Counted from the stretch's first letter, positions 1 to 64,000 are shown. The stretch: DNA of 64,000 nt from Acidobacteriota bacterium (GCA_040752675.1 JBFMGF010000061.1:2105-66104), one strand, 5' to 3'. Made by a program: numbers and translations. Notes: generated from the letters alone by a model not told the origin.

Positions 1-633
1 GTGGATCGGACATTCCCTGAAGCACTGCATAAGTTCATCGACGACCTCTTTCCCCATGCTGCTCAGGATATCCGCGATCCGGATTGTTGACCATCGGTTC
101 GGCTCAGCCAGCGCCTGAACGAGAGGCTTCGCTGCGGCTATTCCCTTCATGTTTCCGAGCGCCTTGGCCGATCTGACTCTGACCTCCGGAACCGGATCCG
201 CTATCAGCTTCGCAAGCGGATCGATCGCTCTTCTGCTTTCCGCCACTCCAAGATTTTCCGCCGACTGCGCCCGTTTCCACCACCTTACCGATTTCAATCC
301 CTTGAGGTAGCTATCCACGTAGCCAAGATCCTCGAAGGCTTTTGTAATTCTCTCCTTGGCCGTACCCTTGACGACATGGGCGTTATCGACAAGGATCTTT
401 TCCACGATAGTCGAATCGAACGGGCGCAACAGACCGGAAAGATACTTCCCGACGTCGCCACTCTCCGAGTTGACGTATTTCAGGATGGCCGGCTCAAGTG
501 TTCGCCGCCTCCTCCTGCAGTAAAAAGCCCAGAGGTCCCTTGTCGCCTTGTTCCCCATGATCAGCAGGGTCAGGAAAATGAATATGGCCCCAACAATCAT
601 TACGGTAATAAGAAGGGCTTGAAAGGCTATCAT
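1..633 (-). CDS. HEAT-repeat protein with N-terminal transmembrane helix (3' end runs off the window)
   Basis: Absent from the ORF track because it has no stop in the window. My reverse translation from ATG 633-631 gives MIAFQALLITVMIVGAIFIFLTLLIMGNKATRDLW (hydrophobic helix). Later it reads ...ESRRAIDPLAKLIADPVPEVRVRSAKALGNMKGIAAAKPL..., a HEAT/PBS-lyase-type repeat. The start overlaps the receiver gene stop (ATGA at 630-633). Confidence 0.6.
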   Translation of the reverse strand, partial: MIAFQALLITVMIVGAIFIFLTLLIMGNKATRDLWAFYCRRRRRTLEPAILKYVNSESGDVGKYLSGLLRPFDSTIVEKILVDNAHVVKGTAKERITKAFEDLGYVDSYLKGLKSVRWWKRAQSAENLGVAESRRAIDPLAKLIADPVPEVRVRSAKALGNMKGIAAAKPLVQALAEPNRWSTIRIADILSSMGKEVVDELMQCFRECPIH

Positions 634-1016
634 TTTTTCCTCTTAGATCTTTCCAAAAGTTTCTTTATTCTTGTCACGAGTTCTAGGGCATTGAAGGGTT
701 TCACAATGTAATCATCAGCCCCTTCCTCAAGCCCCTTCACGATGTCATCCTCCTTATCCTTCATCGACAGGATAATTATCGGAGTATCCTTCAACTTATT
801 CTCTCTCCTGATCGTCCTGATGATCTCGAAGCCATCCATGTAGGGCATGACAAGATCGGTCACGATGACCTCGGGATGGTATATCAGAGCGGCCTGGAGC
901 GTCCTTTCCCCGTCCTCCGCCGTTATAACCTGGTATCCCTTATCTTTTAAAAGAGCGCTTAAAAAGCTGAGTATGATCGGGTCATCATCCGCTATGAGTA
1001 TTCTCTCTCCTGCCAT
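630..1016 (-). CDS. Single-domain response regulator (CheY-like receiver)
   Basis: 128 aa: ILIADDDPIILSFL...VIVTDLVMPYMDGFEII...PIIILS...DDYIVKPF. Acidic pocket, phospho-acceptor Asp and conserved Lys are present. No output domain. Confidence 0.9.
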   Translation of the reverse strand: MAGERILIADDDPIILSFLSALLKDKGYQVITAEDGERTLQAALIYHPEVIVTDLVMPYMDGFEIIRTIRRENKLKDTPIIILSMKDKEDDIVKGLEEGADDYIVKPFNALELVTRIKKLLERSKRKK

Positions 1017-1066
1017 AATCTCTTTTCATCAGATTCCAGAACATTATATATGACACCCACAGAAGG

Positions 1067-2923
1067 CTAAAATTGGAATCTCAGCCTTGCTCCTGCCGTC
1101 GTGCTGCTGTATCCAGTACCGACCTGGAGGGCGTAATCGGTCTTACTGCCGTAAAACTCCAGAGCCACTCTCTTCGCGATGTTGATACCAAACAAGGCGC
1201 CTCCTCCAAAGAAGGAGTCATCACCGCTTCTCGTTTCCGTTCCGTCGGGATTTTTAAAACGAAAGCTCTGAAGGCCCCCATCCATCGATAGCGCATAGTA
1301 GAAGAGAGCGTTTGGTGTCCTTCCAGAAAGCTCGATGTTCAAGGCGTTCGATACGTAACGTTGCGGATCGAAGTAACCACTGTCCCGATTCTCATCGAAA
1401 GAGAGATACCGGAATCTGTAAGAGACGGTTAGCGACGGCTTCATAAGGGGAACCGTGTATCTTACCGAGAAGGTGGCGTCGTCTCTCGTGTTTTTGTCCA
1501 TCGGGTCATCGTAATCGACATCCTCGTCATTGCCATCCGAAAAATCGCTCCGTTCATACCTCAGATAGAGCCTGAGTGGCTTCGCGATCGTGTAAGAAAA
1601 ATCGGTATGGGAGGAATCGACGACGAGGTCGTTGTTGATAGTCTCAACGGTCACCTTGAAGGTATCCCTGCTGACGCCGATTCCCCAGTGGAGCTTCTCT
1701 CCATGGGAATACCTGTATGCAAGAGCCCCTACCAGGTATGTTTTGCTCTCCCCCAGCATGTCTTCCAGCCGCTCTCCTCCCAGTCGTGCGTAGAAGAAGT
1801 TTCTTCTGCTCAGCCGGCTGGCCAATGTCACCCCATAAGAATTCACGGAGGCTGATGCTTCGTGGAGTTCCAGATCGTACCGGGCAAGGTTGACGCCCAT
1901 GTCGGTCTGGGGCTCTGGATGGAAAACAAAGTCCGCTCTGTAGATGCTGATCGTGTTATCTTCTGAATCGTCGATCCAGTCATAAGCAGTAGTGATGTGT
2001 GGCCTGAGAGAAGTCCGTACATCGCCAAGAAGGGATTGGGCTTTTTCATTCTGGGGAACTTCTTCTACAAGTTTTCTGGCGATTCTCCTGGCTTCCCTCT
2101 TCTCCCCCTGCCACAGGAGGACTCTTGCCAACCCTGTGTTTGCATCGACGTTTTTAGAATCTGCCTCTAGTGCCTTCCTGTACTCTGCCTCCGCTTCCGG
2201 GTATTTCCCCTGCCAGGATAGGACGTTGGCAAGTCCGACCAGGACCTCGACATCATCAGGGTCAGCGCTCTTCAATTTCCTGAACTCTGCCTCCGAATCC
2301 TTCATATCCCCCTTCCACGAGAGGACTCTTGCAAGCCCCAGCCTTGCCTCTTTATCATCGGGATTCTTCTTAAGGATCGCTTCATACTCTGTGATCGATT
2401 CAGGGTATCTCTTTCCCCAGCTTAGAACTCTTGCCAGCTTCAGGCGGACATCCCTGTTATCCGGATCCTTCAAGAGGATATCCCGGTAGATATCGATCGA
2501 GTGTTCATAATCACTATTCCAAGAGTAAACGTCCGCAAGGTTGATCTTAGATTGCCTATCTCCTGGATCGATTGAAAGAACCTTTTCATAATAACTGATG
2601 GAAGATGCGTATTCCTTCTGCCAGCTCGAAAGTAGAGCCGCTTTTTTCAAGGCTTCAAGGTTGTCCGGCAAAGATCTCAGGATTTCCCTGTATATCTCCA
2701 GAGCCTTCCCTACTTCTCCACCGTTAAGGGCGGCTTCAGCCCTTTTCATCTTTTCTTCCACTTCACCAGAAAGAGCCAAGGAAACAACAAGGATCAGGAA
2801 TGATGCAAAGAGATATCTCTTCACCGTCGTCATCCTCCAATTGAAATTTTTCATCTCGCGCTGCCTCGAGCCAACTCTGGGTTCAAAATTCCTCGGGCTG
2901 AAAAAGCCCTTGGAAATGTTCAC
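1067..2923 (-). CDS. TPR-repeat protein fused to a C-terminal outer-membrane beta-barrel (PgaA/PelB/BcsC-like polysaccharide export porin architecture)
   Basis: Signal/TM segment (YLFASFLILVVSLALSG) and multiple TPR-like units (ALEIYREILRSLPDN, SISYYEKVLSIDPGD, IDIYRDILLKDPDN, ...). The C-terminal ~300 aa show an alternating beta-strand pattern ending ...GARLRFQF (terminal aromatic residue). A 4-nt overlap with the upstream gene suggests an operon. The likely true start is the internal MKNFNW. Confidence 0.7.
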   Translation of the reverse strand: MNISKGFFSPRNFEPRVGSRQREMKNFNWRMTTVKRYLFASFLILVVSLALSGEVEEKMKRAEAALNGGEVGKALEIYREILRSLPDNLEALKKAALLSSWQKEYASSISYYEKVLSIDPGDRQSKINLADVYSWNSDYEHSIDIYRDILLKDPDNRDVRLKLARVLSWGKRYPESITEYEAILKKNPDDKEARLGLARVLSWKGDMKDSEAEFRKLKSADPDDVEVLVGLANVLSWQGKYPEAEAEYRKALEADSKNVDANTGLARVLLWQGEKREARRIARKLVEEVPQNEKAQSLLGDVRTSLRPHITTAYDWIDDSEDNTISIYRADFVFHPEPQTDMGVNLARYDLELHEASASVNSYGVTLASRLSRRNFFYARLGGERLEDMLGESKTYLVGALAYRYSHGEKLHWGIGVSRDTFKVTVETINNDLVVDSSHTDFSYTIAKPLRLYLRYERSDFSDGNDEDVDYDDPMDKNTRDDATFSVRYTVPLMKPSLTVSYRFRYLSFDENRDSGYFDPQRYVSNALNIELSGRTPNALFYYALSMDGGLQSFRFKNPDGTETRSGDDSFFGGGALFGINIAKRVALEFYGSKTDYALQVGTGYSSTTAGARLRFQF

Positions 2924-5832
2924 TCCATAATATAGGTTTTAATTTTTGAAAAATCATCTTTTAGAATAAAATAGCTATCCTTTAAATATGAATGGTAATG
3001 AGGGATTTCCCATTCTTTCCAATCGTAAAGCGGAGCCGATCTCAGACCTTTTCTCCCCATTTCATAGACGGGGGGAAATGTATCAGCCACCGCATCTCTT
3101 TCTTCTGATGGATTGATCGAAGTGACGTAGAAGTGGAACCCTTCGGTCCTGACGGTATCCAGAGGAGCCAGATGGCTTCCCTCCTGGTGCAGGACTCGCT
3201 TCGAGCTCGGATCCGTCACGTTTAGCAGTCCCCATGGAATTCTTACCTCTATGAAGGCTTGTTCCAGGTTCAGATACCAGTCAGCAAGGGAGTCGTAGTC
3301 CTTCGAACCCCTCTCCATGCTTCCAAATCGCAGAGGGCTCTTGCTATAACTTATGGCATGATAGACGGTCCCGTCCCTTCCGTATCTCTCCCTGTTCGTC
3401 TCCGACTTTATCTCTATGAATTTGCCATCCCTGTTCGGAAGCGACCGGTATGGACCCCACCCTTCCGCCGTGTGGATGAATGTGCTGTAAGGCTCATCGA
3501 CGTGGATTCTCGATTCTTTTTCCCCTTTCAATTCGATCATGAACTCCATCCCGCTTGGAGTGAAGACATCTGCAGGGGGAGGAAACCGGAAATCACCCAG
3601 GTCGCTTCGATAGCTGTCGATTCCGATGAAATAGCTCGCCTTTTCCCAATCGGCTTTTCCATCCATGTTGCAGTCGAGGGAGCCCAGGTCGATCCTGAGA
3701 TAAAGATATCCCTCATCGCATGTCACGTAAAACTGTTTGAGGTCCCGAGCCGCATCGAACCCATCCCCGAACCTCTTCCTGACTGACAGCTTAACCTTTT
3801 CTCCTTCATCACCTGACGATTCGGCCTTCTCGCCCGAGAATTTACTCTCCCTGTCATCAACGTAGAGGGGAGTAGATGTCTTCCAGTCATCTGGCTTTCC
3901 ATCTATGCTGACCTTCCAGCCATCACGTCCGGGTTTCATGGCGAGAAGGCCGTAGTTCTGCTCCGGATCAATGGCGTTGTACCAGAGAGGATTCCTCTCG
4001 AGAGGATTCTCGAAATCGACAGTCAGCCAGTTTTTCTTGAACCACTCGTCGATCCAGGAAAAGACGATCCCGCCGGCACATTTCGTATCAACGATGTTCT
4101 TCATGAGCCTTCGGCAGATCCTCCCCTGCTCGATCTCGGTATGCCCGCCATGGTTGAACCGCTGCGACTGAAAATGGGAGATTCCCCTGCTCGTCGGAAC
4201 TCCAAATTCTGCCACCAGAAGAGGCTGGTTCTTATGATAGTTCTTCAGGTCTTTCAGATAGCCGAGGTAGTTGTTCCGCCCCTCTGAGTCTTCAGCTTTC
4301 GAATACCCGGGGTCATTGTTGAGGAAATCAGGGTGATAGGGATAGATATGGTATGAGGCGAAGAAGCCGGCTATCATCTGCTCAGTCGGAATGATGTGTG
4401 TCGCATCGACGCTCACGGCATCGTCGTCGTACTGCTCCCCCTTGACAGGGTCAACCTTCAGGCCAAGTCTCCTTTTGATTTCGTTCTCCTCTATCTTCGA
4501 GGTCTCCGTAGGATGATGGATCGGATCGAGAGTGGGCCAGCTGGAGTAAGCAAGCGGGTGCTGCATGCGGTATATCTCACTCTCGTATGCGGCGGTGAAG
4601 TTGCATATCTCCGCCATCCAGCATTCCAGTGGGTTGCCTTTCTCCACACGGAAATACTCACCATTGTACCAGATCCTGTCTGGATACCTGTCGTTGAACT
4701 TGATCACCGAGAAAGGTTCCCATTCCCTTCCCAGGATCATGGCAAGGAGATACTCCGAGACATCGGCATCGTATTCCCCGTGCGCATGCCCCGGCCTGAG
4801 GGCGATCTCGATGTTCCCGTGAACTGCGTCTATGACCCTCGCGATGTCCGCCTTAAACTCGTTTATGAACTGCTGGTCATAGAAATCGTTCTCCGGCGGA
4901 AGCTCGACCCAGACTCCCTGGATCAGCCATAGCCTGTTCACTCCTGCCTTCTCGTTGTGTTCTTTCAGGGCCCTGTAGAAGACGGGAGGAAGCAGCGTGT
5001 AGACTCTTACCGCGTTGGCGTTCATTTCGGAGATCTTGTGGAGCCAGTCCAGGTATAGCTCCTTATCCATAGGGAACTCAGCCGGAAATTTTCCTGGAAG
5101 GGCTACGCCAATGTTGACACCCTTGATGAAGATATCTTTCCATCCGCCATCGACGTTTGCGGCAAAATATTCTTTTCCTGCCTTGAAGTTCACCTTGATC
5201 GGAATTTCTTTAGAGAGCGGCCCTCTTTTTATGACGTCTTCTCCAGAACCCATGAGGAAAGCTATCTGTTCACGGAGGCTACGCAGTTCACAATCTTCAG
5301 GGTTCAGAATAAGGGCTCTATCAAAAAGGGTCTTGGCTTCCCTGAAATTCCCGGAAAACTTTTTGACGATTCCCAGTCCCTTCATGGCATCGGAGCTCTC
5401 CGGTTGACTCTCGAGAATTTTCTGAAAAAGCTGTTCGCTTTCAGGCAGTTTGCCTGTTTGCAATTTTGAGTAGGCAAGCCCGCTCAAAACGTCGGTCGAT
5501 TTTGGAAATTTTTTATAGGCGCGAGTAAAAAGTTGCTCCGATGACTTGAAATCCCCCTTTCGGTAATGAGACCACCCAAGCAGAACCATCGCATCATGAT
5601 GATCATCATCGACGGCGAGGAGCTCCTTCAGCAAGACCATAGCCTCATCGAACCTTCCATTCTGGAAGAGTTTATTCGCTCCTTCATATTTCTCCTCCAT
5701 TTCCCTGCTTTCGCCGGTGCTGTCATGAAACACCGCCCCTATGAGCAACATGCCGCTGATGAAGGAAAGAATGAGCGCAAGAACGAGGGAAACCGTCAGA
5801 ACGACCCATTTTTCGATACTATGAGATGTCAT
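2920..5832 (-). CDS. Membrane-anchored TPR protein with a clan GH-A-like (beta/alpha)8 glycoside hydrolase-like core and a C-terminal beta-rich domain
   Basis: 970 aa with an N-terminal TM helix (WVVLTVSLVLALILSFISGMLLIGAV) and TPR units. The core carries FIKGVNIGV..., NAVRVYTLLPP and LLVAEFGVP motifs reminiscent of retaining TIM-barrel glycosidases or transglycosylases. Family assignment is by motif only. Confidence 0.55.
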   Translation of the reverse strand: MTSHSIEKWVVLTVSLVLALILSFISGMLLIGAVFHDSTGESREMEEKYEGANKLFQNGRFDEAMVLLKELLAVDDDHHDAMVLLGWSHYRKGDFKSSEQLFTRAYKKFPKSTDVLSGLAYSKLQTGKLPESEQLFQKILESQPESSDAMKGLGIVKKFSGNFREAKTLFDRALILNPEDCELRSLREQIAFLMGSGEDVIKRGPLSKEIPIKVNFKAGKEYFAANVDGGWKDIFIKGVNIGVALPGKFPAEFPMDKELYLDWLHKISEMNANAVRVYTLLPPVFYRALKEHNEKAGVNRLWLIQGVWVELPPENDFYDQQFINEFKADIARVIDAVHGNIEIALRPGHAHGEYDADVSEYLLAMILGREWEPFSVIKFNDRYPDRIWYNGEYFRVEKGNPLECWMAEICNFTAAYESEIYRMQHPLAYSSWPTLDPIHHPTETSKIEENEIKRRLGLKVDPVKGEQYDDDAVSVDATHIIPTEQMIAGFFASYHIYPYHPDFLNNDPGYSKAEDSEGRNNYLGYLKDLKNYHKNQPLLVAEFGVPTSRGISHFQSQRFNHGGHTEIEQGRICRRLMKNIVDTKCAGGIVFSWIDEWFKKNWLTVDFENPLERNPLWYNAIDPEQNYGLLAMKPGRDGWKVSIDGKPDDWKTSTPLYVDDRESKFSGEKAESSGDEGEKVKLSVRKRFGDGFDAARDLKQFYVTCDEGYLYLRIDLGSLDCNMDGKADWEKASYFIGIDSYRSDLGDFRFPPPADVFTPSGMEFMIELKGEKESRIHVDEPYSTFIHTAEGWGPYRSLPNRDGKFIEIKSETNRERYGRDGTVYHAISYSKSPLRFGSMERGSKDYDSLADWYLNLEQAFIEVRIPWGLLNVTDPSSKRVLHQEGSHLAPLDTVRTEGFHFYVTSINPSEERDAVADTFPPVYEMGRKGLRSAPLYDWKEWEIPHYHSYLKDSYFILKDDFSKIKTYIME

Positions 5833-5985
5833 TCAGGAAATGTCCGTTTGCATGAGTGAAGAGTAAGTGAACAGGAAAAGTTCCTTGGCATAGTTGAAAA
5901 TGTCTGATAAAGTATCATTCTTTTCAATCATCAAATGACAATATATATTCCCGCCACAGAATTGTCATCTCAACTTGCGCGTTTC

Positions 5986-6013
5986 TTGACAAGGTGGACT
6001 TAGAAAGTATAAT
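5986..6013 (+). promoter_or_regulatory. Sigma-70-type promoter (TTGACA-16 nt-TATAAT) for dprA
   Basis: TTGACA at 5986-5991 and TATAAT at 6008-6013. It overlaps the ORF-track start of dprA, so the real start is probably the in-frame GTG at 6042, preceded by GGGGAGAG. Confidence 0.5.
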
Positions 6014-7214
6014 GTGCACTCGCCTCCCGGGGAGAGTATATGTGGAGGAGAAAGAGCTTTATCTTCTTGCGCTCACGGTAGTCAAGAAGGTGGGGCCAGT
6101 AACGATTGACAAGATCATCAGCTTCTTCGGAGATACGAAGCTCCCCTTCAGTGTAAACCGGGAGATGCTGCTTCAGGTCAACGGCCTTTCAGAGATAGCC
6201 GCCGACGAGATCGTCCGGATGAATCCTGAAAGAGAAGCAGAAAGGATCTTGAAAGAAGTCAGAAAAGCTGGTGCTTTTGTTTTGACCATTTTTAGCGATC
6301 AATATCCCGTCCTGCTCAAGGAGATTCACGATCCCCCACCCGTCCTCTACTGCAAGGGACGGATCGACAATGATCTGAAGATTGCCGTCGTCGGGACGAG
6401 GAGGGCCACTCCATACGGGAAGATCGTCGCCGAAAATCTTGGGTTCGAGCTGGCATCCCATGGAATCACCGTGGTCAGCGGCCTTGCCAGAGGAGTCGAT
6501 ACCGAAGCTCACAGAGGGGCACTTAATGCCGGCGGAAGGACGATCGCCGTTCTCGGATGCGGGTTCCATCACATCTACCCAAAGGAAAACAGGAAGCTCG
6601 CCGATAGTATCTCCGAAAACGGTGCCGTTATCACTGAGTTCCCCATGGAAATCCAGCCGGTCCCCGAAAACTTTCCAAGGAGGAACAGGATCATCAGCGG
6701 CCTCTCCGTAGCCACCGTGATCGTTGAGGCAGAAGAGAGGAGCGGTGCCCTGATCACTGCCAACCTTGCTCTCGAACAGGGAAGGGAGGTCTTTGCAGTT
6801 CCTGGAAACATCACCTCAAGGAAGAGCCTCGGGCCGAACAGGCTCATAAAGGATGGAGCCACACCTCTCATCGATTTCGATGACATATTTAATGAACTCC
6901 CGGCTCATCGTTTCGCCGGAGAAGAAAAGAGCAAAATGCAGGAGCCAGAAGATTCCAAAAAGAAGGGGCTTCAAGAGAGTGGACAAAAGGAAGACAGGGA
7001 TAAAAAGTCAATAAAAGAACTGGCGCTGGATGAGGATGAAAGTAAGATCCTCTCTCTTCTCTCAGTCGACGAGCCCATGCACATCGACAGGATTGCAGAT
7101 CTGAGCAGGATCAGGATCAATCGGCTCCTCGGTGCTATACTCGCGCTCGAGATGAGGGGCTTGGTTGACCAATTGCCAGGAAATCATTACATTAAGAAAT
7201 TGATACGCTCATGA
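5994..7214 (+). CDS. dprA: DNA-processing protein DprA (Smf)
   Basis: VVSGLARGVDTEAHRGALNAGGRTIAVLGCGFHHIYPKEN and AVPGNITS motifs. A C-terminal winged-helix-like tail is present. The gene sits upstream of topA, the classic dprA-topA pairing. Confidence 0.9.
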   Translation: MDLESIMCTRLPGRVYVEEKELYLLALTVVKKVGPVTIDKIISFFGDTKLPFSVNREMLLQVNGLSEIAADEIVRMNPEREAERILKEVRKAGAFVLTIFSDQYPVLLKEIHDPPPVLYCKGRIDNDLKIAVVGTRRATPYGKIVAENLGFELASHGITVVSGLARGVDTEAHRGALNAGGRTIAVLGCGFHHIYPKENRKLADSISENGAVITEFPMEIQPVPENFPRRNRIISGLSVATVIVEAEERSGALITANLALEQGREVFAVPGNITSRKSLGPNRLIKDGATPLIDFDDIFNELPAHRFAGEEKSKMQEPEDSKKKGLQESGQKEDRDKKSIKELALDEDESKILSLLSVDEPMHIDRIADLSRIRINRLLGAILALEMRGLVDQLPGNHYIKKLIRS

Positions 7215-7273
7215 GAAAGCAGTTTCATGCTGGATTGCGAAAATTTACTTAATAAAATGAGGGTACCGTAAAA

Positions 7274-9691
7274 TTGAGTAAGTTACTTGTCATCGTGGAA
7301 TCGCCGGCGAAGGCAAAAACAATAAATAAGTTCCTGGGAAAGGATTACACTGTCAAAGCATCGATGGGGCACATCCGCGACCTTCCAAAGAGCAAGCTTG
7401 GAGTCAACGAGGAAAACTCCTTCGAGCCGACTTATAAAGTCCTCCCTGACAAGGTAAAGGTCGTTGCAGAATTGAAGAAAGCTTCGATGAAGGCGAAAGA
7501 AATCTTCCTTGCTCCCGACCCTGACCGGGAAGGGGAGGCTATATGCTGGCACCTGAAGGAAGAGCTTAAAAGGACGAAGGCGAAGTTCCACAGGGTCCTC
7601 TTCAACGAGATCACGAAGAGAGCCGTGCTCGAGGCATTCCAGAATCCCTCCGACATTGACACGAACAAGGTGGATGCACAGCAGGCGCGCAGGATCGTGG
7701 ACCGGCTCGTTGGATACAAGATCTCGCCTCTCCTCTGGGAAAAGGTGAGGCGCGGCCTGAGCGCTGGAAGGGTCCAATCCGTTGCCCTGAGAATCATCTG
7801 CGACCGCGAGAGGGAGATCAAAGCCTTTGTTCCGGAAGAGTATTGGACGATAATCGCGCATCTGGCTTCCGATAAACCTCCTGTTTTCAAAGCGAGGCTC
7901 ATCGAAGAAAAAGGGGAGAAGATAAAGATCCCGAACGAATCAGAGGCTAAGAGGGTCGTGGCCGCTCTCGAAAAAGCCGACTTCATCGTAGAAAAGATCG
8001 ATGCGAAGGAAAAGAAGAAGAGCCCTCCTCCACCCTTCCTGACAAGTAAACTACAGCAGGATGCCTACCGGAAGTTCGGTTTCCCCGTCAAGAAGACGAT
8101 GAGGATCGCGCAGGACCTTTATGAAGGAAAAGACTTGGGAGACCTCGGCACCGTGGGTCTCATCACGTACATGAGGACAGACTCAACGAGGGTCTCGATG
8201 GATGCCATCCACTGGGCAAGACGATGCATCGTCAAGAATTTTGGAAACGATTATCTTCCCGAAAAGCCCAGGATCTACAAATCAAGGAAGGGGGCTCAGG
8301 AAGCCCATGAGGCGATCAGACCGACGAGCTGCGACCTGCCTCCCGAGAAGGTCAGGAAATATCTCACCAGCGATGAATTGAAGCTCTACACACAGATCTG
8401 GAACCGATTCATCGCCTCTCAGATGGAATCGGCCGCATTCGATACGACGACAGTCGACGTCAGAGCAGGTGACTTTCTGTTGAGAACCTCTGGTTCCGTG
8501 ATGAAATTCCCTGGTTGGCTCGCCGTCTACCGGGATTTCGAGGAAAAAGAAGCCGATGAATCCAGGGAAGGGAGCGAAGAAAAAGAGGCATTGCAGATCC
8601 CGCCCCTTGAAGAGGGAAAACCTTTAAAACTTGAGAGAGTCGAATCCCAGCAGGACTTCACGCAACCTCCCCCGAGGTTCTCGGAAGGAACGCTCGTTAA
8701 AGAGCTCGAGGAAAATGGGATCGGAAGGCCGAGCACATACGCCACCATCATCGCCACTCTGCAGAACAGGGACTATGTGAACAAGGACAAGGGCAAGTTT
8801 GTGCCAACGGAACTAGGCTTCTTAATCGCAGACCTCATGGTGGAGCATTTCGGTGACATTGTTGACATTGGATACACCGCGCGACTCGAGGAAGAGCTCG
8901 ACGAGATAGAGGAAGGGAAGCTCAACTGGATCGATGCCCTTAAAGAGTTCAACGATAAGTTCAACGATGACCTGAAGAGAGCTGAAGCGGAGATGAAGGA
9001 TGTGAAACGGGAGGAAATTCCGACCGAGCTCAACTGCCCGGAATGCGGAAAGCCGATGGTCAAGAAGTGGGGCCGCTACGGTTATTTTCTTGCCTGCTCG
9101 GGATATCCCGACTGCAAGCATACCCAGGAGCTTGCCGAGAATGGCGAAGAGGCACACGAGTTCGCCGATGAGACCGAAGAGACCTGTGAAAAGTGTGGAA
9201 ACAGGATGGTTGTCAAGAAGGGGCGATTCGGCAGATTTTTAGCCTGCTCCGCCTATCCTGCCTGCAAAAATACGAAAAAGATCATCGTCAACCATGAAGG
9301 GAAGGTTGAGACGAAGGAAGAAAAGACCTTGGATGAGAAGTGCCCGAAATGCGGCAAGAATCTCATCGTCAAGCATGGCCGTTTCGGAGAATTCACCACC
9401 TGCAGCAACTACCCTAAATGCAAATACATCAAACATAAAGAGACAGGGGTCAAATGCCCCGAAAAGGGGTGCGGCGGGATGATCGTCGAGAAGAAGAGCC
9501 GCAGGGGAAGGATCTTTTACGGCTGCGGCCACTACCCGAAATGCAAATTCGTCATCTGGCAGAAGCCGATCAAGGAGAAGTGCCCGGAATGCGGCGCCGA
9601 GTTCCTCGTCGAAAAAGTCTCAAAGAAGAGCGGCCGCTCCCTCCAGTGCCTCACCGATGGATGCTCCTTTAAGACGCCCCTTCCGTCCTGA
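7274..9691 (+). CDS. topA: DNA topoisomerase I with five C-terminal zinc-ribbon repeats
   Basis: TOPRIM N-terminus LVIVESPAKAKTINKFLG and active-site region GLITYMRTDS. There are five CxxC...CxxC/C ribbons (CPECGKPMV..., CEKCGNRMV..., CPKCGKNLI..., CPEKGCGGMI..., CPECGAEFL...). The start codon is TTG. Confidence 0.95.
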   Translation: MSKLLVIVESPAKAKTINKFLGKDYTVKASMGHIRDLPKSKLGVNEENSFEPTYKVLPDKVKVVAELKKASMKAKEIFLAPDPDREGEAICWHLKEELKRTKAKFHRVLFNEITKRAVLEAFQNPSDIDTNKVDAQQARRIVDRLVGYKISPLLWEKVRRGLSAGRVQSVALRIICDREREIKAFVPEEYWTIIAHLASDKPPVFKARLIEEKGEKIKIPNESEAKRVVAALEKADFIVEKIDAKEKKKSPPPPFLTSKLQQDAYRKFGFPVKKTMRIAQDLYEGKDLGDLGTVGLITYMRTDSTRVSMDAIHWARRCIVKNFGNDYLPEKPRIYKSRKGAQEAHEAIRPTSCDLPPEKVRKYLTSDELKLYTQIWNRFIASQMESAAFDTTTVDVRAGDFLLRTSGSVMKFPGWLAVYRDFEEKEADESREGSEEKEALQIPPLEEGKPLKLERVESQQDFTQPPPRFSEGTLVKELEENGIGRPSTYATIIATLQNRDYVNKDKGKFVPTELGFLIADLMVEHFGDIVDIGYTARLEEELDEIEEGKLNWIDALKEFNDKFNDDLKRAEAEMKDVKREEIPTELNCPECGKPMVKKWGRYGYFLACSGYPDCKHTQELAENGEEAHEFADETEETCEKCGNRMVVKKGRFGRFLACSAYPACKNTKKIIVNHEGKVETKEEKTLDEKCPKCGKNLIVKHGRFGEFTTCSNYPKCKYIKHKETGVKCPEKGCGGMIVEKKSRRGRIFYGCGHYPKCKFVIWQKPIKEKCPECGAEFLVEKVSKKSGRSLQCLTDGCSFKTPLPS

Positions 9692-9753
9692 GATTTTTCA
9701 TATGCGAGTGCACGCGCCTGTTAGGCCGTGCAAATTGCTTGTGCTTAGCAAAT

Positions 9754-10107
9754 CTAAAGCTTTTTATATTGCCATAAGATAATTTCATTCTCATCTGGAT
9801 CATAGCAAGGCACAAGAAAACCATTTGCTACTTCATGCAAATCAGCAGTGTGAACTCCTTTTATTTTTAGATGGTCAATTGCATCTTGAATATCGTCTAC
9901 CTTGAGGCATAATCTTGCGTTGCCATACCCTCCTATTTTTGATTTGTCGCTGCACGGAACAAGTTCAAATAAGACACCATCTGCATCAAAGCGTGCAATG
10001 ATATCTCTAGAGATCAGTCGAAAGCCAAGAACATTTTTATAAAAAGAGATTGATTTCTCGATGTCGCTGACATAGTAAAAGATGCAGTCGAATTTAAATT
10101 GTATCAA
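9754..10107 (-). CDS. VOC/glyoxalase-bleomycin resistance family protein (cassette cargo)
   Basis: 117 aa: FYYVSDIEKSISFYKNVLGFRLIS...LVPCYDPDENEIILWQ, a typical beta-alpha-beta-beta-beta VOC pattern. AT-rich gene. Confidence 0.8.
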   Translation of the reverse strand: MIQFKFDCIFYYVSDIEKSISFYKNVLGFRLISRDIIARFDADGVLFELVPCSDKSKIGGYGNARLCLKVDDIQDAIDHLKIKGVHTADLHEVANGFLVPCYDPDENEIILWQYKKL

Positions 10108-10154
10108 TTGAACGGCTCTTTCCTTTCCAGGCCTTACTTCAATGCTTTCTAAGC

Positions 10155-10242
10155 GTCTAACACTGGCACTCAGCGGCCGGCGCGGCTGTTGCTTTGCAAG
10201 AGCCGTGACGCCGAAGCTGTCAGCTTAAGCGAGTAGTTAAGC
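10155..10242 (-). repeat. attC-like structured recombination-site candidate (copy A, 88 nt)
   Basis: Minus strand reads GCTTAAC-TACTC-GCTTAAG-[TGAC(A)GC TTCG GCGTCA hairpin; GGCTCTTGC AAA GCAACAGCC hairpin]-GCTGAGT-GCCAGT-GTTAGAC. This is the RYYYAAC ... GTTRRRY layout with partially complementary arms. Confidence 0.55.
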
Positions 10243-10484
10243 ATCTTGAGATTGCGTAATTCTTTTATCTTTGAAACGAATACTTCGCCCCGGATGACGA
10301 AAAGCGAGGCAAAAAATAGTATAAGGATTGGTATGACAATCATGCTTAGAATGTAAATGATATTGCTTCTAGCGATTGTGAATAAGCAAAACATCGGTAC
10401 GCCAATAAGAATTAAAACTGAAAGTCCAGTCATCAATTTCAAGGATATGCCCCATGGCGCATTAAATACAAAATCTTGATACAT
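10170..10484 (-). CDS. Small hypothetical membrane protein (about 3 TM segments)
   Basis: 104 aa, hydrophobic (LMTGLSVLILIGVPMFCLF, IIYILSMIVIPILILFFASLFVI). The last ~24 codons run into attC-like copy A, so the C-terminus may be fortuitous. Confidence 0.5.
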   Translation of the reverse strand: MYQDFVFNAPWGISLKLMTGLSVLILIGVPMFCLFTIARSNIIYILSMIVIPILILFFASLFVIRGEVFVSKIKELRNLKMLNYSLKLTASASRLLQSNSRAGR

Positions 10485-10510
10485 GGCTACTCCTCTTTTG
10501 AATCCTGTAG

Positions 10511-10770
10511 TTATGCTCTTACTCTAATTTGTTCATAAAGAAATTCTGGAGCAAAATCAGCCCCATTTTGCCAAACCAGAGTATGCAATTCGGGATCAAC
10601 TCTAAAGCTTCTGAACATTTCCAAATCTTTCAAAGGCTCGAAGATAGGACCTTTTAATTCATCTTTTAGATTGATTTCACCTTCCGTCCCATCCGAGAAC
10701 TTGATCCAAATGGTATAGTCAGAGATATGTCTTGCTTCCTTTACACAATAGAATATTTTCTCTACTCCAC
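10511..10770 (-). pseudogene. DUF2442-like gene lacking a recognisable start codon
   Basis: My translation: ...KIFYCVKEARHISDYTIWIKFSDGTEGEINLKDELKGPIFEPLKDLEMFRSFRVDPELHTLVWQNGADFAPEFLYEQIRVRA*. No ATG/GTG/TTG lies upstream in frame (ATA sits where a start would be expected). It is absent from the ORF track. Confidence 0.5.
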
Positions 10771-10872
10771 ATGAGAGAGTGCCCGTTTTGGAAATTTGCC
10801 AGTTACAATTCCGGTTTCAATTTCATAAGTGATTTCATAATCACCGTATATAGCGTGAAAATGCGGTGGCAT
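10762..10872 (-). pseudogene. DUF4160-like gene fragment (N-terminally truncated, premature TAG)
   Basis: My translation: (NRDH)MPPHFHAIYGDYEITYEIETGIVTGKFPKRALSHVE*. The conserved PPHFHA.Y core is present but the ~20 N-terminal residues are missing. TAG stands where this family usually has W (TGG). The fragment abuts the stop of the upstream GT2-HAD gene. Confidence 0.5.
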
Positions 10873-10893
10873 ATGATCCCTGTTCGATGATTG

Positions 10894-12327
10894 TCATTCT
10901 GCAAAGTCCAGAAGCTGTGTTAGCCGCGGTTCTTCAATTCGGTAATCGGAAATGGCTCTTAGTGTTTCATTGGTGGTGCACATGGATACCCCAATTCCCG
11001 CGATCCGCACCATGCAGATGTCGGTCTCGCTATCTCCGACGGCAACGACACTTCGGAGGTCAATGGCGTGTGTGGCCGTCGCGTGAAGGAGGGCGTTGCT
11101 CTTGCAAAAGTTGTGATTACAGAGGCTGGCGTTGGACCGACAGAAATAGGAGGGGACTTTGACTTCCCCGGTTGCGACGCTTTGCGAGAACTCAAGCTCG
11201 TTTGACATTACGAAGTCAGCGTTGATCTTGGTCTTGATGTGGCTCGCAATACAATCGTAGCTGTCGGTAATAATGCCGATAACATAGCCTCTTTGTTTCA
11301 GAACGTCAGTCACTTGCAGCACGTCCTCGACAAGGGGAATGCGGTCTGCAGCAGAGAGCAGTTCCGCAATATTCTTGCCCTGAAGCAATTTGGCGATGTG
11401 TTTGGTTACCAGAAAGGAATCCTGGTTCTTGGCAATAATGTTGATGAGGTCCTGACGGAATCCGAAGAGCTGCGCGGCGAATTCGATAAAACGGCCTCGA
11501 AGAAGCGTATTGTCCATATCAAAGACAACCATCTTGCGAAGATATCTAGCGCTGTTGCGGATTGCATCATCCATGTAGTCACGAATGATTGATATGGTTT
11601 CCAGATCGTCAAGACTCGTGCGCTCCAGCTTCGTAGCTCTGGCGAGTATGGCCCGGGACACCTCCTTCGACATTCGCGTCAATTGGTGCCACGGTTTCAT
11701 CTTGTGTTCAATCTGACCAATATCGACCTCGACTATCCTTGCGCCCAAAAGGTGCATGTCTATGAGAAGGGCGATGTCCACACCATAGTCATCCTCAAAA
11801 GTGACTCTCTGAAGGAATTCGCGGCGCGCAGCGACGAGACCGCCCAGCGGTTGCGCAAAGTGAGCTACGGCGGGAAACAGGAGGCTCAGCAATGGCTTTG
11901 CGACGAGTTCGGTTACCCTTCCAGCCTCACGGGAGAACTTCGCTTTCACAAAATCGGCCTCATTGCTGAGGAGCGGCTCTACAAGGATACTAACTACGTC
12001 GGGATTCAGTTTGTCCAGATCTGCGTCGAGATAGACAATGACATCCTGCGAGGAGAGAAGAAGGCCGTCACGCATGGAGGCGCCTTTGCCGATCCTTGTG
12101 CTAGTGATGACGCTCGCACCAGCCTTCTTGGCCTCGCGCACCGTATTGTCGAATGACTTGTCATCAACAACAATCACCTCCCTCACGTTGGGGTTGAACT
12201 TAGCGATCTTGACGACCGACCCGATGGTCATCTCCTCGTTGATAGCAGGTATGATTACGCTGATCATGTTTATCGGTTTACCGAACACACCGCTAAGCTG
12301 CAGCCGAGACGGCACGATGTTTGCCAC
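10894..12327 (-). CDS. Fusion protein: GT2 glycosyltransferase (glucosyl/mannosyl-3-phosphoglycerate synthase-like) plus HAD-superfamily phosphatase
   Basis: The N-terminal half has SVIIPAINEE, VIVVDDKSFDNT, GKGASMRDGL and VYLDADL. The C-terminal half has HAD motifs VVFDMDNTLL (DxDxT), GIITDS and VGDSETD. An alternative start is ATG 12267 (MISVIIPA...), because the first 20 codons overlap attC-like copy B. Confidence 0.8.
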   Translation of the reverse strand: MANIVPSRLQLSGVFGKPINMISVIIPAINEEMTIGSVVKIAKFNPNVREVIVVDDKSFDNTVREAKKAGASVITSTRIGKGASMRDGLLLSSQDVIVYLDADLDKLNPDVVSILVEPLLSNEADFVKAKFSREAGRVTELVAKPLLSLLFPAVAHFAQPLGGLVAARREFLQRVTFEDDYGVDIALLIDMHLLGARIVEVDIGQIEHKMKPWHQLTRMSKEVSRAILARATKLERTSLDDLETISIIRDYMDDAIRNSARYLRKMVVFDMDNTLLRGRFIEFAAQLFGFRQDLINIIAKNQDSFLVTKHIAKLLQGKNIAELLSAADRIPLVEDVLQVTDVLKQRGYVIGIITDSYDCIASHIKTKINADFVMSNELEFSQSVATGEVKVPSYFCRSNASLCNHNFCKSNALLHATATHAIDLRSVVAVGDSETDICMVRIAGIGVSMCTTNETLRAISDYRIEEPRLTQLLDFAE

Positions 12328-12377
12328 CGCAAACAGCGTGACGCCGAAGGTGGCAGCTTGAGCGGGTAGTTAGAAGG
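12280..12377 (-). repeat. attC-like structured recombination-site candidate (copy B, ~96 nt)
   Basis: Minus strand reads (CC)TTCTAAC-TACCC-GCTCAAGCTGC-...-GCAGCTT_AGC-GGTGT-GTTCGGT. The L''/L' stem is 10 bp with one unpaired base, which falls as an extrahelical G on the plus (bottom) strand. The R''-L'' arm is 32/37 identical to copy A. Confidence 0.6.
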
Positions 12378-12385
12378 CTTTTAAT

Positions 12386-12586
12386 TTAACCCGCTTGATA
12401 ATGGAATGAAGAAAGTTCTTCCTCAGACATCCGAGCTTTAATACCGAGAAATTCAACGCCTACAACTCGGCCATCTTTATCAAAATCAAGAATTACACCA
12501 GGACGAACTTCTTCAGATTCTATTATTGCATTTTCATCCAAACGGAAGTAAAGAGCATCTTCTTTTTTATCAACAATCAGTCTCAT
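12386..12586 (-). CDS. DUF2283-family small protein (putative antitoxin)
   Basis: 66 aa: DALYFRLDENAIIESEEVRPGVILDFDKDGRVVGVEFLG, the typical DUF2283 pattern. It lies 17 nt downstream of the DUF4258 gene. Confidence 0.75.
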   Translation of the reverse strand: MRLIVDKKEDALYFRLDENAIIESEEVRPGVILDFDKDGRVVGVEFLGIKARMSEEELSSFHYQAG

Positions 12587-12603
12587 TATTTTCCCCTCAA
12601 GCT

Positions 12604-12822
12604 TCAGTCAAAAAAAACTGTTACTGCCCTATGCGGCTGCTTCTGCGCATCAACAATAATGCGCAGCCATCTATTCCCATGTTCTTGTATCTGACAAAGA
12701 AAATGTTGTGTGCCGTCTTCGTGGCGTTCAATCTTTTGTGGTTCTTTCAATGTTCTATCAATCCATTCTTGTCGAATTGATCGTTCTTTCATCATCTTCT
12801 TGAAGTGCTTTGTAAATATCAT
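12604..12822 (-). CDS. DUF4258-family small protein (putative toxin)
   Basis: 72 aa: FTKHFKKMMKERSIRQEWIDRTLKEP...RIIVDAQKQPHRAVTVFFD. DUF4258/DUF2283 gene pairs are predicted type II TA modules. Confidence 0.7.
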   Translation of the reverse strand: MIFTKHFKKMMKERSIRQEWIDRTLKEPQKIERHEDGTQHFLCQIQEHGNRWLRIIVDAQKQPHRAVTVFFD

Positions 12823-12978
12823 TAATCATGAGCATATACCAAATTACTAATGGCATCAAGGAAAAGCATCAACAGCTCAGATTGTCCTTCTAACGTAATA
12901 GATTATATCCAGAGTGCTTTATAAAGTAAGCAAATTTTTTAGGCAAGCACAAAGCAGGAGCACTCAGGATATGATCTC

Positions 12979-13306
12979 GTTGGACGAAGCCGCTTTGCGG
13001 CAATTACTATGGGGATTGCTTGTGGAGGAAGAGAATAAGAAATTCAGTTGAAACAAGGCACGAAAAAGTATGATGTGATGATTTCTTAGAAAAGAAGCGA
13101 TAGGATCTGGATTTTGAAAGAGAATTACCCTTTGATTCTGACATGAGGGAGGTTCCTTGTGCACCGTGAGCAGACTGGGAGCATACTCCAGGCTGGAGAT
13201 GGAGGATAAGACAGCATGGAAATAGGATGGAACAGCAGAGAAGACTTTTTATTTGGAAGGAAGTTTATCTTTGAACTGAAACTGCCGCAAAGCGGCTTAG
13301 TTCAAC
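12979..13306. repeat. 328-bp non-coding segment bounded by a 24-nt imperfect inverted repeat (MITE-like)
   Basis: 12979-13002 is GTTGGACGAAGCCGCTTTGCGGCA. 13283-13306 is TGCCGCAAAGCGGCTTAGTTCAAC, and its reverse complement matches the first at 22/24. Each end contains a GCCGC-NNN-GCGGC hairpin. The right end nests in a longer hairpin (TTGAACT at 13271-13277 with AGTTCAA at 13299-13305). Confidence 0.6.
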
Positions 13307-13421
13307 ATATAGTGAACGGAACCGTTTATTCCAATAAATAGGCGAAAAATTGCTATGAAGCACTCGCCAAGATCAAGAAATTTTTGGCTTTTAATTGCCA
13401 AATTTGCGCTAATATATAAAT

Positions 13422-14342
13422 ATGAGAGAGAGTGTTCATAAGTTCATCGAGTATTTGAGGTTCGAGAGGCACTTCTCGGAAGAGACCTGCCGGAGTTACC
13501 TCTCGGACCTCGCACAGTTCGCCCGGTTCCTGGACAGCGAGTTCGATCCAGGAAAGAAGCACAAAGCTGAGGATGTTGACGTTCTGGCTGTGCGAGGTTT
13601 CGTTGGATTCCTCCATCGGACGGGAAAGAAGAAGTCATCTATCGAAAGGAAGATCGTCTCGCTCAGGTCGTTCTTCAAATTCCTCTGTCGGGAAGGAGTT
13701 CTGAACGCCAATCCGGCCGCATCGGTTACTCTTCCGAAAAAGGAGAGGCGACTTCCGAAGCATCTCTCCGTCGATGAGGTCTTCCATCTTCTCGACACGC
13801 CTGATAAGGCATCACCGCAAGGAGCAAGAGATTCGGCGATACTCGAGCTCCTATATGCAACCGGGATGCGAGTCAGCGAGCTCGTCGAGCTGAGCCTCAA
13901 CGACGTTGACATCACAGAGATGACTGTGCGCGTCATGGGAAAGGGGAAGAAGGAAAGGCTCCTTCCTTTCGGGAGCAAGGCAAGAGACACCCTGCAAAAT
14001 TACCTCCGGCTGATGAGCCCCGTTCGGGATTGGGCAAAGTCTGCCGATGCCCTCTTTCTCAGCATGCGGGGAGGAAGGCTAACGGCCCGGAGCATCAGGA
14101 GGATCATCAACATTCATATTTCCAGGGCTTCCATTGCAACGAAGATTTCTCCGCATTCCATAAGGCATTCCTTCGCCACGCATCTTCTGAACGCCGGAGC
14201 AGACTTGCGCGCCATTCAGGAGATGCTCGGTCACGCTTCCCTGTCCACGACGCAGAAGTACACGCACATGGACGCAACGAAGCTAATGGAGATCTACGAT
14301 AAGTCCCACCCGAGGGCTCGCATCCCTTCTTCTGAACGATGA
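13422..14342 (+). CDS. xerC: Tyrosine site-specific recombinase, XerC/XerD type
   Basis: 306 aa: FIEYLRFERHFSEETCRSYLSDL, ARDSAILELLYATGMRVSEL, GKGKKERLLPF, HSIRHSFATHLL and LGHASLSTTQKYTH (R-K-H-R-H-Y catalytic set). The spacing between the GKGxKER and HxxRH boxes is ~65 aa, as in Xer proteins and not IntI. Confidence 0.9.
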   Translation: MRESVHKFIEYLRFERHFSEETCRSYLSDLAQFARFLDSEFDPGKKHKAEDVDVLAVRGFVGFLHRTGKKKSSIERKIVSLRSFFKFLCREGVLNANPAASVTLPKKERRLPKHLSVDEVFHLLDTPDKASPQGARDSAILELLYATGMRVSELVELSLNDVDITEMTVRVMGKGKKERLLPFGSKARDTLQNYLRLMSPVRDWAKSADALFLSMRGGRLTARSIRRIINIHISRASIATKISPHSIRHSFATHLLNAGADLRAIQEMLGHASLSTTQKYTHMDATKLMEIYDKSHPRARIPSSER

Positions 14343-15232
14343 AGGTGCCCGTCTCTTTTGATTTAATCCTGCCGATTAGATATCATAGTGGGACCTTCTG
14401 CTGGACGACGATGAAGTCAGTTGAGATGGACAATACAAAAGACAGGCTTCTCAGAATCGCCATCGAAGCGGCAAAGAGGGGCGGTGATGTTCTGATGAAA
14501 TACTGGGAGAACGGAGAGCGTCTCGACGTCGATGAGAAGGGGAAGAACGATTACGTGACCCAGGTGGATAGGGAGGCCGAGAAAGAGATTGTCTCATTCA
14601 TTCATTCGAGCGTTCCTGACCATGACGTGGTAGCAGAGGAGTTCTCGAGAAAGAAGAGCGGTTCGCGTTACGTCTGGCTCATCGATCCTCTCGATGGAAC
14701 GACCAATTACATCCACAGGTTCCCGGTCTTCTGCGTGTCGGTCTCTCTGCTGATCGATGGTGAGATCTCGGTCGCCGCCGTCTTCGATCCTATCAGAAAC
14801 GACATTTTCCAGGCAGTGAAAGACAAGGGAGCTCACCTCAATCAGAAGAAGCTTACAGTTTCGCATCCCGGGTCGTTTGGAAGAGCCGTCCTTGCGACCG
14901 GATTTCCCTTCCGTGAGCAGCACCGCCTGGAAAACTACCTGAAAACCTTTGAGCATTTTGTTCGAACGACTTCCGGGATCAGACGTGCTGGTTCTGCCGC
15001 CATCGATCTCTGCTACACCGCGGCGGGGATTTTCGATGGGTTCTGGGAAATGGGCTTATCATCCTGGGACATTGCTGCCGGCGCCCTCCTGGTCAGAGAG
15101 GCGGGCGGCATCGTCACGGATTTTCATGAGGGAAACAGATTTCTCGAAACCGGCGATGTTGTCGCCGCTTCCCCCTTTATCCACGCCGAGCTTATGAAAG
15201 TCATCCGGGAAGCCTATCCCGACTCAGATTGA
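14339..15232 (+). CDS. suhB: Inositol monophosphatase family protein (SuhB-like)
   Basis: EEF..., WLIDPLDGTTNY and WDIAAG motifs. The likely true start is the internal MKSVEMDN or MDNTKD. Confidence 0.9.
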   Translation: MKVPVSFDLILPIRYHSGTFCWTTMKSVEMDNTKDRLLRIAIEAAKRGGDVLMKYWENGERLDVDEKGKNDYVTQVDREAEKEIVSFIHSSVPDHDVVAEEFSRKKSGSRYVWLIDPLDGTTNYIHRFPVFCVSVSLLIDGEISVAAVFDPIRNDIFQAVKDKGAHLNQKKLTVSHPGSFGRAVLATGFPFREQHRLENYLKTFEHFVRTTSGIRRAGSAAIDLCYTAAGIFDGFWEMGLSSWDIAAGALLVREAGGIVTDFHEGNRFLETGDVVAASPFIHAELMKVIREAYPDSD

Positions 15233-16246
15233 TCTTGAATGCAAAAGCATGGCGGCCAGTTTGATGGCTTCGATCATGCTGCAGGGGTCGGCTACATCTT
15301 TCCCCACAATGTCGAATGCGGTCCCGTGATCGGGAGATGTCCTCACGAATGGTAACCCTAGAGTGACGTTCACCGCTCTGAGTTTGAGAGACTTGATCGG
15401 GATGAGACCCTGGTCATGATACAGCGCGAAGACGAGGTCGAATTCTCCTTTCATCGCTCTTGCATAGATACTATCCGATGCATATGGTCCAGAAACATCG
15501 ATGTTCAGGAGTCTCAGCTCTTCTATGGCCGGGATGATCTCTTTGTTTTCTTCCTCTCCGAACAATCCTCCCTCTCCGGCATGAGGGTTCAGGGAGCAGA
15601 TCCCGATCTTGGGTTTTTCATTGAAGAGCCTCAAGTACTCTTCGGTGAGCAGCTTTGCTTTCTTGACTATCTCTTCTTTTCTGACATGACCGATGGCATC
15701 CTTCAGAGATAGATGCGTCGTTAAGAGGAAAATCTTCAGAGGATGGCTGTAAAAGAGCATGCCAACCTCTTTCACGCCGGAGAGAGAGGCCAGAAATTCC
15801 GTGTGGCCTGAATGTCTTACCCCTGCAAGTTGCAAAGATTCTTTGCAGATGGGAGCGGTGACGAGCGCGCCGATCTTCCTCTCGAGGGCAAGCTGCGCTC
15901 CGATCCTTATGTATTCACTTGCAGCCTTGCCCCCTTCTGCGGATGCCTTGCCCGTCGGAACGCCTCGAGCCGATCCTGCGACGTTATATATCAAAAATCC
16001 GTTTACCTTCTCCACATTCTTCTCTGAAGTTCCTTCCACGCTGTAAGTTTCCGGATGCCCGATCTCCCGTGCCGTCTTCCGGAGGAAGTCCCCGTCTCCG
16101 ATGAGGATGGGTGTGCAGAGGCTCTGCACTTCCAGATCATAGGCTGCCTTCAGCGAAACTTCCGGTCCGATGCCGGCAGGGTCGCCCGTGGTTATCCCTA
16201 TCTTGATTTTCATGGATGCCTCCTCTGATTCGATACGAGGCGCCAT
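15224..16246 (-). CDS. pdxA: 4-hydroxythreonine-4-phosphate dehydrogenase
   Basis: GITTGDPAGIGPEV, HSGHTEFLA, LNPHAGEGG, YHDQGLIP and VRTSPDHGTAFDI. The likely start is the internal MKIKIGIT. Confidence 0.9.
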   Translation of the reverse strand: MAPRIESEEASMKIKIGITTGDPAGIGPEVSLKAAYDLEVQSLCTPILIGDGDFLRKTAREIGHPETYSVEGTSEKNVEKVNGFLIYNVAGSARGVPTGKASAEGGKAASEYIRIGAQLALERKIGALVTAPICKESLQLAGVRHSGHTEFLASLSGVKEVGMLFYSHPLKIFLLTTHLSLKDAIGHVRKEEIVKKAKLLTEEYLRLFNEKPKIGICSLNPHAGEGGLFGEEENKEIIPAIEELRLLNIDVSGPYASDSIYARAMKGEFDLVFALYHDQGLIPIKSLKLRAVNVTLGLPFVRTSPDHGTAFDIVGKDVADPCSMIEAIKLAAMLLHSRSI

Positions 16247-16310
16247 CGTTGCGAGTTAAAAGATTCAGTCAGGAAATGGAAAGATCAGGCTAATGGACCT
16301 CTGTCTTGGG

Positions 16311-16625
16311 CTACTGTTCGTCGCCTTTGTCTTCAGCCTTGTACATGTACTTGATGTTATTTTTCAGGATGAGAAGATTGGGAGCACCTTCTCTGTTGAT
16401 CTTGATGCAGTGCTTGTCATACCACTCGATGACCCCTCTGATGATCTCGCCATCGCGCAGAACGATCACCATAGGCGTCTTAGCATTCATCTGCTTAAGG
16501 TAGTAGAAGCTCTCTGCATTGGTCTGGTCCGGCGGGCCCATCATCCTCCTCTTATCGATGGCCTTCTCAGACATTTTGACTTTGATTTCGGAAAGACTGG
16601 GCCTGATCAGTTTGCGGTTGCTCAT
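16311..16625 (-). CDS. Sm-fold (Hfq-like) small protein with N-terminal extension
   Basis: 104 aa. The segment PMVIVLRDGEIIRGVIEWYDKHCIKINREGAPNLLILKNNIKYMY resembles the Sm1/Sm2 pattern of Hfq (V.v.L.nG....G.i..fD.f.i.l......l.yKhaI). This is similarity by eye only. Confidence 0.45.
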   Translation of the reverse strand: MSNRKLIRPSLSEIKVKMSEKAIDKRRMMGPPDQTNAESFYYLKQMNAKTPMVIVLRDGEIIRGVIEWYDKHCIKINREGAPNLLILKNNIKYMYKAEDKGDEQ

Positions 16626-16774
16626 GGAAAAATCTCCAAATGCTTCGGTTAGTCTTGGGTATCCCGGAATATTATCAAGCGGTGATAATAATTTACATCA
16701 CAATTCGATGAATTCAAGCAAAAAAATTATCTGGGTTTATTCAGTATCTGGCTCCGTCATTAAACATAGCGAAT

Positions 16775-17731
16775 TCAGGAAAGATAATCAAGTGAAGTTT
16801 CGAGAAATTCTCTGGCTGTCTTTATGGAGTTCAGCAGCCTCCGGTATTGGAGGGCTCCGGGCACTCTCCTGAAGTACCATCCGGCGAAGCTCCGCATCCG
16901 ATGCAGTGCGATCCTGTCCTCTTCGTTTTCAAGCAGTATCCGAAAATGCTCTAGGGCGAATCTATTGCGTTCGGCCGCGCTTATGACTTCCGGAACCTCT
17001 CCTCTCTCGATCTGCATGATCTGCCTGAAGATCCAGGGATTGGACATTGCCGCCCGCCCTATCATCACTGCATCGCACCCTGTCTCCCGTTTCATTCGGA
17101 TGGCATCTTCCGCCTCTTTCACGTCCCCATTTCCGATCACGGGAATCTTCACTTGATATTTCACTTCTCCGATGAGAGGCCACTCCGCCTTTTCCTTGAA
17201 AGAGTCCGAACGGGAACGCGCGTGAACAGTGATAGCGGCGGCGCCGTTTTCTTCGGCGATCCGCGACAGCTCGATCCCCTTCCTGTCCCATTTCTGCCAT
17301 CCGGATCGTATCTTCACCGTCACCGGGATGGTGACGCTCCCCGTCACCGCCCGAAGGACCCGGGCCACAAGTGCTGGATCGTTGATCAGCGCTGCACCTG
17401 CACCCGTTTTGACGATTCTGCTAACCGGACATCCCATGTTGATATCCAGGATGTCTGCGCCTGAATCCTCGACAATCTTTGCCGCTAGCGCCATTCTCTC
17501 GCGGTTGGCACCTGAGATCTGTATAGCAATCGGCCTCTCGGCGTGAGAGAACTCCATGATCTTATGGCTTCTCTTCGAATCCCTGGTAAGGGCTTCCGAG
17601 CTTACCATCTCGGAGAAGATCAGGCCGCAACCACCCAGTTTCTTGATCTCCCTCCGAAAATAGGTATCCGTGAAGCCCGCGATGGGGGCGAGAGCAAGTC
17701 CTGGCTCGATTATGACGTGCTTCAGAATCAT
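16775..17731 (-). CDS. dusB: tRNA-dihydrouridine synthase
   Basis: LAPIAGFTDTYFRR, IDINMGCP, PVTVKIRSGW and ITVHARS motifs of the Dus family. Confidence 0.9.
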   Translation of the reverse strand: MILKHVIIEPGLALAPIAGFTDTYFRREIKKLGGCGLIFSEMVSSEALTRDSKRSHKIMEFSHAERPIAIQISGANRERMALAAKIVEDSGADILDINMGCPVSRIVKTGAGAALINDPALVARVLRAVTGSVTIPVTVKIRSGWQKWDRKGIELSRIAEENGAAAITVHARSRSDSFKEKAEWPLIGEVKYQVKIPVIGNGDVKEAEDAIRMKRETGCDAVMIGRAAMSNPWIFRQIMQIERGEVPEVISAAERNRFALEHFRILLENEEDRIALHRMRSFAGWYFRRVPGALQYRRLLNSIKTAREFLETSLDYLS

Positions 17732-18729
17732 CTGGTGGGCGCTTTGTGCTTTACGGAGAGCCGGTGTTGATACCTTTCATTGACCTCGATGGAGCTGTCC
17801 TCCCACATCTTCGTGAGAAGCTTGTTCACCGCCTCGCTGTATTTCTCACCCGAGATTGTGTCATAGATCTCGAAGCGGACGTCGGGGAGGGGCTTAACCT
17901 TCTTTTCAGTTTTCTCTTCAAGTTTCACGATGTGAAATCCGTAAGAGGCTTCGATGAGATCGCTTACATCCCCACTTTTCATCTGGAAGATCCTGGTATC
18001 GAGATCCGCCGCCAGCTCGCCTTTCACAAAAGTTCCAAGGAGACCCCCCTTTTCTCTGGTGGCTCCATCGGAAAGTTGTTCCGCGAGTTTGGCGAAGTCC
18101 GCTCCCTCTTTCACCTGTCTGAGGATTTCTCTCCCCTTCTCTCGCACGGCCTCCCTGTTCTCGGGAGTGGCCAGAAGGATGATCTCCCGGACAGTGACCC
18201 TTTCGGGATCTGTAAAATCCTCGATATTTTTCTCATAGTAATTGTCAATCTCTTTGTCGCTGACCGTGATCTCGTCGCGTATCAGAGAGTTCAGGATCAT
18301 CTGCGGCGCCTGGAATCTCAGAATCTCTTCCCTGAGCTCGTCCTCCGTCATCCTGACATCCTTCAGGAAATTCTGGAAATCCTTGTCCGATTTCAGGTTC
18401 TTCTGTTCCCGGAACTCCTTCATGATGGACTCCCCTAACTTCTTCATGTCGTACTGCTGCTCCGCCTTCTGAAATAGAAGCTTCTCGTTGATGAGGTTGT
18501 AGAGAAGATACTCCTTCGCATCTTTCAGCTTCTGGTCCAACTCCTCACCTGTGTAGGTTGAGTATATCTCTCTTGTGAGGGATCGTTCGTAATTCTCGAA
18601 CTCCGTTTTTGTGATTATGTCGTCATTGACCTTGGACACAATCTCCTCGATCACTTTTCCGGCTATGAGACAACCGGAGAAGAACAGAAGAATGAAGAGA
18701 GCCATGACATATGGTGATATCCTAGACAT
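17728..18729 (-). CDS. Periplasmic chaperone / parvulin-type peptidyl-prolyl isomerase (SurA/PpiD-like)
   Basis: Signal/anchor sequence, a SurA-N-like helical region, and a parvulin segment ...GGLLGTFVKGELAADLDTRIFQMKSGDVSDLIEASYGFHIVKLEE. Confidence 0.8.
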   Translation of the reverse strand: MSRISPYVMALFILLFFSGCLIAGKVIEEIVSKVNDDIITKTEFENYERSLTREIYSTYTGEELDQKLKDAKEYLLYNLINEKLLFQKAEQQYDMKKLGESIMKEFREQKNLKSDKDFQNFLKDVRMTEDELREEILRFQAPQMILNSLIRDEITVSDKEIDNYYEKNIEDFTDPERVTVREIILLATPENREAVREKGREILRQVKEGADFAKLAEQLSDGATREKGGLLGTFVKGELAADLDTRIFQMKSGDVSDLIEASYGFHIVKLEEKTEKKVKPLPDVRFEIYDTISGEKYSEAVNKLLTKMWEDSSIEVNERYQHRLSVKHKAPTR

Positions 18730-18738
18730 GGGTCCTCC

Positions 18739-19755
18739 TCAAGAATTTTCTCTGATGAAATGAAAGGGGAGTCGCTCATAAAAGATCTTGATCTCCCCAC
18801 CGGTCTTCAGCTTTTTGAGATGGTCTTCCAGCATGGCATGGCATTTCTCCCGCAGCAGCCGTTCTTTCATGCTCTGAGCGATCTCTTCGAACGATTTCAT
18901 CCCTTCTGCCTCGACGCTCTCCAGGCGAAAGATGCATGACCTTCCAAGTAGGGACATTGGCTTACTGATCTGCCCGACTTTCAACCGTTTGACTTCATCC
19001 CGGATGTTTTCCGGCAGTTCGTCGATATTGTAAACCTGGGGTCCGCTCTGGCCGGCAGGAACAGCATATTTCTCCGCCAGGGAGTTAAAGTTTTCCTGAT
19101 TTCCGCGGATCTTTTTGAAAAGCTCCCTGGCCTCATTCTCCGTCTCCACTATGATGATGCTTAGCGTGACCGTATGGGTCTTCTTCAACTCTTCCATCTT
19201 CTCCTGGACGTACTGCTTCAATTCGGTATCGCTCACCGTCACCCCCGGGAAGAGTTTTTCACTCTTGAACTTCTGTATCATCAAAAATTCTGTCAGTCTT
19301 TCCATCTCTCCTTTCCGGAGCTTCCCAGCCTTTTCCTCTTCCCCCCCGAACCCTTTCAGGAACTCATTCACCTCTTCGCCACCGACCGTGACCCCGGCCT
19401 TGATCGCCTCTCCCAGCAGGAGCTGGGTATCGATGAAATCCTCGAAGAGCCTGCTCTTTACCTTATCAACATCAGTCTCATCCTGCTCGAAATCTTTGAT
19501 GCTAGCGACGCTGAGGATGCCATTGAGATTATCATAGAAATATTTTTCCAGCATCTCGACCGTGATTTCTCTCCCACCGATGATGGCAATAACGTTCTTC
19601 TCCTCCTCTTTCTCCCCGTAAAACCCGCACCCCTCATTCCATACCAGTACCATGACGATAGCAAAAAGCCTGTACATCACTTGAAACATGGCTTCGTTCC
19701 TGAATTCATCGAATCTAAGCATGATCATATGCCCAGCGGCCAATATATCACACAA
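18739..19755 (-). CDS. SurA-N/PpiC-like chaperone paralogue (degenerate parvulin domain)
   Basis: Architecture is similar to the neighbouring gene: hydrophobic N-terminus LFAIVMVLV, a helical chaperone region, and LPENIRDEVKRLKVGQISKPM...IFRLE. The likely start is internal. Confidence 0.6.
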   Translation of the reverse strand: MCDILAAGHMIMLRFDEFRNEAMFQVMYRLFAIVMVLVWNEGCGFYGEKEEEKNVIAIIGGREITVEMLEKYFYDNLNGILSVASIKDFEQDETDVDKVKSRLFEDFIDTQLLLGEAIKAGVTVGGEEVNEFLKGFGGEEEKAGKLRKGEMERLTEFLMIQKFKSEKLFPGVTVSDTELKQYVQEKMEELKKTHTVTLSIIIVETENEARELFKKIRGNQENFNSLAEKYAVPAGQSGPQVYNIDELPENIRDEVKRLKVGQISKPMSLLGRSCIFRLESVEAEGMKSFEEIAQSMKERLLREKCHAMLEDHLKKLKTGGEIKIFYERLPFHFIRENS

Positions 19756-22700
19756 GCTTTTTGATGACCATTTTCACCCATTCCACGCGATCGATCCCTT
19801 CCGGTTGGATAGTGGTGACCTGTCCCGCAGGAGTCATTGAGGCTCCTTTATGCTCGCAGAGGAAATCCACGATCTTCTCGGCAGAGACGGGTGACTCCGT
19901 GCCAAAGGTCAGGATTACCTTCCCGTCGGAATGATCGATCTCTCTCAGATCGATCTCGGTCGCGGCCAGCTTGAGATCGGCCAGGGCAAAGAAATTCTTC
20001 ACAGGGACAGGGAATGTCCCATACTGGTCCGTCATCTCTTTTCTGATCTCCTCGAGCTCCTCGCGAGTCTCCGCCGATGTTATCCTCTTGTAAAAGGCAA
20101 GGCGTAGATTCTGCGCCGGGATGAAATACTCCGGTATCCTTGCATCTATGCCAAGATTGATCTTCACGGGCACGAGCTCTCTGACAGGTTCGCCCCTCAG
20201 CTCCTGGACCGCTCTCTCCAGCATCTTGATGTAGAGCTCGAATCCGAGAGCCGCAATGTGTCCATGCTGCTTGGTTCCAAGGAACTCCCCGGCTCCCCTG
20301 ATCTCGAGGTCGAGGGCCGCCAGCCTGAATCCCGACCCCAGGTCGCTGAAGTCCTGGAGGGATCTCAGCCGCCTCCGGGCTATGGGCGAGATCGCGCGCA
20401 GCGGTGGGATCAACAGATAGGCATACGCCTTGATGTCAGAGCGCCCGACCCTTCCCCTTAATTGGTAGAGCTGCGATAACCCAAACTGGTCGGCCCTGTT
20501 GATGACTATGGTGTTGACCCTTGGAATATCTAGTCCGTTCTCGATGATTGTCGTGGAGAGCAGAACGTTGTAATCTCCCGAGATGAACCTGAGCATGGCC
20601 TTCTCGAGATCTCTCTCCCGCATCTTCCCGTGGGCCATGATGACTTTTGCCTCCGGGCAGATCCCCTTGATCCGTTGCGCCATGGCGGGAAGCGATGCGA
20701 CGCTGTTGTGTACGAAGTAAACCTGCCCGTTTCGCCTCAACTCTTTCCTTATGGCAGATCTTATGATGTTCCTCCGGAAGGGAATGAGATTCGTCTGAAT
20801 GGACATCCTGTTGGCGGGTGGCGTCTCGATAATCGACAGATCCCGCACGCCTGCCAGCGACATCTGGAGGGTTCTCGGAATCGGGGTAGCCGTCATGGAA
20901 AGAACGTCCACAGATCGCGCCATCATCTTCAACTTCTCCTTGTGCGCAACGCCGAACCGCTGCTCCTCGTCAACGATGAGAAGCCCCAGCCTCTTAAAGG
21001 AGACATCCCTTGAGAGGAGGCGATGCGTTCCGATGACGATGTCAATGCTCCCTTCCTTAATTCTTCTGACGATCTCCTTCTGTTCGGAAGCCTTCCTGAA
21101 CCGGCTCAGCATCTCGATGGTGACGGGAAAGGGGGAGAACCGTGTTTGAAAATTGTTGTAATGCTGGAAGGCGAGGACTGTCGTGGGAGCGAGAAGAGCG
21201 ACCTGCCTTCCATCCATCACGGCTTTGAAGGCGGCGCGCATTGCCACCTCCGTTTTCCCGAACCCCACATCACCACATAGGAGCCGGTCCATCGACCGTT
21301 CACTTTCCATATCCCTTTTGATCTCTTCTATGGCGCTTAACTGGTCAGGCGTTTCTTCATAGGCGAAACCTGCTTCGAACTCTTTCAGCCACTCCATATC
21401 GGCCGAAAATCGATACCCCTTGAGAACCTGTCTCTCCGCATAAAGCTGCAGGAGCTCTCTTGCCAGATTGTCAATCGCCTTCTTCGCTTTCTTTTTTGCA
21501 CGACCCCAGCTTACTCCTCCGAGTTTATCGAGAACAACTTTCTTCCCCTCGACGCCGCTGTATCGCTGAACAAGGTCCAGCCTGTCGACCGGAAGGTACA
21601 AGCGGTCTCCTCCCGCATAGAGGATGAGCATGAAGTCCCTGTCACCAGCAGTTCCTCCCGGCTTTACGAGGCCGGCATACTTCCCTATCCCGTGGTCGTA
21701 ATGGACAACGTGATCTCCAATCTTCAGGTCGCGAAAGTCGGATGCGAATGTCTTATGAGTGCTGATTTTTTCGATCCTCACCCTCTCGCGCCCGAAGATC
21801 TCCCCTTCCGCGTGGACGATGACGTTCAACTCCGGGAGCTCGAATCCGGACCTTATCCTGCATACCGATATAAGAGAGGACAGATCGCGTGCTTCCTCTC
21901 CCGAATCTCCGGAGAGCGAAGAGGCATGTTCTCTCAGGATCTCCATGAGCCGGTCCCGCTTCCCCTCGGAGTTCATCATGATGGCCACTCTCATTCCTCG
22001 CTGCAGTTCATTTTTGAGCTCCGAAAGGAATTGCGTGATGTTCCCGGTGAAATTTCGAACCGGCCTTGAGCTTATGGAATAGTGGCCCTTCCTCTTGTCG
22101 AGCGGGGAAAGATCGGAGATCCCCATATCGTGATCGGCAACCCGCGAAGCAAGCTCCCGTGGATCGATAAAGAGTTCTGTCGGCGCTGGGAATATCGGAA
22201 CCTCCGATTCGCGGTAGTTATCATCGAGCTCTGCATGGATGTTAAGGAGCTCCTCTTCCACCCGGAATGGATCGTCGACGATGATGTAGAAATCATTCAG
22301 GTGGTCGAAGATGCTCTTTCCCTGATCCGTCATGATCTTCCCCAGTCCTTCAATGCCCGGATAGTATCTCTGCGTTCTTACTTTTTCCGCTATCTCTTCC
22401 GCTTTTGCTTTGTCCTTTCCTTTCTTCTCTTTAAGGTAGTTCAGAACTCTGGAGATAGATTCTGAATTCAGAGGAACTTCTGCGGCAGGTCTGATTGATA
22501 TCTTTTTCATTTTCTCGATGGAGAGCTGACTGTTAACGTCAAATGTGCGGATCGATTCGATCTCGTTCCCTGAGAACTCAACCCTGAGCGGCACGTCGTC
22601 ACCCGGCTGAAATAGGTCGATGATCCCTCCTCTCCTGGCAAACTCGCCTGCGGAGGAAACGTAGTCCGAAGGACGAAAGCCTCCCTCAAGCAGTCTTGCA

Positions 22701-23194
22701 ATGAACTCCTCCATAGAAAGAGTCTGATCCTTCTGCAAGGAGAAGAAGAAGTTCTCGAAAACTTCGGGAGGATGAAGGAGCGAGACGAGGGAACGGAGCG
22801 TGAGGACGATGATGGAGGCTTCGCCGTTCAGGATCCTGTGCAGCGCCGCAACCCTCTCGCATGCGGCCTGAAGGTGAGGCGGGATCTGATTGTATGGATC
22901 TGCATCGAGCGAGGGGAAGGTGGCAATCCCTTTCGGGTCAGCTCCCAGAAAGGCTATGAAGGAGGATATGTTCCTTGAATGGAATTCGAGCTCGGCTTCT
23001 CCCGACACGATATAGGCCATCTTTCTGCCTGTCAGTATCTGTATCAGAGAGATGAAGAAAGATCGAGCTGGTTCGATGAGCCCTGAAAGAGCGATTCTCT
23101 CTTCCCGTTCTGAAACTGCGCGAAGTATCCTCGCGAACGATGCATCTTCCAGGATGTGATAGGCGATTTCCGGAAGGTCAACCCTCATTGGCAA
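19748..23194 (-). CDS. mfd: Transcription-repair coupling factor
   Basis: 1148 aa: CarD-like RID (GDHVVHYDHGIGKY), helicase motifs GDVGFGKTEVAMRAAF, DEEQRFGV and QLRGRVGR, plus a TRCF C-terminal domain. Confidence 0.95.
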   Translation of the reverse strand: MPMRVDLPEIAYHILEDASFARILRAVSEREERIALSGLIEPARSFFISLIQILTGRKMAYIVSGEAELEFHSRNISSFIAFLGADPKGIATFPSLDADPYNQIPPHLQAACERVAALHRILNGEASIIVLTLRSLVSLLHPPEVFENFFFSLQKDQTLSMEEFIARLLEGGFRPSDYVSSAGEFARRGGIIDLFQPGDDVPLRVEFSGNEIESIRTFDVNSQLSIEKMKKISIRPAAEVPLNSESISRVLNYLKEKKGKDKAKAEEIAEKVRTQRYYPGIEGLGKIMTDQGKSIFDHLNDFYIIVDDPFRVEEELLNIHAELDDNYRESEVPIFPAPTELFIDPRELASRVADHDMGISDLSPLDKRKGHYSISSRPVRNFTGNITQFLSELKNELQRGMRVAIMMNSEGKRDRLMEILREHASSLSGDSGEEARDLSSLISVCRIRSGFELPELNVIVHAEGEIFGRERVRIEKISTHKTFASDFRDLKIGDHVVHYDHGIGKYAGLVKPGGTAGDRDFMLILYAGGDRLYLPVDRLDLVQRYSGVEGKKVVLDKLGGVSWGRAKKKAKKAIDNLARELLQLYAERQVLKGYRFSADMEWLKEFEAGFAYEETPDQLSAIEEIKRDMESERSMDRLLCGDVGFGKTEVAMRAAFKAVMDGRQVALLAPTTVLAFQHYNNFQTRFSPFPVTIEMLSRFRKASEQKEIVRRIKEGSIDIVIGTHRLLSRDVSFKRLGLLIVDEEQRFGVAHKEKLKMMARSVDVLSMTATPIPRTLQMSLAGVRDLSIIETPPANRMSIQTNLIPFRRNIIRSAIRKELRRNGQVYFVHNSVASLPAMAQRIKGICPEAKVIMAHGKMRERDLEKAMLRFISGDYNVLLSTTIIENGLDIPRVNTIVINRADQFGLSQLYQLRGRVGRSDIKAYAYLLIPPLRAISPIARRRLRSLQDFSDLGSGFRLAALDLEIRGAGEFLGTKQHGHIAALGFELYIKMLERAVQELRGEPVRELVPVKINLGIDARIPEYFIPAQNLRLAFYKRITSAETREELEEIRKEMTDQYGTFPVPVKNFFALADLKLAATEIDLREIDHSDGKVILTFGTESPVSAEKIVDFLCEHKGASMTPAGQVTTIQPEGIDRVEWVKMVIKKLV

Positions 23195-23690
23195 ATCTAT
23201 GGATGATCCTTTCTATGAGAACGGAGGTTGATTGCCCATTCTTCAACGGGATGGAGATAACCCGGCCCCCTCTCCCCTCGACGACATCCCTGCCGACGAT
23301 CTTCGATATCTTCCAGTCTCCCCCTTTGATGAGGACGTCGGGGAGGATCTTCTGGATGAGAACGGCTGGAGTATCCTCGCGGAACGAGACCACATAATCC
23401 ACGCATTCCAGCGCGGCAAGCACTGCTACCCTCTCGCGCAGAGGGATTATCGGTCTGCCGGGTCCCTTCAACCTTCTTACGGAAGAATCGGTGTTGATGC
23501 CCACGATCATGACGTCTCCCATCTTTGATCCTTTTCGCAGGAGATGGATGTGGCCAGCATGGATCAGATCGAAACATCCATTTGTAAAAACGATCTTCTT
23601 CTTCTTACAGCGCAGCCTGCGAACGATCGGCAGGAGGCGGTGGAGGCTCAAGAATTTTTTAGTACCGCTTCTGGTTTCTTTCGATACCAT
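23178..23690 (-). CDS. hldC: D-glycero-beta-D-manno-heptose-1-phosphate adenylyltransferase (RfaE domain II / HldC-like cytidylyltransferase)
   Basis: KIVFTNGCFDLIHAGHIHLL, VGINTDSSVRRLKG and VDYVVSF. Confidence 0.85.
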   Translation of the reverse strand: MVSKETRSGTKKFLSLHRLLPIVRRLRCKKKKIVFTNGCFDLIHAGHIHLLRKGSKMGDVMIVGINTDSSVRRLKGPGRPIIPLRERVAVLAALECVDYVVSFREDTPAVLIQKILPDVLIKGGDWKISKIVGRDVVEGRGGRVISIPLKNGQSTSVLIERIIHRFANEG

Positions 23691-23699
23691 GAATAATTC

Positions 23700-24461
23700 C
23701 TACTCGTTTTTCTTCCCGTACAATCCCCTGCTGTAATTCCTTTTAATCTTCAGAATGTCGCCGATCATGCTGAGAGAGTCGATGACCATTCTGACCTTTG
23801 TCTCTGTCGAATTTCTCCAGACCACAGGAACCTCGATGATCCTCAAGCCGGATCGGGATGCCAGGAAGAGAAGCTCCACATCGTAGCTGAACCTGTCCAC
23901 TTTCATCATGTTGATCACAGGCAGGACCCTTTCTCTTGCCATCAGCTTGAAGCCGCACTGGGTGTCCTTGAAGGGAAGTTTCGTAATCATTCGGACCAGG
24001 CTGTTAAAGGACTTACCCATTGTCCGCCGGACCCAGTTCTGCTTGATCTCAACCTTCGATGGATCAATTCCCCTGGAACCTATGGCAATGTCGTAATTCC
24101 CTTCTCTCATCACTTTCATCAGGACGCCGAACTCCTCAATGGGGGCCGAGAGGTCGGCATCCGTGAGGAGGATCAGATTCCCCTTGCTTGCCAGGAAGCC
24201 TCGCCGGAAGGAGAATCCCTTTCCTCTATTCTCGACATTGTTGACGAGAAAGCAGTGGTCGTGAAGATGAGTGAACTTCTTCGCTATCTCCGGGGTAGCA
24301 TCCACGCTGCCGTCATTAACCACGATGATCTCTGCATCAAGGCTGTTCTGGCGGGTGTATGTCCAGACCCGGTCGAGGGTATCCCGGAGTCTCTTCTCCT
24401 CATTGAACGCCGGAATGACGATGGACAGAAAAGGGTTCGATGCCATAACGCGTTGCAGCAC
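23700..24461 (-). CDS. GT2 glycosyltransferase (polyprenyl-phosphate hexosyltransferase-like)
   Basis: LSIVIPAFNEEKRL, IIVVNDGSVDAT, LLTDADLS and QCGFK. Confidence 0.85.
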   Translation of the reverse strand: MLQRVMASNPFLSIVIPAFNEEKRLRDTLDRVWTYTRQNSLDAEIIVVNDGSVDATPEIAKKFTHLHDHCFLVNNVENRGKGFSFRRGFLASKGNLILLTDADLSAPIEEFGVLMKVMREGNYDIAIGSRGIDPSKVEIKQNWVRRTMGKSFNSLVRMITKLPFKDTQCGFKLMARERVLPVINMMKVDRFSYDVELLFLASRSGLRIIEVPVVWRNSTETKVRMVIDSLSMIGDILKIKRNYSRGLYGKKNE

Positions 24462-24547
24462 TTGAAAGTTTTGTTATCAGGCCATGGATTGGAATTTGTT
24501 GCCAATGAGCGACACTTGCCGGGAATACCGAAATGCCAGGCGCGGGA

Positions 24548-25777
24548 TTAGCGTTCTGGGATCTTGATGCTTCCAACTTCCTGGATATACTTGTCGAACT
24601 GAACGAATCTTCCGTTATGAATGACAAATATCCTCGGATGCTGAACGACATCACCGTTATTGTCGAAAGTTGTCCGTCCCGCTGCTCCCTCGTAATTATT
24701 GATGGCCATTAGCCCGGTGCGGATATCCTCCGGATGCGTGCTCTTCACCTTCTTGACCGCTTCCGCGATCAGCTTAACAGCATCATAGCCGTGAGCCGCA
24801 AAATTGTCGGGATCTTTCGAATACTTTTTCCTGAACCTCTGGACGAAGGAGGCCATAGCGGGCTCGGAGCTTCCCAGGTCGAAAGCGGGCTGCGGGAACA
24901 TGACTCCTTCGGCGGCACCAGCAGCTATATCAACCATCTTCCTGTTGACCGCAGAGACACAGAAGATGAGCGATTCGATCTTTTGGTTTCGGATCTCCTT
25001 CAGGAGCATGGCCATATCTCTGGCATAACCGCACAGATAGATTGCTTCCGGTTTCAGCTCTTTGGTTTCTGCGATAATGGCCGGAAATCTGTCAAAAGTT
25101 TCTTCCTGGTAACTGAAGACCTTCAGGATCTCCCGGAATTTGCTTCGGAACTGTTTGATGAAGACATCCTTGATGCCGTTTCCGAACTCGTTGTTTATGG
25201 CGATGACGACCACTTTTTCGATCCCCTGTTCTCTAGCAAAATCGGCCGTGAAAGTCCCCTCGACGACATCCGATGGATAATTCCTGAAGATGAACATCCC
25301 GGCGCCCGTCAGCTTGGGAGTGGAGCTGGCCGGGCTCAACATGACCTTGCGGTAGGACTCGCAGATCGGAGCCACGGCAAGGCTGACGGAACTGGCTATG
25401 GGACCGATGATGACGGGGACACGCTCTTTGATGATAAGCTCCTTCGCAGCCGTGACACCCACTCCAATATTGGTTGAATCATCTTTATACAGTATGACGA
25501 TCTTTCTCCCTTCAACTCCCCCCGCTCCGTTCACCTCTTCAACGGCAAGGTCCATCCCCATCGTCACCATGACGCCATATGGCTCAGCGGCCCCGCTAAG
25601 CGAGATAAGGCCTCCCATCCTGAATTCTCTGGAACCGCATCCTCCAGCGAGCAACAGGATTGACACCAGCGCGACGATAAAGAACAACGAGGAAAAGCAT
25701 GAACGGAATCTTATGTGGCTCATAAGACCACCTCTTTGTCCTTTTGCGGGATTATTAAGATCGCTATAATTTCCCAT
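24548..25777 (-). CDS. ABC-transporter substrate-binding lipoprotein, LivJ/branched-chain amino acid type
   Basis: Lipobox LLLAGGCGS and a type-1 periplasmic binding fold pattern (GVEGRKIVILYKDD..., VIIGPIASS...). No permease or ATPase genes are adjacent. The likely start is the internal MSHIRF. Confidence 0.8.
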   Translation of the reverse strand: MGNYSDLNNPAKGQRGGLMSHIRFRSCFSSLFFIVALVSILLLAGGCGSREFRMGGLISLSGAAEPYGVMVTMGMDLAVEEVNGAGGVEGRKIVILYKDDSTNIGVGVTAAKELIIKERVPVIIGPIASSVSLAVAPICESYRKVMLSPASSTPKLTGAGMFIFRNYPSDVVEGTFTADFAREQGIEKVVVIAINNEFGNGIKDVFIKQFRSKFREILKVFSYQEETFDRFPAIIAETKELKPEAIYLCGYARDMAMLLKEIRNQKIESLIFCVSAVNRKMVDIAAGAAEGVMFPQPAFDLGSSEPAMASFVQRFRKKYSKDPDNFAAHGYDAVKLIAEAVKKVKSTHPEDIRTGLMAINNYEGAAGRTTFDNNGDVVQHPRIFVIHNGRFVQFDKYIQEVGSIKIPER

Positions 25778-26171
25778 GGGCTTCTATCCTCGCGAGAGCT
25801 TTTCTCAACCTGATCTCAGCAGTTTTGAACTCCAGATCCCCTTTCTTCAACCTGAGGATCTCTTCCGCCTGCTGTTTCTTATCGAGCGCTCTCTGGAGAT
25901 CGATCTCCTCTGCCTTCTCTGCCGTCTCGGCAAGGACGATCACTTTGTCGTACAAGACCTCACAGAAACCCCAGCTTACGGCGATGTAATGGCTCCTCTC
26001 CCCGATCCTGTAAGTGATGAGTCCAATGGAGAGAGAGGTCAGAAATGGGGCGTGGCCGGGCAGCACGCCAAAATATCCCATCTTTCCGGGAAGCACAACC
26101 TCGTCCACCGTTGCTGAGAGAACTCTCCTCTCCGGCATCACCACTTCGAATGTCATCTTATCCGGCAGCAT
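25764..26171 (-). CDS. atpC: F1 ATP synthase epsilon subunit
   Basis: 135 aa: V.PE..V....V..VVLPG..G.FGVLPGHAP pattern. It is the last gene after atpD. Confidence 0.9.
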   Translation of the reverse strand: MLPDKMTFEVVMPERRVLSATVDEVVLPGKMGYFGVLPGHAPFLTSLSIGLITYRIGERSHYIAVSWGFCEVLYDKVIVLAETAEKAEEIDLQRALDKKQQAEEILRLKKGDLEFKTAEIRLRKALARIEAHGKL

Positions 26172-26261
26172 CCTGTTAATTCTCTATGATCCCAGCACCG
26201 TTCACAAGAAAAAGCGTCGCCGAGATGATGAAGCGCATAAATTAAAGTTGACGAGACACGT

Positions 26262-28558
<2,297 letters not shown>

Positions 28559-30082
28559 TCAATCCTCGCCATGCAGTTTAACGAAGGTCTCCTTGAAGGC
28601 ATCAAGCGCTTTCTTGATCTCTGATCTGAGAGAATCGTCGATCTCTTTTTTCTCGCGGAGTTTCTCCTGCAGTACTGCCTGGTGCTGATCAAGGTAACGG
28701 TAAAGCTCCTTCTCAAAGAGCCGGGATTTGGAAACGGAGATGCTGTCGAGATACCCGGTGGTCGCCGCGTAGATGATCAGGATCTGTTTCTCGACCGAGA
28801 GTGGCTGATATTGTTCTTGCTTCAAAATCTCGACGAGCCTTTCTCCTCTGTGAAGCTGAGCCTGCGTTGCCTTATCGAGATCGCTTCCAAATTGGGCAAA
28901 GGCCGCCATCTCCCTGTACTGGGCCAGTTCGAGCCTCAGCTTTCCTGCCACCTGTTTCATCGCTTTGATCTGAGCATTCCCTCCTACCCTTGAGACAGAG
29001 AGACCAACATTGACGGCCGGCCTGACCCCGGAGTAAAAGAGGTCGGATTCGAGGTAGATCTGCCCATCGGTGATGGAGATGACGTTGGTGGGGATATAGG
29101 TTGAGATGTCTCCCGCCTGCGTTTCGATGATGGGAAGAGCCGTCAGCGACCCTTCGCCTAACTCTTTATTCAGCTTGGCCGCTCTTTCCAGCAACCTTGA
29201 GTGGAGATAGAAGACATCACCGGGATAGGCCTCTCTGCCCGGAGGTCTGCGGAGGAGGAGTGACATCTCGCGATAGGCGGCTGCATGCTTGGAGAGGTCG
29301 TCGTATATACAGAGCGCGTGTTTCCCCCTATCTCTAAAGTACTCTCCCATGGCGCAACCGGCATAAGGACCGAGATACTGAAGGGAGGACGGCTCGCTGG
29401 CCGAAGCCGAGACGACAATCGTATGCTTCATTGCCCCATAATTGTGCAACATCTTTACAACCTGCGCGATGGTGGATTGCTTCTGCCCTATGGCGACATA
29501 GACGCAGATCATGTCCTTGTCCTTCTGATTAATGATGGTGTCGATTGCGAGGGCTGTCTTTCCGGTCTGACGGTCACCGATGATGAGCTCCCTCTGCCCT
29601 CTACCGATGGGGATCATGGAATCGATTGCCTTAATCCCAGTCTGGACCGGTTCCTTAACGGGGATCCTGTCGACTACGCCGGGTGCCAACCTTTCGATCG
29701 GGCCATAGTGTTCCGTCTTAATCGGCCCTTTCCCGTCAAGCTCCTGCCCGAGAGGGTCCACAACCCTGCCGATCATAACTTCACCGACCGGGACTTCCAT
29801 GATCCGCTTCGTTCGCCTGACGATGTCTCCCTCCTTAACGAGTGTCGATTCTCCCATCAGGATGGCGCCGACACTATCCTCTTCAAGGTTCAGAGCCAAG
29901 CCGAAGACGCCGTTCGGAAACTCGAGGATCTCACCGTACATGACGTTCTCGAGCCCGTACACTCTCGCAATCCCGTCACCTGCTGTGATGATGGTCCCAA
30001 CTTCGCTGTAATCTATTTCCTTCTCGTATCCCTCGATATGCTGTTGAATGATCTTGCTTATCTCATCAATTTTGATATCCAT
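28559..30082 (-). CDS. atpA: F1 ATP synthase alpha subunit
   Basis: [18 protein letters not shown] and [41 protein letters not shown]. Confidence 0.97.
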
Positions 30083-30085
30083 CCG

Positions 30086-30628
30086 TTATTCCCCCAGTAG
30101 TTTTCGTTTCATCCTCATGAGCTGCCCTTTGATCGCTCCATCGTAAACGGTCGAACCCACTCTGGCTACTATGCCGCCTATCAGGGAAGTATCCACTTTA
30201 GCGTCGAGTCTGGCATTCTTCCCTGTAATGGAAGAAAAGATCTTCTCTATACTCTCTCTGAAATCGGCATTCAACTCCTGGGCGCTTGTGACCTCCACGG
30301 TCGCCAGATTATTCCTTTCATCCCTGAGCTCTCTCAGAGCCCGGACGATGTCGCCAAGCAGGCTAAGTCGATCGTTTTCTACCAAAATGTATAGGAATCT
30401 TTCCACCGGAACCGACAGTTTTGCAAGCCTGCAGATCTCTCCTATGGCAGCTATTTTCCTCTTCTTCCCACCCATTGGCGTCAGAAAGAACTTCCTTGTC
30501 TTCGCGGAGCTTTCCATGACCATACGGGCAGACTGAAGCTCTGATTCCAGCCTGTCAAGCTCCGCATTGCTGGCAGCCATCTTGATTAAAACTCTGGCGT
30601 ACTTTCTTGCAGTACTCCTGTTTTCCAT
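30086..30628 (-). CDS. atpH: F1 ATP synthase delta (OSCP) subunit
   Basis: 180 aa, ARKYARVL..., ending ...IGGIVARVGSTVYDGAIKGQL. It sits immediately upstream of atpA. Confidence 0.85.
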   Translation of the reverse strand: MENRSTARKYARVLIKMAASNAELDRLESELQSARMVMESSAKTRKFFLTPMGGKKRKIAAIGEICRLAKLSVPVERFLYILVENDRLSLLGDIVRALRELRDERNNLATVEVTSAQELNADFRESIEKIFSSITGKNARLDAKVDTSLIGGIVARVGSTVYDGAIKGQLMRMKRKLLGE

Positions 30629-30871
30629 CTCTTTGTTTCAGGTCTGTAGCAGTTGCATGGGCAACGATAAAAAGCGTCGCAAGGGCAAGCGGGCATAGTT
30701 TTCGAGCATTAGCTCGGAAAAGTGTCTCACGCGCGCCGCGAAAAGAGCGCACGTTTGTGCGATCTGTCGAGCCTGCGAGGCGGGCGAGAAGCAAGGGACG
30801 ATTTCCCTGCCAGGAGAATCGCTCCCATTCATGTGACCCATGCGAGCAGCATGCGTTAAAAAAGACGAGAA

Positions 30872-30900
30872 AATCTAACATATGGATAAAGCATTGTCAA
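30872..30900 (-). promoter_or_regulatory. Consensus-like sigma-70 promoter (TTGACA-17 nt-TAGATT) reading toward atpH
   Basis: Minus strand has TTGACA (30900-30895), a 17-nt spacer and TAGATT (30877-30872). It lies just after the bactofilin stop and ~235 nt upstream of the atpH ATG. Confidence 0.5.
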
Positions 30901-30905
30901 TTTGG

Positions 30906-31301
30906 CTAAGCGACAGGATCCTTTGCTGCTCCTTCGTTGGATGATCTCATGTCAACTTTTCCTTCGAAGATGCCTCCCTCTTCGACGATGAAATTTGGTT
31001 TATCAAGGGTAATGGTTCCACAGATTTTCCCACCATTGTGGATCTCAAGTTTCTCCCTGGCCCTTACATCGCCTCGTATCAGCCCGCTCACGGAGAGCAC
31101 GCCGACATCTACTTCGGCTTCCACTTCTCCCCGGCTTCCAACTATGAGCATGTCTTCCGAAATGATTTTCCCAATGACTTTCCCATCGATCCTGAAGGCA
31201 TTCTTGAAACGGATCTCACCATTCAGCGTTGTTCCTTCGCCAAGGAAACCGCTTATCTCGGAGTTTGTATCGATGCTGTTCTTTTTTAATCTTCTTATCA
31301 T
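30906..31301 (-). CDS. Bactofilin (DUF583 polymer-forming cytoskeletal protein)
   Basis: 131 aa with repeated beta-helix pattern: LNGEIRFKNAFRIDGKVIGKI..MLIVGSRGEVEAEVDVGVLSVSGLIRGDVRAREKLEIHNGGKICGTI. Confidence 0.9.
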   Translation of the reverse strand: MIRRLKKNSIDTNSEISGFLGEGTTLNGEIRFKNAFRIDGKVIGKIISEDMLIVGSRGEVEAEVDVGVLSVSGLIRGDVRAREKLEIHNGGKICGTITLDKPNFIVEEGGIFEGKVDMRSSNEGAAKDPVA

Positions 31302-31304
31302 ATT

Positions 31305-32147
31305 TCAACCCTGAATGAAAAAGTTATAAAGTCTATCCAGTTCTTCATCGGAATAGAATCTTATCTCTATCCTGCCGCCTCTTCTTCTCTTGATGATCCG
31401 GACTTTTGTTCCAAGGACCTTTTGCAGCTCCTTTTCGGCAGCCATGATGTTAGGGTCGATGTTCTGAGGCATTTTCGGCTTCTTGGACTTCCAGCGCAAA
31501 GCCAGGCTCTCCACCTGGCGCACGGATAGCGTTTCGGTTGCAATCCTTTGGGCCAGTTTTATCTGATCCTCTTCCCTCTCAATGGTTGAAAGAGCCTTGA
31601 CATGGCCCATTGTCAGTATTCCCCTCTTCAGTAAGTTCTGGACTTTTTCGGGGAGCTTCAGAAGGCGGAGATAGTTTGCCACAGAGCTTCTCTTCTTCCC
31701 AACCCTCTTTGCAATTTCATCCTGCGTGAGTTCGAGCCTTTCCAGCATGGTCCGGTAAGCATTCGCTTCCTCGATGGGGTTCAGTTCCTTTCGCTGAATG
31801 TTCTCTACTAGGGAAATTTCCAGGAGATGGTCATCAGCCACATCCATGACTATGGACGGGACTTTCAGGAGACCGGATAGTTGAGCCGCCCTCCATCGCC
31901 TCTCACCTGCGATGAGCTGAAATTTTTCACCATATTTCTTGAGAATGACCGGCTGAATGATTCCATGCTCTTTGATAGAACCGGCAAGTTCTTGCAGTTC
32001 GTCCCCGTTGAACTCTTCCCGAGGCTGATGCTTTCCGGGCTTGATCAGGTCCACATCGATCATTCTCAGATTGTCCTCTGTTGGCACTCCTTCTTTATGG
32101 ACGGGGATCAAGGAATCCAGACCTCTACCTAATGCCTTTCTCTTCAT
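31305..32147 (-). CDS. parB: Chromosome partitioning protein ParB/Spo0J
   Basis: LGRGLDSLI, IQPVILKK...LIAGERRWRAA, and an HTH segment QDEIAKRVGKKRSSVANYLRLL. Confidence 0.95.
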   Translation of the reverse strand: MKRKALGRGLDSLIPVHKEGVPTEDNLRMIDVDLIKPGKHQPREEFNGDELQELAGSIKEHGIIQPVILKKYGEKFQLIAGERRWRAAQLSGLLKVPSIVMDVADDHLLEISLVENIQRKELNPIEEANAYRTMLERLELTQDEIAKRVGKKRSSVANYLRLLKLPEKVQNLLKRGILTMGHVKALSTIEREEDQIKLAQRIATETLSVRQVESLALRWKSKKPKMPQNIDPNIMAAEKELQKVLGTKVRIIKRRRGGRIEIRFYSDEELDRLYNFFIQG

Positions 32148-32898
32148 TTTTCAATATTTCCTCCGCTAAATTCAAATAAGCCTCTGCTCCCTTGGAGCGT
32201 ATATCATAGAAAAATATGGACTTACCAAAACTAGGGGCTTCGCCCAGTCGCACGTTTCTCGGGATGACCGTACGAAAAACTCTATCGCCAAAGTGGGATC
32301 TGATCTCTTCGGCAACCTGTCTTGAGAGATTCGTCCTATCATCATACATCGTCAAGAGTATTCCCTCGATGTAAAGCATTGAATTTAAATAAGATTTTAC
32401 CCTTTCAAGAGTTTCGAGAAGCAACTTGATCCCCTCAAGAGCCAGGTACTCACACTGGACCGGTATAATTACGCTATTTGCTGCAACTAAAGAGTTTACT
32501 GTCAACAACCCGAGTGAAGGCGGGCAATCAATAATAACAAAATCGTAATTTGATGGGGCAGCTTCAATTTTTCTTTTTAATAGGTATTCCCTTTCCGCAA
32601 AATCAACGAGTTCTACTTCGGCTCCGATCAGGTCGATATCCGATGTGACAATTGATAGATATGGTAAATCGGTCTTTAAGATCGCATCTGGAAAAGAAGC
32701 TTCATCAAGCAGAATGTTATACAGTGAAGTTAAGCCATCCTGATATATTCCCAGACCTCTTGTCGAGTTTGACTGAGGATCTGCATCTATGAGGAGAACA
32801 TTTTTTTCAGCTATTGCAAGTGCTGATGAGAGATTGATGGCAGTCGTTGTCTTTCCCACGCCTCCTTTTTGATTTGCAATAGCTATGATCTTCCTCAT
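32125..32898 (-). CDS. parA: Chromosome partitioning ATPase ParA/Soj
   Basis: Deviant Walker A IAIANQKGGVGKTTTAINLS and DCPPSLG. Confidence 0.95.
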   Translation of the reverse strand: MRKIIAIANQKGGVGKTTTAINLSSALAIAEKNVLLIDADPQSNSTRGLGIYQDGLTSLYNILLDEASFPDAILKTDLPYLSIVTSDIDLIGAEVELVDFAEREYLLKRKIEAAPSNYDFVIIDCPPSLGLLTVNSLVAANSVIIPVQCEYLALEGIKLLLETLERVKSYLNSMLYIEGILLTMYDDRTNLSRQVAEEIRSHFGDRVFRTVIPRNVRLGEAPSFGKSIFFYDIRSKGAEAYLNLAEEILKNEEKGIR

Positions 32899-33041
32899 GG
32901 CCTTCCAAAATTTCTTAATAATTTAACACAGAGATAAGAATTTTAAAAGAAAATTTTTCCTTTTAATTTCAACGGGTTAAGTAACCTAATCCGTGGCCTG
33001 AAGGATAAAGTTTGAGGCTATAACCAGCCAGCTTTTAAAGA

Positions 33042-33057
33042 TGTTCCACGTGGAACA
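33042..33057. promoter_or_regulatory. parS: parS centromere-like site
   Basis: TGTTCCACGTGGAACA is a perfect 16-bp palindrome matching the widely conserved parS consensus tGTTNCACGTGAAACa. It lies between parA and rsmG. Confidence 0.85.
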
Positions 33058-33058
33058 A

Positions 33059-33721
33059 TTAGGCAATTTCAATCACTGAAACGAACGAAGAACGCCTTCC
33101 CGGGAGTAAAAACTCTTCATGTCTTAGCTTCACTGTGAGTTCAGGCTGGTCAAGCACTGAAAGATCGCTTCTGCCTGCATAAATGAATGCTCTTCCATTC
33201 TTCTTTAGAATAGATGGAAAGTCGATGAGCATGTCCGCCGAGACCCTCACTCCCCTCATGGTCAAATAATCAAATCTCTCCCCCCATGCAATGTCTGAAA
33301 GCCTGTTCAGTCTGCAGTTGATGATTTCTACATCTTTCAATCCCAGTTCTCTTACAGCAGCATTCAAGAAATGGCACTTTCGTTTCCTGCCTTCAACCAT
33401 AACAAGTTTCAGTTCAGGGAATGCAATCTTGATTGGCAGTGCGGGAAAGCCGTTGCCGCTACCTATATCGAGCAGCTGTCCCCTGCGGCTTATCCGTGGC
33501 AGAATAAAGAGTGATTCTGCAAAGTGTCTGTCTGCTATCTCATCTGGATCTTTTATAGCGGTGAGATTAATCGTCTTCTGCCATTTGATTAAAAGAGTAT
33601 AAAAACGATGAAGTTGATCAAACGGAATCCATTTAGCAGAGATGCCCCTCATCTCCAGAGTCTTCTCCAAAATCTCTTCAAAGCCTTTATTTCTGCTGCT
33701 CAAGTTCTCGCTTTCTCTCAA
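33059..33721 (-). CDS. rsmG: 16S rRNA (guanine527-N7)-methyltransferase
   Basis: [17 protein letters not shown] and [17 protein letters not shown]. Conserved position after mnmG. Confidence 0.9.
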
Positions 33722-35588
33722 TCTCTCTTTTCCTCAGATAGACTGATAGAATGAATATTGCAGCAGGAGTGACTCCTGATATTCTGGATGCCTGACCGAG
33801 GCTTTCAGGCCTGACCTTCTCAAGCTTTTCAATCACCTCGGAAGAAAGGCCCGGAATGCCCCTGAAGACGAAATCCTGAGGTATCTTCTTTTTTTCCTCT
33901 CTGGCAATCCGCAACGCTTCCTTTTCCTGCCGCTCTATGTACCCTCTATATTTAAGTTCCTCTTCGACGATCTTTATCTCTTCATCTTTCATTCCTGCCG
34001 GAATGATCTCTTGCAATGCAGAAGCAATATGGGCAAACTTTACTTCAGGTCTCTTGATAATATCTGAAGCTCTTTTCTCTGAGAGATCAGGCTTCTCCTT
34101 ATTTTCCGATGGCAACGGTTTGAAATCGCGGCTGGATATCATCACCTGGACCATACCCTTCTTGAGTTTCTCAATCCTCTCCCATTTCTTCACGAACCTA
34201 TAGTATCTATCATCGCATACTAACCCCAGAAACTTACCCTTGGAGGTTAATCTCTTATCTGCAGTATCGATCCCGAGCAGTAGCCTGAATTCCGCGCGAG
34301 ATGTGAACATACGGTAAGGTTCCAACGTCCCCTTCGTAACCAGATCATCGATCAAGACTCCTATATAAGCATCCGAACGTGAAAGGATAAAGGGTTCGGC
34401 TTTCTTCAACTTAAGAGCTGCATTGATTCCTGCCAACAAGCCTAGGGCCGCTGCCTCCTCGTAACCCGTGGTCCCGTTGATCTGCCCGGCCAGATAAAGA
34501 TTTTCTATCCTTTTAGTTTCAAGAGTCTGACGGAGCTCCATCGGATCAACAAAATCATACTCGATCGCGTAACCGAATTTCGAGATCTCGGCGCTTTCGA
34601 GCCCCTTGATACCATGAACCATCTCGATCTGGATTTCAGCGGGAAGACTGGTCGAAAATCCGTTTAAATATATCTCTTCAGATGCGAGCCCTTCAGGCTC
34701 AAGAAAGATCTGGTGCCTTTCTCTATCAGAGAAACGGACGACTTTATCCTCGATTGATGGACAGTACCTAGGCCCTCTCGATTTGATGATACCAGTATAT
34801 AAGGGGGATTTATCCAGGGATTCCCGAATAAGAGAATGCAGGGAAGGGTTGGTAAATGCGATGTAACATGGTACCTGCCGTAACGCAAAAGAATCGGTGT
34901 TATATGAGAAAAATACTGGTTCTTCATCCCCCTCCTGAGCTTCAAATCTGGAGAAATCTATCGAACCCTTCTTCAATCTGGGTGAGGTACCTGTTTTCAA
35001 TCGCTGGACTCTGAAGCCAAGCATCTTCAATGATCCAGATAGCTGGGCCGATTCCCTTTCTCCGTAACGTCCGCCTGGAAAATGATCGAGCCCGATATGG
35101 ATCAATCCGTTAAGGAATGTGCCGGTTGCAAGGATCACCGCCTCCGAGGCAAACATCCGTCCGTCCTCAAGCAATATACCCTTAACCTTGCTACTCGACA
35201 CCAGTATTTCAGCTACGACGCCTTCAATCAGACAGAGATTCTTTTGCCCGACAAGAATCTTTTTAATCTCTTCCTGATACTTCTCTTTATCCTCCTGCGC
35301 TCGCGGAGCTCTGACTGCCGGGCCTTTGCTCCTGTTCAAAAGCCTGAATTGAATTCCGGTCCTGTCGGCAATTTTTCCTATTTCCCCCCCGAGAGCATCG
35401 ATCTCCCTTACAATATGCCCTTTAGCCAGCCCGCCCACGGCCGGATTGCAGGACATTCGGGCGATGGAATCTAGATCCATCGTTACAAGCGCCGTTTCAA
35501 TCCCCATCCTTGCAGTTGCAAGCGCAGCCTCACACCCGGCATGACCTCCTCCAACGACAATGACTCTGAAAATTCCTTCTATCATCAC
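33687..35588 (-). CDS. mnmG: tRNA uridine 5-carboxymethylaminomethyl modification enzyme MnmG (GidA)
   Basis: [43 protein letters not shown] and [11 protein letters not shown]. Confidence 0.97.
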
Positions 35589-36958
35589 TTACCCAGACAG
35601 AACTTTGAAAAGATCCGGTCGTATATCTCTTCAGAAAACACTTTTCCCGTAATCTCCCCGAAAAAATCCAGGGCTTTTCTCAGATCGGTAAGGATGAACT
35701 CTTCTGAAACCTTTTTCTTCATGGAAGCGTTTGCTTCTTCGAGAGCGGATAGGGTTTTCCTTAACAGTTCCCCCTGCCTGACATTGGTGACAATTGCCTC
35801 TCCTGTTGCTTCCTCATTGGTAGAAGAGATTATTTTTCTTATCATTTTATTCAGTTCCGCCACGCCTTCGCCAGTCCTGGCCGATATCCTCACAGAGTAT
35901 TTGAATCGCCCGGGAATAACATTCTTTTTTAGAAGATGCGGTAAATCCGTTTTACTTTCAACAATTAGAGTTCTTGACGGGATGAGTTCATCGAAGAAGT
36001 GAGCCTCTTTCTTCGTCATCTGCCGGGAGCAATCGATCACATACAGGATAAAATCGGATTTCTTGATTGCATCCTTGCTTCTTCGAACCCCTTCTCTTTC
36101 AATGAAATCTTTTCCCTCTCGCAGACCGGCGGTATCGATCAACCGCACTGGAATGCCCCCGATATCCAGCATTTCTTCGACTGTATCTCTCGTTGTGCCT
36201 GGAACATCAGTAACGATCGCCCGGTCATATTTAAGTAACTGATTGAAAATGCTGGATTTACCGACATTGGGAGAGCCAACTATGGCGACGATCGCCCCTT
36301 CTCTGATGACCCTTCCATCCCTGTAACTATCCACTAACTTCTTTATTTCCAAAGAAATAAAATTCAAACCGTCCATCATTTCGGCCCGAGACATGAAATT
36401 CCCGTCCGCATCCGGAAAATCGAGGGAGGCTTCAGCGTCTGCGATCAGATGCAATAGCTTTTCTTTTAATGGCGCCAACCTTTTTGAAAGTTCTCCTTCT
36501 ATCTGCTCGTAAGCTATCCTCGCCTGGAAAGAAGTTCTCGCTTCGACCAGATCTCTGATAGCCTCCGCTTGAACCAGGTCGATTCTTCCGTTCAGAAAGG
36601 CACGCATAGTAAATTCCCCTGGCTCCGCGATCCTTGCTCCGCCATGTGCAATCTCTTCAAGGATGGACCTCATGATGAACGGGCTTCCATGGCAGGAGAT
36701 CTCGACTGTATCCTCGCCAGTGAACGATGCAGGATATTTGAAGTAGACGAAATAACCATGGTCCAGAAATCTTCCATCTCTGTCGATTGCTTTCCCAAAA
36801 TAGAATTTTCTTGGTTCAACCCCTTTTTCAGGCCACTTCGAGACGAAAACTCTGGATGCGATCTTCAGCGCATCATGCCCGCTGATCCGGATTATGCCGA
36901 TGCCCCCTTTCCCGGGCGGTGTTGATATGGCAACGATAGTATCCTCATTGCTGATCAT
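35585..36958 (-). CDS. mnmE: tRNA modification GTPase MnmE (TrmE)
   Basis: [22 protein letters not shown]-domain GSPNVGKSS and DTAGLRE, and a C-terminal FCLGK. Confidence 0.95.
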
Positions 36959-37018
36959 ATTCTTTATTTTATTTGATTTATCTGACTATGGAAAGCAGCG
37001 AATAGAAACTAAAACTAC

Positions 37019-37678
37019 TCACTTGTCGTTGCAGAGCGAGATCGTGATCTTCTTCAGGAATCCATCACCAGTGCTGAACGTCTTCACTCCGGGAATCTGC
37101 GAGAGTGCAACATGGATAACTCGTCTCTCGTACGGGTTGAGTGGTCCGAGATGGTAATCTTCCCCCATTTTCTTGACCTTCTCCGCCGCGTGCAGCGCTA
37201 TCTCTACAAGCTCTTCGCTTCTCTTCTGCCTGAAGCGTTCGCTGTCGACGATTATCTTCTTATTGACTCGGGTATTCTTTGATACCATCTTGGTGATGAC
37301 GTACTGGAGAGCATCCAGAAAATCACCGTGCCGATCCATGATGAATTCTCGATCCTTTCCGGAAAGATCTATCTCAAAATGGCTTTCATGCTCATAGATA
37401 TTCGCATCGAGATTCAACCTGGCGGCCTTGAGTAGATCCACGACAGCCGATTTTATGATTCCACAATGACCTCCAGCCATGCTGGAGGTCAACAGGATGG
37501 AATCTGGCTCCGGCCTGTCGATCCAAAGCCTCATCTCAAGCAATTCTCCCGTTTCAGGATCTTTCCTTTCTTCCAGAATGGAAAACTTCAATTTCTCCTC
37601 GGAGACACCGTAACATCTGGCTCCCTCCCTGAGCGCTTCGCGAATCGACTTCCCGATGAATTCTTTGCCTTCTCCCAT
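37019..37678 (-). CDS. jag: Jag/KhpB-type RNA-binding protein (KH and R3H domains)
   Basis: R3H signature LGPLNPYERRVIHVALS. Conserved position downstream of yidC. Confidence 0.85.
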   Translation of the reverse strand: MGEGKEFIGKSIREALREGARCYGVSEEKLKFSILEERKDPETGELLEMRLWIDRPEPDSILLTSSMAGGHCGIIKSAVVDLLKAARLNLDANIYEHESHFEIDLSGKDREFIMDRHGDFLDALQYVITKMVSKNTRVNKKIIVDSERFRQKRSEELVEIALHAAEKVKKMGEDYHLGPLNPYERRVIHVALSQIPGVKTFSTGDGFLKKITISLCNDK

Positions 37679-37699
37679 AGATATGCTTTCCCTTAACGT

Positions 37700-39406
37700 T
37701 TACTGTTTTCCCTCAGCCAGAAGCCTCGCCGCCTGTTTGTTGATGAGATACTGCTGCCCGATGCCAAGGACATTGTTGACGAGCCAGTACAAGACGAGCC
37801 CGCTCGGGACTTTCAAGAAGAATATTGTAAAAAAGATCGGCATGAAGTAGGTCATCATCTTTTGCTGGAGCGGGTCGCTTGTTGTCACTCCTGCCATCTT
37901 CTGCTGGATCAGCATGGTCCCTCCCATCAGGATCGGTGTTATCAGCCATGGATCCGCAACGGAAAGGTCTGTGATCCACAGGATGAAGGAGGCATGTCGC
38001 AGCTCTATGGCAGCCGTCAGCACGTTGTAAAATGCCCAGAGAAAGGGAAGCTGCAGGAGAAGAGGGAGACACCCTGACATTCCTCCCATGGGATTGATCC
38101 CCTCCTTTTTGTACAGGTCCATGATCTCCTGGTTCATCTTCTGGCGCGATTGAAAATCCATCTTCTTTTTCTTCTGGTATCTTTCTTTGATCGATTTGAT
38201 TTTTGGCTGGACCTTCTTCATCTGCGTCTGCATCTTCTTCATAGAGACGAAGGACTTCTGGGTCAACGGGAAAAAGGCGATCCTGATGGCTATGGTGATC
38301 AGGATGATCCCTATCCCATAGTTTGCAACTGTGTGGTTATACAGCCAGACCAGAGAAAAATAGAGTCCCTTGGCAACCCAGGCAATGAAGGAGATCGATC
38401 CAAAATTGACGATCTGCTGGAGCCCGCTCCCCGCTGCCGATAGCAACCTGTAATCTTTTGGTCCAACGTACAGCATATATTCTTTTTCAGGTGAGGGCAT
38501 GGCTATGGCCAGATATTTTTCTTCCTTCCCCTCGCCGACATTCCTCCTCTCAGCAAGTATATCGACCTTCTCCGCTGAGGAAAGAGGGATGAAAATGGAG
38601 CAGAAGTACTGGTTCTCCATTCCAGCCCAGGTGACATTGCCGACGATGGTCTTAATATTTTCGACATTCTTCTTTGCCACCCTGGATAATTTTCCAGAGA
38701 CCCTTGCGATGCACTGGCCTGCGTAGGAATAGTTTGTCGGCTTTCCCAGCACGCTTCCAAAGCTACTGCCCCAGAGGATAGAAGCAGGGATTCTCTCCCC
38801 CCGCTCCGAGATTGCAAATTCAAAACTGGGGAAATACTCATTGTCCGGTATTCCAAGCTTCTTGACTATGCTTAGCCCTTCTTCATCCGCAAATTCGAAG
38901 GAGACTATCTGCCCGTCAACTTTTTGCTGGTTCCTTCCATTAACCTTTCCTTTCTCGACCTTCACACGCAGCAGAGCGTCGCGGATCTTTTCGTTCAACT
39001 CTTCGCTTCCCGTTTTGATCTCCAGCGGATAGATGTCGAATACCTTTGATTCGGGAGAGACGAGTTCAAGAGGTTCCCCGGTATCGTCGCGGTACCCCTT
39101 GAGTTTCCAGCTCAGGACCACGCCTCTTCTATTGCTGAATTTGATGGTGTAGAGTGAGCTCTCTACGGTGATCTCTCTTGCTTCGCTATCGACTATCGGC
39201 TGAAAAGACGCTGGAGCATCTTGCACCGTCTCGATTCTCTGCGCAGTATCCTCCTTCGGCTTCTCACTCTCTTTCATATCCATTGCTTCCGCTGGTTTTT
39301 CTATCTTATCGGCGGGAGGAAGATCTTTGGGAGGAGGAAATACAAACTGCCATAGGACAAGTATGGCGAATGATATGCCTATGGCAATGAGCGCTCTTTT
39401 TTCCAT
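37700..39406 (-). CDS. yidC: Membrane protein insertase YidC
   Basis: 568 aa with an N-terminal TM helix, a large periplasmic domain and a C-terminal 60-kDa IMP core (GCLPLLLQLPFLWAFY..., YWLVNNVLGIGQQ). Confidence 0.95.
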   Translation of the reverse strand: MEKRALIAIGISFAILVLWQFVFPPPKDLPPADKIEKPAEAMDMKESEKPKEDTAQRIETVQDAPASFQPIVDSEAREITVESSLYTIKFSNRRGVVLSWKLKGYRDDTGEPLELVSPESKVFDIYPLEIKTGSEELNEKIRDALLRVKVEKGKVNGRNQQKVDGQIVSFEFADEEGLSIVKKLGIPDNEYFPSFEFAISERGERIPASILWGSSFGSVLGKPTNYSYAGQCIARVSGKLSRVAKKNVENIKTIVGNVTWAGMENQYFCSIFIPLSSAEKVDILAERRNVGEGKEEKYLAIAMPSPEKEYMLYVGPKDYRLLSAAGSGLQQIVNFGSISFIAWVAKGLYFSLVWLYNHTVANYGIGIILITIAIRIAFFPLTQKSFVSMKKMQTQMKKVQPKIKSIKERYQKKKKMDFQSRQKMNQEIMDLYKKEGINPMGGMSGCLPLLLQLPFLWAFYNVLTAAIELRHASFILWITDLSVADPWLITPILMGGTMLIQQKMAGVTTSDPLQQKMMTYFMPIFFTIFFLKVPSGLVLYWLVNNVLGIGQQYLINKQAARLLAEGKQ

Positions 39407-39515
39407 AAGGCTTTAGTAATGACAAATTTTCTAAGAGTTCTTTTGATACTTATTAGTCCGTCTATATCTAATCCATATTATATGAAAGATTCACCGTAAT
39501 GCGGATTCCTATTCT

Positions 39516-39764
39516 TCACTCGAGAGGATCAAACCCTCCCTTTGAAAATGGGTTGCATCGCATGATTCTGAGCAGTGTCAAATATCCTCCCTGGATGACA
39601 CCATATTTTTTAAAGGCCTGGATACCATATTCTGAACAGGAAGGGTAGAATCTGCATGCCGGTAGAAGAGCGGGAGATATTAATCTCCGGTACCCTTCGA
39701 TTAACAAAACAATCGCATCTCTGATGATTTTAGCTGGATTCATCTTTACCCGAGTATGGCGCAA
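39516..39764 (-). CDS. yidD: Membrane protein insertion efficiency factor YidD
   Basis: YRRLISPALLPACRFYPSCSEYGIQAFKKYG. Confidence 0.9.
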   Translation of the reverse strand: MRHTRVKMNPAKIIRDAIVLLIEGYRRLISPALLPACRFYPSCSEYGIQAFKKYGVIQGGYLTLLRIMRCNPFSKGGFDPLE

Positions 39765-40143
39765 GTTTCAGCAGGAGCTCATTGCTCAACTCGCTATATT
39801 TCTTTTCTCTTATCCCTGGCCTGGCATTGATAATGATGTCTATCTTGTTACCGATCCGCCCCTTATTCTTCCTGAAAATCTCCCGCAGAATCCTCTTGAC
39901 CCTGTTTCGCGCATGCGCCTTTCCCAGTTGTTTGCTGACCGTGATTCCTAGCCTTCCTTTTCCGATGCCCTGCCCAAGGATGAATAGCGTAAAAGATTCT
40001 GACGTGATCTTCTGTCCCTTAGAATAGATTAAGCGAAAATCGTCTTTTTTCCTTATCCGCAAAGATGGCGGAAATCTTTCATCAGGCCTTCTATCAGGCT
40101 GACAGTTTCTTTCTACCTTTTCTTCGTCTCCGCTTGAGGACAA
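39730..40143 (-). CDS. rnpA: RNase P protein component
   Basis: [16 protein letters not shown]... and [27 protein letters not shown]. The ORF-track N-terminus overlaps rpmH by 50 nt, so the real start is probably further downstream. Confidence 0.85.
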
Positions 40144-40228
40144 GTATTCCTCCTTTTGATTTCATCCTTTTCCGGAAGCCATGTTTCTTCTTTCTTTTCC
40201 TTAGATTCGGCTGAAATGTCCGCTTCAT
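40094..40228 (-). CDS. rpmH: 50S ribosomal protein L34
   Basis: Too short for the ORF track. My translation is [44 protein letters not shown] (44 aa), the canonical L34 sequence pattern. Canonical position upstream of rnpA. Confidence 0.9.
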
Positions 40229-40267
40229 TAGTGATTCTCCGCTTGCATGTTAATAATTGATTAAACT

Positions 40268-40296
40268 ATAATATTAAAATGAAAATTTTATGTCAA
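40268..40296 (-). promoter_or_regulatory. Sigma-70-type promoter for rpmH (TTGACA-17 nt-TATTAT)
   Basis: Minus strand has TTGACA (40296-40291), a 17-nt spacer and TATTAT (40273-40268). It lies ~40 nt upstream of the rpmH ATG. Confidence 0.5.
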
Positions 40297-40504
40297 TAAG
40301 TGTCCGATAAGGATGCTTTTTCTTTATATTTTGAGATTAGGACAGAACAATATGTATGCTATGCGAAAGGATTCATGAAACATTACTCGAAGCAACAGAG
40401 CGGAGCAAATTGTTGAGCATTCTGAGACTCTTTGTTTGTAAGTCATTAAAAATAAAAGAGATTTATGAATCTTGTTTTCCACAGATGTTGAAAAGCTGTT
40501 AATA

Positions 40505-41845
40505 ATGAATATCTGGGACAAAATCTTGACGAAATTGCGCGACAAGATCGGCCTCCACAGGTTCGAAACCTGGTTCAGTCCCACTCGATTCATTTCCGAC
40601 AAAGACAGCATGCTGAAGATCAGCGTTCCGAATGAGCTTTTTGCACAGTGGCTGAAGACAAATTACAGCACAACCATCGAAGAAATACTCCAGGAAATGG
40701 AAGAGTCGCCGAGGAAGATTGATTTCGTGAGCACCATCAGCAACGCGGCTGCCCAGAAGGAAAGAGAACCCTCCAGAAAGGCTTTCTCTCTTACGCCTCC
40801 ATCGCAATCAGCGCTTCAGCCGATGCTCAATCCCAAGTACACATTTTCAAATTTCGTGGTGAGCAAATGCAACCAGTTTGCAAATGCTGCCGCTAAGGCG
40901 GTCGTCGAGGCTGTCGCCAAGAGGGTCCCCACCCAGTACAATCCTCTCTATATTTACGGTGGCGTCGGTCTCGGAAAGACTCATCTCATGCAGGCAATCG
41001 GCCATGAAGTGCACCGTGGAAACCCAAACACCAAGTTGATCTACATCTCCACGGAGAATTTCACGAATGAACTTATCAATGCCATCCGCTTCGAGAGGAC
41101 TCAGGCCTTCAGGGATAAATACCGGAATGTTTCGCTCCTTCTGATCGATGACATTCAGTTTCTGGCAGGGAAGGAGAGGACGCAGGAGGAGTTCTTCCAT
41201 ACATTCAACGCCCTCTATGACGCTAAGAAACAGATCGTGATCACCAGCGACTGCGCCCCCAAGGAGATCCCCACCCTCGAAGAAAGGCTCAAGTCCCGGT
41301 TCGAATGGGGCCTCATCGCCGATATCCAGGCCCCTGACCTCGAAACCAAAGTAGCCATCTTGGAAAAGAAAGCTGAAGCTGAAAAGTTCGATATACCGAA
41401 GGATGTTTCCATGTATATAGCCAGCCGGGTCAAATCGAACATCAGACAGCTTGAAGGGGCACTGGTAAAGCTATTGGCTTTTACCTCTTTCTCCGGAAGG
41501 GATGTTACCATCGATTTGGCTAAGGAGGTTCTTGAGAGTTTGTTCCAGGACGAAACCCCTCTCGTTACAGCCGAATCAATCCAGAAGTACATTGCCAACT
41601 ATTTCAACATAAAGGTATCGGAGCTGAAATCTAAGAATAATTCCAAGCAGATCGTTTATCCGCGCCAGATCGCCATGTATCTCTGCAAGACACTTACTGA
41701 TCTATCTCTTCCAGAAATAGGAAAAAAGTTTGGCGGCAAGCATCACTCGACAGTAATTCATTCCATCAAGAAGATAGAGGAAAAGCTGGAGTCTGATAAA
41801 GATTTCAATAAGCTTATTAACAGTTTTACCTCTTCTTTGAAATAG
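40505..41845 (+). CDS. dnaA: Chromosomal replication initiator DnaA
   Basis: GGVGLGKTHLMQAIG, LLIDDIQFLAGKERTQEEFFHTFN, and a C-terminal DNA-binding domain (IAMYLCKTLTDLSLPEIGKKFGGKHHSTVIHS). The ORF track starts at TTG 40472. I prefer ATG 40505 (MNIWDKIL...) because a DnaA-box-like 9-mer sits at 40475-40483. Confidence 0.95.
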   Translation: MNIWDKILTKLRDKIGLHRFETWFSPTRFISDKDSMLKISVPNELFAQWLKTNYSTTIEEILQEMEESPRKIDFVSTISNAAAQKEREPSRKAFSLTPPSQSALQPMLNPKYTFSNFVVSKCNQFANAAAKAVVEAVAKRVPTQYNPLYIYGGVGLGKTHLMQAIGHEVHRGNPNTKLIYISTENFTNELINAIRFERTQAFRDKYRNVSLLLIDDIQFLAGKERTQEEFFHTFNALYDAKKQIVITSDCAPKEIPTLEERLKSRFEWGLIADIQAPDLETKVAILEKKAEAEKFDIPKDVSMYIASRVKSNIRQLEGALVKLLAFTSFSGRDVTIDLAKEVLESLFQDETPLVTAESIQKYIANYFNIKVSELKSKNNSKQIVYPRQIAMYLCKTLTDLSLPEIGKKFGGKHHSTVIHSIKKIEEKLESDKDFNKLINSFTSSLK

Positions 41846-42121
41846 GGATAAAGATGTTTTTAAGAAATATTAAAGTTTTTCTTAATGTGGAAAAAAGATG
41901 TTGTTCGCTTTGCAGTAAAATATTTCAATCTTCTTCAGGAAATTTAAAAATTTTTCCAGAGTCAATCGGCATGTAAGTAAAAGCATTGTTCTCTTTTCAA
42001 CATCTTTTTTGCGACTACTATGATGACTTAAAAGAAATATTATTTAAGTTGTGATTAAAGAAAAAATGAATAAATCGCTGCAATCAAAATTTCATTAAAC
42101 AATAAACTATATGGAGCTAAT
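41846..42121. other. oriC: Candidate oriC (AT-rich dnaA-dnaN spacer with DnaA-box-like 9-mers)
   Basis: TGTGGAAAA at 41886-41894 is the reverse complement of TTTTCCACA, 1 mismatch from TTATCCACA. TTTTCCAGA at 41952-41960, TGTGATTAA at 42050-42058 and AGGGATAAA at 41843-41851 are each about 2 mismatches away. Long A/T runs could serve as an unwinding element. Gene orientation switches at this locus. Confidence 0.6.
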
Positions 42122-43234
42122 ATGGAACTCACAGTAAAGGCCTCAGATCTTCAAAGAGAGGTACAGCTTGTATATGGCGTCATAGAAAGAAAGGCAACCA
42201 TTCCCATTCTCTCAAACATCCTATTGAAGGCAATAAAGGGAGAGATCCAGCTCACCGCGACGGATATAGAAGTAACGATTAAAAGCTCCTGCCCGGCAAC
42301 GGTTTCTTCGGAAGGAGCCGTTACATTATTGGGACAGAAGATTTACGAGAGCATAAGATTTTTGCCCCCGGATGCAGAGATCAACATGAAGCTCAAAGAG
42401 AACAACTGGATGATAATACATTGTGAGCGAACCAAATACAGAATAGCCGGAATAGCAAGCGATGAATTTCCTATAATACAGGAATGTGACTACTCACAAG
42501 CCGTGACTCTCCAGTGGGCTCCCGTAAAACACATGATTAATAAAGTCATATTCGCTATTACCGCAGAAGATACAAGATATGCCCTTAGAGGAGCCCTGAT
42601 GGAACTTGACGAAAACGGAATAACGTTTGTTGCAACGGATGGTCACAGGCTGGCGTACATCCATAAGAATGAAAAAACAGGCTTAAAATCAGGAAAGATA
42701 TATCGATCCATTATTCCCAGAAAAGCTCTGCATGAGCTTCTAAAAGTTGACGATGAGAATCAGATTCTCTTCTATTCAGAAAGCGAGAACCATCTTTTCT
42801 TTAAGGTTGGGAACAGAGAGATCATAGCCAATGCCGTCGAGGGAGAGTTCCCCGATTATATGAAAATCCTGGCAGATCGAGAAGACAGGAAGATAAGAAT
42901 TGTGACACAGGAATTCATGGATGCCCTGAAGAGGGTATCCCCATTCTCAAGCGAAAAAATGAAGGGGGTTACCCTCAGCATGGAGGAGGGGAAGATGGAG
43001 ATCTTAGCCTCCAGTGCAGACCAGGGGGAGGCAGAAGAGACAATTCAGGCTGAGTACAGCGGGAAACAGATGAAGATAAATTTCAACGCTAGATATCTGG
43101 CAGAGTTCTTGACAGCCGTCGGCTCTGAGCAGATCGTCATGAATCTGAAAGACGAGAGCAGCCATGGGATGTTCAAGCCTGAGAATGGAGAAGAATTTCA
43201 ATACAAGTACGTCGTCATGCCGATGAGCACGTAA
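42122..43234 (+). CDS. dnaN: DNA polymerase III beta sliding clamp
   Basis: 370 aa with a three-domain clamp pattern (ILSNILLKA..., TATDGHRLA..., ...VVMPM). Confidence 0.95.
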   Translation: MELTVKASDLQREVQLVYGVIERKATIPILSNILLKAIKGEIQLTATDIEVTIKSSCPATVSSEGAVTLLGQKIYESIRFLPPDAEINMKLKENNWMIIHCERTKYRIAGIASDEFPIIQECDYSQAVTLQWAPVKHMINKVIFAITAEDTRYALRGALMELDENGITFVATDGHRLAYIHKNEKTGLKSGKIYRSIIPRKALHELLKVDDENQILFYSESENHLFFKVGNREIIANAVEGEFPDYMKILADREDRKIRIVTQEFMDALKRVSPFSSEKMKGVTLSMEEGKMEILASSADQGEAEETIQAEYSGKQMKINFNARYLAEFLTAVGSEQIVMNLKDESSHGMFKPENGEEFQYKYVVMPMST

Positions 43235-43253
43235 AGATATGCCGGGAGAGTAA

Positions 43254-45689
<2,436 letters not shown>

Positions 45690-45736
45690 TGTTTGCTAAT
45701 TTGTTAAAGAGGGCGAGATCGTTTCGCTTGTGACGT

Positions 45737-48172
45737 ATGGATCATACTGAGTCTAGAATCCCGGTCAACATCGAAGACGAGATGAAGAAGTCCTACATGG
45801 ACTATGCGATGAGCGTCATCATTGGCCGTGCCCTTCCCGACATCAGGGACGGGTTGAAGCCGGTCCATAGAAGGATCCTCTATGCAATGCACGATGCCGG
45901 GAATCACCACGAAAAACCGTACAGGAAATCTGCCAAAACGGTCGGCGAGGTCATCGGGAAATACCACCCGCATGGCGATGCCGCGGTTTACGACACAATC
46001 GTGAGGATGGCGCAGGACTTCTCCCTGCGCTACTGCCTGATAGACGGGCAGGGGAATTTCGGCTCGGTTGATGGAGACCCGCCTGCGGCAATGCGGTATA
46101 CCGAGATACGGATGGAGAAGATCACCCATGAGCTCCTGAGCGATATCGATAAAGAGACCGTGGATTTCGGGCCTAACTACGATGCTTCCGAGCAGGAACC
46201 CCTTGTTCTTCCTGCCTCCTTTCCGAACCTGATCATCAATGGCTCATCGGGAATTGCTGTCGGCATGGCGACGAATATCCCGCCTCACAACCTAAGTGAA
46301 GTCATAGACGCCGTAAAGATGGTAATCAACGATCCAGAAGTCACAACAGAAGAGCTCATGAAAGTACTTCCGGGTCCGGACTTTCCGACGGGGGCCTACA
46401 TCTATGGGATCAATGGCATCCGGGAAGCGTACGAAACGGGTAGGGGCAAGATCGTTGTACGGGCTAAGGCCGAGGTGGAGGTCGATCCAAAAAGGGATAA
46501 GGAAAGCATAATCATTACGGAAATTCCATATCAGGTTAACAAGGCTCAGCTCATTGAGGAGATCGCTCTCCTGATTAAGGACAAGAGAATTGAAGGAATC
46601 TCCGATATCAGGGATGAATCTGACCGCGAGGGAATCCGAATCGTCATGGAGGTCAAGAGAGGAGAACAATCAGCCGTCATCCTGAACAATCTGTACAAAC
46701 GAACGAATCTTCAGATTACCTTCGGCGCCATCTTCCTTGCAATAGTAAACAACCAGCCCAAGATTCTCTCGCTCAAGGAGCTGATCAAGCATTTCATCGA
46801 TTTCAGGAAAGAAGTAGTCATTAGAAAGACAACCTTTGGGCTAAGGAAGGCGGAAGAGAAGGCCCACATCCTGGAAGGGCTGAAGATCGCCATCGACCAT
46901 CTGGATGAAGTCATAAATCTCATCAAGAAGTCCAAGACCCCTCCTGAGGCGAAAGAGGCCTTGATCAGAAGGTTCAACTTCAGCGACATCCAGGCCCAGT
47001 CCATCCTCGACATGAAACTGCAGAGACTCACCGGGCTGGAGAGGGAAAAGATTGCCGATGATTATCAGCAGACTCTGATGCTAATCGAAAAGATGAAGCA
47101 GATCCTCGCCAGCGAGCGCCTCGTGCTTCAGATCATCTTGGAAGACATCGAGAGGATTAAGAAGGAATACGCCGACCAGAGAAGAACTCATATCGTTGCG
47201 GAGACGAAAGAGATCACCCTTGAAGACATGATCGCTGAAGAAGAAATGGTCATTACCTGTAGCCATTCCGGATACATCAAGAGGAGTCCCCTCTCCAGTT
47301 ACAGGAGCCAGAGGAGGGGCGGCAAGGGCAAGATCGGGATGACAACCAAGGAAGAGGACTTCGTCGAACATCTCTTCATCGCCTCGACACATTCATACAT
47401 CCTGGTTTTCACGGATTCGGGCAAGGTGCACTGGCTGAAGGTGCATGAGATCCCGGAGGTCGGGTCCGCGGGGAAGGGAAAGGCCATTGTCAATCTTATC
47501 AACATATCGTCGGGAGAAAGGGTGGCAGCTCTCCTCTCCGTGAAATCATTCGAAGAGGGGAAATTCATCCTGATGGCCACAAAGAAAGGGTTCGTGAAGA
47601 AAACGGATCTCACCGCCTTTTCCAATCCGAGAGCAGGCGGCATCAGAGCTCTGACCATCGATGAAGAGGATGACCTCTTTTCCGTAAAATTGACGGACAA
47701 CCAGGGGGAGGTCTTTATCGCAACGCATGGCGGAAAATCGATACGGTTCAATGAGAAAGAGATCAGACCCATGGGGCGTGCTGCGCGTGGTGTGCGTGGC
47801 ATACGATTGCGAAAGGATGATTACCTAGTCGAGATGGAGGCACTTTCCGGCCAACGCCAGATCCTGACCGTGACCGAGAAGGGGTTTGGCAAGAGGACGG
47901 ACATCAAGGAGTACAGGGTTCAGGGAAGAGGAGGGAGCGGTATCATCAATATCAAGACCACCCAGAGGAATGGCAAGGTAGTGGGCGTCATGGCGGTGGA
48001 GGATGAAGACCAGGTCATGATGATCACACTTCAGGGGAAGATCATCAGGATGAGGATCAATGGGATCAGCATCTTCCGTAGGAGCACGCAAGGCGTGAGG
48101 CTAATTGAACTGGATGAGGGAGATGAAGTCGTTTCGGTCGTCAAAGTAGTAGAAAAGGAGGAGGAAGAATGA
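45737..48172 (+). CDS. gyrA: DNA gyrase subunit A
   Basis: [24 protein letters not shown] and AAMRYTEIR (active-site Tyr), plus C-terminal beta-pinwheel repeats. Confidence 0.97.
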
Positions 48173-48813
48173 AATTCTTCATCGATACGGCAGATCTGAA
48201 GGAAATCAGGGAGGCAGAGAAGCTTGGTATCCTTGACGGAGTCACGACAAATCCGACGCTGGTCGCAAAAACGGGTTGCAAATTCGAAGATATCATCAGG
48301 GATATCTGCTCCATCGTCGATGGCCCGATCAGCGCGGAAGTCCTGAGCCTCGATGTGGACGGGATGGTCGCCGAAGCCAGGAAGTTATCCCGGATCCATA
48401 AGAACATCATCGTGAAAATCCCTATCACGGAAGATGGCCTAAGGACGGTAAAAATACTGGCTGCGGATGGGATTAAAACCAACATCACGTTGATCTTTTC
48501 TCCATCCCAGGCTCTCCTGGCCGCCAAGGTGGGTGCGGCCTACGTCAGCCCGTTTGTGGGAAGACTCGATGATGCAAGTCACGACGGAATGGATATCGTC
48601 AGAGATGTCAAAAAAATCTACGCTAATTATGGTTTCAAGACGCAGATCATCGTTGCCAGCATCAGGCATCCCCGTCACGTGGTAGAAGCAGCGCTGGCAG
48701 GAGCGGACATAGCCACCATTCCTTTTTCCGTCATCAAAAGCCTGGTGAAACATCCGCTGACAGATGTAGGGATCAAAAGATTCCTGCAGGACTGGGAAAA
48801 GGTTCCCAGATGA
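48169..48813 (+). CDS. tal: Transaldolase / fructose-6-phosphate aldolase (short TalC/Fsa type)
   Basis: 214 aa: [13 protein letters not shown]..., [15 protein letters not shown] and [10 protein letters not shown]-like [13 protein letters not shown]. Confidence 0.9.
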
Positions 48814-48855
48814 GTAAGCCGCTACAAGCTAAAGCGGCGCAACCTTTGCCACTAT

Positions 48856-49077
48856 TTGGGTACAGTCTGTACGATGCCTATATACGAATATATATGCCCC
48901 CGGTGCGAGGAAAAGTTTGAAAAGCTCGTTCTGAAGGTGAGCTCCGAAGTCTCTTGTCCAAGGTGCGGTCGATCTGATGTTGAGAAACTCTTCTCCTCGT
49001 TTGCAACGGTGGGGAGGCCCAAAGGGCAGGAAAAGGCATGTGGTTCTTGCAAGAGCAAAAACTGCTCGGTCTGTTGA
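48856..49077 (+). CDS. FmdB-family zinc-ribbon protein (CxxC...CxxC)
   Basis: MPIYEYICPRCEEKFE...VSCPRCG. The likely start is ATG 48874. Confidence 0.75.
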   Translation: MGTVCTMPIYEYICPRCEEKFEKLVLKVSSEVSCPRCGRSDVEKLFSSFATVGRPKGQEKACGSCKSKNCSVC

Positions 49078-49136
49078 AAATTTCTCCCGGTAACAAGCGA
49101 TGCTGATCGGTACAGCAATGCAAGCTGCAGAAAAGG

Positions 49137-50753
49137 ATGAGGAGGTTTTCCCGGCGAGAGAATCGTCTCGATAAGAAATGTGACAGTATCGATAAGGGGG
49201 GTGGCATGGGTTACGATAAGATCGAAGAACTCAGGAAGAGGAGGGAAGAGGTTCTTGCTGGCGGGGGAGAAGAGAAAATCAGCAAGCAGCATCAGGCAGG
49301 GAAGCTAACCGCGCGGGAAAGGGTCGACCTTCTTCTCGATGCTGGAACCTTTCAGGAGATAGACCCCTTCGTCAAGCACCGCTGCATTGATTTCGGGATG
49401 GATAAAATGCGGATACCCGGAGATGGAGTAGTAACGGGTCACGGAAAGATCGATGGAAGGGATATCTTCCTCTTCGCCCAGGATTTTACGATCTTCGGCG
49501 GTTCGCTCAGTGAGACTTATGCCGCCAAGATCTGCAAGATAATGGATCTGGCGATGAAGATAGGAGTCCCCATAATCGGGCTCAACGACTCGGGAGGAGC
49601 AAGGATCCAGGAAGGAGTAGTTTCTCTCGCCGGCTATGCCGATATATTTTTGCGAAATACCCTCATCTCAGGTGTCGTCCCCCAGATATCCGCCATAATG
49701 GGGCCATGCGCGGGTGGTGCCGTCTATTCACCCGCCATCACCGATTTCAACATCATGGTGAAGGGCTCCAGCTACATGTTCATCACGGGGCCGGATGTCA
49801 TCAAGACAGTAACACACGAAGAGGTCACCAAAGAAAAGCTGGGTGGCGCCATGACGCATAACACCATTAGCGGCGTTGCGCACTTTGCCGCAGAGGACGA
49901 CCGGGATGCCCTTATGATAATCAGAGAGCTCCTGAGCTATATTCCATCCAACAACAGGGAGGACCCCCCGGTTCGTGAAACGGACGATCCACCAGATCGG
50001 GAAGACGAGTCGCTCGATTCAATCGTCCCGGATAACCCGAACCAACCCTATGATATGAAGAAGATCATAACAACCGTCGTGGACAATAATCACTTTTTCG
50101 AGATCCACAAGCATTTTGCAAAGAATATCATCATAGGTTTTGGAAGGTTGAACGGCCGCCCTGTAGGGATAATCGCCAATCAACCATCCGTTCTTGCCGG
50201 AACGCTTGACATAGATGCCTCCGTCAAGGGAGCGCGTTTCGTGAGATTCTGCGATGCCTTCAATATCCCTCTCATAACGTTCGAGGATGTTCCAGGATTC
50301 CTGCCCGGAACGGCGCAGGAGTTTGGCGGGATCATCAAGCATGGGGCCAAGCTGCTGTTTGCTTATGCCGAGGCCACCGTTCCCAAGATCACCATCATAA
50401 CCCGAAAGTCATACGGGGGTGCTTACTGTGTCATGGCGAGCAAGCAGATCAGGACCGACTTAAATTTAGCCTATCCTACGGCGGAGATAGCAGTGATGGG
50501 ACCGGAAGGAGCGGTCAATATCATTTACAAAAAAGAAGTGCCGAAGGCCGCAAACAAAGATGAATTCCTGAAAAAAAAGGTGGAGGAGTTCAGGAAGAAG
50601 TTTGCCAACCCGTATGTAGCGGCCGAGAGGGGATACATCGATGAGGTCATCCGGCCAGCGGAGACGAGGAAGAAGCTTATTAGAGCCCTCTCTCTCTTGG
50701 AAAATAAGGTCGATTACAATCCCGCCAAGAAGCACGGGAATATTCCGCTGTGA
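49137..50753 (+). CDS. Acyl-CoA carboxylase carboxyltransferase subunit (propionyl-CoA carboxylase beta / methylmalonyl-CoA carboxyltransferase 12S-like)
   Basis: [53 protein letters not shown] and [13 protein letters not shown]. The likely start is the internal MGYDKIEEL (49206). Confidence 0.9.
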
Positions 50754-50759
50754 CGAGAA

Positions 50760-52253
50760 ATGTTTAAGAAGATACTGATTGCGAATAGAGGTGAGATCGC
50801 CGTCAGAGTCATGAGAGCCTGCCGGGAGATGGGGATCAGGACCGTCGCAGTTTTTTCGGAGGTGGACAGGGAATCCCTTCACATCCGGTTCGCCGATGAA
50901 GCTTATCCGATCGGCCCCGCGCCATCCATGGAGAGCTATCTCAGGATTGATAAGATCATCCAGGTAGCTCACGAAAGCGGCGCGGAAGCGGTCCATCCGG
51001 GTTATGGCTTCCTCTCCGAAAATCCGCTTTTTGCCGAGGCATGCAGGAAAGAGGGGATCATCTTCATCGGTCCCTCCCACGAATCGATGAAGGCAATGGG
51101 AAATAAGGTCTATGCGAGAGAGCTGATGAAGAGAACGGGTGTGCCGGTAATCCCCGGGACTGGCAATCTCCCAGATGACATGGCCAGCATCAAGAAGATT
51201 GCATCAGAGCTTGGATACCCCGTCATGGTAAAGGCATCAGCAGGAGGTGGCGGGAAGGGGATGAGGATCGTTCGGGATGAGGGAGAGATCGAAAGCTGTG
51301 TCAGGGGAGCCAGATCGGAAGCTGGATCAGCTTTTGGAGACCCATCGGTTTATCTGGAGAGATATTTTCCAGCACCGCGGCACATTGAAGTCCAGATCCT
51401 CGGAGATCAGTATGGAAATGTCGTCCATCTCTTTGAGAGGGAGTGTTCCATCCAGCGGAGGCATCAGAAGCTGATCGAGGAATCGCCATCGGTCGTAGTG
51501 GATGCGGCAACACGGGAAAAGCTCGGCGATCTGGCGGTGAAGGCAGCTGAAGCCGTCCAGTATGTCGCAGCCGGGACAATCGAATTCCTCAGAGACGAGC
51601 GTGGTGAGTTCTATTTCATGGAGATGAACACGAGGCTCCAGGTGGAGCATCCCGTCACGGAGCTTGTCGCCGGGATCGACCTCGTCAAGGAGATGATAAA
51701 GATAGCGGCGGGGGAGAGACTTTCCTTCAAACAGGAAGATCTGAAGATGCGTGGGTCCGCCATCGAATGCAGGATCTATGCGGAAGATTCGGAGCACGCC
51801 TTTATGCCTTCTCCGGGGAAGGTAGAGTTCATCCGCGCTCCAGGAGGCCCAGGTGTGAGAGATGACAGCGGCATATATCCCGGTTACACGGTACCCGTAT
51901 ATTATGATCCCCTCATCGCGAAACTCGTGGTCTGGGGGAAAGACAGAAACGAGGCGCTCCAGAGGATGAGAAGAGCTCTCGATGAGTACTCCATCCAAGG
52001 GATCAAAACGACCATACCGTTCCACAGGAAGGTTTTGAAGCATAAGGATTTCATCGCCGGGGAATTCGATACATCCTTTGTAGAAAAACTAAACAGCTTC
52101 ATGTTGCCTGCAGAAGGGATCCATGAAATTGCGATAATAGGCGCTGCTATCGCGGCCCTCGAGAGGAGGAGGCCAGTCAGCATTCAAAGAGAGGCAGCGG
52201 CCAGCCGTTGGAAGATCGACGGGAGGAGCAAAGCTCTCAAGAACAGGCTTTAA
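50760..52253 (+). CDS. accC: Biotin carboxylase subunit
   Basis: KILIANRGEIAVRVMRACREMGI, the ATP-grasp segment GYPVMVKASAGGGGKGMRIV, and EMNTRLQVEHPVTE. Confidence 0.95.
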   Translation: MFKKILIANRGEIAVRVMRACREMGIRTVAVFSEVDRESLHIRFADEAYPIGPAPSMESYLRIDKIIQVAHESGAEAVHPGYGFLSENPLFAEACRKEGIIFIGPSHESMKAMGNKVYARELMKRTGVPVIPGTGNLPDDMASIKKIASELGYPVMVKASAGGGGKGMRIVRDEGEIESCVRGARSEAGSAFGDPSVYLERYFPAPRHIEVQILGDQYGNVVHLFERECSIQRRHQKLIEESPSVVVDAATREKLGDLAVKAAEAVQYVAAGTIEFLRDERGEFYFMEMNTRLQVEHPVTELVAGIDLVKEMIKIAAGERLSFKQEDLKMRGSAIECRIYAEDSEHAFMPSPGKVEFIRAPGGPGVRDDSGIYPGYTVPVYYDPLIAKLVVWGKDRNEALQRMRRALDEYSIQGIKTTIPFHRKVLKHKDFIAGEFDTSFVEKLNSFMLPAEGIHEIAIIGAAIAALERRRPVSIQREAAASRWKIDGRSKALKNRL

Positions 52254-52759
52254 GCCGGTGGTGCATGTTACTGGAAGCAAGAACAGAGAAGGGAGCCGTT
52301 CTCGTCAGAGTTGAAAAGCTGGGAGACTCTTACAGGATCTTCCTCGGCGAGAAGGAGTTCAACGTCAACGTCAAGAAGGTGGAAAAATCTTTCTATTCAA
52401 TCTTGCATGATAACAGAACGTATGATCTCTCGGTTGAAGACAGCGGGAAACATGTCCAGGTGACTCTGAACGGGGAGACCTTCCATATTGAGCTCGTCAA
52501 TCCTCTCTATGCTGCCACAGGCGCGGGCGCGGAAGAGATCAAGGGACGGCAGGTCATCAAATCGGTCATGCCGGGAAAAGTGATCAAGCTCCTCGTATCG
52601 GAAGGGGATTCGGTGGATGAGGGGCAGGGGCTTCTGATCATTGAAGCCATGAAGATGGAAAACGAGATAGCATCGCCCAAATCAGGCAGGGTTACCGAAA
52701 TAAAAGTCAGGGAAGGATGGACGGTGGAGGCTGATGCCGAGCTCCTCGTTGTCGATTGA
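52208..52759 (+). CDS. Biotin carboxyl carrier / biotinyl-domain protein
   Basis: C-terminal biotinylation motif LLIIEAMKMENEIASP. The likely start is the internal MLLEARTEKG (52265). Confidence 0.8.
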   Translation: MEDRREEQSSQEQALSRWCMLLEARTEKGAVLVRVEKLGDSYRIFLGEKEFNVNVKKVEKSFYSILHDNRTYDLSVEDSGKHVQVTLNGETFHIELVNPLYAATGAGAEEIKGRQVIKSVMPGKVIKLLVSEGDSVDEGQGLLIIEAMKMENEIASPKSGRVTEIKVREGWTVEADAELLVVD

Positions 52760-52765
52760 CTTGAC

Positions 52766-53179
52766 TCAGCAGAGAACGACTTTCTTTCCTTTCGCTGCTC
52801 CCCGCTGTGCCGCTTTTTCTATGAACTCGCGAAGGAGATGAGCCTGCGCGTTCTCCATTTCTTTGAAAAAGAGGGCAAGCAGATATCTGTTTTTGTTCTT
52901 GCCTTTCTTGATCTTCTCGCTTCTCACGACATAAGCATGGATTGAAAGAGGCACGTCCGCAGATAGTTTATGGCCGTCCGTTTCGTGGAGGTAGAGATGC
53001 ATCAGGAGCTTCGTCATGACGGGAAAGTTCACCTTAGAGATACAGCACGCCCCTCCCAGACTGATGTTCGTGCACTGCAGCTCCATGAAGCCGTTTCTCC
53101 CTTCCGCAGGCTTCAATCTCAAGCTCTTGGCGACCCGGTTGTGTTTCCTTCTGTCTTTGCTTTCTGGACTCATGAACAA
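52766..53179 (-). CDS. PilZ-domain protein (putative c-di-GMP receptor)
   Basis: RRKHNRV (RxxxR) and NISLGGACC (D/NxSxxG) motifs at appropriate spacing. Confidence 0.7.
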   Translation of the reverse strand: MFMSPESKDRRKHNRVAKSLRLKPAEGRNGFMELQCTNISLGGACCISKVNFPVMTKLLMHLYLHETDGHKLSADVPLSIHAYVVRSEKIKKGKNKNRYLLALFFKEMENAQAHLLREFIEKAAQRGAAKGKKVVLC

Positions 53180-53359
53180 ATTTTCTGAAAATCAATTATC
53201 ATCATATTTTGATTTACTCCGATAGTCAACGAAATTCTTTCTTACGCTTTGATTGGCAATTAAATCCGTCTCTGGAATGATGTTCTACTCTGTCGAAATA
53301 CACTGATGGATTGATACAATACAAGAATAAATTGTATTATAAGTTATCAAGGGGAGTGA

Positions 53360-54112
53360 ATGGAAAGGAAAGAGATTGAAAAGATGCTAAGGAAAGTGCG
53401 CGGGGGGAGCCTCTCCATTTCTGCGGCATTGGAAAAATTAAAGAACTTTGCGTTTGAAGACATCGGATTTGCAAGGATAGATCATCATCGCCATTTGAGA
53501 CGAGGATTCCCGGAAGTCATCTTCGGGCAGGGGAAAAAAGATGATCAGATCATCGAGATCATCAAGAGGATGAGAGCCAGAAAGCAATCTGTCTTTGTGA
53601 CGAGGGCGTCACGCGATCTCTTCAGGAAGGTAAAGAAACTCTATAAGAACGCTTGTTTCAACGAATTGGCCCGTGCCATCACAATCATTCCGGAGGGGAT
53701 CAAACCTGAACGCAGCGGCATCCTTGTCGTGACGGCCGGGACATCCGATGTCCCGGTAGCCGAAGAGGCTGCTCTCACAGCAGAGGTCCTTGGAGAAAAA
53801 GTTGAGAGGATCTACGATGTAGGAGTGGCGGGGCTGCACAGGTTGATCAGCGTAAAGGATAACATTCTTGAAGCGAATGTCATCATAGTTGTTGCCGGTA
53901 TGGAAGGAGCATTGCCGAGCGTCATAGCTGGACTGGTGGACAAACCTGTCATTGGAGTCCCAACAAGTACAGGGTATGGAACTAGTTTTAGTGGCGTAGG
54001 AGCCTTGCTGGGTATGTTAAACAGCTGCGCTTCCGGCCTGGTCGTCGTAAATATCGACAACGGTTTTGGCGCTGGATGCGCAGCCTCGCTGATCAACAGG
54101 CTGACAAGTTAA
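53360..54112 (+). CDS. larB: LarB-like PurE-fold protein (pyridinium-3,5-biscarboxylic acid mononucleotide synthase family)
   Basis: 250 aa: FARIDHHRHLRRGFPEVIFGQGK at the N-terminal region, then the PurE-like segment GILVVTAGTSDVPVAEEA...VVAGMEGALPSV. Confidence 0.8.
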   Translation: MERKEIEKMLRKVRGGSLSISAALEKLKNFAFEDIGFARIDHHRHLRRGFPEVIFGQGKKDDQIIEIIKRMRARKQSVFVTRASRDLFRKVKKLYKNACFNELARAITIIPEGIKPERSGILVVTAGTSDVPVAEEAALTAEVLGEKVERIYDVGVAGLHRLISVKDNILEANVIIVVAGMEGALPSVIAGLVDKPVIGVPTSTGYGTSFSGVGALLGMLNSCASGLVVVNIDNGFGAGCAASLINRLTS

Positions 54113-54216
54113 TCGCCGGCATTACAATTTCGTAAACCAGCTTATCTATTGAAAATTAAGCAGATATTTCCAAGGAAGCGAATTAATCCTCCCCTTAAAT
54201 TTTTGCTGACTATTCC

Positions 54217-54245
54217 TTGACAAAACTCATATTGGAGAATATATT
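54217..54245 (+). promoter_or_regulatory. Sigma-70-type promoter (TTGACA-17 nt-TATATT) for rpsU-dnaG-rpoD
   Basis: TTGACA at 54217-54222 and TATATT at 54240-54245. It lies ~145 nt upstream of rpsU. Confidence 0.5.
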
Positions 54246-54395
54246 CTACAAAGATGTTCATGCCCTAACTGTTTGAATGCAGTATGAGTTATAGTTCTTT
54301 TTAGCCATCGGCAAGCGAGTGGAGGGAGATATAGCAGAAATTTACATGATGGTTGGAAAGAGATAGATTTCTAGAAAGAGAGGAGGGAGATCTGA

Positions 54396-54602
54396 ATGCC
54401 ACTGGTCAGAGTCAGAGAAGACGAGAGCCTGGAAAGCGCACTCAGAAGGTTCAAAAGAAAATGCGAGAAATCCGGCATCTTGTCTGAACTGAAGAAGAGG
54501 CAGCATTATGAGAAGCCCAGCGCGCGCAGGAAGAGAAAAGCTCTGGCAGCTCGCAAGAAGATTCTCAAGAGAATGGCTCAGGAGCGCAGACAAATAGAAT
54601 AA
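54396..54602 (+). CDS. rpsU: 30S ribosomal protein S21
   Basis: [42 protein letters not shown]. Confidence 0.95.
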
Positions 54603-54676
54603 GCTCATCCGAGAATCATCTTATTCTTGTATTACGAAGTACTCAGCAGGTTAAAAATCATACAATTTACCGGGGT

Positions 54677-56434
54677 TTGAAATTGGGCGGCTACCAGAGG
54701 AAAGATTTTATAGAAAGGATCAGAGCCTCTGCCGATATCGTTTCCACCATCTCGGACTATGTCCCTCTCAAGAAAAGTGGAAGAAGGTACAAAGCCCTGT
54801 GCCCCTTTCATTCCGAGAAAACCCCCTCTTTCATGGTCGATCCAGAAAAACAGCTCTTTCATTGCTTCGGATGCGGAGAAGGCGGGGACGTCTTCAAATT
54901 CGTGATGCTCCACGAGAAGGTGGAATTCATGGAAGCGGCGAGAGTCCTCGCGTCAAGGTGGGGGATCGAAGAGCCTGAATATACTCCGTTAGAGAAGGGG
55001 GGCAACAAAGAGAATATCTTTCAGGTCGTTGCCGAAGCGGAGCGCTTTTTTGTCAATTGCCTGAAGTCACCTCAGAAGGGGAAGCGAGCCCAGGAATATT
55101 TAAAGACGCGAGGAATAAGACCGGAAACGGTCGAGGCGCTGAAAATCGGCTATGCCCCAGATGAGTGGGAGGCTCTCACAAACTATCTCACCAGATCAAA
55201 GGGGCTGTCGCTTGAACATATCGTGGCAGCCGGACTTTCCATCCAGAGAAGCGATCGGAGCGCCTACGACAGGTTCAGAAACAGGCTGATCTTCCCGATC
55301 AGGAGCCTTTCCGGCAAGACCATCGGTTTTGGTGGAAGGATTCTGGGAGAATCCGAAGAGGCTAAATACATCAATTCTCCCGATTCTCCCATCTTTAACA
55401 AAAGCTACAACCTTTACGGATTGAACTTCGCCGCCGGTGAGATCAAAGCACATGGATACGCCATCCTCGTGGAAGGATACATGGATTTTGCCGCGCTCTT
55501 TGAAGCAGGGATAAAGAATTGCGTCGCCTCGCTTGGTACCTCTCTCACCACAGGTCATGCCGGGCTCATCAAGCGTTTCACGAACGAGGTCATCGTCAAC
55601 TATGACCCCGATTCCGCAGGAAGAGCGGCAACGATCAGGAGCTTGGACATTCTCCTGTCCCAGGGGATGCGAGTCAAGGTAATGACGCTTCCCGAAGGAC
55701 AGGATCCCGATAGGTTCGTCAGGGAAGAAGGGGTCAGAGCTTATATGGACAGGGTGAAGTCGGCCAGATTCTACATCGATCATCTAATCGCTGAATCGTC
55801 AAAGGGAAAGGACCTCAGGGATCCATCAGTGAAGGTCTCCATCATCAATGAGGTCCTCCCTCACCTCAGCGTGATCGACAGCCCGATGGAGAGGAGCCGC
55901 TACATCCCCGCCCTCTGCGATGCACTCAAGATAGAGGATCATGTTCTCCTTGACGAGATCAAGAGACTGGTCAAAAAGGGGAAAGAAAAGATCCATGCGG
56001 CTCTCGAGGCTCCACTCTCGTTGAGAGAGGCCGAGGCCAAACTCATCGATCTTCTCATCGACCATGAGGATTGCAGGAATTCCGTTCTGTCCATTCTTGA
56101 TAAGGAGGATTACAGCGATTATGCGAGCCAGGAGATCATCGATACGGTCCTGAAGATGCATCATGATGGAGAACAAATCAATTACCTGGCCGTAAGTAAT
56201 AATCTAAAAGATGAGAAGAGCCGGAGGATCCTGAGGATGGTAGCCTTCGGTCCGAAGTGGCCAGGAAATGCTGAGGAAGCCCTGGAATGCATCAACTCCT
56301 TCAGGCTGAGCAAGCTGAAAACGCGGCGTCTCAAGATCCAGAGAGAGATGGAAATGACGAACGATGAACGGAAGCTTGCAGATCTCATGAAGGAAAAGAT
56401 GGAATTGAGCAGGCAGATCGACGCTCTGTCTTAG
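54677..56434 (+). CDS. dnaG: DNA primase
   Basis: Zinc-binding [13 protein letters not shown]...[15 protein letters not shown]-polymerase core, and TOPRIM LVEGYMD...DPDSAG. Confidence 0.95.
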
Positions 56435-56460
56435 CAGGAGCTTTCACGATAGGAGGAAAA

Positions 56461-58128
56461 GTGGGAATAGAGTCAAAGTATGAGGAAGTCAAACAGTTGA
56501 TAGACCTGGGGAGAGAGAGGGGTTATCTGATCTATGACGAATTGAATGACCTTCTTCCCGAAGAGCTCATCAATTCGGATGAAATTGAAGATGTTCTCTC
56601 AATACTCGATTCTTACGGCATTGAGGTCGTCGACTCCGAAGAAAAATTCAAAGAAAAGAAAGAGCTGCTTAGAAAGGAGGAGTCCAAGCTTGACCTCGCA
56701 ACGCTCCCCATCGATAAAACCAACGATCCCGTGAGGATGTACCTCCGGGAGATGGGAACCGTCCCGCTGCTTACGCGGCAGGGAGAGGTCGAGATAGCTA
56801 AAAGGATCGAGCGGGGAGAGGGAATCGTCCTTAAGGCTCTCTCCAGGAGCGATTTCGTATCAAGAGAGATCATCCATCTTGGCAGCAGACTCAAGAGATG
56901 GAACCGCGAGATCGAAGATGTCTTCTCGTTCGACGATGAAGCGATGGATAAACCTTCCAACAGCAGAATCCGGAAGATCAAGAACTACATTGCGAGGATT
57001 GGCCGGGTCAACAGGGAGATCCGGAAATGCAAGAATAAACTGAAGAGGGCAAAAGAGGGTTCGAAACTTCATGCCAGTATCTCCACCAAACTAACCCGTC
57101 ACATTGCGGATTGCGCCAACGAGATCAGAAAACTGGACCTCAGCGAGGCTCAGATCGACAAGTTCGTCAACGAGCTGAAAGAGGCTGATTATAAGATCAA
57201 GAAACATCAGAGGACAATTCAGGAGTATGAGAAGAAGATAAAGGTGACTGAGGAGAAAGCGATCCGGAAGGAATTGAGAGAGAAGGTCAACGATGCGAGC
57301 AAGGAGATTAGATCCATCGAAACGGAGATGGGCGCCAGCAGTGGAGAGATCGAGCATATCTGCTCCATGATCGGCCAGGGGGAGCGAGAAGCCAAGAAGG
57401 CCAAGAGCGAGCTCGTTGAAGCCAATCTGAGACTCGTCGTGTCCATTGCCAAAAAATACACAAACCGCGGCCTTCAGTTTCTCGATCTGATCCAGGAGGG
57501 GAACATCGGCCTGATGAAGGCGGTGGATAAGTTCGAGTACAGAAGAGGCTACAAATTCTCGACCTATGCCACCTGGTGGATACGGCAGGCCATCACGCGA
57601 GCCATTGCCGATCAGGCCAGGACGATCAGAATCCCGGTCCACATGATAGAGACTATCAACAAGCTGATCAGAACGTCGAGGAGTCTGGTCCAGGAGATCG
57701 GCCGCGAGCCGACACCTGAAGAGATCGCGAGAAAGATGGGCATGCCGGTTGCCAAGGTCAGAAAGGTCTTGAAGATTGCCCAGGAGCCGATCTCTCTGGA
57801 GACTCCCATCGGCGAAGAGGAGGACAGCCATCTGGGAGATTTCATCGAGGATAAGCAGGTTGTCTCCCCGGTGGATGCTGTGATAAATCTGAGCCTCAAG
57901 GAACAAACTGGAGCAGTCCTGAAGATGTTGACTCCCCGCGAGGAGAAGGTTCTTAAAATGAGGTTTGGCGTGGGTGAGGGAAGCGAACACACTCTTGAAG
58001 AGGTGGGGCAGAGTTTCTCGGTCACGCGCGAGAGGATACGGCAGATTGAATCAAAAGCCCTGAGGAAGCTGAAACATCCCTCGCGAAGCAAACATCTGAG
58101 GCATTTCGTCGATAGGACGTATTTTTAA
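56461..58128 (+). CDS. rpoD: Primary RNA polymerase sigma factor
   Basis: Region 1.2 [11 protein letters not shown], region 2 [39 protein letters not shown], and region 4 [27 protein letters not shown]. Confidence 0.97.
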
Positions 58129-58279
58129 AGGAGCAGAATCAATGCATCACAAGATATCTGCTCGGGTCATTTCCAACTCGATGTTCTGCTGCATTCCTTG
58201 AGGTGGAGGAGGTCGCTGGGTCACAAAGCTCAGGTGAAATAGACCTTCTTTCGGCATTGTGAAAGAAACTCGCCGAACT

Positions 58280-59440
58280 TTACCTGATAGGCTGAAGGTC
58301 ATCAAGCAAACGTGTCAGCGAAATCGCAAGCACATTTTTTGTGATAGGGAAAGTGTTATCTCCTGCATGAATCACAAAAAGCTGTCGCAATTTCAAGTCT
58401 GACAGTGCACTCCTCATGGAGGGCGTGAGGGAAGGAGAGCTCGTTCGCTTAATCTCAAAGCCCAATCGGTGCCGGCCTCTGACAATAAGCAGGTCCAATT
58501 CAGCTCCAGTATAGGTGGCCCAGAAGAAGCATTCTTCAGATTTGGCCCTCAACTGGATAATAACCTGCTCAAGAACGAAACCTTCCCAGGAAGCACCGAC
58601 TTTAGGATTTTTTTCTAAATCTTCAAAATCTCTGAGATTGAGCAAAGTGTGAAGTAAGCCGCTGTCAGTCACATATACTTTTGGTGCTTTCACCTGCCTT
58701 TTGGAGATGTTCTCATACCAGGGAGGCAACTGCCGGATGACAAGAGCTGATGTGAGCAAATCGAGGTAGTTGCGAACCGTTGTGTCGGCTATGCCAAAAG
58801 AGCGAGCAAATTCAGAAGCGTTCCATATCTGTCCATGATAATGTGCCAGCATACTCCAGAAGCGATGAAGTGTGGTTGATCTTATCGTAATTCCAAGCTG
58901 AGGTAAATCCCGTTCCAAGAAGGTTTGGATGAATGCACGGCGCCATTCATAACTGTCATTATGCGAGCGCGCAAGGTAAGACCGCGGGAATCCCCCTCGT
59001 AGCCATAGTTTCTTAAAATTCCCAACCGCGACTTCATCCAGGGAAAAGCCTTTTAGCTCATGATAGAAAATGCGCCCCGCGAGAGTTTCTGAGCTTTTGC
59101 AAATTATCTCTGGGGATGCACTCCCAAGCACGAGGAAGCGGGTTGCCGATTTGGGACGGTCAACCAGGACACGGAGCACAGGGAAAAGTTCAGGTTGACG
59201 CTGAATTTCATCAATAACGACAAGACCCATAACATCTTTTAAGGCAAGCATGGGATCTCTGAGTCGAGCAAGATCTTCAGGGTTCTCAAGATCGAAATAA
59301 GTGTAAGGTTTTTTCAACCGAGCGGTGAATAAGCGCGCAAGGGTTGTCTTTCCAACCTGGCGTGCTCCGATGATTCCCACAACAGGATGTCGTCGCACGA
59401 GGTTACCTAGTATCTCAAGCTCTCGAATGCGTTTTATCAT
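58280..59440 (-). CDS. AAA-family ATPase with DUF4143-type C-terminal domain
   Basis: Walker A GIIGARQVGKTTLA and Walker B VVIDEIQ, with a C-terminal region typical of the AAA_14/DUF4143 architecture. Function unknown. Confidence 0.8.
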   Translation of the reverse strand: MIKRIRELEILGNLVRRHPVVGIIGARQVGKTTLARLFTARLKKPYTYFDLENPEDLARLRDPMLALKDVMGLVVIDEIQRQPELFPVLRVLVDRPKSATRFLVLGSASPEIICKSSETLAGRIFYHELKGFSLDEVAVGNFKKLWLRGGFPRSYLARSHNDSYEWRRAFIQTFLERDLPQLGITIRSTTLHRFWSMLAHYHGQIWNASEFARSFGIADTTVRNYLDLLTSALVIRQLPPWYENISKRQVKAPKVYVTDSGLLHTLLNLRDFEDLEKNPKVGASWEGFVLEQVIIQLRAKSEECFFWATYTGAELDLLIVRGRHRLGFEIKRTSSPSLTPSMRSALSDLKLRQLFVIHAGDNTFPITKNVLAISLTRLLDDLQPIR

Positions 59441-59595
59441 GGTGCTATGCTACCTTGAAAATTCGATAGTGTCAACCGAATATTCAATGTAAAGAATAAG
59501 AATTTCTTTTTTCCTTCTTTCCGGATTTCAGCCGTTTCGAGATGGGAAGCTTCAATGCTTCCTCATACTATAATGAAACCGCTTAAATAGAATGT

Positions 59596-59640
59596 GGGCC
59601 CATAGCTCAGTCGGTCAGAGCAACTGACTCATAATCTGTT
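59596..59640 (+). pseudogene. tRNA(CAU) gene 5' portion only (acceptor 5' strand, D arm, anticodon arm); T arm and 3' acceptor strand absent
   Basis: GGGCCCA-TA-GCTC-AGTCGGTCA-GAGC-A-ACTGA-CTCATAA-TCTGT. The D arm is perfect and the anticodon loop carries CAT. The 3' anticodon stem has one mismatch, and beyond it nothing resembles a variable loop, a GGTTCRANTCC T arm or TGGGCCC. Confidence 0.7.
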
Positions 59641-60095
59641 CAGAGGGATTTACGCAAGTCATTGAAAATGCGTGAATCTCTTTTTTTATGAATCACTTGC
59701 CATTGTTTCTGATTTAGTTTCTGTCAGGTCTATTCAGGTCTGTTTAGGTGTGTCATGGACACCATATGGACACCACTTTTTGTCCTTATAAAAGACAAAA
59801 AAACAGGAGCCCTATCCTCCCATATTTACCCAAAATAGTTTTTAGGACAGAAGCTCCTTTGAAACTTTTAATATATTTTATACAGCTCTTATCAAGGTAA
59901 AACAATTAAAATTTCTAGATCAAGAATTTCATTCACAGCTATGTCATGAACACTGCCCTGTAATATTTAATTTTCTCAGCTTAGCCTTTTTAATACTGCT
60001 TTCTGAATTACGGAGAATCTATCTTTTGCTGCAAAGTCTTTATATAAACTTTCAGTCAAGGAGCCCTTTGGATAATTTGTTTTTTCTTGAATAGC

Positions 60096-60989
60096 GGGTT
60101 GCACCAATAACATCGTGGACTAAATCCTAATGCTCAGGAAACCAATAACATCGTGGACTAATCGATACTTTTTATCTATCCAATGAAAGCAAGGGATCAA
60201 TAATTGGACCTCTAACTGGAAAAGAGAATGATTTGATAATCTTGTTTTCATATTTGACACCAGTTTTCCTCTATGAGTCACAACGGTAGCAATCACACAC
60301 TGGCCTTCCAGTTTTCTTCTGATGAAATAAGTGGCTCCATTGACCTCGATGCGACCATGAGGATCCACTTTCCTGACAAAGGAGACCTTTCCCCTGGCCA
60401 CGAGAAGATTGAGATGATGCTTGGCATCCATGTATTGTTCGAGGGTAAATCCCTCTGGCAGGTGTCTGAGAGTTGTCCAGAGACGATCTCGAAGGACTCC
60501 TGGGAATCTCGTTCCATGCTCTTTTTGTGTGAGACTCCTGTGGGGTTTCTCATAGTGGTAATACCGCAAGAACTGGTCTGTCTTTCTCTTGAGCACAGTC
60601 CGAGTTGGGCAGCGATGCCTTCTGAGTACCCGATCCTGCCAGAGGTTGTTAAAACTCTCCACCGAGGCATTTCTCCCAGGTTCTCCTTTGGTAGAAATGG
60701 AAGGAATGTGACGAACTCTTCTTTGTTGAAGCTCCCAGTGAATGACTTCAGCTCCGATTCCAGAGAAGGCAGAGCGCCTGCTCTTGCTTCGATGAATCCA
60801 TTGAAGGATTTTACAAGGGCCTTTTCCTTGCTTGTAAAGTTGTATTGCTTGACAGCGTTTCTCATAATCGCTTTGAATCTTCATCGCCATTTTCTCCTTC
60901 CAAAAAGTTTTGGAAGAAGTTTAGGCGATGTTGATTTTAGTCTACTATGTGATTAGTTTTTTTAGTCCACGATGTTATTGGTGCAACCC
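60096..60989 (-). mobile_element. Internally deleted IS element with perfect 29-bp terminal inverted repeats
   Basis: GGGTTGCACCAATAACATCGTGGACTAAA at 60096-60124 has its exact reverse complement at 60961-60989. A 21-nt subterminal part (ACCAATAACATCGTGGACTAA) is repeated at 60141-60161. The element is only ~0.9 kb. Confidence 0.8.
60120..60890 (-). pseudogene. rve-type (IS3/IS481-like) transposase remnant lacking most of the DDE core
   Basis: The 256-aa ORF has an N-terminal HTH-like AIQLYKQGKGPCKILQW, then jumps to the end of an integrase core (GEPGRNASVESFNNLWQD, YHYEKPHRSL) and a C-terminal VSFVRKVDPHGRIEVNGATYFI segment. The first two catalytic Asp regions are not recognisable. Confidence 0.55.
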
Positions 60990-61142
60990 ACTAATTCTTA
61001 TCCTTCCCATTTCTGGAATCTGTCAGGGTGATGAAAATGTTTAATGTATCCTGGGCGACTGCCACGATTGAGAATGACAACAGATGAAATTCTTTGAGAT
61101 TTTTTTATGAATTTGGGGTTAAATAAATAGAGAGGATAGTAG

Positions 61143-61628
61143 ATGAACAAGAGCACAGCGCAGGATCTGTTTAAACGCCACCACCTGTCCCTCTTCAGGT
61201 ATTTGAGAAGAATGACAGAGAATTCAGATCAAGCAGAGGAATTGACACAAGAAGTTTTCCTCCGCGTCTTGCGAGGTCTTTCAAATTATAGAGAGGAAGG
61301 CCGGGAAGAAGCCTGGCTATTTCAAATTGCAAGAAATTTGGTCTTGAACAAGCTTCGAGACAGAAATCGACAACCAAAACTGGAAATGCTGAATGATATG
61401 AGAAATCCTTCTTATCCAGCCAGGCAATTGGAAAAACTGGGACTGGAGCAAGCCTTGAGTCGATTGAATGACGCAGATCGAGAGATCTTTCTGCTGCGTG
61501 AGATTGCAGGTCTTGGTTATGAAGAAATTTCAAGGGTATGCGACCTTTCAGTTGATGCGGTTAAGTCACGCATTTATCGTGCTCGTATAAATCTTCGCGC
61601 ATTCATGTCCATGAAAAGCGAGCCATAA
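61143..61628 (+). CDS. ECF-type RNA polymerase sigma factor
   Basis: Region 2 AEELTQEVFLRVLRGL...WLFQIARNLVLNKLRD and region 4 REIFLLREIAGLGYEEISRVCDLSVDAVKSRIYRAR. Confidence 0.9.
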   Translation: MNKSTAQDLFKRHHLSLFRYLRRMTENSDQAEELTQEVFLRVLRGLSNYREEGREEAWLFQIARNLVLNKLRDRNRQPKLEMLNDMRNPSYPARQLEKLGLEQALSRLNDADREIFLLREIAGLGYEEISRVCDLSVDAVKSRIYRARINLRAFMSMKSEP

Positions 61629-61638
61629 CGGATATGAA

Positions 61639-62061
61639 ATGGGAGGATTCAAAATGACGGACAAGGATTCCATGGTTATTCTTTCCGCTTTTCTTGACGG
61701 AGAAGAAACCGATGAAAAGAAATTGGCAGAAGCGCTTGCAATGCCCGGAGCGCTGGATCTCCTTCGTGATTTTGTGCATTTGAGAGCCGAGCTGAAACGG
61801 GATGGGAGTCACCCTCGCCCAATCTTTTATAAAAAGATGCAATCCATGCTGATGACGGCTCCACCGAAGAGAAAATGGTGGAAGATGATCGTTCCTGTTC
61901 CAGCTCCAGCTCTCGTTCTATTCGTCATCTTCATGACCTTTCTGGCCGTCTTCTTGATCTTTAAATCAGGAAGAGGAAAAACTCATGAAAAACCTCCGGA
62001 ACCTGCTCGTGTAGTCTTTTTTGAGCAGGGAGTTGATTGGAAGAAGTTACCAGATTCTTGA
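61639..62061 (+). CDS. Putative single-pass anti-sigma factor
   Basis: It starts 11 nt after the sigma gene stop. It has an N-terminal cytoplasmic helix region (LSAFLDGEETDE...) and one TM helix (MIVPVPAPALVLFVIFMTFLAVFLIF). The call rests on position and topology only. Confidence 0.55.
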   Translation: MGGFKMTDKDSMVILSAFLDGEETDEKKLAEALAMPGALDLLRDFVHLRAELKRDGSHPRPIFYKKMQSMLMTAPPKRKWWKMIVPVPAPALVLFVIFMTFLAVFLIFKSGRGKTHEKPPEPARVVFFEQGVDWKKLPDS

Positions 62062-63242
62062 AACTATCGAATCGTTATAAAAAAGGAGATGCATCCATGA
62101 ACAAGAGGCGATTTCCAGTAATAATGTCCTTATCGTTTATGATTCTATTCAGCGCTGTCCTGCTCAGTGGAAAAATCTCAGGAAAAACTGAAACCCTTGA
62201 ACCCTTCTCTCCGGAAGGGGAAATGGTTCATGTTGAACTTCGTATCCTTGGGACTGATTTCAGCAAAGGCATTCATGGCAAGACATCTCAGATCAGCTCC
62301 GCAGGATATACCCTGGCTGTGGGGCAGTCAGGCTTTCTGTATGCAGGAGTTGGGGAATTTAACCAGCAGGGATTCGATGCAGGAAATCTTTGCACGAATT
62401 TCATTGGAAGCGAACAGGCCTTTAGAAAACAGGAGCTGCTCTTTCAATCACCGCATGTTTGGTTCATTGAAGTTCAAGCGCTGCCGGTTGAATTTGGGAA
62501 GATTTCCCTGAAAACGAACTGGGAAAGTTATTATTCAAAACGGAGGGGAAGCGCTCAGAAAAGAGGTGGTGACGCAAGAGGTATTATCCTTCGAGAAAAG
62601 GAGAGTCATTTCCTCGATTACATAAATGTCGCGCCTTCCGATAAATTCCTTTGCAATTCCAATATTATTGTCGAAATCACGGCAGAAATTGAGGAAGACA
62701 CTACCCTAAAAGATAAATTACTCAGATATGACATCTGGCTCCAGCATAAGGGAAAATCTGGAGAGGTAGAAGATCGCCGGTGCATCACATCAGGACGGCA
62801 GGGAGACAAAACCGATTTCTATTTCTTCCCCCTCAGGTTTCCGATAAATGAAGGAATTCTCTCTGATGGATCAAGCCTTGAGATGATCCTCGAAATCTCT
62901 GGCAATCTCCGGGGGCGTATCAGATCCGATGGCACGATTATGGTCGAACTGGATGCCATGCGATGGATTGATGCTGAAAGAACCGGTTCCTCCCGGCGGG
63001 GTGGAGTGGGTGATGGTGGAACAAAGATTTTTTCTTTGAAGCCAGGAGAATCCGTTCAATTCATCTTGCCGCGACCGACAGGAGCCAGCGGATTATCTGA
63101 CTTCTCAAAAGAGCATATCAGCAAAGGTCCTTCGCCAGCTGCCAAGAACAACATAAACATTGGGGAAGGCTTTGTTGTGGACCATGGAGAATTCTTTGAT
63201 GGTCACGAAGATTCTCTCATTCTCACTGTGACAATTGATTAA
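62037..63242 (+). CDS. Secreted hypothetical protein with no family I can recognise
   Basis: The likely start is ATG 62097 (MNKRRFPVIMSLSFMILFSAVLLSGKISG, signal-peptide-like). The remaining ~380 aa carry no motif I recognise. Confidence 0.5.
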   Translation: MEEVTRFLKLSNRYKKGDASMNKRRFPVIMSLSFMILFSAVLLSGKISGKTETLEPFSPEGEMVHVELRILGTDFSKGIHGKTSQISSAGYTLAVGQSGFLYAGVGEFNQQGFDAGNLCTNFIGSEQAFRKQELLFQSPHVWFIEVQALPVEFGKISLKTNWESYYSKRRGSAQKRGGDARGIILREKESHFLDYINVAPSDKFLCNSNIIVEITAEIEEDTTLKDKLLRYDIWLQHKGKSGEVEDRRCITSGRQGDKTDFYFFPLRFPINEGILSDGSSLEMILEISGNLRGRIRSDGTIMVELDAMRWIDAERTGSSRRGGVGDGGTKIFSLKPGESVQFILPRPTGASGLSDFSKEHISKGPSPAAKNNINIGEGFVVDHGEFFDGHEDSLILTVTID

Positions 63243-63424
63243 GGCATTGTCATTCAAAGTAAGAAAAGAGTTGGCCATGGCGCAAAGCTTCCGGGAACAG
63301 GGCGACGTGTTTCCTCCGCGGTCGAGTTCCTACGGTTATATTCCTCTCGCAATGAATGAAAATATGAGAAATCCCGAAAAGTATCAAAAAATATCTCATC
63401 TCCGAAAAAAGTCCTTGACCTTGT

Positions 63425-63456
63425 ACCTAAGTCCAGGCTGTATATTAAAATAGCAA
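63425..63456 (+). promoter_or_regulatory. MerR-family-type promoter with over-long spacer and imperfect dyad
   Basis: TTGACC (63425-63430), a 20-nt spacer containing ACCTTGTACCTAAGTCCAGGCT (imperfect dyad), and TATATT (63451-63456). It is followed by AAGGAG and the merR-like ATG. Confidence 0.4.
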
Positions 63457-63472
63457 AAGATGCAAGGAGTGA

Positions 63473-63910
63473 ATGAAGATGAAGGAAACCGGGTTGCTCA
63501 TGGGAGAAGTAGCGAAACAGGCTGGCGTGAACAGGGAGACGATCCGCTATTATGAGCGCATCGGGCTGTTGCGGACTCCTTTGCGCACTCACTCAGGGTA
63601 TCGCCTTTACCCGTTCGATGTGGTGGCACAAGCCCGGTTCATCAAACGTGCCCAAGAACTGGGATTTTCGCTCAAGGAGATTTCGGAGCTTCTGTCTTTG
63701 CGGGTAGACCCGGATACCAACTGCAGTGAGGTCAGAAGACGGGCTGAGGTTAAAATCGCCGACATCGAAGAGAAGATGCAGGCTCTCCAGAGAATGAAGA
63801 AGGCGCTCACGAAGCTGGTGGCCTCATGCCGTGGGCGAGGTCCGACGAGCGAGTGCCCGATATTGGAGGCACTGAATAGCGCGTGGAGAAAGAATAATGC
63901 TAACAGTTGA
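63473..63910 (+). CDS. merR: MerR-family metal-responsive transcriptional regulator (Hg-type cysteine pattern)
   Basis: HTH GEVAKQAGVNRETIRYYERIGLL. Cysteines lie at positions 84, 119 and 128 of the ORF, giving spacings of 35 and 9 residues. These equal the Cys82/Cys117/Cys126 spacing of Tn501-type MerR. Confidence 0.8.
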   Translation: MKMKETGLLMGEVAKQAGVNRETIRYYERIGLLRTPLRTHSGYRLYPFDVVAQARFIKRAQELGFSLKEISELLSLRVDPDTNCSEVRRRAEVKIADIEEKMQALQRMKKALTKLVASCRGRGPTSECPILEALNSAWRKNNANS

Positions 63911-64000
63911 ACTCATCGTTGCTCCCGATTGCCCGAATGCGAAAGCTGCAAGAGAACAACTGCTGCGGGCGTTCACTGATGCCGGACTTTCTCCTCAATG
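63897..64000 (+). CDS. Partial ORF, possibly a thioredoxin/glutaredoxin-like small protein (runs off the window)
   Basis: My translation is MLTVELIVAPDCPNAKAAREQLLRAFTDAGLSPQ.... The ATG overlaps the merR end. Only 34 codons are visible. Confidence 0.3.
   Translation, partial: MLTVELIVAPDCPNAKAAREQLLRAFTDAGLSPQ

Follow-up and report, generated by a model that had tools for sequence, protein, structure and literature searches.

A low-GC island between topA and xerC

In this uncultured bacterium, topA and xerC are separated by a 3.7-kb island of low GC content, which raises the question of what kind of element could carry attC-like repeats with no integron integrase beside them. An earlier note, made from the sequence alone, had read the island as an integron-like gene-cassette array, and both repeats on which that reading turned (sites A and B) were found at the coordinates and on the strand it gave, the minus strand of the array. 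Its impression by eye that parts of the block are AT-rich held once GC was computed: the cassette open reading frames (ORFs) had GC contents of 0.36–0.41 compared with 0.492 for the window, by which we mean the whole 64-kb stretch of DNA analysed, while a glycosyltransferase gene (GT2-HAD) had a host-like 0.519. The TATAAT box at 12907–12902, noted earlier just upstream of the first cassette junction, fared less well, as no promoter was called there. A Pc promoter was sought by promoter calling at this junction and none was called; the 5 promoter-like sites found in the island compared to 6.2 expected represent no excess over chance.

Site B is a canonical attC and site A a compromised one

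Site B (12375 to 12280, minus strand, 96 nt) lies right after an ORF and is apparently intact. It has the full canonical architecture of an attC, with R box, spacer, L box and extrahelical base: R'' (TTCTAAC), a 5-nt spacer, L'' (GCT-C-AAGCTGC), a variable hairpin, L' (GCAGCTT-AGC), a 5-nt spacer and R' (GTTCGGT). The box layout that had been claimed for both copies, namely an RYYYAAC-like box, 5 nt, L''...L', 5 nt and a GTTRRRY-like box, was present in A as well as in B. The single base thought to be unpaired in the B stem proved to be top-strand position 16, which makes it extrahelical on the bottom strand. When the plus (bottom) strand was folded as single-stranded DNA, B gave −29.1 kcal/mol with a strong z of −5.5. 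The hairpin predicted for this strand consists of an R box of 4 bp, a spacer left unpaired, an L box from which a G protrudes as the extrahelical base, and the variable hairpin at its tip.

The L box of B places its extrahelical base in the register seen in ten class 1 attCs from plasmids. Like attC-aadA1, attC-aadA2 and attC-cmlA, the architecture runs from a 7-nt R'' through a 5-nt spacer, 3 bp, the extrahelical base and the stem, and back through the stem, 3 bp and a 5–6-nt spacer to a 7-nt R'; the L boxes are alike, being GCTCAAGCTGC / GCAGCTTAGC here and GTTCAAGCCGAC / GCGGCTTAAC in aadA1. Unlike class 1 attCs, it extends over 95–96 nt with a longer terminal hairpin, and the R box of B (TTCTAAC / GTTCGGT) is weaker. 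A blastn comparison with plasmid attCs gave no sequence match, and a search of Rfam gave none for either A or B.

Site A (10242 to 10155, minus strand, 88 nt) also lies right after an ORF and runs from GCTTAAC to GTTAGAC. Its 5' part matched a type 1 attC from metagenome contigs at 57 of 62 positions and its 3' part a type 2 attC at 21 of 23, compared to 79 of 89 for B against type 1. Judged by these matches, A combines two attC subtypes in one chimeric site, the 5' arm and centre coming from subtype 1 and the 3' arm from subtype 2, and probably arose by a deletion that joined two neighbouring attCs inside their GC-rich centres. It folded weakly on the bottom strand (−21.9 kcal/mol, z = −2.1), did not cleanly show an L box with an extrahelical base, and contained several non-standard pairs when aligned to the covariance model R1 described below. 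Since its L box is mispaired, A is probably inactive and not recombinogenic, leaving B as the sole clearly sound attC.

A and B belong to a homogeneous attC family

The conserved R''-L'' arm described earlier was confirmed as 36 nt at 89% identity, and a 35-nt pattern common to both arms occurred twice in 64 kb compared to zero occurrences expected from shuffles. A and B belong to an attC family seen in contigs of environmental metagenomes, where its members make up arrays of several cassettes and one site joins different cassettes. The consensus of an eight-sequence alignment of this family was attC-like, with 96.9% of cells paired and R-box pairs retained in 93.8% of cells. Eight pairs showed compensatory changes, a number reached by 0 of 500 shuffles, and such changes were found in 6 of the 14 terminal-helix pairs. 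Column 16 was unpaired in B and the metagenome copies, with C or T on the top strand and G or A on the bottom strand. Family sites were 88–97 nt long, within the span of roughly 55–140 nt usual for attCs, and highly homogeneous across differing cassettes in the metagenome contigs; as in other attCs, structure is better conserved than sequence, the terminal part being variable.

We built two covariance models. R1 was made from metagenome copies only, with the window sequences left out, and recovered B at 82.3 bits (E 6e-26) and A at 53.0 bits; no other site in the 64 kb exceeded 11.5 bits, if the weaker mirror hits that A and B give on the plus strand are set aside. R3 was made from eight class 1 integron attCs as a stand-in for a general attC model. 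Chromosomal attC models for Acidobacteria reportedly exist from the 2021 work of Ghaly et al. R3 scored held-out controls at 48.6 (gcuF), 31.9 (dfrA14) and 21.4 bits (qnrVC4) and metagenome family members at 13.7–30.4 bits (best E 4e-5). In the window this class 1-derived model gave three matches at E ≤ 10, with A first (18.0 bits, E 0.045) and B third (11.2 bits, E 2.1); both were hit at their exact coordinates and on the correct strand, B by itself falling short of significance. Across 95 kb of relatives' DNA nothing scored above 10.4 bits with R3, the IntI-bearing contigs among them ending before any attC.

IntI recognises the folded bottom strand of an attC and cleaves the R box after its two A's, just before the C; on the top strand this position is G|TT. 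Recombination of attC × attC excises a cassette circle. In the metagenome contigs, neighbours of family members were exchanged exactly at G|TT. One cassette follows a type 2 attC in one contig (L081) and a type 1 attC in another (L088), with identity starting at GTTATAAGC, and an identical attC is followed by differing cassettes after GTTAGCA. These breakpoints point, if indirectly, to mobility of the family at a G|TT crossover. No family member was seen beside an IntI in the carrier contigs, all of which are ≤ 2.6 kb. In one of them (L085), a gene for an IS110-family transposase is inserted directly 3' of an attC's R'' box; attC sites are known targets of some IS1111-family elements.

A and B might instead be REP- or MITE-like palindromic repeats, or bidirectional terminators, that end in AAC...GTT by chance. 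Both are GC-rich intergenic palindromes after ORFs, and the weak fold of A, the R3 score of B and the Rfam result would suit such an origin. We nevertheless consider it very improbable, since the window holds two copies only, both in the island and on one strand, and none turned up among 80 related topA loci or the relatives' xerC loci. In addition, small cassette-type ORFs flank every metagenome copy, neighbours being exchanged at G|TT; spacer and extrahelical base keep the register of class 1 attCs; R3 matches members of the family with E values down to 4e-5; and the terminator-like sites called in the island include neither A nor B. Considering all 91 fetched loci, no family copy lay outside cassette-array contigs. 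The many dispersed copies by which REP, BIME or MITE elements are recognised were not seen in the 64-kb window or in these loci.

Cassettes and their cargo

With A and B read as attCs, cassette 1 (12892 to 12281, minus strand, 612 bp) ends with B and appears to be the only unit with clean boundaries. Its cargo (12386–12822, minus strand; GC 0.37–0.39) comprises DUF4258 (12822–12604, Pfam E 3.6e-13) and DUF2283 (12586–12386, E 1.8e-16), a putative toxin-antitoxin-like pair. The cassette starts with GTTAGAAGG (12893 to 12885), and its reported 9/9 complementarity to the cassette's own R'', CCTTCTAAC (12377 to 12369), is real.

Between B and A, the 2.1 kb of sequence probably represents three or more former cassettes that became fused, their attCs having been deleted. 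The first is GT2-HAD (10894–12267, minus strand), a fusion of a GT2 glycosyltransferase and a HAD phosphatase (Pfam Glycos_transf_2 and HAD) that starts 13 nt past the R' of B; against the NCBIfam model for glucosyl-3-phosphoglycerate synthase it scored 196.9 bits, under the cutoff of 262. It has no attC of its own, and its stop codon abuts the truncated DUF4160 gene of a decayed DUF4160/DUF2442 cassette (10507–10872, minus strand). In Pfam matches the DUF4160 fragment (10872–10762) covers only profile positions 8–50 of 65, while DUF2442 (about 10750–10511) covers 3–70 of 72. A 10-nt remnant, GCATAACTAC (10516 to 10507), equals the R'' of a type 1 attC together with the 3 spacer bases that follow; the window has a single copy of it, and the attC in a metagenome contig (L082) starts with the identical sequence. 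The third is a small hydrophobic ORF of 104 aa (10170–10484, minus strand), without a Pfam match, whose frame runs into A; in L081 an unrelated ORF ends in the same attC-encoded peptide frame.

The last cassette holds a VOC/glyoxalase-family gene (9754–10107, minus strand; Pfam Glyoxalase E 2e-12, GC 0.362) that starts after the R' of A. No attC was found 3' of this gene, where a short hairpin with GCCTAAC lies 28 nt from the topA stop codon (fold z about −2.1 to −2.3). The pairing of GTTAGAC with GCCTAAC that had been proposed to bound this cassette involves a short 12-bp hairpin rather than a full attC. Likewise, the ATCGAAC taken as the R'' 3' of GT2-HAD lies inside the coding homology of the truncated DUF4160 gene and is thus probably not an R'' box. 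Two of the three proposed start/end pairings are probably coincidence. The view that the cargo is typical of integron cassettes agrees with the Pfam assignments.

Upstream of cassette 1, a simple AAC...GTT scan found site C (12888–12985, minus strand), a 98-nt AT-rich imperfect palindrome ending in GTTAGAA, which is also the start of cassette 1. It folds with z −3.9 on both strands, bulges on the arm opposite to those of A and B, was matched by neither R1 nor R3, and gave no alignment with the attI of a related IntI clade. Site C may be an attC that is atypical or decayed, a site of secondary insertion, or a promoter/operator of the toxin-antitoxin pair. Beyond it lies a non-coding 328-bp segment (12979–13306), bounded by 27-nt inverted repeats that are 89% complementary and each contain the hairpin GCCGCTTTGCGGC; neither the rest of the window nor the fetched loci contained a further copy of the segment.

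The neighbouring recombinase is an ordinary XerC

The island is bounded by xerC (13422–14342, plus strand), a housekeeping tyrosine recombinase gene outside the element. Its product scored 351.6 bits with the XerC model TIGR02224 (cutoff 335.15) and 129 bits with the integron integrase model TIGR02249 (cutoff 265), and the order xerC-suhB-pdxA-hfq-dus is conserved in relatives without cassettes; it is an ordinary, syntenic XerC. That the window lacks an IntI, as first reported, was borne out: tblastn with a true IntI matched only xerC, at 27% identity, and in the 64 kb XerC was the sole tyrosine recombinase match, with no intI remnant or pseudogene. A comparison with the attI of a related clade found no similarity in the window. 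Thus none of the features of a complete integron (intI with the IntI-specific extra domain, attI and Pc) was found in the window.

The location of xerC beside the array, in the outward orientation that intI has in classical integrons, together with the lack of IntI in the window, invites the idea that this divergent XerC services the array without IntI, as in Xer-dependent modules like pdif/IMEX, or that site C is an orphan attI-like docking site. Were this true, the cassette system would be integrase-independent or Xer-dependent, and the array would not be a dead relic. We regard it as very unlikely, as the protein scores above the XerC equivalog cutoff but below that of the integron integrase model, the synteny persists in cassette-free relatives, and the cassette boundaries obey attC rules rather than those of 28-bp XerC/D sites. 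No dif-like 28-bp site was found in the window using E. coli dif and a loose consensus, patterns that may not suit this lineage.

A two-site CALIN and its likely history

We conclude that the island is a small, decaying integron gene-cassette array without an integrase, that is, a two-site CALIN, with a probability of roughly 0.86. CALINs are defined by two or more attCs on the same strand, spaced by less than 4 kb, without intI in the vicinity (Cury et al. 2016; PMC4889954). A and B, both on the minus strand with 2133 nt between their starts and no IntI within the 64 kb, fit this definition; the assignment combines the published definition with our custom models R1 and R3. The CALIN reading in the earlier note is thereby supported by the attC consensus, the G|TT swaps, both models and the distance between sites, while its alternative of a non-canonical system is unnecessary.

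As in CALINs, the cassettes are unrelated to clinical resistance cassettes. Unlike a typical CALIN, the array is very small and decayed, with one attC chimeric, at least two deleted and one gene truncated. Vibrio VCR arrays are sedentary chromosomal integron arrays with homogeneous attCs. The array here resembles such arrays in its homogeneous attC family, its cargo rich in toxin-antitoxin pairs and small unknown ORFs, and its chromosomal location, but the window array has two recognisable sites only and no integrase.

Several observations bear on where the array came from. First, comparison of the topA-xerC interval, as the earlier note had suggested, revealed trmFO and no cassettes at that position in relatives, and trmFO is absent from this locus in the window. 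Second, in one relative a true IntI (473 bits with TIGR02249) is encoded on the cassette strand, 4.3 kb upstream of xerC. Third, the relative L089 and its IntI clade have their attI region downstream of the intI 3' end, and three samples share identical intI-attI followed by different first cassettes after GTTAG. In 'inverted' integrons, e.g. that of Treponema denticola, the integrase gene is oriented as the cassettes are. The cassettes in the window are oriented as expected if such an integron once adjoined xerC, but the window has no intI and lacks the attI motifs of the L089 clade.

Alternatively, an IntI that was transient or encoded elsewhere could have inserted cassettes at a secondary site, followed by decay, with no integron ever present here. 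This attC × attG (SALIN/CALIN) route has been experimentally shown and is proposed for small CALINs, two cassettes only being present in 1362 of 2961 CALINs (Loot et al., bioRxiv 2022.09.11.507474). As in such insertions, the cassettes here are chromosomal and off any integron platform. A nearby intI pseudogene is missing in 95% of CALINs (PMC4889954), as it is here. In addition, the window holds no attI or intI remnant, and site C, ending in GTTAGAA, could be the genomic target. We consider this origin possible but rather unlikely, since a complete intI is present near xerC, on the cassette strand, in the closest relative available, and the missing trmFO implies an event larger than a simple insertion. 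Unlike SALIN/attG insertions, the island contains more than one cassette, and neither array end bears the intact terminal (distal) attC expected after a recent attC × attG insertion.

Most likely, then, the array would descend from a chromosomal integron at the xerC-adjacent position that replaced trmFO, a descent suggested by one relative with intI there and set against a window without attI or an intI pseudogene. Mobilisation of its cassettes now would need IntI in trans, whether encoded at another place in the genome or brought in by a newly arriving element. CALINs are a well-known kind of element, and the array between topA and xerC adds a member to that kind rather than a new system.

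Two attC sites between topA and xerC

The earlier note placed two attC-like elements on the minus strand between topA and xerC, B at 12375->12280 (96 nt) and A at 10242->10155 (88 nt), and both were found at these positions, each directly 3' of an ORF on the same strand. Their arms are 89% identical over 36 nt by repeat finder, and the arm pattern common to both matched exactly twice in the 64-kb window and in none of 100 shuffles. As single-stranded DNA, the bottom (plus) strand of B folded as proposed (-29.1 kcal/mol, z = -5.5), while the same proposal held only in part for A, which unlike B is weakly folded (-21.9 kcal/mol, z = -2.1). The low GC of the topA-xerC island, previously judged by eye, was borne out by calculation: cassette ORFs range from 0.36 to 0.41, whereas the window averages 0.492 and topA and xerC lie at 0.52-0.54. 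The palindromes A and B themselves are GC-rich (0.54-0.59). Of the four TAACTAC motifs on the window's minus strand, three fall within the island, each directly 3' of a cassette ORF. No Rfam family matched in the window.

To place A and B in a wider family, we scanned metagenomes with a degenerate arm pattern, which returned eight contigs. Three (L083, L086 and L087) were discarded as chance matches in GC-rich DNA; full-length 95-nt copies were present in the other five (L081, L082, L084, L085 and L088), and a second attC subtype of 97 nt was found at L081:1345-1441 (the two subtypes are referred to as type 1 and type 2). The consensus of an eight-sequence alignment has textbook attC structure, with a 4-bp R box (TAAC/GTTA), an unpaired spacer of 4-5 nt on each side, an L box broken by one unpaired base at column 16, and then a variable terminal hairpin. 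Paired cells made up 96.9% of this alignment, against 24-58% with the 3' partners slid by 1-3 columns, both sides had changed in 8 of 29 pairs, and the observed pairing and covariation values were reached by 0 of 500 shuffles. The family contigs carry RelB/ParE and RelB/YafQ pairs, an HNH nuclease and a LexA-like protein, a cargo typical of cassettes. Searches elsewhere gave no blastn match of the attC among plasmids, no arm pattern in the viral contigs scanned or in a genome collection that lacks the source genome, and no match in a protein database for six concatenated attC-encoded peptide frames, used to seek ORFs reading through attCs.

The register of B and the metagenome family is also that of all ten reference attCs taken from class 1 integrons on plasmids (aac(6')-Ib, blaVIM-2, qacG2, cmlA5, qacF, aadA1, aadA2, dfrA12, dfrA14 and qnrVC4): a 7-nt R'', a 5-nt spacer, 3 bp, one extrahelical base, the two halves of the stem, 3 bp, a 5-6-nt spacer and a 7-nt R'. 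On the top strand the extra base belongs to the 5' arm, and the bottom strand is therefore the one on which it is extrahelical. As in canonical cassettes, the upstream ORF is encoded by the top strand.

Covariance models were used to score both sites. R1, built from six metagenome copies only, with window sequences excluded, and searched with filters off, detected B at 82.3 bits (E 6e-26) and A at 53.0 bits (E 1e-15) on the minus strand; apart from weaker plus-strand mirror hits of A and B, the rest of the window stayed at or below 11.5 bits. This confinement of R1 hits to A and B, together with an arm pattern that occurs only twice in 64 kb, disfavours the reading of the two elements as copies of a REP- or MITE-like repeat. 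An arms-only model of class 1 attCs (R2) proved useless, missing its own seeds longer than 72 nt, and was replaced by R3, built from eight full-length class 1 attCs as a crude stand-in for the IntegronFinder model. R3 recovered the held-out controls gcuF (48.6 bits), dfrA14 (31.9 bits, E 2e-5) and the VCR-type qnrVC4 (21.4 bits, E 0.006), and scored the metagenome family at 13.7-30.4 bits (best E 4e-5). In the window it gave only three hits at E <= 10, two of which were A (rank 1, 18.0 bits, E 0.045) and B (rank 3, 11.2 bits, E 2.1), with exactly the predicted coordinates and strand; nothing exceeded 10.4 bits in 95 kb of relatives' DNA. B alone is not significant under this crude model. The attC assignment is secure because the coordinates coincide and close family members of B score well.

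Further repeats lie outside the island. A 33-nt inverted repeat pair (60092-60124 and 60961-60993, 97% complementary) flanks a minus-strand ORF with an rve_3 integrase-core domain (60120-60890), giving 60092-60993 the appearance of a small insertion sequence. At 2094-2338, three direct repeats of 41 nt with a spacing of 102 nt are probably coding repeats, as they lie inside a long minus-strand ORF (1067-2923) and the stretch is also matched by a TPR protein from the relative L089.

Anatomy and decay of the array

Cassette 1 (12892->12281, minus strand, 612 bp) encodes DUF4258 and DUF2283 proteins and ends in attC B; as the earlier note had it, the nine bases at its start are complementary to its own R'' at 9/9 positions. 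Upstream lies site C (12985->12888, minus strand), a 98-nt AT-rich palindrome (z -3.9) ending in GTTAGAA, the start of cassette 1. Site C found no support as a third attC: neither R1 nor R3 matched it, and its bulges lie on the arm opposite to those of A and B. A 328-bp non-coding segment (12979-13306) is bounded by 27-nt inverted repeats, each with the hairpin GCCGCTTTGCGGC, and its outer ends read GTTGGAC and GTTCAAC. No further copy turned up in the window or among the fetched loci, and the segment may be MITE-like or else a cassette without coding sequence.

The 2.1 kb from B to A are not a single cassette. A single gene (10894-12267, minus strand) encoding a GT2 domain and a HAD-IB phosphatase starts 13 nt after B and has a host-like GC of 0.519, unlike its neighbours. 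Its GT2 domain resembles glucosyl-3-phosphoglycerate synthase (196.9 bits, under the cutoff of 262), and the fusion could provide a one-protein route to a glucosylglycerate-type solute. The stop of this gene abuts a DUF4160 fragment covering profile positions 8-50 of 65, and the ATCGAAC previously read as an R'' box after GT2-HAD falls within the coding homology of this fragment. DUF2442 comes next, with its stop within GCATAACTAC, a truncated attC whose sequence is unique in the window and equals that of the L082 attC over its first 10 nt. After it, a hydrophobic ORF of 104 aa extends into attC A. Over the first 62 aligned bases of A, 57 match type 1, while 21 of the last 23 match type 2. A is a chimera of the two attC subtypes, and therefore its L'' and L' do not match each other; the simplest account of its origin is that DNA was deleted between adjacent attCs, with both breakpoints in the GC-rich centres, where the two sites are similar. 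The VOC gene 3' of A is followed only by a 12-bp hairpin with GCCTAAC, 28 nt from the topA stop. The cassette end proposed at this motif was not upheld, the short hairpin there being no attC.

The host locus and a related integrase clade

A genuine XerC is encoded at 13422-14342 (TIGR02224, 351.6 bits, cutoff 335.15). The possibility that it is a cryptic IntI was rejected on its TIGR02249 score (129 bits, cutoff 265) and on synteny in relatives; with this sole candidate failing, the window contains no IntI, as noted earlier. A Xer-dependent cassette system is likewise disfavoured, the gene scoring as an ordinary XerC and no dif-like site having been found in the window with the E. coli dif and a loose consensus. 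No tblastn signal of an intI remnant was obtained in the window, and neither the window as a whole nor the 530-bp non-coding stretch beside xerC had nucleotide similarity to relatives' attI.

The suggested comparison of the topA-xerC interval was workable only in part. TopA is at most 60% identical to that of Acidobacteriota MAGs (Thermoanaerobaculia, Polarisedimenticolaceae), which places the host in an uncultured lineage with probable Acidobacteriota affinity, and the topA loci of 80 Acidobacteriota genomes, which keep dprA-topA but have no xerC downstream, were too distant. Closer relatives located through XerC were usable. L090 (72% identity) has the order dprA-topA-yoaP-trmFO-xerC-suhB-pdxA-hfq-dus, and L091 has trmFO-xerC-suhB, with pdxA-hfq-dus further downstream, past two unrelated genes. 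In both, trmFO lies directly upstream of xerC (L090:7132-10000 and L091:3-1095, compared with 9692-13421 in the window). trmFO is absent from the whole 64-kb window, where only the paralogue mnmG/gidA (33687-35588) was matched. Since both flanks are kept and trmFO is missing, the island has replaced trmFO.

A third relative, L089 (77% identity), contains a true integron integrase ORF (TIGR02249, 473 bits) 4.3 kb upstream of xerC and on the cassette strand (L089:318-1439, minus strand); the clade of this IntI also covers L092-L096, from related uncultured bacteria. In this clade the attI region lies downstream of the intI 3' end and has TATACTGC...GCAGTATA repeats. L094, L095 and L096 are identical through intI and attI and diverge directly after GTTAG into three different first cassettes, a pattern indicative of live cassette turnover. 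All contigs of the clade end before any attC; in the relatives GCA_975960855.1, GCA_975901845.1 and GCA_976012165.1 the contigs stop immediately past attI.

Signs of mobility in the family and proposed mechanism

L081 and L088 have 707 nt in common at 99.2% identity. Upstream of this segment is a type 2 attC in L081 and a type 1 attC in L088, with identity starting at (C)GTTATAAGC, and the attC they share is followed by different DNA after GTTAGCA. Such junctions are what crossover at G|TT is expected to leave. L085 equals L081 over 776 nt, up to GTGCTAACC, and continues into DNA encoding a DEDD IS110-family transposase; the transposase gene (L085:776-2308) starts directly after the R'' (GTGCTAAC|C) of a type 2 attC that is intact in the otherwise identical L081. 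One end of attC sites is targeted by some IS1111-family elements (PMC11187229). The resemblance of the L085 insertion to such targeting is suggestive only, because its other end is not on the contig.

The window array combines attC architecture, membership of this family and a cassette-type organisation with the absence of IntI from the window. In integrons, IntI binds the folded bottom strand, with strand choice via extrahelical bases and cleavage in the R box; cassettes leave as circles by recombination between two attCs and are inserted by recombination of attC with attI. The array would now be inert unless IntI were supplied in trans. Given such a supply, B would act as the distal site of cassette 1, and B x A recombination would be impaired by the defective L box of A. 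Cassette expression could not depend on a Pc promoter. The TATAAT upstream of the first junction found no support as a promoter, and promoter-like sites in the island were at chance level.

Relation to known arrays and significance

A CALIN is defined as two or more attCs on the same strand, spaced by less than 4 kb, with no intI (Cury et al. 2016, PMC4889954), a description that fits the window array. CALINs number 2961 in 21,105 RefSeq genomes, nearly half of them two-site, and chromosomal attCs of Acidobacteria have been modelled before (Ghaly et al. 2021); the array therefore adds a member to a kind already known. Both loss of intI and insertion at secondary sites (attG) are documented origins of CALINs. 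Because IntI is present in L089, we favour a relic origin over secondary-site insertion, on the thin evidence of a single relative.

As CALINs are common, the significance beyond cataloguing is small. The locus illustrates array decay, through a two-subtype attC chimera, cassette-fusing attC deletions and a truncated cassette gene, and a conserved housekeeping interval, topA-(trmFO)-xerC, overwritten by cassettes. Taken with the relative in which intI still sits beside xerC, it suggests that an uncultured Acidobacteriota-like group has a chromosomal integron lineage whose attI lies downstream of intI. In addition, the locus provides a host lineage for a 95-nt attC family of environmental sequences, and metagenomic cassettes might be traced to a host more readily as a result.
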